A program made the position numbers and the translations under genes. From Okeania sp. (GTDB lineage Bacteria > Cyanobacteriota > Cyanobacteriia > Cyanobacteriales > Microcoleaceae): DNA of 32,000 bases. The DNA is taken from positions 30,001 through 62,000 of the forward strand of contig NZ_JAYKGW010000039.1 in assembly GCF_035285525.1 (NCBI RefSeq), given 5' to 3'. A model generated the notes under the pieces. The model ran no database searches, was not told the DNA's origin, and saw only the letters and a list, made by a program, of their open reading frames with translations. Below, piece by piece: positions 1 to 32,000 of the stretch (within the stretch, counting starts at the first letter, position 1; every line of letters begins with the position of its first letter).

Positions 1-888
1 CAAGAAAAATCCAATACTCAAATACCAAATAGCTAAATTTCTGGCTAGAGGTTGAAAAATTCTGCTATCTATTTTAGGCAAAATAATATCATCATAACCC
101 CACAATAATGCTGGAGGTAAAACTAAAGCGATCGCTCCCCATAAACCATGATTTGATAAATTAAAAACTAGGAATAAACTAATCTCTAAAGCTATCAGTA
201 TTATCAATATAGATAGAAAGAAAATTATTCGGGAATTGCGCAAATAAGCCAGGGGAATAAATAACAATACTCCCACCAAAGACATATATTCTATGATGAA
301 CTGTAACCAAGAAAATTCTCCTGGGGAAAATACAGTTGATAACCCCATAAAATAGCCTAATCCTATCAAGAGAATAGCCATAATTCCCAGAGAAGTTATT
401 TGTAAACTATAAGCCATTACTAAAACTCCTAATCCCCAAACAATATATAATCCGTAGGGAGAACCACCAATATGAAACATTTGAGCCATTAGTGCTATAT
501 TTGCGCCTAAAATTAAGGCTCCAAATATTAATAATCCATGACCTAATTTTGGTTTTTTATTAGTAGTATTAAGTAGAGTATTTTGCTGTCGCCATAGATA
601 AAAACCAACCGTATTAACTCCAATAAATAAAGTTAATAATAGTAATGTTTTTACTTCTCGCGACCACTCTTGCCAGTTAGCAGAAACAAAAGTAATTATA
701 CCTAGTCCTAGAAGCATACTACCTAGAGAAATTAAGATAGTAATAAAACGAGAACTAGCAGCCTTTTCTAAACAATCAAATTGGTAACGTTCTGATAGTT
801 GTTGATACAAAATATCATCAATTAATCCTTCTGTTTGCCATAGTTTCGTTTCTTTACGGAGCTGGCGACGAAACTTTTCTGTAATCAT
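1..888 (-). CDS. DUF2157-like polytopic membrane protein, N-terminal 296 codons (ORF runs off the left edge of the window)
   Basis: This ORF is missing from the track because it has no stop inside the window. The reverse complement from the ATG at 886-888 is open for all 296 codons down to position 1. It reads MITEKFRRQLRKETKLWQTEGLIDDILYQQLSERYQFDCLEKAASSRF, followed by repeated hydrophobic spans (ITILISLGSMLLGLGIITFV, LLLLTLFIGVNTVGFYLW, LLIFGALILGANIALMAQ). The N-terminal pattern matches what I remember of DUF2157 proteins. Confidence 0.6.
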   Translation of the reverse strand, partial: MITEKFRRQLRKETKLWQTEGLIDDILYQQLSERYQFDCLEKAASSRFITILISLGSMLLGLGIITFVSANWQEWSREVKTLLLLTLFIGVNTVGFYLWRQQNTLLNTTNKKPKLGHGLLIFGALILGANIALMAQMFHIGGSPYGLYIVWGLGVLVMAYSLQITSLGIMAILLIGLGYFMGLSTVFSPGEFSWLQFIIEYMSLVGVLLFIPLAYLRNSRIIFFLSILIILIALEISLFLVFNLSNHGLWGAIALVLPPALLWGYDDIILPKIDSRIFQPLARNLAIWYLSIGFFL

Positions 889-936
889 TTTATTTTTAGA
901 ATAAGTTAGGAATTTACAGCAAATTTTAGGTATACA

Positions 937-1118
937 GGGAATAGGGAATACTTAACTGGGAATAGGGAATAGGGAATACAGAAATAGGAGAAAAATCAAA
1001 TAGGGAATACTTAACTGGGAATAGGGAATAGGGAATACAGAAATAGGAGAAAAATCAAATAGAGAACACTTAACTGGGAATAGGGAATAGGGAATAGAGA
1101 AATAGGAGAAAAATAAAA
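937..1118. repeat. 59-bp tandem repeat x3 built from nested GGGAATA heptamers
   Basis: CTTAACTGGG recurs at 951, 1010 and 1069 (period 59). Each unit has 2-3 GGGAATA heptamers plus AGAAATAGGAGAAAAATCAAAT. The array lies 50-230 bp upstream of the minus-strand ATG at 888. Confidence 0.9.
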
Positions 1119-1525
1119 TATAGATGTACCTTATGACTGTGGGAAACACTATATCGCTGTATATAAGTTATTGTAGCAATTAAAAATTTTAACTTAAATT
1201 CATAGATGCCAGTTGCAAAATTGCCACATTTATCTAATTTTATTCTTGAAAAAACCGGGTTGATTTTATAGTAAGCATTTAGCAATCAGCTATCAGCTAT
1301 CAGCTATTATTCTTGGTCTGGGATAAAAGCTTTATTTAAACTCTTTCCTTAAGAAATATTATTAAGGTAAATGTATAAGCTTTTCAGATTACAAAAATGC
1401 TAGAAAAATCCTGAAATAAACCGTATTGAGGTACTGATAACTGATAACTGAAATAACCCGGTTTTTGACTTTTTTTTAGGAGAAAATAAGTACCCTAATT
1501 TAACAATTAACAATCCCATTTTTAA

Positions 1526-2200
1526 TCATGCTTCAGGATTTAATGGTTTTCCTGAACCTTCATAATTTTCATCTCCTCCTACTCCTAACTGTTGACGACC
1601 ATTCCGAATTACCTGAAGCATATCCGTTAACTGTTGTTCAATAGTATTAAGTACATGATCTGCATAGTCATCAGCACCATTCTGAATTTCATCAGATTCG
1701 GCGATCGCTCTAGCTCTCATTTCTTCTAATTCTTGTTGAGCTTGATAACGAATTTGTTCAATTTCAGCAATAGTAGCTTGTTGAATAGCTTCACAGTCTA
1801 GCTGCACCTGGTTTCTCAGTTGGTCTGCTTCCTGTTTAGCTTGCTGTACAAGGCCCATTTCATTTAAAAGTTGGGAAGCTCGTTGTTCAGCATTTTCGAT
1901 AATTTCTTCTGCATAAAGTTCAGCTTCTTGCAAAATTTCATCCTTATGTCGGACAATCATTTCTGCTTCTTGAAAAGCAACTGGTAAATTCAGACGTACT
2001 ATATCTAATTGGTCTAATAATTGTTCTTCATCTATTAAAGTACGTCCCATAAATGGTATTCTAGGACTATCGAGAATAATCTCTTCGAGTCGATTTAATT
2101 CTCTCTGGATATCTACTCCAGGGGAAGCACTGGAAGATTCTCCCTCGACATTTTGTCCACTTACTTCTGGTTCAATATTGGCTGAGTTTTGTCGTAACAT
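1526..2200 (-). CDS. DivIVA-like coiled-coil protein (cyanobacterial Cdv3-type)
   Basis: 224-aa ORF. It has a low-complexity N-terminus followed by a long acidic, Gln-rich helical region ([51 protein letters not shown]...). This is typical of cyanobacterial DivIVA-domain proteins. It sits directly downstream of coaD and overlaps it by 40 nt. Confidence 0.5.
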
Positions 2201-2661
2201 TTATAAATATCAATAGCAATGTGTTTAGGAACAAGATGATCTACAGAGCCACCAAAAATGGCGATTTCTTTAACTACACTACTGCTTAAAAAGCTATATT
2301 CATTAGAGGTAGCTAAAAAAACTGTCTCTATATCGGACGATAAGGTTTTATTGGTGTGGGCCATCTGCAATTCTTTTTCAAAATCTGAAAGAACCCGAAG
2401 ACCTCGAATTAGGACTTGAGCTTGTCGCATTTTTGCATAGTTTACTGCTAAACCGTCAAAACTGGCTACCTCTACATTAAGCAAATGTTTTGTGGAATGA
2501 CGGATTTGCTCTAAACGTTTTTCTAATGTAAATAATGGGGTTTTACTGGGATTTTGGAGTACGGCCACAATGACATTTTCAAATAGTTTACAACCTCGTT
2601 CTATAATGTCTATATGACCGAGGGTAATAGGGTCGAAACTGCCTGGATAAATTGCAATCAA
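2161..2661 (-). CDS. coaD: phosphopantetheine adenylyltransferase
   Basis: [22 protein letters not shown] (nucleotidyltransferase TxGH motif) and [19 protein letters not shown] are CoaD hallmarks. The track ORF starts at ATG 2700. Homologues start [11 protein letters not shown], which corresponds to the in-frame TTG at 2659-2661. Either start is possible. Confidence 0.85.
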
Positions 2662-3183
2662 AATATCAGTTATGTAAAAGTTACTGAAGTATTTTAACAA
2701 ATTAGGGAGAAATAATTAATCATGGATAATTAATAATTAATAATGGATAATGAATCAAAATACTAAAATTCCTCGAATAACTATCTTATTTTAGAGCATA
2801 TAAATATAAAAGCTTTTTAACTTATTACAGGGATTTTCCAACTAAATAATTATAAACTACCTATTGAAAAGGAGAGGCTTTCAACCGAATGGAACAATTA
2901 GGGCTGATTAAATATCAAAGCATTTATAGATTAAAGATAAGTGCCTTTTTATTTATTTATGTCGAAAAAAGTTCCGGTTTTTTATCTAGTCTCAAAATGG
3001 TAAAGTTTTGACCCTGAAAATTCTGAAAATTTCCCCGTACAGATAGTCTAAACTGTTCCCTATTTCCTTACTTTACTAACAAGACTTTTTCAGCCAACCC
3101 TAATTATCTATTATTTCCCCTATTCCTTATTTTTGGGAGATGTGTATTAAAAAAAAATTTATTAAGAACTTAAGGAGTATAAA

Positions 3184-5277
3184 TTGACAGATATAAATAA
3201 ACAAAAAGCATTATCATTACTAAGACAAGCTTTAAATAATTCCACTGCTAAATTTAGGGATGGTCAATGGGAAGCAATAGAAGCTATTACTAAATATCAA
3301 AACCGTCTATTAGTTGTGCAACGTACTGGTTGGGGAAAAAGTTTTGTCTATTTTTTAGCAACCCGTTTACTTAGAGATAAAGGTAAAGGTATTACTCTCT
3401 TAATTTCCCCACTTTTAGCATTAATGCGAAATCAAATTTCTGCTGCCCAACGAATTGGAATTAGGGCGGAAACAATTAACTCCAGCAATTCGGAAGAATG
3501 GGAAAAAGTAGAAAATAATTTAAGAGCAGGAAAAGTAGATATATTATTAATTTCTCCAGAAAGATTAGCTAATGAAAACTTCCGAGAAAATATCTTACTT
3601 CCCATAGCTAAAAATATAGGATTATTTGTAGTTGATGAAGCTCACTGTATTTCGGATTGGGGGCATGATTTTCGCCCAGATTATCGACGCATTGTCAGAA
3701 TTTTACAAGCTTTACCAGCAAATATTCCTGTGCTTGCTACTACGGCTACTGCTAATAATAGAGTTGTGAATGATATTGTTGTTCAGCTAGGAGAAAATCT
3801 GAAAATATCAAGAGGTTCATTAACTAGAGATAGTCTCCAATTACAAAATATTTATCTGTCATTTGCTCCGGCTCGTTTAGGATGGTTAGCGGAACATTTA
3901 CCTAATATTTCTGGTAGTGGAATTATCTACACTTTAACTGTGAGAGATGCAGAAAGAGTTACTGATTGGTTAAAGTTTCAAGGAATAAATGCAGCAGCTT
4001 ATCATAGTAATAAAGATACAGCAGAACGAGAAGCATTAGAACAACAATTATTGAATAATGAAATTAAAGCATTAGTGGCAACTGTAGCTCTCGGAATGGG
4101 TTTTGATAAACCAGATTTAGGATTTGTTATTCATTATCAACGTCCTGGTTCAGTAGTACATTATTATCAACAAGTAGGTCGTGCTGGTAGGGCAGTAGAA
4201 AATGCTTATGGTATTCTTTTAAGTGGTGGAGAGGATGAAGAAATTACTAATTATTTTATTGAGACGGCTTTTCCTCCAGAAGCTCATAATCAACAAGTTT
4301 TAAATGCTCTAAATCAAGCTGAAGATGGTCTTTCTCTTCCCATGTTAGAGGAACATTTGAATCTGGCTAATGGGCAAATAAATAAAGTGTTGAAGTTATT
4401 CTCTATTGAGACTCCATCCCCAGTCAAAAAAATCGGTTCAAAATATTATGCTACTCCTATTAATTATCAAACAAACACAGAAAAAATAGAAAAATTGATT
4501 CAAATACGTCGTCAAGAACAAGGGAGAATGAGAGATTATATGGAGAGTCAAGAATGCTTAATGGAATTTCTCAGAAAAGAACTAGATGACCCAAATTCTC
4601 ACCCTTGTGGTAAATGTGCTATTTGTTTAGGAAAACCAATTTTGTCAGAGAATGTTTCCTCAAAATTTGTGACAGAAGCTGTAAATTTTTTACGAAGTAG
4701 CGAACAAATTATTGAACCTGGCAAACAATGGCCGAGAGATGCTTTATCAATTTATAATTTCAATGGCAATATCTCTCAAGAATTACGAGCAGAAATTGGG
4801 CGATCGCTCTCTCTTTGGAATGATGCTGGTTGGGGTAAACTTGTGAAAAAAGGAAAGTATACAGATAACCATTTTAGTAATAGATTGGTTCAAGCTACAT
4901 ACGACATGATTCAACGTTGGCAACCTCAACTTTTTCCTACTTGGGTAACTTGTATTCCTTCTTTAAATCGTCCGGAGCTTGTTCCTAATTTTGCTGAAAG
5001 TCTGGCTAAAAAATTAGGTTTACCTTTTGTACCTTGTGTTGTAAAAATTCGTCAGACTTCACTACAAAAAGAAATGAGTAATAGTTATAAACAAGCTCAT
5101 AATTTAGATGGTGCTTTTCAAATTAATCATTGGTCAGGAATGAGGGGAAATGTATTTTTAGTAGATGATGTTGTAGACTCAAGATGGACTTTTACTGTGG
5201 TTACAGCACTGTTAAGAAAAACTGGTAGTGGTAAGGTTTTTCCATTAACTTTAGCCATGAATCAACTATCAACTTAG
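3184..5277 (+). CDS. RecQ-family SF2 helicase fused to a C-terminal ComF/GntX-type phosphoribosyltransferase-like domain (PsyrT/RqlH-like)
   Basis: TTG start at 3184, 6 nt after AAGGAG (3172-3177). Helicase motifs: QRTGWGKSF (Walker A), VVDEAHCISDWGHDFRPDY (DEAH), QQVGRAGR (motif VI), and the Cys cluster HPCGKCAIC. The last ~110 aa (from about 4930) carry the PRTase-like signature WVTCIPSLNRPELVPNFAESLAKKLGLPF ... NVFLVDDVVDSRWTFTVV. Confidence 0.8.
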   Translation: MTDINKQKALSLLRQALNNSTAKFRDGQWEAIEAITKYQNRLLVVQRTGWGKSFVYFLATRLLRDKGKGITLLISPLLALMRNQISAAQRIGIRAETINSSNSEEWEKVENNLRAGKVDILLISPERLANENFRENILLPIAKNIGLFVVDEAHCISDWGHDFRPDYRRIVRILQALPANIPVLATTATANNRVVNDIVVQLGENLKISRGSLTRDSLQLQNIYLSFAPARLGWLAEHLPNISGSGIIYTLTVRDAERVTDWLKFQGINAAAYHSNKDTAEREALEQQLLNNEIKALVATVALGMGFDKPDLGFVIHYQRPGSVVHYYQQVGRAGRAVENAYGILLSGGEDEEITNYFIETAFPPEAHNQQVLNALNQAEDGLSLPMLEEHLNLANGQINKVLKLFSIETPSPVKKIGSKYYATPINYQTNTEKIEKLIQIRRQEQGRMRDYMESQECLMEFLRKELDDPNSHPCGKCAICLGKPILSENVSSKFVTEAVNFLRSSEQIIEPGKQWPRDALSIYNFNGNISQELRAEIGRSLSLWNDAGWGKLVKKGKYTDNHFSNRLVQATYDMIQRWQPQLFPTWVTCIPSLNRPELVPNFAESLAKKLGLPFVPCVVKIRQTSLQKEMSNSYKQAHNLDGAFQINHWSGMRGNVFLVDDVVDSRWTFTVVTALLRKTGSGKVFPLTLAMNQLST

Positions 5278-5353
5278 AATTCATGCATTTAAAAGTCAAA
5301 AGTCAAAAGTTAAGGGAAAATTTAACTGGGAATGGAAAACAGAGAATCAATAG

Positions 5354-5556
5354 AATATGTAATTAATTCTATATAGATACTTAGCAATTACTATAGTTAT
5401 AAGATAAAATTGTTGTTCTGACTTTCTACCCCCTACTCCCGACTCCCTACTTTCTAAATATGTAATTAATTCTATATAGATACTTAGCAATTACTATAGT
5501 TATAAGGTAGAATTGTTTTTCCGAATTTCTACTCCCTACTCCCTAAAGCCATTGAA
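5354..5556 (+). repeat. 103-bp tandem duplication x2 in the helicase/DprA-like intergenic region
   Basis: AATATGTAATTAATTCTATATAGATACTTAGCAATTACTATAGTTATAAG occurs identically at 5354 and 5457. Both copies then continue into diverged TACTCCC-type heptamers. Confidence 0.85.
5529..5545 (+). repeat. CTACTCCCTACTCCCTA heptamer pair in the leader of the DprA-like gene
   Basis: Exact string at 5529-5545, 27 nt before ATG 5573. The same motif lies before ATG 7477 and ATG 11946. Confidence 0.8.
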
Positions 5557-5572
5557 AATTATCAGAAAAAAA

Positions 5573-7342
5573 ATGTCTAATCATGTTTTATCTCCAGATG
5601 CACAAGCAATAATGTTATTATGTGCTAGCTTTGGTGAAAATAGAAATATCTACCCAGAACCTTTAACCTTAAGTGAGTATAATAGACTTGCCAAAATATT
5701 GATAGAAAACCAACTCGGACCAGGAGACTTATTAACTACAAAAGGGTTAAATATTCTGCTAGAAATTGAGGGTAAACAATTCAACGATGAGCGCTTAGTA
5801 GCCTTATTAGAAAGAGGTGGAATTTTAGCTATTACTCTGGAAAAATGGGTGAATCAAGGTTTATGGATAATTACCAGAAGCGACAGAAATTATCCGAGAA
5901 AATTGAAGCGAAATTTGCAATATTTAGCACCAGCAATTATTTATGGTGTAGGAAATATAGAATTATTAGAAAAAGGCGGATTAGCAATTGTCGGTTCTCG
6001 TGATATTAGTGAGGAAGAAAGAGAGTATACAAATACTATAGGAAAACTTTGTGCATCTCAGGGAATTAATGTAATTTCTGGGGGCGCAAAAGGAACAGAT
6101 ATAGAGGCAATGTTAAGTAGTTTAGAAGTTGGTGGTACTGCGGTGGGAGTTTTGGCAGATAGTTTAAATAAAGCGTCTGTTTCTATTAAGTATCGTGAGG
6201 GTATTAGGGATGGTCAATTAGCTTTAATTTCTACTTATGATCCTAATTCTAGATTTACTGTTGGTAATGCAATGGGTCGGAATAAGTATATTTATGGTTT
6301 ATCTGATTATGCTTTAGTTGTAAGTAGTGGTTTTGATCGGGGTGGTACTTGGGCGGGTGCTACAGAGGTTCTACAAAAATATCAGAAAATATCTGTATTT
6401 GTGAAGGTTGAAGGAACAGTTAAAAAGGGAAATTTAGCCCTTTTGGATAGAGGAGCAATACCTTTTCCTATAGAACCTTGGAATGATGATTTAAAGGAAC
6501 TTTTGTTAGGATCAAAAACTGAGTCATTGTCAGAGTTAGAAAGTTCGGTAAATTTATCTAAAGAAACATCAGAATTAAAATCAGAAATTCAGTCAGATTT
6601 CTCAGAAAAGAATTTATCTTCAGAGTTAGAAACTCCGATAAATTTATCTAAAGAAACATCAGAACTAGAATCAGAACCTCAGTTAGATTTGTCAGAATTA
6701 GAAACTCCGATAAATCTATGTAAAGAAACATCAGAATTAGAATTAGAACCTCAGTCAGATTTATCAGAAAATGATTCATTGTCAGAATTAAAAACTCCAG
6801 TAAACATATCTGACAAAAAAACTGAATTAATATTTGCACAAAAACCTAATTTATCCACTTCTGAAATAACTAATCAAAGTATTTATAAAAAAGTCTTGCC
6901 AATCATCCTAGAAAAATTAACACAACCATACAAAGAAAAAGATTTAGTTAAAAGATTAGAAGTGCGAACTGGTCAATTACGCAATTGGTTAAAAATAGCC
7001 ACAGAAGAAAGAAAAATAATCAAAAATAAGAATACAAAAGAATATGAAATTGTTGCTAAAACTCAAAAAAATCAAACTTCAACACAGCAATTAAGTATCT
7101 ATCAAGCAGTATTACCAATCATACTTGATAACTTAGAAAAACCACAAAAAGATAAAAATTTAGCTACAAAGTTAAATGTAAATATTAGTCAATTACAAGA
7201 TTGGTTAAAAATAGCCACAGAAGAAAAAAAAGTAATTTCAGAAAAATCTAATATTTATGTAATCTCCCCAAAAAAAGACATCGAAAAATTACCTGTATTT
7301 GATGCAGTAGAAGATGATGAAGAAGAAGGATTAGATTGGTGA
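5573..7342 (+). CDS. DprA/Smf (SLOG Rossmann) family protein with a long repeat-containing C-terminal extension (PsyrA/RqlI-like)
   Basis: DprA core motifs: YPRKLKRNLQYLAPAIIYGVG, GLAIVGSRDISEEE, INVISGGAKGTDIEA, GTAVGVLADSL, GRNKYIYGLSDYALVV, GGTWAGATE. The track start (TTG 5513) lies inside the upstream repeat, so I prefer the first ATG at 5573 (MSNHVLSPDAQAIMLL). Confidence 0.75.
   Translation: MSNHVLSPDAQAIMLLCASFGENRNIYPEPLTLSEYNRLAKILIENQLGPGDLLTTKGLNILLEIEGKQFNDERLVALLERGGILAITLEKWVNQGLWIITRSDRNYPRKLKRNLQYLAPAIIYGVGNIELLEKGGLAIVGSRDISEEEREYTNTIGKLCASQGINVISGGAKGTDIEAMLSSLEVGGTAVGVLADSLNKASVSIKYREGIRDGQLALISTYDPNSRFTVGNAMGRNKYIYGLSDYALVVSSGFDRGGTWAGATEVLQKYQKISVFVKVEGTVKKGNLALLDRGAIPFPIEPWNDDLKELLLGSKTESLSELESSVNLSKETSELKSEIQSDFSEKNLSSELETPINLSKETSELESEPQLDLSELETPINLCKETSELELEPQSDLSENDSLSELKTPVNISDKKTELIFAQKPNLSTSEITNQSIYKKVLPIILEKLTQPYKEKDLVKRLEVRTGQLRNWLKIATEERKIIKNKNTKEYEIVAKTQKNQTSTQQLSIYQAVLPIILDNLEKPQKDKNLATKLNVNISQLQDWLKIATEEKKVISEKSNIYVISPKKDIEKLPVFDAVEDDEEEGLDW
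6530..6830 (+). repeat. Intragenic imperfect tandem repeat (72-90 bp units, about 3.5 copies) encoding a Ser/Glu/Leu-rich linker
   Basis: TCAGA(G/A)TTAGAAA(G/C)T occurs at 6530, 6620 and 6692, and the variant TCAGAATTAAAAACT at 6782. The peptide units read SELE(T/S)P(I/V)NLSKETSELESEPQxDLSE. Confidence 0.8.
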
Positions 7343-7453
7343 AAAAGTAATGAATAATGAAGAATTAATAATGAAGAATTAATAATTAATAACTGATATA
7401 CCAATTCCCACAGTTATACTCCCCTACTCCTGTAGAGACCTTGCATGCAACAT

Positions 7454-7470
7454 CCCTACCCTACTCCCTA
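7454..7470 (+). repeat. CCCTACC/CTACTCC heptamers immediately 5' of the DUF58 start codon
   Basis: CCCTACCCTACTCCCTA at 7454-7470, 6 nt before ATG 7477. Confidence 0.8.
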
Positions 7471-7476
7471 AAACAA

Positions 7477-8646
7477 ATGAAAATTTACCACAAAATATCC
7501 GACTGGTTAGAAACTAAATGGGTAAAACCAGCTTACGCAGGTGGTTTGCTCGGAACATTATCAATATTTTTCTTCGGTGCCGCCACAAACACAATGGCAG
7601 GATGGCTATATTTAATTAGTGGCATCAGTTTCGCATTATTAGGAATGGGTGCCCTTTTACCAGGGCGATCGCTACGTCAAATCAAAGTACGTCGCCATCC
7701 TATTCAACCGATAACCGTAGGTGACAGTTTAGCGATCGCTCTCACCATAGAAAACCCCACTAACCAACCATTAGCATTACTGCAACTCCAAGACGACATT
7801 CCCTCCGTCTTAGGAAAACCAGTAAAACAAGCAATAGAAGTTATCCCCCCCAAAGAAACTTACCATTGGTTGTATTACCTCCCCACCGAAAAAAGAGGTA
7901 TATATAGATGGCACGATCTGCAACTGCGAACCGCTGCACCTCTAGGTTTATTCTGGTGTCGTCGCAGTCGAAATGCTAAAGCGATAGCCATCGTGTATCC
8001 TACTATTTTACCCCTGAGTAGTTGCCCTATCATAGATCAACTTGGTCAAGAAAAAAGTCGTCAACTGCACGAACATAGTCATTATCAAATGGCTTCGGAA
8101 GGGTTAACTCGGACATTGCGTCCATATCGGTTTGGCGATCCTAGTCGTTTAATACATTGGCGAAGTAGTGCGCGTTATGGGGAGTTGCGAGTTCGGGAAT
8201 TAGAAGTATCTCAGGGAGGAGAAGAAATTATCATTTGTCTCGATAGTGCTGCTGACTGGGAGCCTGAGAATTTTGAAACTGCGGTAACTGCTGCTGCTTC
8301 TTTATATTTTTATGCTAACCGTTCTTTGTTAAATGTTCAACTTTGGACTGCTGCTACTGGGTTGGTACATGGTAATTTAGCTGTGTTGCAAACCTTAGCT
8401 GGAGTTAAATTTGGGGAAGAAGTTGTGGCAGGAAAACCTCCGGAAAGAGCTTTGGTTTGGTTGACAGAAAATTTGGTTAGTTTAGCTTCTCTTCCTCCTG
8501 GAAGTAGATGGTTATTATGGTTAAATGAGTCTATTTCTGCTGCCAAAGAAATACCAAAATTTGAACATTGTTCTGGTTTAGAAATTAGTTCTAATCAACC
8601 TTTAGAATTTCAACTACAGTCTAATATTTTAGGGAGTAAGGAATAG
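7477..8646 (+). CDS. DUF58 domain protein with two N-terminal transmembrane helices
   Basis: RPYRFGDPSRLIHWRSSARYGELRVRELE is the DUF58 signature. I prefer the first ATG at 7477 (MKIYHKISDWLETKW) over the track's TTG at 7441, which lies in the heptamer repeat. Confidence 0.8.
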   Translation: MKIYHKISDWLETKWVKPAYAGGLLGTLSIFFFGAATNTMAGWLYLISGISFALLGMGALLPGRSLRQIKVRRHPIQPITVGDSLAIALTIENPTNQPLALLQLQDDIPSVLGKPVKQAIEVIPPKETYHWLYYLPTEKRGIYRWHDLQLRTAAPLGLFWCRRSRNAKAIAIVYPTILPLSSCPIIDQLGQEKSRQLHEHSHYQMASEGLTRTLRPYRFGDPSRLIHWRSSARYGELRVRELEVSQGGEEIIICLDSAADWEPENFETAVTAAASLYFYANRSLLNVQLWTAATGLVHGNLAVLQTLAGVKFGEEVVAGKPPERALVWLTENLVSLASLPPGSRWLLWLNESISAAKEIPKFEHCSGLEISSNQPLEFQLQSNILGSKE

Positions 8647-8739
8647 TAAGACCTCTCCCCCAACCCCTCTCCTGCAAGGAGAGGGGAGCATTTTCTCCCC
8701 CTTCCCTTGCAGGGAAGGGGGTTGGGGGGTTAGGTCTTA
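8647..8739. repeat. 93-bp compound palindrome (outer stem plus two inner hairpins), a member of a dispersed family
   Basis: The outer arms are TAAGACCTCTCCCCCAACCCC and GGGGTTGGGGGGTTAGGTCTTA. The inner hairpins are CCTCTCCTGCAAGGAGAGG and CCCTTCCCTTGCAGGGAAGGG. It starts right after the DUF58 stop. A partial copy lies at 30481-30540, and a related sequence lies near 26559-26615. Confidence 0.8.
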
Positions 8740-8870
8740 GCCTTTTGTAACTATCATATAAGTGTAAAATTGTCAAGATGCAAAATTTTAACCGAATTTT
8801 TCCTGTAAAGTAGCTTTGTGTAGTAAAATTAATATAATTAACCAGTACCATCGTATAACAAACAAATATT

Positions 8871-9236
8871 ATGACCTTAACCACAGAAAACAAGAAATTA
8901 TCTAGTGACAAATCTTTAGAGGCGATGAAAAAGTTCGCTGAAAAGTATGCTAAGAATACAGATACTTATTTTTGTGTAGACCCATCAGTTACTGCTGTGG
9001 TAATTGAAGGTTTAGCCAAACATAAAGATGAATTGGGCGCTCCTCTATGTCCATGTCGTCATTATGAAGATAAAGAAGCAGAAGTAAAAGCTACTTATTG
9101 GAATTGTCCTTGTGTACCAATGAGGGAACGTAAAGAATGTCATTGTATGTTGTTTTTAACTCCAGATAATGATTTTGCTGGCGAAAAACAAGAAATTACT
9201 CAAGAAGAATTAGAGTCAACTAGACAAAATATGTAG
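8871..9236 (+). CDS. ftrC: ferredoxin-thioredoxin reductase catalytic subunit
   Basis: The motif CPCRHYEDKEAEVKATYWNCPCVPMRERKECHCMLFLTPDNDFAG contains the FTR catalytic Cys cluster, and the length is typical (121 aa). Confidence 0.9.
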   Translation: MTLTTENKKLSSDKSLEAMKKFAEKYAKNTDTYFCVDPSVTAVVIEGLAKHKDELGAPLCPCRHYEDKEAEVKATYWNCPCVPMRERKECHCMLFLTPDNDFAGEKQEITQEELESTRQNM

Positions 9237-9254
9237 CCATTTTGTAGCCATTTT

Positions 9255-9289
9255 GTAGGGTGCGTTACGCTTCGCGCTCCACACCCTAC
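9255..9289. repeat. GTAGGGTG...CACCCTAC short palindromic dispersed repeat
   Basis: GTAGGGTGCGTTACGCTTCGCGCTCCACACCCTAC. It shares termini with the 119-bp element at 29542-29660 and with the half-site at about 25418-25447. Confidence 0.7.
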
Positions 9290-9312
9290 TGAACTGATAA
9301 TTAATAACTGAA

Positions 9313-9711
9313 ATGATTTCTGAACAAGAAAAAATTCCCCAAGAATTTTGGCAGGGAATAGCAGAATTTAACGAACAACAATTCTATAAATGCCATGATA
9401 CTTTAGAAGCTTTATGGTTGGAAGCTGGAGAACCTGAAAGGACTTTTTATCAAGGGATTTTACAAATAGCAGTAGGACTTTATCATGCTGGAAATGAAAA
9501 TTGGCGTGGTGCGGTTATGTTGTTGGGAGAAGGTATTAGGAAATTGGGTTATTATCAGCCTAATTATTGGGGAATTAATGTTGATAAATTATTGACAGAA
9601 AGTAGTGAATTATTGAAACATTTGCAAATATCTGGACCTGATAAAATTGCTGATTTTGTGCGTGATGCTTCAAATAATAAATATCCGAAAATATTAACAA
9701 TAAAAGATTAA
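9313..9711 (+). CDS. DUF309 domain protein
   Basis: FNEQQFYKCHDTLEALWLEA ... FYQGILQIAVGLYHAGNENWRGA matches the DUF309 pattern (F/Y-x-x-H-E/D-x-L-E-x-x-W ... GL-x-Q). Confidence 0.8.
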   Translation: MISEQEKIPQEFWQGIAEFNEQQFYKCHDTLEALWLEAGEPERTFYQGILQIAVGLYHAGNENWRGAVMLLGEGIRKLGYYQPNYWGINVDKLLTESSELLKHLQISGPDKIADFVRDASNNKYPKILTIKD

Positions 9712-9984
9712 TTATCTAGTCAATTAATTGTTTGGTTAACAAGACTTAATCCGGCAAAATATGCTGAATTTGACTTTAATTAAATCAAGCGATCGCTTTC
9801 TTATATGGAAAAGTAGGGTTTTCACTAAAAATTGATCGAATAATTAGATCAAAAAAAAAGTATAACAACAGACTTAGGAAAACAGTTTATTCAGTTTATA
9901 AAAAATCCACTTGACTTAAGAACAAAATAATAAATATCTGTTCCTAGCAAAATTTCCTCTTTTATTTTTATTTTTAATAACTTC

Positions 9985-10030
9985 AAAGGTTGGGTTAGCT
10001 CATAAATCAACTTAAATAAACCCAACCTTT
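9985..10030. repeat. 12-bp-stem hairpin AAAGGTTGGGTT / AACCCAACCTTT with a 22-nt loop, 8 nt past the stop of the 10038-10358 gene
   Basis: Both arms were read directly from the sequence. No U-tract follows on either strand, so I call it a GTTGGGTT-family repeat hairpin and not a proven terminator. Confidence 0.6.
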
Positions 10031-10037
10031 CACAAAA

Positions 10038-10358
10038 TTAATTATTTCTCTCATTCTCGATTCGATCAATTTTAGCTATTAATAAACTCCAGTTAGTAGC
10101 AATAATTCTTTGATTAGTAACATGATCGTAAGCTTCCCATTCTTGAGAAAGTTCTGTATCTTGCCAAATAAACCAGTTGCGATAAATTTCTCCACTGTCA
10201 ATATCACCACATAGAGATAACCAATCATCTCCTGTAAAATATTCTATTTCTTGCATCACTAAATTAAGTTCAGCTATACTTAAAAATGTTTCTAAGTCAT
10301 TATTATTTATCTGAGAATTTTGAGGGATTTTGCTTTCGTTTATTAATGTGTATTTCAT
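10038..10358 (-). CDS. hypothetical acidic, Trp-rich 106-aa protein
   Basis: ATG-initiated ORF co-directional with the upstream DUF3747 gene. I recognise no family. Confidence 0.45.
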   Translation of the reverse strand: MKYTLINESKIPQNSQINNNDLETFLSIAELNLVMQEIEYFTGDDWLSLCGDIDSGEIYRNWFIWQDTELSQEWEAYDHVTNQRIIATNWSLLIAKIDRIENERNN

Positions 10359-10388
10359 AGTTTTTATCCAATTTTATTTATCAGTAAC

Positions 10389-10474
10389 ACAACCTTCCAG
10401 GTTGTTACAGCCTACAAGGCTGAAATGCAAATAGTTATGAACAACCTTCCAGGTTGTTACAGCCTACAAGGCTG
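10389..10474 (-). repeat. 34-bp double-hairpin unit x2 (period 52)
   Basis: ACAACCTTCCAGGTTGTTACAGCCTACAAGGCTG occurs at 10389-10422 and 10441-10474. Each unit folds as ACAACCT/AGGTTGT plus CAGCC/GGCTG. Copy 2 supplies the last codons and the stop of the DUF3747 ORF. Confidence 0.85.
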
Positions 10475-11098
10475 TGTTACAATTTGAGCTTCAATATCAC
10501 CTATTTTTTCCTCTAAAGTATCTTTTTGAGCACCAAAGCTATCATAACTAAAATAAAAATGACCAAGAACTCTTCCCTGATAACTACGTTTTGTAAATTT
10601 CCAACCTGGTTCCAGAAAAATTTTCATTGCTCCATTACTTATTCCCCCAGTTCCACCTATTAAAATTCTATCTCCTTTTAAAGAAGTTCCCCATAATTTA
10701 ATTTCACCATCAATATTTTGTAAAGTTAATCTATAGTCCACTGATAAATCATAATCATCTACCCTTATTGAATAACCATTACTATCAGTAGCTCGTCCAC
10801 AAATACCAGTAAAATTAAAGTCTAATAGTAAAGGTTCCACCAAAATTGGATATAATTCACTTTCACTTTCACTCCAACAAAGTCTTTCATTAGAACGCTG
10901 CTCTAAAACTATCAGTTTATAACGAGGAACTTCATCTTCGTTTAAATTACTTAGAGGTATTGCGATAGCAATAACTTGGTTTTGATTAATTTCTACTTCA
11001 TCAAAGGTGTAATTTGCTTGAGCAGGAGTGACAGAATTAATACTTAAAAATATAGTTGTTAAAAGAGTAGAAACGGAATTACGAATAAAATTTTTCAT
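10457..11098 (-). CDS. secreted DUF3747 domain protein
   Basis: It has a signal-peptide-like N-terminus (MKNFIRNSVSTLLTTIFLSINSVTPAQA). It also has CWSE, FNFTGICGRATDSNGYSIR and GWKFTKRSYQGRVLGHFY, which match my memory of cyanobacterial DUF3747 proteins. Confidence 0.75.
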   Translation of the reverse strand: MKNFIRNSVSTLLTTIFLSINSVTPAQANYTFDEVEINQNQVIAIAIPLSNLNEDEVPRYKLIVLEQRSNERLCWSESESELYPILVEPLLLDFNFTGICGRATDSNGYSIRVDDYDLSVDYRLTLQNIDGEIKLWGTSLKGDRILIGGTGGISNGAMKIFLEPGWKFTKRSYQGRVLGHFYFSYDSFGAQKDTLEEKIGDIEAQIVTQPCRL

Positions 11099-11330
11099 TT
11101 TTAGTTAGCTCTGATTTTTGATTTTGTACTCTTAAAGCTTAAATAAAATCATAAGTTCCTGTGGAGAATATTAGGAACTTAATTGAAAAGAACTGCAAAA
11201 AATATCGAAAAGTTAGAATTGCCTAGATAGTTAGGTTTAAAGACTCCAGCAGTCAAAATATTATTAATTAGTTAACTTCCTTAAATTAGAAAAAATTTCT
11301 TATCTTCGTTAATATAGTATAGCTGTAAAA

Positions 11331-11588
11331 AATGATTTGTGAGAAAAAACTTTAGGGGTTTGGTCTTCAAACTCCTTTGCACTTGGCTTGGGTCTGCCAA
11401 CCCCTGCAATAAAATCTTATAGTGTAATAGGGGTAGGTTGGTTGGTTGGTTGGGTTTCACTTCGTTTAACCCAACCCAACCTGACTACACTACTGTAGGG
11501 GTTTGGTCTCCAAACTCCTTTGCACTTAGGGAAAGGAAACCCAACCTGACTACACTACTGTTGGGTTTCGTTCCTCAACCCAACCTAC
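11331..11588. repeat. Nested cluster of dispersed repeats (GTAGGGGTTTGG family x2, ACCCAACCTGACTACACTACTGT x2, GTTGGGTTTCGTTCCTCAACCCAACCTAC)
   Basis: AATGATTTGTGAGAAAAAACTTTAGGGGTTTGGTC lies at 11331. GTAGGGGTTTGGTCTCCAAACTCCTTTGCACTT lies at 11495-11527. The 29-nt hairpin repeat lies at 11560-11588. Track ORF 11438-11650 is an artefact of these repeats. Confidence 0.8.
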
Positions 11589-11833
11589 GTCTCACGAGGG
11601 AGCAAGATACTTCCACTGCTATATCCTGTGAGATCAAATTCGGCGGTTAACTCCTACAAATGTTGTATGGTTTAATCTTTTGCCTAAGTTCTGTTAAAAT
11701 AAAAACTACAACAATCGTAAATAGGTTGTAATATTTTACCATAGGAATTTGGAAGCTAAATCCCTTATGGGTTTTGGTTTGGAGACCAAACCAAAACAGC
11801 TTTTTCTGTTGTAAAAGTTAAAGTAGAGAATTT

Positions 11834-11938
11834 CTACTCCCTACTCCCTCTCTTGGTCGATTCGATATGGCGAGGAAACCCGCTCTTGCAGAGCCGCTCC
11901 GAAGTACGCCATTCCTCGACCGCTACTCCCTACTCCCT
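11834..11938 (+). repeat. Two copies of CTACTCCCTACTCCCT flanking a 73-bp GC-rich structured insert, in the leader of the TIR gene
   Basis: The 16-mer occurs at 11834-11849 and 11923-11938. The insert at 11850-11922 has paired arms GGTCGA/TCGACC and ATGGCG/CGCCAT and an inner hairpin GCTCTTGCAGAGC. Confidence 0.75.
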
Positions 11939-11945
11939 ATTAAAA

Positions 11946-13829
11946 ATGGAAAAAAAATCAAAACGCGATCGCGGACGAATTCTGACAACTTCTGGACTAA
12001 AAAAGTTAAATGAAGCTATTGATGAATGGAAACAGCAATATAACCTCAGAGGTACTCTAGTAGAAATTGAAGCAGAGTCTGGGGTGGGTTCGGACACTAT
12101 CAGTAAAATTCGACAGGGTAGAGTCGGTGCAGACTTAAGCAAAATTCAACAACTTTTTGCTGCTTTTAGTCTCACATTGGATGAAACCGATCACCGTTCT
12201 GGAAAACAAGGTTCATCTTCAACAGAGTCGGAAACTCTGGGGGAACTGTTACCAATACTAAATAATGAACAAATAGTCAGTCAAAATAGTTCTCAAGTTT
12301 TCATTAGTTATCGCAGTCAAGACCCAGACCAAGAATTAGCGCGACAGTTTGAAACTGCTCTGACTGCTGCTGGTCATCAGGTGTTTATGGCAGCAGATCA
12401 TATTCGTCTAGGAGAAAATTGGTTTCAGCGAATAAATGAAGAGTTGAAACGATGTGATTATTTACTGTTGTTTTTGCCTCCTCAGTCTGCGCAAAGTGAG
12501 TTGCTGACTTATCAAGTACAACTGGCGAAGGAGTTACAATTTTCTCGACCAGACCGTAAACCTATAATTTTGCCGATACGGGTAGGTTTTTCTCTGAGTA
12601 CACCTCTTAACCATGACTTGCGCGGTTATCTCTATCGTATTCAACAACGGGAGTGGCGATCGCCTGAAGATAGTGTAGTTATTTTGAAGGAAGTTTTGAC
12701 TTTGTTAGCTACTTCACCAGAAAATTTAGCGCCGGAAATAGAGGAGGAAAAAGATGTTCAAAACCCTGAAGAAATTAGTAGCATTGTATCAGGAAGTCGC
12801 CCTCCTTTACCTGCTGCGGAACCAGAAATACCGGGCGGACAAATTGATGTGGCATCGACTTTTTATATGGAACGCCCACCTATTGAGGAACGTTGTTATC
12901 AAACTATATTACAACCGAGTGGTTTAATTAGAATTAAAGCGCCAAGACAGATGGGTAAAACTTCTTTAATGGCAAGAATTTTACATCATGCTGGAGAGGC
13001 AGGATATCGGACTGTACCTTTGAGTTTTCAGTTAGTAGATAAGGAGGTTTTTAGTAATCTTGAACAGTTCTTAAAATGGTTTTGTGCGTATGTGGGAAGA
13101 GAGCTAAGTTTACCAAATCAATTAGATGATTATTGGGATGATATTTTTGGCAGTAAAGTTAATTGTAAGGATTATTTTGAGAAGTATTTATTAGCTCAAA
13201 TAGATACTCCTTTAGTATTAGGTATTGATGAAATTGACCGGGTTTTTCAATATCCTGATATTGCTGAAGATTTTTTAGGATTATTAAGAGCTTGGCATGA
13301 GGAATCCAAGCGACGTGCGATTTGGAAAAAGTTAAGGTTATTGATGGTACATTCGACAGAAGTTTATATTCCCATGAATATTAATCAATCTCCTTTTAAT
13401 GTGGGATTACCGATAGATTTACCAGAATTTAATCAACAGCAAATTCAGGATTTAGCATCGCGACATAATTTGAATTGGTCCGCATCAGAAGTTGAGAAGT
13501 TAATGGCAATTGTTGGGGGGCATCCTTATTTAGTTAGGGTGGCATTATATCATATTTCTAAACAGGATTTAACCTTAGAAGATTTACCAGAAAATGTAAC
13601 TACTGAAACCGGAATTTATAGCGACCATTTACGACGACATTTATGGAATTTAGAAGAACATCCAGAGTTAGTTGAAGCGATGAAAAATGTAATTTCAGAA
13701 AGTTCGAGTCGGCAGTTAACCGGGATGTTAGGTTTTAAATTAGATAGTTTAGGTTTAGTCAAATGGGATAATAATAAATGTTATCCGAGATGTGAATTAT
13801 ATCGTCAATATTTTCAAGCTCATTTGTAG
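11946..13829 (+). CDS. HTH - TIR - AAA_35 (STAND-like P-loop NTPase) protein
   Basis: First ATG at 11946 (MEKKSKRDRGRIL). The N-terminus has an XRE-like HTH (GTLVEIEAESGVGSDTISKIRQGRVG). The TIR domain reads SQVFISYRSQDPDQELARQFETALTAAGHQVFMAADHIRLGENWFQRINEELKRCDYLLLFLPPQSAQSELL. The AAA_35-type NTPase reads FYMERPPIEERCYQTILQPSGLIRIKAPRQMGKTSL (Walker A) and TPLVLGIDEIDRV (Walker B). Confidence 0.8.
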   Translation: MEKKSKRDRGRILTTSGLKKLNEAIDEWKQQYNLRGTLVEIEAESGVGSDTISKIRQGRVGADLSKIQQLFAAFSLTLDETDHRSGKQGSSSTESETLGELLPILNNEQIVSQNSSQVFISYRSQDPDQELARQFETALTAAGHQVFMAADHIRLGENWFQRINEELKRCDYLLLFLPPQSAQSELLTYQVQLAKELQFSRPDRKPIILPIRVGFSLSTPLNHDLRGYLYRIQQREWRSPEDSVVILKEVLTLLATSPENLAPEIEEEKDVQNPEEISSIVSGSRPPLPAAEPEIPGGQIDVASTFYMERPPIEERCYQTILQPSGLIRIKAPRQMGKTSLMARILHHAGEAGYRTVPLSFQLVDKEVFSNLEQFLKWFCAYVGRELSLPNQLDDYWDDIFGSKVNCKDYFEKYLLAQIDTPLVLGIDEIDRVFQYPDIAEDFLGLLRAWHEESKRRAIWKKLRLLMVHSTEVYIPMNINQSPFNVGLPIDLPEFNQQQIQDLASRHNLNWSASEVEKLMAIVGGHPYLVRVALYHISKQDLTLEDLPENVTTETGIYSDHLRRHLWNLEEHPELVEAMKNVISESSSRQLTGMLGFKLDSLGLVKWDNNKCYPRCELYRQYFQAHL

Positions 13830-13832
13830 TTG

Positions 13833-14051
13833 CTAGGGGCGGGTTTTTTCCAGAATCTTGATACATAACATTAATTTACCTAAACCCAGTTATCAGTTCG
13901 TAGGGGCGGGTTTCACCAAGAATCTTGTTATAACTGATTGACTTTTCTAAACCCGCCCCGTCCAGTGGGTCTGGGGGCGGGTTTATTTAATTTAATATTC
14001 ATATCTATAAATATGTCTTGTGATTTTTCGGGAACTGTAACCCGCCCCTAC
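13833..14051. repeat. Three consecutive GGGGCGGGTTT / AAACCCGCCCC hairpin repeats
   Basis: CTAGGGGCGGGTTTTTT starts at 13833. GTAGGGGCGGGTTT at 13900 pairs with AAACCCGCCCCG at 13949. GGGGGCGGGTTT at 13974 pairs with AACCCGCCCCTAC at 14039. A related pair lies near 30243-30312. Confidence 0.8.
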
Positions 14052-14274
14052 ATTGGTGGCAAAATTGAATGTGGGATGGTGATGTTAAGTTTTCTGTTCA
14101 TAGCTGGCAAAAAAATGGTTGAATTATAACACTATGATTATAGATTAATGTAGATTTTTTAGCACATATTTAGAATAGTGTCAATTGGGAGCGATCGCCA
14201 AGCTAACAAAAAAAATAATCCCTATATCCGTGGCATAATCTGTGTCGAGCTACTAGGGAGCGATCGCTAATAAT

Positions 14275-15158
14275 ATGTTAAAATCTGAAGGGGATAATTT
14301 TGGAACTGATAAATTTAAAATGCACTTTTTTCCCTCGGCAAGTTCCGGCTTGAAATACAAAGTTTTAAGTTTACCTCCTAACTTTCCTCTAGACAATAAT
14401 AATTCTGAACAGGGAGTTTGTACAATGGCTTATGCTATTCGGGGAGCATTTACGGATTCTCAACATTCTTGATCTTTAGGAATCTTACCTTTTGCTGACC
14501 CGAATCAACCAAGAACGGCAAATATTATTAGACGACCAGAACATGAAATTTGGAAATTACAAGATAGTGAAAAATTGTCTGAATTTTTTGAGAAAGCTTT
14601 TCTACAAATACCAATAAACGAAATAGTTTCATCAGAAGAGAAAGAGCGTTTTGCTAAAAGTGAAGGTGGATATTTTCCTATTCCTCAATATTGTTCAGGG
14701 TTACATTTTTTATTATCAAATACAGATAATTCTGCTGGAATAGTTTTATTAGGAGATGCGGTACATTGTTTTCCTCCCGACCTTGGGCAAGGTGTAAATT
14801 CTGCTTTGGAAGATGTGTTTATATTCGAGCGATCGCTTACTGAAACTAATTATATTATCTCTGAAAGTTTGCCATTATTTGAGTCTTTGCGTTCTCCAGA
14901 GATCAAGCCATACGTTTGAGTCAAGCTGCTTTTCCTTGGCAATATAATCAAGATATTCTGGGTAAACGACTGTGGAGTATTAACTTTTTTGTTGGGTTAT
15001 TGTTGAATAAAATATTGCCTTTTATTTTTGCTCCTCCTGCTTTGATAATGATTCAAAACCATAAACTTAGTTATGGTGAAATATGGTCTATGGCTGAAAG
15101 AACAACTATCTATATATATGTCTTGGGAATAGTTTTAATTTTCGGAAGTTTAGCTTGA
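14275..15158 (+). pseudogene. FAD-dependent monooxygenase (kynurenine-3-monooxygenase-like) remnant: 5' truncation, in-frame TGA, frameshift
   Basis: GIVLLGDAVHCFPPDLGQGVNSALEDV is the C-terminal FAD-binding motif of this family. ORFs 14275-14472 and 14575-14919 share one frame and are separated by a TGA at 14470-14472. The reading frame then shifts by one between 14883 and 14916 into ORF 14916-15158. There is no room upstream for the N-terminal GxGxxG Rossmann part. Confidence 0.7.
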
Positions 15159-15519
15159 TCGTTTGATAATTTTTAGTGGTACTAAAATTAATAAGTCAGT
15201 TAAAAGGTATGATTATTAAAATCAAATAATTTCTGTTCCCTCCCCCTCCCAATGACAATATTGAGCTGTCATTGCGAGGCAGTGATAGAAATAGTTAATC
15301 TTTAGGAGTAATCATTAACTTAGCCCTAGGCAAAGCTTTCCCTAAAGGTAGCAATCTCTTAACATATCCAATATATCGAAGAGATTGCTTCGGGGGGTGT
15401 TGGGTGATTCAAATCAAAATAATTTCTGTTCCCTTTCCCCTCGCCATGACTATTTTGATTATATACGAAATCAGCACGGATTTATGAAAAATTATTGCGC
15501 AATAGTTTGAGACTACTAC

Positions 15520-15543
15520 CTGATAACTGATAACTGATAACTG
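15520..15543. repeat. STRR heptamer array CTGATAA x3.4
   Basis: CTGATAACTGATAACTGATAACTG ends 2 nt before the stop codon of the aldo/keto reductase gene. Confidence 0.9.
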
Positions 15544-15545
15544 TT

Positions 15546-16523
15546 TTACGTCCAACCTCTGAAAAAGGTATTTTCCTGCCAAACACTTGCTGTTTTCTGT
15601 TCGATCACTCCCATGTCCTGCTGACTCAACTGCTGAAACTCCTGCGCTACCCTCACATTCGACTGCAACATCTCTACCGACTCCGTCGCAATAATACAAC
15701 AATGTACCCCAGGTAAAGACAAAACATATCCCATCGCCTCCTGCATATTCAAAATTCCTGGTTTGAGCAACCTACCGTAAGCAGGTATTTTCATCCCAAT
15801 AACACCGACATTTTTTTGTTGCGCTACTGGCAAAACTGTGGAAGCAAAAGGTCGTGGATGATGTTGATCGGCAGCATTAAGAGAAACCAAAGCTGTATCA
15901 AACGGATAACGACGCAACCCCTCAGCAATAACATCGGGTTCGTGATGACCTGTGATTCCGGCAAACTTGACTATTCCTTGTTCCTTTGCCTCCTCCATCG
16001 CTTTTATAGCACCTTGGGAACCGAAAATTTCATCTAAAGTTTCCATAAACGAAACATGATGTAACTGCCACGAGTCAAGATAGTCGGTATTTAACCGTTT
16101 TAGCGATCGCTCCAACTCTTGCCATGCTCCATCCCGATCTCGTCTTGCTGTTTTACTTACCAAAAATACATTTTTTCTGTAAGCAGGCAAAACTTTTCCC
16201 AGATGTGATTCACTTGCTCCGTAACTAGCAGCAGTATCAAAATATTTAATTCCTAAAGATAGAGCAGTTTCAATAATAGCGATCGCTTCTTTTTCTTGTC
16301 GGCTTTTATCTACAGGTGTTTTTCCTGCTCCCCCCAAACCTAAAAGTGGTACTTTTATGCCTGTTTTGCCTAATATTTGTTCTGGCATTTTGGATGTAGT
16401 TGGGATTTCTACTGATGCTACTTTTGTTTGAGTTTGGTTATTGATGGCTGCACCACCGATGATGCCACCTGTAACTGCCAGAGTGGTTAGTATTAAGTTA
16501 CGTCGAGTTGTTTTTTTGTACAT
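15546..16523 (-). CDS. aldo/keto reductase with a twin-arginine signal peptide
   Basis: The Tat-type N-terminus reads MYKKTTRRNLILTTLAVTGGIIGGAA. AKR pattern: LGLGGAG, IKYFDTAASYG, SKT, GITGH. Confidence 0.85.
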   Translation of the reverse strand: MYKKTTRRNLILTTLAVTGGIIGGAAINNQTQTKVASVEIPTTSKMPEQILGKTGIKVPLLGLGGAGKTPVDKSRQEKEAIAIIETALSLGIKYFDTAASYGASESHLGKVLPAYRKNVFLVSKTARRDRDGAWQELERSLKRLNTDYLDSWQLHHVSFMETLDEIFGSQGAIKAMEEAKEQGIVKFAGITGHHEPDVIAEGLRRYPFDTALVSLNAADQHHPRPFASTVLPVAQQKNVGVIGMKIPAYGRLLKPGILNMQEAMGYVLSLPGVHCCIIATESVEMLQSNVRVAQEFQQLSQQDMGVIEQKTASVWQENTFFRGWT

Positions 16524-16688
16524 AGTTATTTATAGTTTTTTTGACATTATAACAATTATAAAAAATTATGTTTTTTGTGACAGCATATTTCATCTTATGT
16601 AAGGTAAAGTTGTGACAGGCAAGATGTCTATGTTGCAGGTTTTATTATTAATATTTTTATTTCATATAGTTGGAATTTACTGTATATT

Positions 16689-16836
16689 ATACCATTTCTA
16701 AAAAGTCAGGCTATACTTGGAACCCTGCAAAAATAACTAGAAAAATTACAGAGGTTATTTAACAATACAATTACATCAAGAAATAGTATTTATAAATAGA
16801 AAATACAAGTATAGCAAAGTTTTTGAGAAATGGTAT
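16689..16836. repeat. Long imperfect inverted repeat (about 31-nt arms, about 86-nt spacer)
   Basis: The left arm is ATACCATTTCTAAAAAGTCAGGCTATACTTG (16689-16719). The right arm is CAAGTATAGCAAAGTTTTTGAGAAATGGTAT (16806-16836). The two outer blocks of 10-11 nt are perfect complements. Confidence 0.7.
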
Positions 16837-17119
16837 TACTTACTTATTTTCGGTTAGCAAATATCAATTCTATAATCTAGTTCAACAGTTGTCTCTATCG
16901 ACGAAGCGGAAGGAATCTCATATCTTTGCGGATATTGCTTCCTTCCACAGTGTTACCGCTCGCAATGACTTAGATATAGTTATTATCCAGATTTGATATT
17001 TATAGGACTTACGCAAAGAAACCGGGTTTCTAGGATAAATCGTTGTTTTGAGCAATAGATGTCTACGCTGGTACCGGGTTTCTGGGTTCACATGGCTTTA
17101 GTCCTGATTTATATAAAAT

Positions 17120-17686
17120 CTAAAAATCCAACTCTACAAATAAGTCTGCAACTGCTAAGGTAAAACCTGGTAAAATATCTTCTCCATCTAAATTATCAGT
17201 AATTTTTAATAATTTATCTGGCTCTGGTTTATGATCAACTAAAATTGATTTTTCATCAGGATTAATTACCCAAACTAACCGACAGCCATTTTCAAAATAT
17301 TCAACAATTTTCTGATGAAGTTCCTCAAACATATTATTAGGAGAAATTATCTCCACTGCCAAATCAGGAGCGCCTTGAAAATAACCTTTTGGTAATCGCT
17401 TTAATCCTAACAAACAGTCTTTAGAAACAAAAGAAATATCTGGAGAACGTTTATTTCCCGATTTTAAATTAAAAGCTGTGCTGGAGTCGCAAGTTACACC
17501 TAATTTTTGAGGACGAACATACAACTTTCTTAAGCCATATAAATAAACAGCAATATTGCTATGTTCCATTCCCGAAGTTCCCATATCAACTAATTCTCCA
17601 TTAACTAATTCATAATGATTATCATCTTTAGATAATTCTATAAATTCTTCATCTGTTAAATTGTTTTTATCAGTTGCTATAATCAT
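17120..17686 (-). CDS. Uma2 family (DUF820) PD-(D/E)XK-type endonuclease
   Basis: YELVNGELVDMGTSGMEHS ... RSPDISFV ... GAPDLAVEIISPNN ... GCRLVWVINPDEKSILV fits the Uma2 pattern. Confidence 0.8.
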   Translation of the reverse strand: MIIATDKNNLTDEEFIELSKDDNHYELVNGELVDMGTSGMEHSNIAVYLYGLRKLYVRPQKLGVTCDSSTAFNLKSGNKRSPDISFVSKDCLLGLKRLPKGYFQGAPDLAVEIISPNNMFEELHQKIVEYFENGCRLVWVINPDEKSILVDHKPEPDKLLKITDNLDGEDILPGFTLAVADLFVELDF

Positions 17687-18330
17687 AAGTCTATCCTGCT
17701 ATCTTGAGTCTGTAGCATAGGCATCTTACCTGTCATATTTATAAGCATTTAGCCGTCATAATTCATATTTTAGCTATTGTTTTTGGTTTGAGGTTTCAAC
17801 CCTACCTATAATTTATAAATATCTTTATTTAATACAAAGTTTTGTATTAATCATGACTTACGCAGATAACCATATATAGTAAAGGTGAATGGTATTCGCC
17901 CCTAAAGGTTTTGCATATTCTCTTATATTGCTTAAGTCCTGTTTATAATATTTATAATAGATAGTTTTAAAGTCCAGGTCTTACAGCTAATTTTTAAAGT
18001 GAATATTAAGCCTATAAATTCCCTAGTATACTTAGGTTTTATAAGTTATTTTCAAGTAAGTTTATAATTACTAAAAGCTAGGTCATTTCAGTTATCAGTT
18101 ATCAGTAGAGAGTGAGCTTCCGACTAAAGCTGGAGGCTGGAAATACTGAGTTAAGTGTTTTTTAATCCCCTATCCAAGGGGAGGCTTTATACCTAATTTT
18201 TTGTTAATATAAGACTTTTGGAGAAGTTTACGCTCTCAGATATTATTGCTGATAGCTGAGGTGCTAATAGCTAAATGCTTACTTATATTATAATAGCTAC
18301 ATGCTGACCTCTATTTTTAGTCAATAGCAA

Positions 18331-19794
18331 ATGTTTAAATTTTACCTCAAAAAAATTACAATTACTTTCCTGATATTATTTTTCAATCCATTAATCGCTT
18401 TTAGTCAAGAAACAACTACAAAAATTTGTCCTGCCGAACTAACTAATGATATTAATGCTGTAGTAAACCGCCCAATTTTTCATCGTTCTCGATGGGGAAT
18501 TTTAGTCGAAACTTTATCTAGCAAAACTACAATTTACAGCCATGATTCTCAATATTATTTTATTCCTGCTTCTACAGCAAAATTATTCACAACGGCAGCA
18601 TTATTACAACAACTAAAACCTCAATTTAGAATTAGAACTTCTATTTATAGCGATGGAAAAGGAAATATATATGTGGTGGGAAGAGGCGACCCTAGTTTAA
18701 CAGAAACTCAACTCAAAAAATTAGCTCAACAACTAAAACAACAAGGCATAAAAAATATTAATCAACTAATTCCCGATCATAGTTATTTTCAGGGAACAGG
18801 AATTAATCCGACTTGGGAATCCGAAGATATTCAAGCTGGTTATGGCGCACCAATTAATAGTTTAATTTTTAATCAAAATGCTATAGATTTAATTTTATCT
18901 CCCCAAGGTTTAGGTCAACCTTTAAAAGTAACTTTTGCCGATTCAACCCAAAGTAAAAAATGGCAAATAGAAAATAATTCGGTGACTGTAGCAACTAATG
19001 AAAAAGAATTTGTAGAAGTAGGGCGCAGTTTTATTGAACCAATCATTCGTATATCTGGGCAACTGCAAGTTGGTTCAGCATCGGAACCTGTTTATGTAGC
19101 AGTTGTAGAACCTGTAGATAATTTTTTAAATAAATTTCGTCAGGTTTTAGAGTCAGAAGGAATTAGGGTTTCTCGAATAGTCAGAAACTCTCAAACAACC
19201 TCAAATTTAAACTTAACTGAACTCGCTGTTGTCGAGTCTCCTACTTTGGGGGAATTAATAGAGGAAGTGAATAAAAAAAGTAATAATGTTTATGCAGAAG
19301 CTTTATTACGTCAACTGGGCGTTAGGAGTAAATTAGTTCCTAATCAAAAATCTAATAATGATACTTTGACAAAAAGTTTAGAGGAGGTAAAAATAATTTT
19401 AACTAGGTTAGGAGTTGCTCCGAATAGTTTTAGATTAAATGATGGTTCTGGATTATCTCGTCATAGTTTAGTTAGTCCGGAAGCTTTAGTACAAACTCTG
19501 AGAATAATGGCTAATTCTCCTTGGGGAAATATTTATAGAAATTCTTTACCTATTGCTGGTGTAAGTGGTACATTAAGTGGGCGTTTTAGAAATAGTTTTG
19601 CCGAAGGAAATGTACAAGCAAAAACAGGAACATTAAGTGGAGTTTTAGGTTTAGCAGGATATATAGAACCTCCTAATTTTGAACCTTTAGTTTTTAGCAT
19701 TATTGTTAATCAATCTGATTTAAAAAACCGAGATATGAGAAGTGCTATTGATGAAATAGTTTTGCTTTTAACTCAGTTAAAGTCTTGTGGTTAG
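18331..19794 (+). CDS. dacB: D-alanyl-D-alanine carboxypeptidase/endopeptidase, PBP4 (peptidase S13)
   Basis: Signal peptide present. SxxK as PASTAKLFT, DGSGLSRHS, and KTG as AKTGTLSGV. The size is 487 aa. Confidence 0.85.
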   Translation: MFKFYLKKITITFLILFFNPLIAFSQETTTKICPAELTNDINAVVNRPIFHRSRWGILVETLSSKTTIYSHDSQYYFIPASTAKLFTTAALLQQLKPQFRIRTSIYSDGKGNIYVVGRGDPSLTETQLKKLAQQLKQQGIKNINQLIPDHSYFQGTGINPTWESEDIQAGYGAPINSLIFNQNAIDLILSPQGLGQPLKVTFADSTQSKKWQIENNSVTVATNEKEFVEVGRSFIEPIIRISGQLQVGSASEPVYVAVVEPVDNFLNKFRQVLESEGIRVSRIVRNSQTTSNLNLTELAVVESPTLGELIEEVNKKSNNVYAEALLRQLGVRSKLVPNQKSNNDTLTKSLEEVKIILTRLGVAPNSFRLNDGSGLSRHSLVSPEALVQTLRIMANSPWGNIYRNSLPIAGVSGTLSGRFRNSFAEGNVQAKTGTLSGVLGLAGYIEPPNFEPLVFSIIVNQSDLKNRDMRSAIDEIVLLLTQLKSCG

Positions 19795-19840
19795 AAATTA
19801 TTTGAAGGTAAGTAATAATTAATAATTATAGCAATATGAA

Positions 19841-19930
19841 ATGATTTGTGAGAAAAAACTGTAGGGGTTTGGTCTCCAAACCAAAGCACCCAGGGATTTG
19901 GAAATCAAACCCCTACGATAAAATCTTGCA
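19841..19930 (+). repeat. GTAGGGGTTTGG-family dispersed element (about 90 bp, hairpin core GTAGGGGTTT...AAACCCCTAC)
   Basis: ATGATTTGTGAGAAAAAACTGTAGGGGTTTGGTCTCCAAACC...AAACCCCTACGATAAAATCTT. Related copies lie at 11331-11420, 11495-11527, 21095-21152 and 31905-31975 (reverse), with a fragment at 11775-11791. Confidence 0.8.
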
Positions 19931-20001
19931 ACCTATTAGTCATCAGCTAACCTTAGAATTGTTTGATTTTTTACAAAAGCTGATAGCTGACTGCTGAATG
20001 C

Positions 20002-21063
20002 TTACGAATGATAAATATTTTCCACAAAATGTTCGGAATTAATTTCTATTACTAAATCTACTAATTCTTGATTTTTTATCAGTGGTTTAATAAATAATTC
20101 TGGATGCAATGCTTGCCAAAAATAATCGACAAACTTTTCAATTTCATCATCACTCATTCCCGATTTTCCTGAAGCAATCATTTCTTTTTCTGCTTGTTTC
20201 CGCCATTGTTTAGAAAAACGATAATCTGTCGGATATAAAACTATTAAACTATCTAACTTTTCCCACAAAGGTAAATATTCTATTAATTTTTTATTCATAT
20301 CACGGGCAAACTTTTGGTCTGCTTTTGTGATAATTGGTGATAGTGAAATATCGAAATTTTGCTCTGAAATTGGTCGAACTCCAACAAACCAACCTTCAAA
20401 TAAAACAATATCAACTTTATCTACAATTTCTGGTTCAATTCTATCTCCAGCACCATGAAAAAGAGATTTATTAAATCTAGGAATAGCAATTAAATTATCA
20501 GAACTTTTATTTTCAGATTGACGTAATTTATCTAAAGTTTCTATGCCTAAATTAACATCATGGGTTCCTGGAGGTCCGCGCCAAATTAATCGGGAATCTT
20601 GCTTTTGTAAAAGTTGACGTTCGGCGTAAGTTTTATAAATATCGTCAATAGAAATGCTAATAGTTTTATAGCCGAGTTTGTCTAAAATTAAGACTAAAAT
20701 TTTTGCTAAAGTAGTTTTACCAGTTCCTTGTGCGCCTAAAATTCCTTGAATTAATGGATGACTTAAATTTTGACATTTATTAGCCAATTTTATTGCTAAA
20801 GGTAACCATAATTTCCATAAAATTTCTAGGGTATAATTATCTTCAAGTGGGAATTTATCATAGTCTGTAATTACTGACTGAAATAGAAGCGATCGCTCTC
20901 TAATTTTTTCTCTCACATTGGCTGAATTAATGTTAAAAGCATTAGCACGTTTTTGGTCTATTAATTCCTCGTTTACTAAGGTTTCTAATTCTTTTTTTTC
21001 TAGAGATTTACCTTCCTGTAAAGGTTGTAAAATTTCCTTGATAGATAAGTTGGAAAATTCCAT
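20002..21063 (-). CDS. P-loop kinase, D-glycerate 3-kinase (GLYK)-like
   Basis: Walker A is GILGAQGTGKTTLAKIL. IWRGPPGTHDVNLG and FEGWFVG follow the plant/cyanobacterial glycerate-3-kinase pattern as I remember it. Confidence 0.55.
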   Translation of the reverse strand: MEFSNLSIKEILQPLQEGKSLEKKELETLVNEELIDQKRANAFNINSANVREKIRERSLLFQSVITDYDKFPLEDNYTLEILWKLWLPLAIKLANKCQNLSHPLIQGILGAQGTGKTTLAKILVLILDKLGYKTISISIDDIYKTYAERQLLQKQDSRLIWRGPPGTHDVNLGIETLDKLRQSENKSSDNLIAIPRFNKSLFHGAGDRIEPEIVDKVDIVLFEGWFVGVRPISEQNFDISLSPIITKADQKFARDMNKKLIEYLPLWEKLDSLIVLYPTDYRFSKQWRKQAEKEMIASGKSGMSDDEIEKFVDYFWQALHPELFIKPLIKNQELVDLVIEINSEHFVENIYHS

Positions 21064-21094
21064 AAAAATTTTAGATGTTATATACTAATATGAA

Positions 21095-21152
21095 ATGATT
21101 TGTGAAAAAACTGTAAGGGTTTAGTCTCTAAACCCAAGTGCAAAAGGATTGA
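21095..21152 (+). repeat. Truncated GTAGGGGTTTGG-family element at a duplication junction
   Basis: ATGATTTGTGAAAAAACTGTAAGGGTTTAGTCTCTAAACCC sits exactly between the true start region of the kinase gene and the duplicated 5' fragment. Confidence 0.7.
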
Positions 21153-21395
21153 GAATTTATCATAGTCTGTAATTACTGACTGAAATAGAAGCGATCGCTC
21201 TCTAATTTTTTCTCTCACATTGGCTGAATTAATGTTAAAAGCATTGGCACACTTTTGGTCTATTAATTCCTCGTTTACTAAGGTTTCTAATTCTTTTTTT
21301 TCTAGAGATTTACCCTGCTGTAAAAGTTGGAAAATTTCTTCTATAGATAAGTTATAAAATTTATGCAATTTTCTATATATTACAATATTTATCAA
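21153..21395 (-). pseudogene. Duplicated 5' fragment of the adjacent glycerate-kinase-like gene
   Basis: 21153-21353 matches 20851-21050 at an offset of 302-303. The encoded peptide is almost identical to residues about 4-71 of the full gene: NLSIEEIFQLLQQGKSLEKKELETLVNEELIDQKCANAFNINSANVREKIRERSLLFQSVITDYDKF. Confidence 0.75.
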
Positions 21396-21697
21396 GTGAT
21401 AGTAAATCCGCTTGAGAAGAGAGATTATTCATGAAGGTAAGGAAATTATGTATAGGAAATCTTCCCTAAACTCCATAGCTTTTAAAGAGGAGATGCAGAT
21501 GTAAAAATGACTCAGTTAATGTTTTACTGAAAATTGATAACTGTTAAGATGAGTTGGAAAATTCCATAAAAACTTTAGATATTGTAGTGTTAATAAAATT
21601 ACTGATAACTGTTCAGATTAACCCCTAACTAAAAAAGCTAATAACTGATAAATGTTCAGATTAATTGCTAACTAAAAAAGCTGATAACTGTTAACTG

Positions 21698-22036
21698 TTA
21701 AGAGCCTAATTTGAAAGCTTCTAAAAATAGACCATAAGTAAAACCTATTTTAAAACCATTCAAAATATCTATTCCCAAAGAACGTGGAATTTTTCCTCTA
21801 CTACCATATACCAACCAATTTAATATTTCAGTAATTAATAAACAGATTAAAGTATATAAAACATCTAAGTAACCTTCTTGTCCAGCAATAGTAGAAACTG
21901 CACTTGCTGCAAAATTACCAAACAACAAACTAATAATTAATAGAGAAATCCGGCGCCAGGGATTAAGCAACCATTGTTTAAACCTTTCCAGAATAACATT
22001 TAGTAATCTATTCAGACGGGTACTTTGCATAGACAA
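21698..22036 (-). CDS. Ycf20-like (DUF565) small membrane protein
   Basis: TRLNRLLNVILERFKQWLLNPWRRISLLIISLLFGNFAASAVSTIAGQ matches the Ycf20 N-terminal pattern. Confidence 0.7.
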   Translation of the reverse strand: MSMQSTRLNRLLNVILERFKQWLLNPWRRISLLIISLLFGNFAASAVSTIAGQEGYLDVLYTLICLLITEILNWLVYGSRGKIPRSLGIDILNGFKIGFTYGLFLEAFKLGS

Positions 22037-22614
22037 TATTAAGATTTTGAATTTATAGGATTTTCAAGTTAAAAATACTGGAGATAGTTTAACATAAAAC
22101 AATAGCATCCTATAGCAATTCTATTTTATTCATGTCAAAAATTTTGCCTTTTTTCGGGAAAGGCAATAGGTTATTTCAGCTATCAGTGAACCTCCAACTA
22201 AACTTGGAGGCTTGAGACCTGATTTTTTGGCAATAGTCAATAGTTAAGAGTTTCAGAATTTATTTCTATTTTTTTATTTGCTACAACCTCTTGAGGATTG
22301 CTATATAATGGTAAGCATTCAGCTATTAGCTTTCAGCTATCAGAAATAATACTCTACTTTTGTAGTAAGATTTAACTTTGGCTTAATCAGAGAATACCTA
22401 ATTGAGTGAGGTTTAAATAAAGCTTCTGTAGCGGAACTAAAAGCAATAGCTAATAGCTGATAACTAACGGCTGAATCTTACATATAATGTTTCAAGTTCA
22501 ACAAAATCAGAATGCAATGACCAATTCATTATCAATTAATAAATACTGGATAATTACCTCTAGTTAAAACATCGAATTGAATATACCCAAAAGATTAATT
22601 ATTTATTATTAGTT

Positions 22615-22780
22615 ACTAGAGAGTACAAAATTATAAGAATAACTATTGTTAGCTAAAGCTTTCACCAATGTCAAGGTTAGAAACTCTCTATTTATAATTG
22701 TAGGTGCTATAAGCTTTTGCCAATAATACTCTCAGTCTTGAGAGCAAATAGTTTTTCAGAATAACTTTGTACTCTCTAGT
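22615..22780. repeat. 166-bp MITE-like element with 20-bp terminal inverted repeats
   Basis: ACTAGAGAGTACAAAATTAT lies at 22615-22634. ATAACTTTGTACTCTCTAGT lies at 22761-22780, with 1 mismatch between the arms. The flanks are AT-rich (AGTT | TAAT). It ends 55 bp upstream of the glycosyltransferase start. Confidence 0.6.
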
Positions 22781-22834
22781 TAATTATTAATTATTCATTA
22801 TCCATAAACTTATCATCATAAATAAATTATCTAA

Positions 22835-24811
22835 ATGAAACTAATACAACAGTCAAAAATTATCAATTGGTTGAAAGCTCAAGCAAAAAATAATCTTTCT
22901 ATATTATGGATTTACATTTTCTGTCTCTTTTCACTTGCTTGGTTAGCTTTCTTCTATAACCTTAGTAATATTGGTTTAATTGATGAAACAGAACCACTTT
23001 TTGCTGAAGCTGCTCGTCAAATGGTAGAAACTGGAGATTGGATTACACCTTATTTTAATGGAGAAACTCGCTTTGATAAGCCACCTTTAATTTATTGGTT
23101 AATGGCAATATCTTATCATATTTTTGGTGTTAATGAATGGTCTGTTCGTCTCCCTTCGGCAATATCTGGAACTGTCTTAATGTCTTTTGGTTTTTATGTA
23201 CTTTATAAATATGGTTATTATCAGAAAAATAAGTCTTTAAAGATGAGATTATTAATAGCATGGATTGGCGCTGTAATGATAGCTTTAAATCCAGAAACTA
23301 TTGCTTGGGGTCGTGTAGGAGTTTCTGATATGTTATTAACTGGTTGTATGTGTTCAGCACTATTAGCATTTTTTATGGGATATGTTTCCCAACCGACAAA
23401 AAATACTGATATTTATCAGCAAAATAATAGTGAAATACTCAGAGAAAATGTTTTATATACACCAAATGAAAATCAATTATTAACACCTAAAAAATCTCCC
23501 CTATTTAACAAATGGTATTTAATTTTTTATATACTAATATCTTTAGCAGTTCTTACCAAAGGTCCGGTTGGAATTGTTTTACCAGGAATTATTATTGGTT
23601 CCTTTTTATTATATTTAGGTAACTTTTGGCAAATCTGCCAAGAAATAAATATTTGGCGTGGCATTTTAATTTTTATAACTATTACATTCCCTTGGTATTT
23701 TCTAGTTACTTTAGAGAATGGAAAAGAATATATTGATAGTTTTTTTGGTTATCACAATTTTGAACGTTTTACCAGTGTTGTGAATAACCATCAAGGACCT
23801 TGGTATTTTTACTTTTTAATTGTACTCATTGGTTTTGCACCTTGGTCTGTTTATCTACCAGTAGCGATCGCTAGAACTAAATTTTGGCAACGCAGTTATT
23901 GGCGTAGAAAACCTCGAACTGAACAATTAGGTTTATTTGCCTTTTTCTGGTTTATTTGTATTTTTATTTTCTTCTCCATTTCTGCTACTAAATTACCTAG
24001 TTATGTATTACCATTAATGCCAGCAGCAGCAATATTAGTAGGATTATTTTGGAGTAATATTATTTCTGGAAATTATTTCTTTAATCAAACTAATAAAACT
24101 GAAAATAATTCTATTCAATCATCTGTAAATCCCACGAATAATCTGGGGAAATTTGTTTCCAAATTACAGATAAATACTACCAAGTCAAAACTTCAATTTT
24201 TAAATTTTTCAGTTATTGCTAATATCATTTTTCTGCTAATTTTAGGTCTAGTAACTATCTACAGTTTCAATTTTATAGGTAAAGACCCAGCAATGCCATA
24301 TTTCCCAGAATTAATAAGAGAATCTGGTTTACTAATTCGTGGTGGATTAATTTTTATCATCACAGCAGTAGTTATTAGTTTTCTTTTCATAAAAAAACAA
24401 ATTTCTTGGATATGGAGTGCTAATTTTATAGCATTAGTAGCTTGTTTTATTTTTACTATGAATCCAATAATATTTTTACTAGATCAAGAACGTCAATTAC
24501 CCTTACGTCAATTAGCTAAAACTATTGTTGAAGTTAGACAACCTGGAGAAGAAATAATTATGATTAGCTTTGAAAAACCTAGTTTAGTTTTTTATACTAA
24601 AGAACGAGTAAAATTTTTCCAACGCGCTACAAATACTAGAGAATATTTAGAGGAAATTGCTACCCAAGATTCTTCTGGTAATATTATGATGATTGGCTAC
24701 CCAAAAAAGTTTATTCATGTAGGTTTAGAAGCAGGAGAATATCAATATTTAGACAGTCGTGGTGCCTATCAATTAGGTAAAGTTCCTAAGAATATTTTTT
24801 TACGAAAATAA
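22835..24811 (+). CDS. ArnT/PMT-family (dolichyl-phosphate-mannose type) membrane glycosyltransferase
   Basis: DETEPLFAEAARQMVETGDWITPYFNGETRFDKPPLIYWLMAISYHIFGVNEWSVRLPSA is the family signature. There are more than 10 predicted TM helices. Confidence 0.85.
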   Translation: MKLIQQSKIINWLKAQAKNNLSILWIYIFCLFSLAWLAFFYNLSNIGLIDETEPLFAEAARQMVETGDWITPYFNGETRFDKPPLIYWLMAISYHIFGVNEWSVRLPSAISGTVLMSFGFYVLYKYGYYQKNKSLKMRLLIAWIGAVMIALNPETIAWGRVGVSDMLLTGCMCSALLAFFMGYVSQPTKNTDIYQQNNSEILRENVLYTPNENQLLTPKKSPLFNKWYLIFYILISLAVLTKGPVGIVLPGIIIGSFLLYLGNFWQICQEINIWRGILIFITITFPWYFLVTLENGKEYIDSFFGYHNFERFTSVVNNHQGPWYFYFLIVLIGFAPWSVYLPVAIARTKFWQRSYWRRKPRTEQLGLFAFFWFICIFIFFSISATKLPSYVLPLMPAAAILVGLFWSNIISGNYFFNQTNKTENNSIQSSVNPTNNLGKFVSKLQINTTKSKLQFLNFSVIANIIFLLILGLVTIYSFNFIGKDPAMPYFPELIRESGLLIRGGLIFIITAVVISFLFIKKQISWIWSANFIALVACFIFTMNPIIFLLDQERQLPLRQLAKTIVEVRQPGEEIIMISFEKPSLVFYTKERVKFFQRATNTREYLEEIATQDSSGNIMMIGYPKKFIHVGLEAGEYQYLDSRGAYQLGKVPKNIFLRK

Positions 24812-24828
24812 AGTTGAGTTTTTTTAAG

Positions 24829-25402
24829 AGATAGTAACCATTAAGCTATTAGGTATCAGCTATTCAGTGCGGAATGCTACGCCCACAGCAATAATATCTA
24901 AATAGGAGGTTATTTTTTGTCTCAGTTACTGATATATTTGTTGATTTCAACTATATTAAACCTAAACTATCAAGCCCCCTTTCATTCGTGGGATTTGGGG
25001 GGATTAAACTCTTCCATAATATCCTATAATAGCAGATATTAAGCATTAAGCTATTAGCTTTCAGCTATTCGGTGCGGAATGCTACCCCAACAGAAATAAT
25101 ATCAAAATAAGAGGTTATTTTTTGTTTCAGTTACTGATATATTTGTTTGGATATTTTTGTTGATTTCAACTATATTAAACCTAAACTATCAAGCCCCCCT
25201 TTCACTCGTGGGATTTACGGGGATTAAACTCTTCCATAATATCCTATAATAGCAATAGCAGATAGTAAGCATTAATATATTAGCTTTCAGCTATTCGGTG
25301 CGGAATGCTATACAGAAATAATATCAAAATAAGAGGTTATTTGTTGTCTCAGTTACTGATATATTTGTTTGGATATTTTTATTGATTTCAACTATATTAA
25401 AC
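24829..25402 (+). repeat. Tandem repeat, units of 205, 226 and 143 bp (2.7 copies)
   Basis: Units start with AGATA(G/T)TAA at 24829, 25034 and 25260. Unit 2 carries a 13-bp insertion (TGGATATTTTTGT). The array begins 18 bp after the glycosyltransferase stop. Confidence 0.9.
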
Positions 25403-25445
25403 TCTCTATAATAGGCAGTGCTTCACATTTCATTAATGCACCCTA

Positions 25446-25865
25446 CTAGACTGTTGCAGTGTATTCGCAGAAAATATTTAGTCCGATTTTGAGAATATAT
25501 AAAACAATAATAGTAGCGATCGCTGGATCGATAGGTAATCCAGAAATTGTTACTATAGAAACTATTAATCCCCTTAATAAGGGAGCGCTACCTGGATTTT
25601 TAGTGTATTCTTTAAATTGGGCACGAAAACCTTCATCACCACAAAGTTCTTGACGGAGTACCTCAAGAGTTACTTTCCAGAAAGATTTACCACTAGGAGA
25701 AAACGCCTCTAATGGGGCATTTTTTTTATGCCAAAGTTGATTAAAATTCGTGTCAAGTTTACCGTTATTTTTTTCCAATATTGCTAGTGCTTTTTGTGCA
25801 TAATTGTTATCTTGTAATAACTGTTGCTTTTCCTTAATTTCATCAAAAGTTAATTTAGTTTCCAT
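25446..25865 (-). CDS. hypothetical 139-aa protein, helical N-terminus plus hydrophobic C-terminal hairpin
   Basis: ATG-initiated ORF, 14 bp downstream of the PD-(D/E)XK-like gene on the same strand. The C-terminus LLRGLIVSIVTISGLPIDPAIATIIVLYILKIGLNIF looks like two membrane spans. Confidence 0.5.
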   Translation of the reverse strand: METKLTFDEIKEKQQLLQDNNYAQKALAILEKNNGKLDTNFNQLWHKKNAPLEAFSPSGKSFWKVTLEVLRQELCGDEGFRAQFKEYTKNPGSAPLLRGLIVSIVTISGLPIDPAIATIIVLYILKIGLNIFCEYTATV

Positions 25866-25879
25866 ATTTTCTTCTCCAT

Positions 25880-26485
25880 TTAATTGTCTTTAGTCATCCA
25901 CACAATATCGCCCAAAATTCGATCTACTGGTGGCAATAAATAAACATTAAGGTCTATAGTTAAAACTGATTCAACTAACTGCATAAACTGCCATTGAATC
26001 CCATTACTTACACTACCATAAATTGTAGAAATAGGATAATTTTGTATTTCATTAAATCGTTGAGCAGCAATCATTTCTGCCATACATTTACCAGTTCCTG
26101 TTTTGATATCGGTTTTCTTTGCTTCTACCACCACAACTGCTGGCGCTTCAATCTCTAAAACTTGTGTTGAGCGAGTTAGCAAAAAATCACATTTCCCATT
26201 TAAACCTACTCACTTATCAACATTAAATTTTTCTCCAGAAAATAAACTAATTTTACGGTCTAAAAGTCGTCTTACTTCCAAAAGCAATGGGTAAATAATA
26301 CCTTCCGAACGAGCTTTTTCACTGCCAGATGTAGCAACAATAGGTAAGCTTTCTTGAAGATAACCAGAGAGAATAGGAGAAGGAGCGATCGCTTCAGTTT
26401 CTGGCAAAAAGCGATTGCCTTCTACTACTGTTATATTAAAAGCTGTTTTAACGCTGTTAATGGTGTTGAACTGACTGTAAGACAT
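25880..26485 (-). pseudogene. PD-(D/E)XK nuclease-like protein (cyanobacterial family) interrupted by an in-frame TGA
   Basis: ORFs 26210-26551 and 25880-26182 share one frame. The minus strand reads ...GEKFNVDK-TGA-VGLNGKCDFLLTRSTQVLEIEAPAVVVVEAKKTD, with the stop at 26210-26212. CDFLL ... VVEAKK fits a D...ExK nuclease core. The likely true start is MSYSQFNT at 26485. Confidence 0.65.
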
Positions 26486-26647
26486 AGAATAATTTCCAGA
26501 TAACTGACTTATAGTAAGGCGTCTAGATTTATGAGGGTGGGTAAATTTCATAAATTAAGACCTCTCTCCCTTCCCTGTTCCCCCCTTTCAAAGGGGGGTT
26601 AGGGGGGATAAAAATTCAGGTTTTTTACCCACAAAATTCATTTAATT

Positions 26648-27067
26648 TTACACTGAATTATTGAACTGTTGAATCAACAAATCAGGAGTCATAATTTGGG
26701 GATTAACAACTGGAAAATTCTGAGTATTTCTAGTAACAATAACATCTAATTGATTAATCAAAGCGGTACTGTATTTAATAGCATCTTCAAAATTGGGAAA
26801 ATTTGTATTTAGAGCCAAATCTATTACCACATCATTAACTGTTGCCATTTGGCAAAATGTGCCGATTCGTCTGAAAAAATCAACAGTTAAATTTCGTCCT
26901 TTTTCTTTGCTAATAATATCATAAAGTTCGCTAACACTTGAAGCCGAAATATAGCCTTCAATTTGTTTTTGGTAAACAAATGATATAACTTGAATACTTT
27001 CCAAATAAAATGGCTGTCGCTCTAGGGCAACATCTAGAATTATATTGGTGTCTATAAGAATTTTCAC
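26648..27067 (-). CDS. vapC: PIN-domain (VapC-type) toxin
   Basis: GTG start. KILIDTNIILD (first acidic residue), SVSELYDI, NFEDAIKY and DVIVTRNTQNF fit the PIN acidic-residue pattern. Confidence 0.8.
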   Translation of the reverse strand: MKILIDTNIILDVALERQPFYLESIQVISFVYQKQIEGYISASSVSELYDIISKEKGRNLTVDFFRRIGTFCQMATVNDVVIDLALNTNFPNFEDAIKYSTALINQLDVIVTRNTQNFPVVNPQIMTPDLLIQQFNNSV

Positions 27068-27240
27068 AAGTTATTTTTCTCCTTTAAATATTCCCTTTTG
27101 GGTTGGTCAATGTCAAAATTTTCAGGAGCAGCTTGAGTTAATTATAACCATTATTTTAAAATAGGAATGTTACATTCAACTTTTCTTTTAGTTTTGGTTC
27201 TTGGTGGAGCAGTTCATAATTTTAAATCTAATGATATCAT
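27064..27240 (-). pseudogene. Decayed antitoxin remnant upstream of the PIN gene
   Basis: Only the last 23 codons are open (LTQAAPENFDIDQPKREYLKEKNNL). Their TGA overlaps the PIN GTG (GTGA), as in intact TA operons. Further upstream the same frame contains TAA (27142-27144), TAA (27151-27153) and TGA (27214-27216). Confidence 0.35.
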
Positions 27241-27396
27241 ACACTATTATTCAGAACTAAAACCATAGGAACCCTGGGAACCCAGAAACCCGGTTTCTAC
27301 AAGAAATTCGGTTTCTTTGTGGGTTTCTTTGCGTAAATTCTATTATTGTTATAATGAGAAAAAATTCCTAAAAATATATCTCTAAATGAGGTGATT

Positions 27397-27957
27397 ATGT
27401 CTGTAGAATTAGAACGGCGACAATTTACTGTCAAAGAATATCATACAATGGCTGAATCAGGTATTCTCACAGAAAATGACAGAGTAGAATTAATATCAGG
27501 AGAAATTGTTAAAATGTCACCTATTGGTTTGCGTCATGCTGCTTGTGTTAATCGCATTACAAAATTATTTTTTCGACATTTTCTTGAGAGGGCAATTATT
27601 CACGTTCAAAATCCAATACGGTTAAATAATCAGAATGAATTACAACCAGATTTATCTTTATTACAAGAGCGTGATGATTTTTATGAAGGTAAATATCCCC
27701 AACCAGAGGATGTATTCTTATTAATAGAAGTGGCAGATTCATCTATTAAGTATGACCGAGAAACTAAGATGCCTTTGTATGCTAAAAATGGAATTTCTGA
27801 GGTGTGGTTGATAGATATTAATCAACAATTAGTAGAGGTTTATCGACAACCTCAAGGGAATAGTTATCAGAATGTGCAGCAGTTTTTTCAGGGGGATATT
27901 TTAACTATTGAAGCTTTTAATGATATTAATTTAGCTGTTGATAAAATTTTAGGATAA
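27397..27957 (+). CDS. Uma2 family endonuclease, tandem copy 1
   Basis: MSVELERRQFTVKEYHTMAESGILTENDRVELISGEIVKMSPIG ... QPDLSLL ... LLIEVADSSIKYDRETKMPLYAKNGISEVWLIDI fits the Uma2 pattern. I prefer ATG 27397 over the track's GTG 27391. Confidence 0.85.
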   Translation: MSVELERRQFTVKEYHTMAESGILTENDRVELISGEIVKMSPIGLRHAACVNRITKLFFRHFLERAIIHVQNPIRLNNQNELQPDLSLLQERDDFYEGKYPQPEDVFLLIEVADSSIKYDRETKMPLYAKNGISEVWLIDINQQLVEVYRQPQGNSYQNVQQFFQGDILTIEAFNDINLAVDKILG

Positions 27958-28010
27958 GTAACTCCTTCAAATTCATTAAAATATATTTCTAAATATTGTA
28001 AGAGGTAATT

Positions 28011-28571
28011 ATGTCTGTAGAATTAGAACGGCGACAATTTACTGTCAAAGAATATCATCAAATGGCTGAATCAGGTATTCTCACAGAAAATGACAGAGTA
28101 GAATTAATAGCAGGAGAAATTATTAAAGTGGCACCTATTGGTATTCCTCATGCTGGTTTTGTTAGGCGTTTAAATATGATTTTTAACAATCTATTGCGCG
28201 GGAAAGTAATAGTTGATATTCAGAACCCAATCAACTTAAATGATGATAGTGAACCTGAACCAGATTTAGCTTTGTTACAATGGCGTGATGATTGTTATGT
28301 TGGAACACTTCCAGAACCAGAAGATATATTGTTATTAATAGAAGTGGCAGATTCATCTATTAAGTATGACCGAGAAACTAAGATACCTTTGTATGCTAAA
28401 AATGGAATTTCTGAGGTGTGGTTGATAGATATTAATCAACAATTAGTGGAGGTTTATCGACAACCTCAAGGGAATAGTTATCAGAATGTGCAACAGTTTT
28501 TTCGGGGGGATATTTTAACAATTGAAGCTTTTAATGATATTAATTTAGCTGTTGATAAAATTTTAGGATAA
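28011..28571 (+). CDS. Uma2 family endonuclease, tandem copy 2
   Basis: Same architecture as copy 1. The 5' ~100 nt and 3' ~250 nt are nearly identical to copy 1, and the centre is divergent. Confidence 0.85.
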   Translation: MSVELERRQFTVKEYHQMAESGILTENDRVELIAGEIIKVAPIGIPHAGFVRRLNMIFNNLLRGKVIVDIQNPINLNDDSEPEPDLALLQWRDDCYVGTLPEPEDILLLIEVADSSIKYDRETKIPLYAKNGISEVWLIDINQQLVEVYRQPQGNSYQNVQQFFRGDILTIEAFNDINLAVDKILG

Positions 28572-28644
28572 GTAACTTTTTAAATCCGTGTATCCGTGGC
28601 AAAATCTTTGTCTAGCTTGCTTGTCGAGCAAATTTTAGGATTAG

Positions 28645-28962
28645 TCTAGTAGGTTGGGTTAAGCGACAGCGAACCCAACACAAATTCCCTTTTTAAGATT
28701 CTAAAATATAATGCAAATTGACAATTTTCAAGTTATAATATTTTCGAGAATACCCGTATAGTTTGACAAAATGTAATCCTTGAGGTTTTTTTATGAATAT
28801 TAGTCTAGTAGGTTGGGTTAAGCGACAGCGAACCCAACACAAATTCCCTTTTTAAGATTCTAAAATATAATGCAAATTGACAATTTTCAAGTTATAATAT
28901 TTTCGAGAATATCCGTATAGTTTGACAAAATGTAATTCTTGAGGTTTTTTTATGAATATTAG
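28645..28962 (+). repeat. 159-bp tandem duplication x2 covering the parD promoter/leader and the first 11 nt of parD
   Basis: TCTAGTAGGTTGGGTTAAGCG occurs at 28645 and 28804. ATGAATATTAG occurs at 28793 and 28952. The two copies differ at only 2 positions. Each contains a GTTGGGTT/AACCCAAC hairpin and a TATAAT box (28734 and 28893). Confidence 0.9.
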
Positions 28963-29203
28963 ACTTACTCCCGCACAGGAAAAGTTTATTGAAGTACAGG
29001 TTAATAGTGGAAAATTTGCCACCTTTGAAGAGGCAATTGATAAAGCTTTGAAATTGTTAGAATATCAACAATGGCTCGAAGAAACACGAGAAAAGATTGA
29101 TGCTGGTGTGGCAGAATTGGATAGAGGAGAAGGATTAGATGGTGAAGTGGTAATCATGGATATTTTGAATAGATTTAAAGCAGCGCGTGAGGAGAAAGAA
29201 TGA
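28952..29203 (+). CDS. parD: ParD-family antitoxin (ribbon-helix-helix)
   Basis: MNIRLTPAQEKFIEVQVNSGKFATFEEAIDKALKLLE ... IDAGVAELDRGEGLDG fits the ParD pattern. The stop overlaps the next ATG (ATGA at 29200-29203). Confidence 0.8.
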   Translation: MNIRLTPAQEKFIEVQVNSGKFATFEEAIDKALKLLEYQQWLEETREKIDAGVAELDRGEGLDGEVVIMDILNRFKAAREEKE

Positions 29204-29503
29204 ATCGTTATATTATTTCTAGACTAGCAAGTAGCGACTTAAATGCTATTGCTGATTATTTTTTAGAAAGAAATTTAGATGCTGGAGAAAGACTGTTTCA
29301 AGAGTTTAATCAAACATGTCAAAAATTAACTATGTTTCCTAATATGGGAAAGAGTTATGCTCATTTAAAACCAGGGTTAAGAGGTTTACCATTTAGATGG
29401 ATATATTATTTTTTATCGAGTTGTTAACGATCAAGTAGAAATTGTCCGAGTGGTTAGTGGTCGTCAAAATTTAGAGGTTTTATTTTTTTATGAAGGTAAT
29501 TAG
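29200..29503 (+). pseudogene. parE: ParE/RelE-family toxin inactivated by a +1 frameshift
   Basis: Frame 1 reads MNRYIISRLASSDLNAIADYFLERNLDAGERLFQEFNQTCQKLTMFPNMGKSYAHLKPGLRGLPF and then runs into a stop at 29425-29427. The conserved ParE C-terminus DGYIIFYRVVNDQVEIVRVVSGRQNLE continues in the next frame from 29396 to the TAG at 29501-29503. Confidence 0.75.
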
Positions 29504-29541
29504 TTACAAAAGATGATAATTGATAATTAAGTCAATGTTTA

Positions 29542-29660
29542 GTAGGGTGTGTTTTATGCTAAGAGCGGACATGAAACGCTGCGCGACATGAAAAGCGCAG
29601 CGTAACGCGCCGTCTCTTCTAAGATATTTCGGTGCGTTACATTTCATTAACCCACCCTAC
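29542..29660. repeat. 119-bp GC-rich MITE-like element bounded by GTAGGGTG / CACCCTAC
   Basis: The termini lie at 29542-29549 and 29653-29660. There is a perfect internal 9-bp stem, ACGCTGCGC (29576-29584) / GCGCAGCGT (29595-29603). The 3' part, GCGTTACATTTCATTAACCCACCCTAC, recurs at about 25418-25447. Confidence 0.7.
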
Positions 29661-29810
29661 AGGACTAGATGTTGACGAGTGTTAATTTATCATCTGCCTC
29701 CTAATTTTGTTCGCTTACTGCGTCAATAAGGGGAATTTTTCTGGATAATTATCCCCTGTCGCCTGTTGCCAAACTCTCCTAAGCTTATTTTTGTCTGAAA
29801 CTTTCAGTAT

Positions 29811-30176
29811 TCACCCTAAAGCAACTAAAAGTTCTCTCAACCAGTCTCGATCATGTTCAAGGTTAATTACTAAAGCCTGAATATAAATTTTCATAGCTTC
29901 ATTCCAATTTGCTTGTGCTTCCAAGATACTACCCAATTCACTTAGTATTATTGGTCCTTGAACCCAATCTTCTGCTGCAATAAAGCCATCAAAGGCTTTT
30001 TGGTAATAGGCGATCGCTTTAGTAAACTGTTGTTGCTCCTTTGCTACCATACCTAGATGGCTATAAGAAATAGCCACACTCCAAAAATCTTTGGCATTTT
30101 CACGGATATGCAAAGCTTTTTGGAAATAGGCGATCGCCTTGGTAAACTCTCGTTGCTCCTTTGCTACTACACCCAA
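29811..30176 (-). pseudogene. 5'-truncated tetratricopeptide-repeat protein fragment
   Basis: Repeated TPR units are present (VAKEQREFTKAIAYFQKAL / VAKEQQQFTKAIAYYQKAF). The ORF opens mid-repeat at a TTG, with an in-frame TAG a few codons upstream. The nearest upstream ATG is in a different frame. Confidence 0.5.
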
Positions 30177-30356
30177 GTTGAATAGTGTCCTCTACATGGT
30201 TGATGACTAATCTATTTTTGGCCATATTTTTTTAGCGATCGTTTTTTGCATGAGGGCGGGTTTGTTTCATTTTAGTTCGAGTATTGAATTTTTGGCTACA
30301 AACCCGTCCTATTGGAGTGTTTTATTTGAAACAGTGTATTAGGGAGTAAGGTTGTT

Positions 30357-30464
30357 GTTGGGTTTCGTTCCTCAACCCAACCTACATTTACTGGAGGCTT
30401 TCATTTAAAATAGTCTATTCGGGATAAAGATTATTGTTGGGTTTCGTTCCTCAACCCAACCTAC
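30357..30464. repeat. Two copies (period 79) of the hairpin repeat GTTGGGTTTCGTTCCTCAACCCAACCTAC
   Basis: Exact 29-mers at 30357-30385 and 30436-30464. A third copy lies at 11560-11588. Confidence 0.85.
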
Positions 30465-30480
30465 GTTTATTGCTCCTGCG

Positions 30481-30540
30481 AAGAGAGGGGAGAAAAACTC
30501 CCCCTTCCCTTGCAGGGAAGGGGGTTGGGGGGTTAGGTTT
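30481..30540. repeat. Partial copy of the 8647-8739 compound palindrome
   Basis: CCCCCTTCCCTTGCAGGGAAGGGGGTTGGGGGGTTAGGT is shared with 8696-8735. Confidence 0.7.
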
Positions 30541-30637
30541 TCGCGCCTCATATTTTCAAGCTTGAGACACCAGTAGGTTAGAGACGTTGTATCGAACGTC
30601 CCTAAATAGTTATCATTTTTTGATTAACAACTCCTAG

Positions 30638-30669
30638 CTGATAACTGATAACTGATAACTGATAACTGA
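30638..30669. repeat. STRR heptamer array CTGATAA x4.5 abutting the rlmN stop codon
   Basis: CTGATAACTGATAACTGATAACTGATAACTGA ends at 30669, and the rlmN stop is at 30670-30672. A degenerate TTATCAG/TTATAAG array also abuts the rlmN start (31688-31760). Confidence 0.9.
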
Positions 30670-31686
30670 CTAAGCTCGCGACGCTCGCAACTGTCCACAA
30701 GCTGCATCAGCTTCTAAACCACGAGAATAACGAACGCTAACAGCAATATGTTGGTCTTCGAGAGCATTAACAAAAGATTTTATCTGTTCCTGAGTAGGTC
30801 GTTGATAATCAACTTCACTAATCGGATTATAGGGTATTAAATTCACATGACACTGAAACCCCCGCAGATTTTTGGCTAATTCTCTAGCATGATCTGGTAG
30901 ATCGTTAAAACCTGCTAACAAAATATATTCAAAACTAATTCTCCGTTTTGTTACCTTGACATATTCACGACATTCTGCTACCAAATCACTTAAAGGATAA
31001 GACTTAGCACTAGGAATCAGATGTTCGCGCAATCTTTGATTGGAAGCGTGGAGACTAACAGCAAGAGTTACTTGCAATTTCTGTTCTGCTAATTGTCGGA
31101 TGCGATCGCGAATCCCTACAGTTGAGATAGTTATTAAACGTTGTCCAATACCCACATCTTGATTTAGAGACTTAACTGCAGCTAACACATTTTTAGTATT
31201 TAGCAGAGGTTCCCCCATTCCCATAAACACAATATGACTAACCCGACGTTGAAAATCTTCTTGCACCGTCAACACCTGATCGATAATTTCCCGTGCTTCC
31301 AGGTTGCGGATAAAACCACCCTTACCAGTAGCGCAAAAATCACAATTCATTGGGCAACCAACCTGAGAGGAAACACAAACAGTTAACCGTTTATAACTAG
31401 GGATACCCACAGTTTCAATAATGTTACCATCTGAAAGTTGGAGTAAATATTTAACAGTCTCGTCTGGAGCAACAGAGCGATGATTTATGACGGACCGTCC
31501 AATCGGAAAATCACCAATTTCTTGACGCCATTGTTTAGAAAATACAGTAATATCTCCCAGAGATTTAGCTCCTTTTTGATAAATCCATTGATGTAATTGT
31601 TTACCTCGATAAGCAGGTTGTCCTTGCTGTTGTACCCAGTCTGTTAACTCAGTTAAGGATAAACCGAGGAGAGGAGTTTGAGTCAT
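30670..31686 (-). CDS. rlmN: 23S rRNA/tRNA (adenine-C2)-methyltransferase, radical SAM
   Basis: [22 protein letters not shown] (CxxxCxxC radical-SAM cluster), [10 protein letters not shown], and the C-terminal DAACGQL are RlmN hallmarks. Confidence 0.9.
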
Positions 31687-31904
31687 TTCAGTTATAAGTT
31701 ATAAGTTATCAATTATCAGTACCTCATAGCTGTTGCCAGAGGCTTAAAATTCAGTTATCAGTTATTAGTACCTTAAATAAGTTAGTCTGTAATTGTAGCA
31801 TAGGTTTCCAGCTTGTTATATTAAATCCGGTAGTATCGGTATAAAAAAAAGCGTAGAAACCGGGTTTATCTAAAATATGGGTTGTCAGATTTGAGCGTAG
31901 AGTT

Positions 31905-31975
31905 TTGGTCTATAAATCTCTTAGCGCTTAGGTTTGGAGACCAAACCCCTACAGTTTTCTCACCAATGATTTCTT
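31905..31975 (-). repeat. GTAGGGGTTTGG-family element, reverse orientation
   Basis: GGTTTGGAGACCAAACCCCTACAGTTTTCTCACCAATGATT is the reverse complement of the AATCATTGGTGAGAAAACTGTAGGGGTTTGGTCTCCAAACC consensus. Confidence 0.7.
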
Positions 31976-32000
31976 ATTGGTCAGGACTTACGCAAAGGTG

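Follow-up and report, generated by a model that had tools for sequence, protein, structure and literature searches.

The stretch of DNA that we analyzed (hereafter the window) is 32 kb long and, although a sequence-only reading had looked to Nostocales for homologues, comes from Okeania sp. (Oscillatoriales/Microcoleaceae). It carries a complete gene that joins an N-terminal helix-turn-helix (HTH), a TIR domain and an AAA_35 NTPase module, set in repeat-rich flanks between a small divergent ORF and the remnant of another gene. The features discussed below are the following.

10038..10358, minus strand: 106-aa ORF, divergent upstream neighbor, lineage-specific and syntenic across Microcoleaceae
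11099..11945, no strand: upstream intergenic region with interspersed repeats of families D1, D3, I1 and I2, generic and not gene-specific
11946..13829, plus strand: HTH-TIR(Q190)-AAA_35 coding sequence, complete, 627 aa plus stop (ORF list, domains, database look-up)
11946..12200, plus strand: putative XRE/Cro-like HTH domain, aa 1-85 (sub-threshold Pfam matches, recurrence in homologues, AF2)
12294..12710, plus strand: TIR domain, aa 117-255 (Pfam TIR_2, Foldseek)
12498..12500, plus strand: Glu185 codon, an acidic residue that immediately follows a conserved Ser where helix alpha-C begins
12513..12515, plus strand: Gln190 codon, position of the TIR catalytic glutamate (translation, orthologue and profile-to-PDB alignments)
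12825..13826, plus strand: AAA_35 module, aa 294-627, with AAA+ P-loop base, helical lid and C-terminal winged helix
12954..12962, plus strand: Walker A residues G337-K338-T339, invariant or nearly so across the family
13227..13232, plus strand: Walker B residues D428-E429, of which D428 is nearly invariant across the family
13830..14051, no strand: downstream hairpin-type repeats GGGGCGGGTTT, 5 copies, generic interspersed repeats
14575-15158: FAD-monooxygenase remnant, truncated and frameshifted, downstream of the gene

The encoded protein is identical to WP_324235377.1, which an exact database look-up returned under the name 'AAA-like domain-containing protein [Okeania sp.]'. We consider the start of the coding sequence to be fixed, since the ATG or GTG at 11946 coincides exactly with the onset of sequence conservation in 11 orthologous loci. 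Together with the ORF list and Pfam, this conserved start bears out the earlier description of a 627-aa ORF that joins three modules. The protein also ends, as had been claimed, without a C-terminal TPR, WD40 or LRR array; its last element is the winged helix of the AAA_35 module, and the polypeptide contains no C-terminal sensor of superstructure-forming repeats of the kind found in the STAND class.

Pfam AAA_35 (PF14516) matches aa 296-624 over model positions 2-330 of 331 (508 bits, E=1e-152), and the Walker A (PRQMGKTS) and Walker B (LVLGIDEID) motifs that had been read from the sequence are both intact, their residues invariant among orthologues. Modeled at full length with AF2, the protein gave a mediocre result (pLDDT 65, pTM 0.33); the AAA_35 module re-modeled alone with a deeper alignment reached a pLDDT of 93 and a pTM of 0.91, and shows a base, a lid carrying the GxP-like motif GGHPYL, and a winged helix. 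When this module was compared with known structures by Foldseek, TMq values were 0.62 for 2qen, 0.56 for 2fna and 0.49 for 1w5t, which belong to the archaeal ATPase/ORC-Cdc6 group, and 0.58 for Roq1, 0.57 for CED-4, 0.57 for RPP1 and 0.52 for Avs3. The archaeal ATPases 2qen and 2fna therefore match the module equally well or better than the immune receptors and CED-4 do, and ORC/Cdc6 proteins stand near the top by E-value. PDB sequence searches with the window protein and with the family profile gave matches only at the level of the P-loop or the TIR. On the strength of the models, the AAA_35 module is predicted to be a compact STAND/ORC-like AAA+ switch, and the effector-plus-switch layout proposed earlier, with an N-terminal output domain in front of a STAND/ORC-type P-loop, agrees with both the Pfam and the fold matches. 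The family is large (>2,000 clusters at 50% identity), and its other members carry the effectors of conflict systems, including TIR, CHAT, caspase, trypsin, kinase and cyclase domains and EADs.

The TIR assignment is confirmed as well. Pfam TIR_2 (PF13676) matches aa 118-229 at 63.4 bits (cut-off 28, E=3.7e-17), and Foldseek returned SPARTA, SARM1, RPS4, TRAM and BtTir as TIR-fold matches, with a probability of 1.00 for SARM1, SPARTA, RPS4 and BtTir. The sequence-only reading had further proposed Glu185 as the catalytic glutamate, and here our alignments point elsewhere. The catalytic Glu of AbTir, BtTir and Cat1, found in the contexts WTNYEL, WTEYEL and CWDEL, respectively, falls on the column of Q190 in a profile alignment to TIR structures, an assignment that rests on sequence profiles and predicted secondary structure rather than on residue-level structural superposition. 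Paralogues read S-E-M-V-T-E-E-V, in which the latter of the two adjacent E residues lines up with the catalytic Glu, and the window protein, which aligns to them without gaps, reads S-E-L-L-T-Y-Q-V. Thus the hallmark of NADase or signal-producing TIRs, a Glu early in helix alpha-C within a (W)xxxE motif, is replaced by Gln190. The same column holds E in 47, D in 12 and Q in 6 of 77 paralogue representatives, and Q190 is invariant in 40 aligned orthologues.

From these alignments, the TIR is predicted to have lost its catalytic glutamate in the whole orthogroup. Given this replacement, the window protein most probably does not act as a suicide effector that cleaves NAD+. In ThsB, the E85Q substitution abolished both defense and NAD depletion (10.1101/2021.01.06.425286), and in the view of Kaur et al. 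(2020), related conflict systems contain effector domains without catalytic activity that probably work as binders or dominant-negative regulators (PMC7159879). A 'TIR' in proteins of this type should therefore not be annotated as an 'NADase' until the catalytic column has been checked. The TIR fold is conserved: its identity among orthologues is 70-92%, and Q183-S184-E185, L187 and Y189-Q190-V191 are invariant in the 40 aligned orthologues.

The N-terminal domain had been described as an XRE-like HTH, a description with which position and predicted fold are consistent and which stays below threshold in Pfam. Matches to the window protein are weak (HTH_3 at 14.7 bits, where the cut-off is 23, HTH_31 at 12.5 bits, and further weak matches of the PuuR and HipB type), but HTH_3, HTH_31 and HTH_26 match at one common position in six homologous N-termini, and homologous N-termini of paralogues match HTH_31, HTH_26 or HTH_3 at 14-20 bits. 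The AF2 model has a helical bundle in this region (helices 15-32, 38-45, 49-56 and 64-73, pLDDT about 80-88). The domain is nearly invariant: identity is 93% with close orthologues and 77% with distant ones. The same type of HTH occurs on TIR-less AAA_35 proteins of ~450 aa that consist of HTH plus AAA_35, in one case it lies C-terminal to AAA_35, and in other lineages a sigma-70 region 4 HTH occupies the equivalent position; Floridaenema, for instance, has a Glu-bearing sigma-HTH-TIR-AAA_35 paralogue. Symploca has an HTH-AAA_35 gene and, 26 bp after it, an AAA_35-GAF gene; no output domain other than the HTH can be recognized in that pair. When 315 bp upstream of the gene were aligned across 11 orthologous loci, we found no conserved operator-like or promoter sequence.

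The sequence-only reading had also described the gene as bracketed by repeats and a gene remnant. The repeat-rich flanks and the FAD-monooxygenase remnant are indeed there, but the repeats are generic: the upstream motif GGGGTTTGGTCTYCAAAC recurs at 19864 and 31932, the downstream repeat GGGGCGGGTTT has one further copy at 30253, and the upstream repeat region shows no conservation across orthologues. That the flanking repeats belong to a mobile element or a regulatory unit was considered and rejected: members of the same families are found at other places in the window, and the flanks vary from one orthologous locus to the next, so the repeats are not part of the gene. The divergent 106-aa ORF is present in 29 of 47 loci and has no Pfam family, and its homologues are confined to Microcoleaceae; in Microcoleus the homologue is separated from the gene by about 490-500 bp and has 43% identity. 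As a candidate deep partner, this ORF was likewise rejected: the small ORF upstream of P0131, a distant HTH-TIR(E)-AAA_35 gene, is unrelated to it, and we therefore take the link as synteny only.

If the gene were part of a defense island or the accessory genome, a patchy distribution, a variable context and fast evolution would be expected, and our comparison of orthologous loci contradicts this profile. We collected more than 40 loci from several genera, with identities to the window protein of 92% in Dapis, 88-90% in Okeania, 85-86% in Trichodesmium and 70-73% in Microcoleus, and the ORF is full length in all except a few contig-truncated loci. Upstream neighbors are shared across genera, the surrounding genes are housekeeping genes, and no defense genes were found among the neighbors. 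The gene's dN/dS is 0.10-0.14, compared with 0.08 for FTRc (ferredoxin-thioredoxin reductase) and 0.12 for a DUF58 gene; HTH, TIR and AAA_35 are similarly conserved, while the linkers vary freely. The gene thus resides on the chromosome of Okeania, Dapis, Trichodesmium and Microcoleus, where it is inherited vertically, in conserved synteny, and under strong, housekeeping-level purifying selection on all three domains. The sequence-only reading had proposed a stand-alone TIR immune sensor, NAD+-consuming or signal-making, in a variable island, and among the outcomes that would count against it had named a TIR without the catalytic Glu and conservation of the gene in synteny among relatives. We found both, and the proposal is not supported.

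Looking beyond the orthologues, we found that AAA_35 genes tend to come in pairs. In the two-gene cassette that we define here, A-type proteins have a variable N-terminal domain followed by AAA_35 at the C-terminus, and B-type proteins have a divergent AAA_35 followed by a variable C-terminal domain (WD40, GAF, TPR, histidine kinase, receiver or Macro), with Walker motifs intact. The window protein, with its variable N-terminal part and C-terminal AAA_35 module, fits the A-type. A B-type gene lies directly downstream, on the same strand, of other A-type genes at 10 of 12 genomic loci and at 40 of 63 metagenomic loci, the latter from a scan for A-type loci run with a trimmed alignment; the gap is <200 bp in 32 of the 40 metagenomic pairs. 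TIR-AAA_35 genes that keep the Glu are paired with B genes as well, at 14 of 22 loci. This A-then-B arrangement of AAA_35 genes is a new observation.

Among orthologues of the window gene, a B-type gene is found downstream in 12 of 17 Microcoleus-type orthologues, as opposed to 0 of 20 marine-clade loci (at least 85% identity). The Microcoleus orthologues, which also have Q190, adjoin an AAA_35-WD40 gene. Neither the 32-kb window nor the 20 marine-clade flanks contain a B-type AAA_35 partner, so the earlier statement that the gene has no same-strand partner is correct within the window. Orthologous loci scored about 495-505 bits with our local A-type HMM, and the sole B-type match in any orthologue locus was a separate ORF; the matches listed in the search for B-type homologues are from other lineages and reach down to about 51% identity. 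Given that a sensor-bearing AAA_35 gene lies directly downstream in relatives, the earlier claim that input must enter through the HTH or the NTPase itself is too narrow.

We found no paper that treats the AAA_35 (PF14516) NTPase, and the family is named neither in Kaur et al. (PMC7159879) nor in a STAND survey of 2026, nor in the DGR paper. PADLOC-DB v2 gave only local TIR matches of at most 29 bits and left the NTPase part unmatched. In NCBIfam, ThcB4 scored 27 bits (cut-off 220) and retron-TIR 25 bits (cut-off 600), and no model covers the AAA_35 NTPase. These searches support the earlier statement that no AAA_35-based system is known to have been characterized experimentally.

The explanation we prefer, to which we give about an even chance, is that the window protein comes from a split STAND-like pair, of which it would be the orphaned output (A) half. 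It would have a non-catalytic TIR and work as an ATP-gated DNA-binding regulator or adaptor. The gene would then belong to a cyanobacterial two-NTPase system built on AAA_35, as an A half whose usual B gene is absent from the marine-lineage locus. The intact P-loop would bind ATP and promote assembly of a homo-oligomer, or of a hetero-oligomer with a B-type AAA_35 protein encoded elsewhere; oligomerization would cluster the N-terminal XRE-like HTHs on DNA and so alter transcription. The dead TIR could provide a second self-association surface, or a non-hydrolyzing pocket for an NAD-derived ligand. DNA binding, transcriptional output, oligomerization and a non-catalytic role of the TIR are all properties that we infer for the window protein.

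The other N-terminal domains of paralogues (TIR with Glu, CHAT, caspase, trypsin, EADs) point toward conflict or immunity. Because such conflict-type domains sit on paralogues, an immune role as a non-enzymatic component is possible, and we regard it as an appreciable though clearly minority alternative. The protein would in that case be an adaptor, helper, decoy or dominant-negative regulator in an anti-phage or conflict network of AAA_35 NTPases, its AAA_35 module and dead TIR co-assembling with B-type proteins or with Glu-bearing TIR-AAA_35 paralogues, and its HTH sensing foreign DNA or repressing the network. The classical effectors on paralogues, the B-pairing of Glu-bearing TIR-AAA_35 genes and the AAA_35-WD40 gene that still adjoins the Q190 orthologues of Microcoleus are all consistent with this, as are the proposal of Kaur et al. 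that inactive effector domains act as dominant-negative or binding modules (PMC7159879) and the precedent of nSTAND2, an operon for a two-STAND hetero-multimer (PMC8195603). However, housekeeping-level selection and stable syntenic inheritance are unusual for immune genes (helpers can be conserved), the neighborhood holds no defense genes, PADLOC matches the TIR only, and the marine clade has no partner in cis.

That the protein is instead a stand-alone, single-gene abortive-infection sensor, in which oligomerization of the NTPase switches on an NADase or signal-synthase activity of the TIR, seems improbable to us. Its TIR-plus-NTPase layout is that of plant TNLs, with RPP1 and Roq1 among the fold matches, and both the conserved TIR and the intact P-loop would suit such a function. 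Against this stand the Gln in place of the catalytic Glu in every orthologue, an E-to-Q change of the kind that killed ThsB (10.1101/2021.01.06.425286), the core-like, syntenic position outside any island with a dN/dS of about 0.1, and the absence of both a sensor domain and a partner.

We consider it very improbable that the TIR carries out some other chemistry, such as a nucleic-acid-directed or base-exchange reaction, that tolerates Gln or uses residues such as E185. The entire TIR is as constrained as the ATPase, and its invariance among the 40 orthologues, including the residues around Q190, does imply that its surface is functionally important. The E185 column, however, is E or D also in paralogues that keep the canonical Glu, and E185 is therefore not its replacement; we know of no natural TIR enzyme of the Gln type. 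The idea that the gene is a decaying relic of a former A/B defense pair, turning into a pseudogene after loss of B, could appeal to the missing partner at all 20 clade loci, the repeat-rich surroundings and the truncated gene downstream, but it is scarcely credible and effectively refuted by the selection data, with the ORF intact in nearly all of >40 loci and all motifs preserved.

The preferred reading, that of an orphan A half acting as a regulator or adaptor, can be extended to the family as a whole, although only as a tentative proposal that we think has a modest chance of being right. AAA_35 may represent a very large, undescribed split-STAND system of filamentous cyanobacteria, whose co-transcribed A and B proteins would form NTPase rings of mixed composition. 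In this view the window gene is an A gene that lost both its partner in cis and TIR catalysis and was then fixed as a core regulator in marine Microcoleaceae (Okeania, Dapis, Trichodesmium). Glu-bearing paralogues might produce NAD-derived signals that the dead TIR senses and relays to transcription through the HTH. Should the preferred reading of the window protein hold, an immune-type TIR and a STAND-like switch would have been turned into a conserved non-catalytic regulator in ecologically important, bloom-forming and nitrogen-fixing cyanobacteria, a bacterial parallel to the scaffold-type TIRs of animals and the non-signaling TIRs of paired plant NLRs. More generally, the A-then-B pairs of AAA_35 genes, with their combinatorial output and sensor domains, suggest that there is a large class of two-protein nucleotide switches for which no experimental work is known.

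Several known systems resemble parts of this picture. TIR-STAND receptors (Avs-type STANDs, bNACHT and the TNLs RPP1 and Roq1) likewise have an N-terminal TIR followed by a P-loop NTPase, lid and winged helix, and would share an oligomerization-type switch logic. The window NTPase differs in belonging to a separate family, AAA_35, which is at least as near to 2qen/2fna and ORC/Cdc6, and the window protein has no C-terminal sensor repeats, a Gln for the catalytic Glu and an extra N-terminal HTH; its gene is conserved and syntenic, not island-borne. For the whole AAA_35 module (base, lid, winged helix), the best structural matches are archaeal ATPase_2/ORC-Cdc6 proteins, although sequence similarity is undetectable beyond the P-loop, partners and fused domains differ, and there is no replication link.

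On the regulatory side, Kaur et al. (2020, PMC7159879) point out that the bacterial STANDs studied first were NTP-dependent regulators of transcription. MalT, AfsR/SARP-type regulators and GutR offer an analogy, in that a nucleotide-gated oligomerizing NTPase is coupled to HTH output. In the window protein, however, the HTH is XRE-like and N-terminal rather than LuxR- or SARP-type, and its DNA binding is putative; the sensor would lie outside the polypeptide, a TIR intervenes between HTH and NTPase, and the NTPase family is another one. The NTP-dependent conflict systems of multicellular bacteria (PMC7159879) share with the AAA_35 paralogues the repertoire of TIR, CHAT/caspase, trypsin, kinase, cyclase and EADs and the phyletic bias to filamentous cyanobacteria, and inactive effector domains are read there as binders or regulators. 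Unlike those systems, the window gene is not a vWA-MoxR ternary, iSTAND or GTPase-centered one.

Paired NTPases offer parallels to a split switch. In nSTAND2 (Kaur, Iyer, Burroughs and Aravind 2021, PMC8195603), two adjacent paralogous STAND-type NTPases with variable fused domains are predicted to form a hetero-multimer, and the A-then-B arrangement of AAA_35 follows the same two-NTPase logic. One nSTAND2 partner has an eroded P-loop, with GT4 or HEPN effectors, whereas AAA_35 A and B proteins both keep Walker A and B; effectors and sensors differ, the window protein has no nSTAND Pfam match, and the window holds only A. A further parallel is found in paired plant NLRs. RPS4 and RRS1 combine a sensor and an executor of related NTPases, and RRS1 has a TIR that does not signal alone, plus a DNA-binding WRKY domain that acts as a decoy. 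The RPS4/RRS1 TIR heterodimer (4c6t) is among the Foldseek matches to the window TIR; these are eukaryotic NB-ARC-LRR proteins, and the likeness would be one of analogy only, with no evolutionary relationship implied.

The 627-aa reading frame that the sequence-only reading had described is real, and its product is identical to WP_324235377.1, an "AAA-like domain-containing protein [Okeania sp.]":

11946-13829, + strand: HTH-TIR-AAA_35 ORF, 627 aa

Conservation in 11 orthologous loci starts exactly at the ATG of the window gene (GTG in some), and we therefore dismissed a longer TTG start at 11853. Pfam matches uphold both the TIR assignment (TIR_2, 63.4 bits against a cut-off of 28 bits, aa 118-229) and the AAA_35 assignment (matched over its full length, 508 bits, aa 296-624), and the Walker A (PRQMGKTS) and Walker B (LVLGIDEID) motifs are present. 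The proposed XRE-like helix-turn-helix (HTH) gives only sub-threshold matches in Pfam and NCBIfam; Cro/C1-type HTH families also match the same positions in 6 homologous N-termini, and the region forms a confident helical bundle in the AF2 model. The host is an oscillatorian cyanobacterium (~33% G+C) and not a member of the Nostocales, whose genomes had been proposed for comparison.

TIR-bearing AAA_35 paralogues (n = 77) align without gaps around the catalytic-region motif, with the consensus LLLLSxxSAxSEMVTEEVRRAK and the window counterpart LLFLPPQSAQSELLTYQVQLAKE. We located the catalytic column by searching a family TIR profile against PDB sequences, and found that the second Glu of "TEEV" shares a column with the catalytic Glu in TIRs that are NADases, namely AbTir (WTNYEL), BtTir (WTEYEL) and Cat1 (CWDEL). 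The window protein holds Gln190 in this column (codon 12513-12515), and this residue is unvarying in 40 orthologues spanning 70-93% identity, while the 77 aligned paralogue representatives carry E (47), D (12) or Q (6), among others. The catalytic Glu had earlier been sought in Glu185 ("...SAQSE"), the acidic residue right behind the conserved Ser, which the profile alignment contradicts; given that most paralogues keeping the canonical Glu also carry E or D there, Glu185 is no substitute. Profile alignment and predicted secondary structure thus argue that the window TIR is one without the catalytic Glu, Gln190 standing in its place. In ThsB, the identical E-to-Q change abolished both Thoeris defense and NAD depletion (10.1101/2021.01.06.425286). 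TIR domain identity is 92% to close and 70% to distant orthologues, with similar values for the HTH and ATPase, whereas the two linkers vary freely; by this pattern, the TIR is still under constraint despite Gln190.

No solved structure for the AAA_35 module was detectable by sequence search. We modeled aa 286-627 with AF2 from a 75-sequence alignment, and the result is confident (pLDDT 93, pTM 0.91). The modeled module consists of an alpha/beta base with the P-loop, a lid of helices with GGHPYL and a terminal winged helix. Foldseek searches against the PDB returned archaeal ATPases (2qen, TMq 0.62; 2fna, 0.56), ORC/Cdc6 proteins and STAND NTPases (TMq for Roq1 0.58, CED-4 0.57, RPP1 0.57 and Avs3 0.52), and the plant TIR-NLR RPP1 was the top match of the full-length model. 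These fold matches bear out the earlier view of an NTPase switch and make "NTPase switch of the STAND/ORC kind" a fair label for the modeled fold, one that assigns no clade within STAND. Also as first held, the window polypeptide lacks a sensor domain.

The AAA_35 module is nearly always C-terminal among 149 representatives. N-terminal partners in 78 Pfam-scanned representatives are TIR (38), protein kinase (9), CHAT (9) and nucleotide cyclase (8), as well as caspase, trypsin, sigma-70 region 4 or LuxR HTH, and EAD1/4/8. The window-type HTH is also found on TIR-less AAA_35 proteins of ~450 aa, in a single HTH-AAA_35-AAA_35 chain (P0121), C-terminal to AAA_35 in one case (P0259), and in a locus where HTH-AAA_35 is followed by a bare 469-aa AAA_35 protein of the B-type described below (L048, 2562-5391); these permutations tie the HTH to AAA_35. 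Near-identical cyanobacterial-type TIR-AAA_35 genes occur in "Actinomycetota bacterium" MAGs (P0055, locus L042), a label that is probably a binning error rather than horizontal transfer.

In orthologous Microcoleus loci, a second AAA_35 gene with a WD40 C-terminus lies downstream on the same strand, only ~25% identical to the first. We refer to proteins with a variable N-terminal domain as A-type and to those with an N-terminal NTPase and a variable C-terminus (WD40, TPR, histidine kinase, receiver, PG-binding, Macro or GUN4) as B-type; Walker motifs of the latter are intact. The A-B gap is 155 bp in Microcoleus-type locus L031, and two opposite-strand genes intervene in several Microcoleus loci. 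In Floridaenema and Phormidium, B-type genes likewise follow sigma-HTH-TIR(Glu)-AAA_35 genes, and in Symploca (GAF domains on B, gap 26 bp), Coleofasciculus and Mojavia they follow TIR-less HTH-AAA_35 genes. We scored local A- and B-type HMMs on all collected loci, including 80 metagenomic A-type loci. Of the metagenomic loci, 63 were informative, and 40 of these had a same-strand downstream B gene (32 within 200 bp; 7 more had one nearby in another orientation), as did 10/12 loci of the genomic set and 12/17 Microcoleus-type orthologues. The window's marine clade (Okeania, Dapis, Trichodesmium) had none in 20 loci, and tblastn of the window with a B protein hit the A gene only, in agreement with the absence of a same-strand partner first noticed. 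B genes can also occur alone, with an A gene upstream in 1 of 3 B-centered loci examined. A Macro domain (ADP-ribose-binding or -hydrolysing) gene sits between A and B in some Microcoleus loci (L004, 12150-12659, - strand; L024; L026), and Macro domains are fused C-terminally to B-type AAA_35 in other cyanobacteria (Macro-domain proteins P0348, P0379, P0382, P0416, P0417); such genes and fusions hint at ADP-ribose-related signaling in TIR-containing A/B systems.

The window protein has >4,900 homologues (2,291 clusters at 50% clustering; score E<1e-30). Whole-protein orthologues have identities of 92% in Dapis, 88-90% in Okeania, 85-86% in Trichodesmium including IMS101, and 70-73% in Microcoleus, Kamptonema or Lyngbya. 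Upstream, a 106-aa lineage-specific ORF and DUF3747 are common to the window, Dapis and Okeania, as are, farther out, DUF309, the FTR catalytic subunit (FTRc) and a DUF58 gene. Against five genomes, the window gene has a dN/dS of 0.10-0.14; FTRc comes to 0.08 and the DUF58 gene to 0.12, and the two small neighbors lie at 0.3-0.7. The remaining window genes are ordinary chromosomal ones (RecQ-like helicase, DprA, PBP4, RlmN, aldo-keto reductase, Uma2, PIN toxin), and the repeats on either side of the gene come from interspersed families that recur elsewhere in the window and differ among orthologous loci. Given this distribution, synteny, selection and setting, the gene does not fit a mobile or island-borne defense gene.

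Other features of the window are as follows.

10038-10358, - strand: 106-aa ORF, acidic and Trp-rich (counterparts: L004, 9174-9506; L031, 2592-2936)
11355, 11498, 11777, 19864, 31932; and 13836-14048, 30253: short interspersed repeats
14575-15158, + strand: FAD-dependent monooxygenase remnant (FAD_binding_3 profile positions 286-318)
17120-17686, - strand; 27391-27957 and 28011-28571, + strand: Uma2-family genes, putative restriction-endonuclease-like
26648-27067, - strand: PIN_3 toxin-like gene, adjoined by small same-strand ORFs (26210-26551, 25880-26182)
5513-7342, + strand: DprA (DNA_processg_A) protein, 609 aa, SLOG-like signature and long extra region
20002-21063, - strand: P-loop protein, 353 aa, only weak matches to nSTAND3 (22 bits) and PRK-like

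The 106-aa ORF has no Pfam family and homologues in Microcoleaceae only. From Okeania through to Microcoleus, where it is 43% identical and ~490 bp away, it keeps a divergent position upstream of the HTH-TIR-AAA_35 gene; its dN/dS is 0.3-0.5. A small ORF upstream of a distant homologue (P0131) proved unrelated. The repeats form two families, GGGGTTTGGTCTYCAAAC and GGGGCGGGTTT hairpins, much commoner than chance, which fill the intergenic DNA next to the gene as well as at other places in the window. The monooxygenase remnant is a C-terminal third split by a frameshift into 114- and 80-aa ORFs, and Dapis and T. erythraeum IMS101 carry sequence homologous to it on the downstream side of the orthologue. 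Three Uma2-family genes fall within 32 kb, two in tandem; the PIN_3 gene and its small unannotated neighbors are probably a toxin-antitoxin cassette, and at 609 aa the DprA protein is unusually long for its kind.

The AAA_35 family looks like a STAND-type receptor in two polypeptides, A carrying output and NTPase and B carrying NTPase and sensor, and we infer an A-B interaction. The window gene is a predicted A subunit with an XRE-like HTH, a TIR without the catalytic Glu and no cis partner. Because its HTH, TIR and AAA_35 domains are all under strong purifying selection, and the HTH is the sole recognizable output domain in some A/B pairs, we favor, with confidence and doubt in balance, a DNA-binding regulator or adaptor whose oligomerization would be gated by ATP and whose TIR would serve as an assembly or ligand-binding surface. 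The main rival is that the protein is still an immune component, though a non-enzymatic one, acting on Glu-bearing paralogues or B-type sensors for example as helper, decoy or dominant-negative regulator; this seems rather unlikely to us. The sequence-only reading was largely right in observation and only partly in interpretation; its single-gene NADase sensor, with a genuine TIR in its favor and Gln190 against it, is highly improbable.

The interest of the gene lies less in a "single-gene immune sensor" than in the conservation of a TIR-NTPase-HTH protein that is catalytically disabled, and further in its membership in a widespread two-gene AAA_35 system. We found no publication on AAA_35 in a literature of incomplete coverage, and the A/B pairing may be noted elsewhere. 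The window protein is a variation on an already known kind, the STAND/ORC-like NTPase that carries output domains at its N-terminus. Kaur et al. 2020 came to conclusions similar to our favored reading on effector domains that are inactive in related systems, and they note that it was as transcription regulators that bacterial STANDs first became known. The two-gene nSTAND2 operon, predicted to form a hetero-multimeric ring (Kaur et al. 2021, PMC8195603), offers a conceptual precedent for the A/B split; nSTAND2 is a different family from AAA_35, and the P-loop is eroded in one of the two partners.
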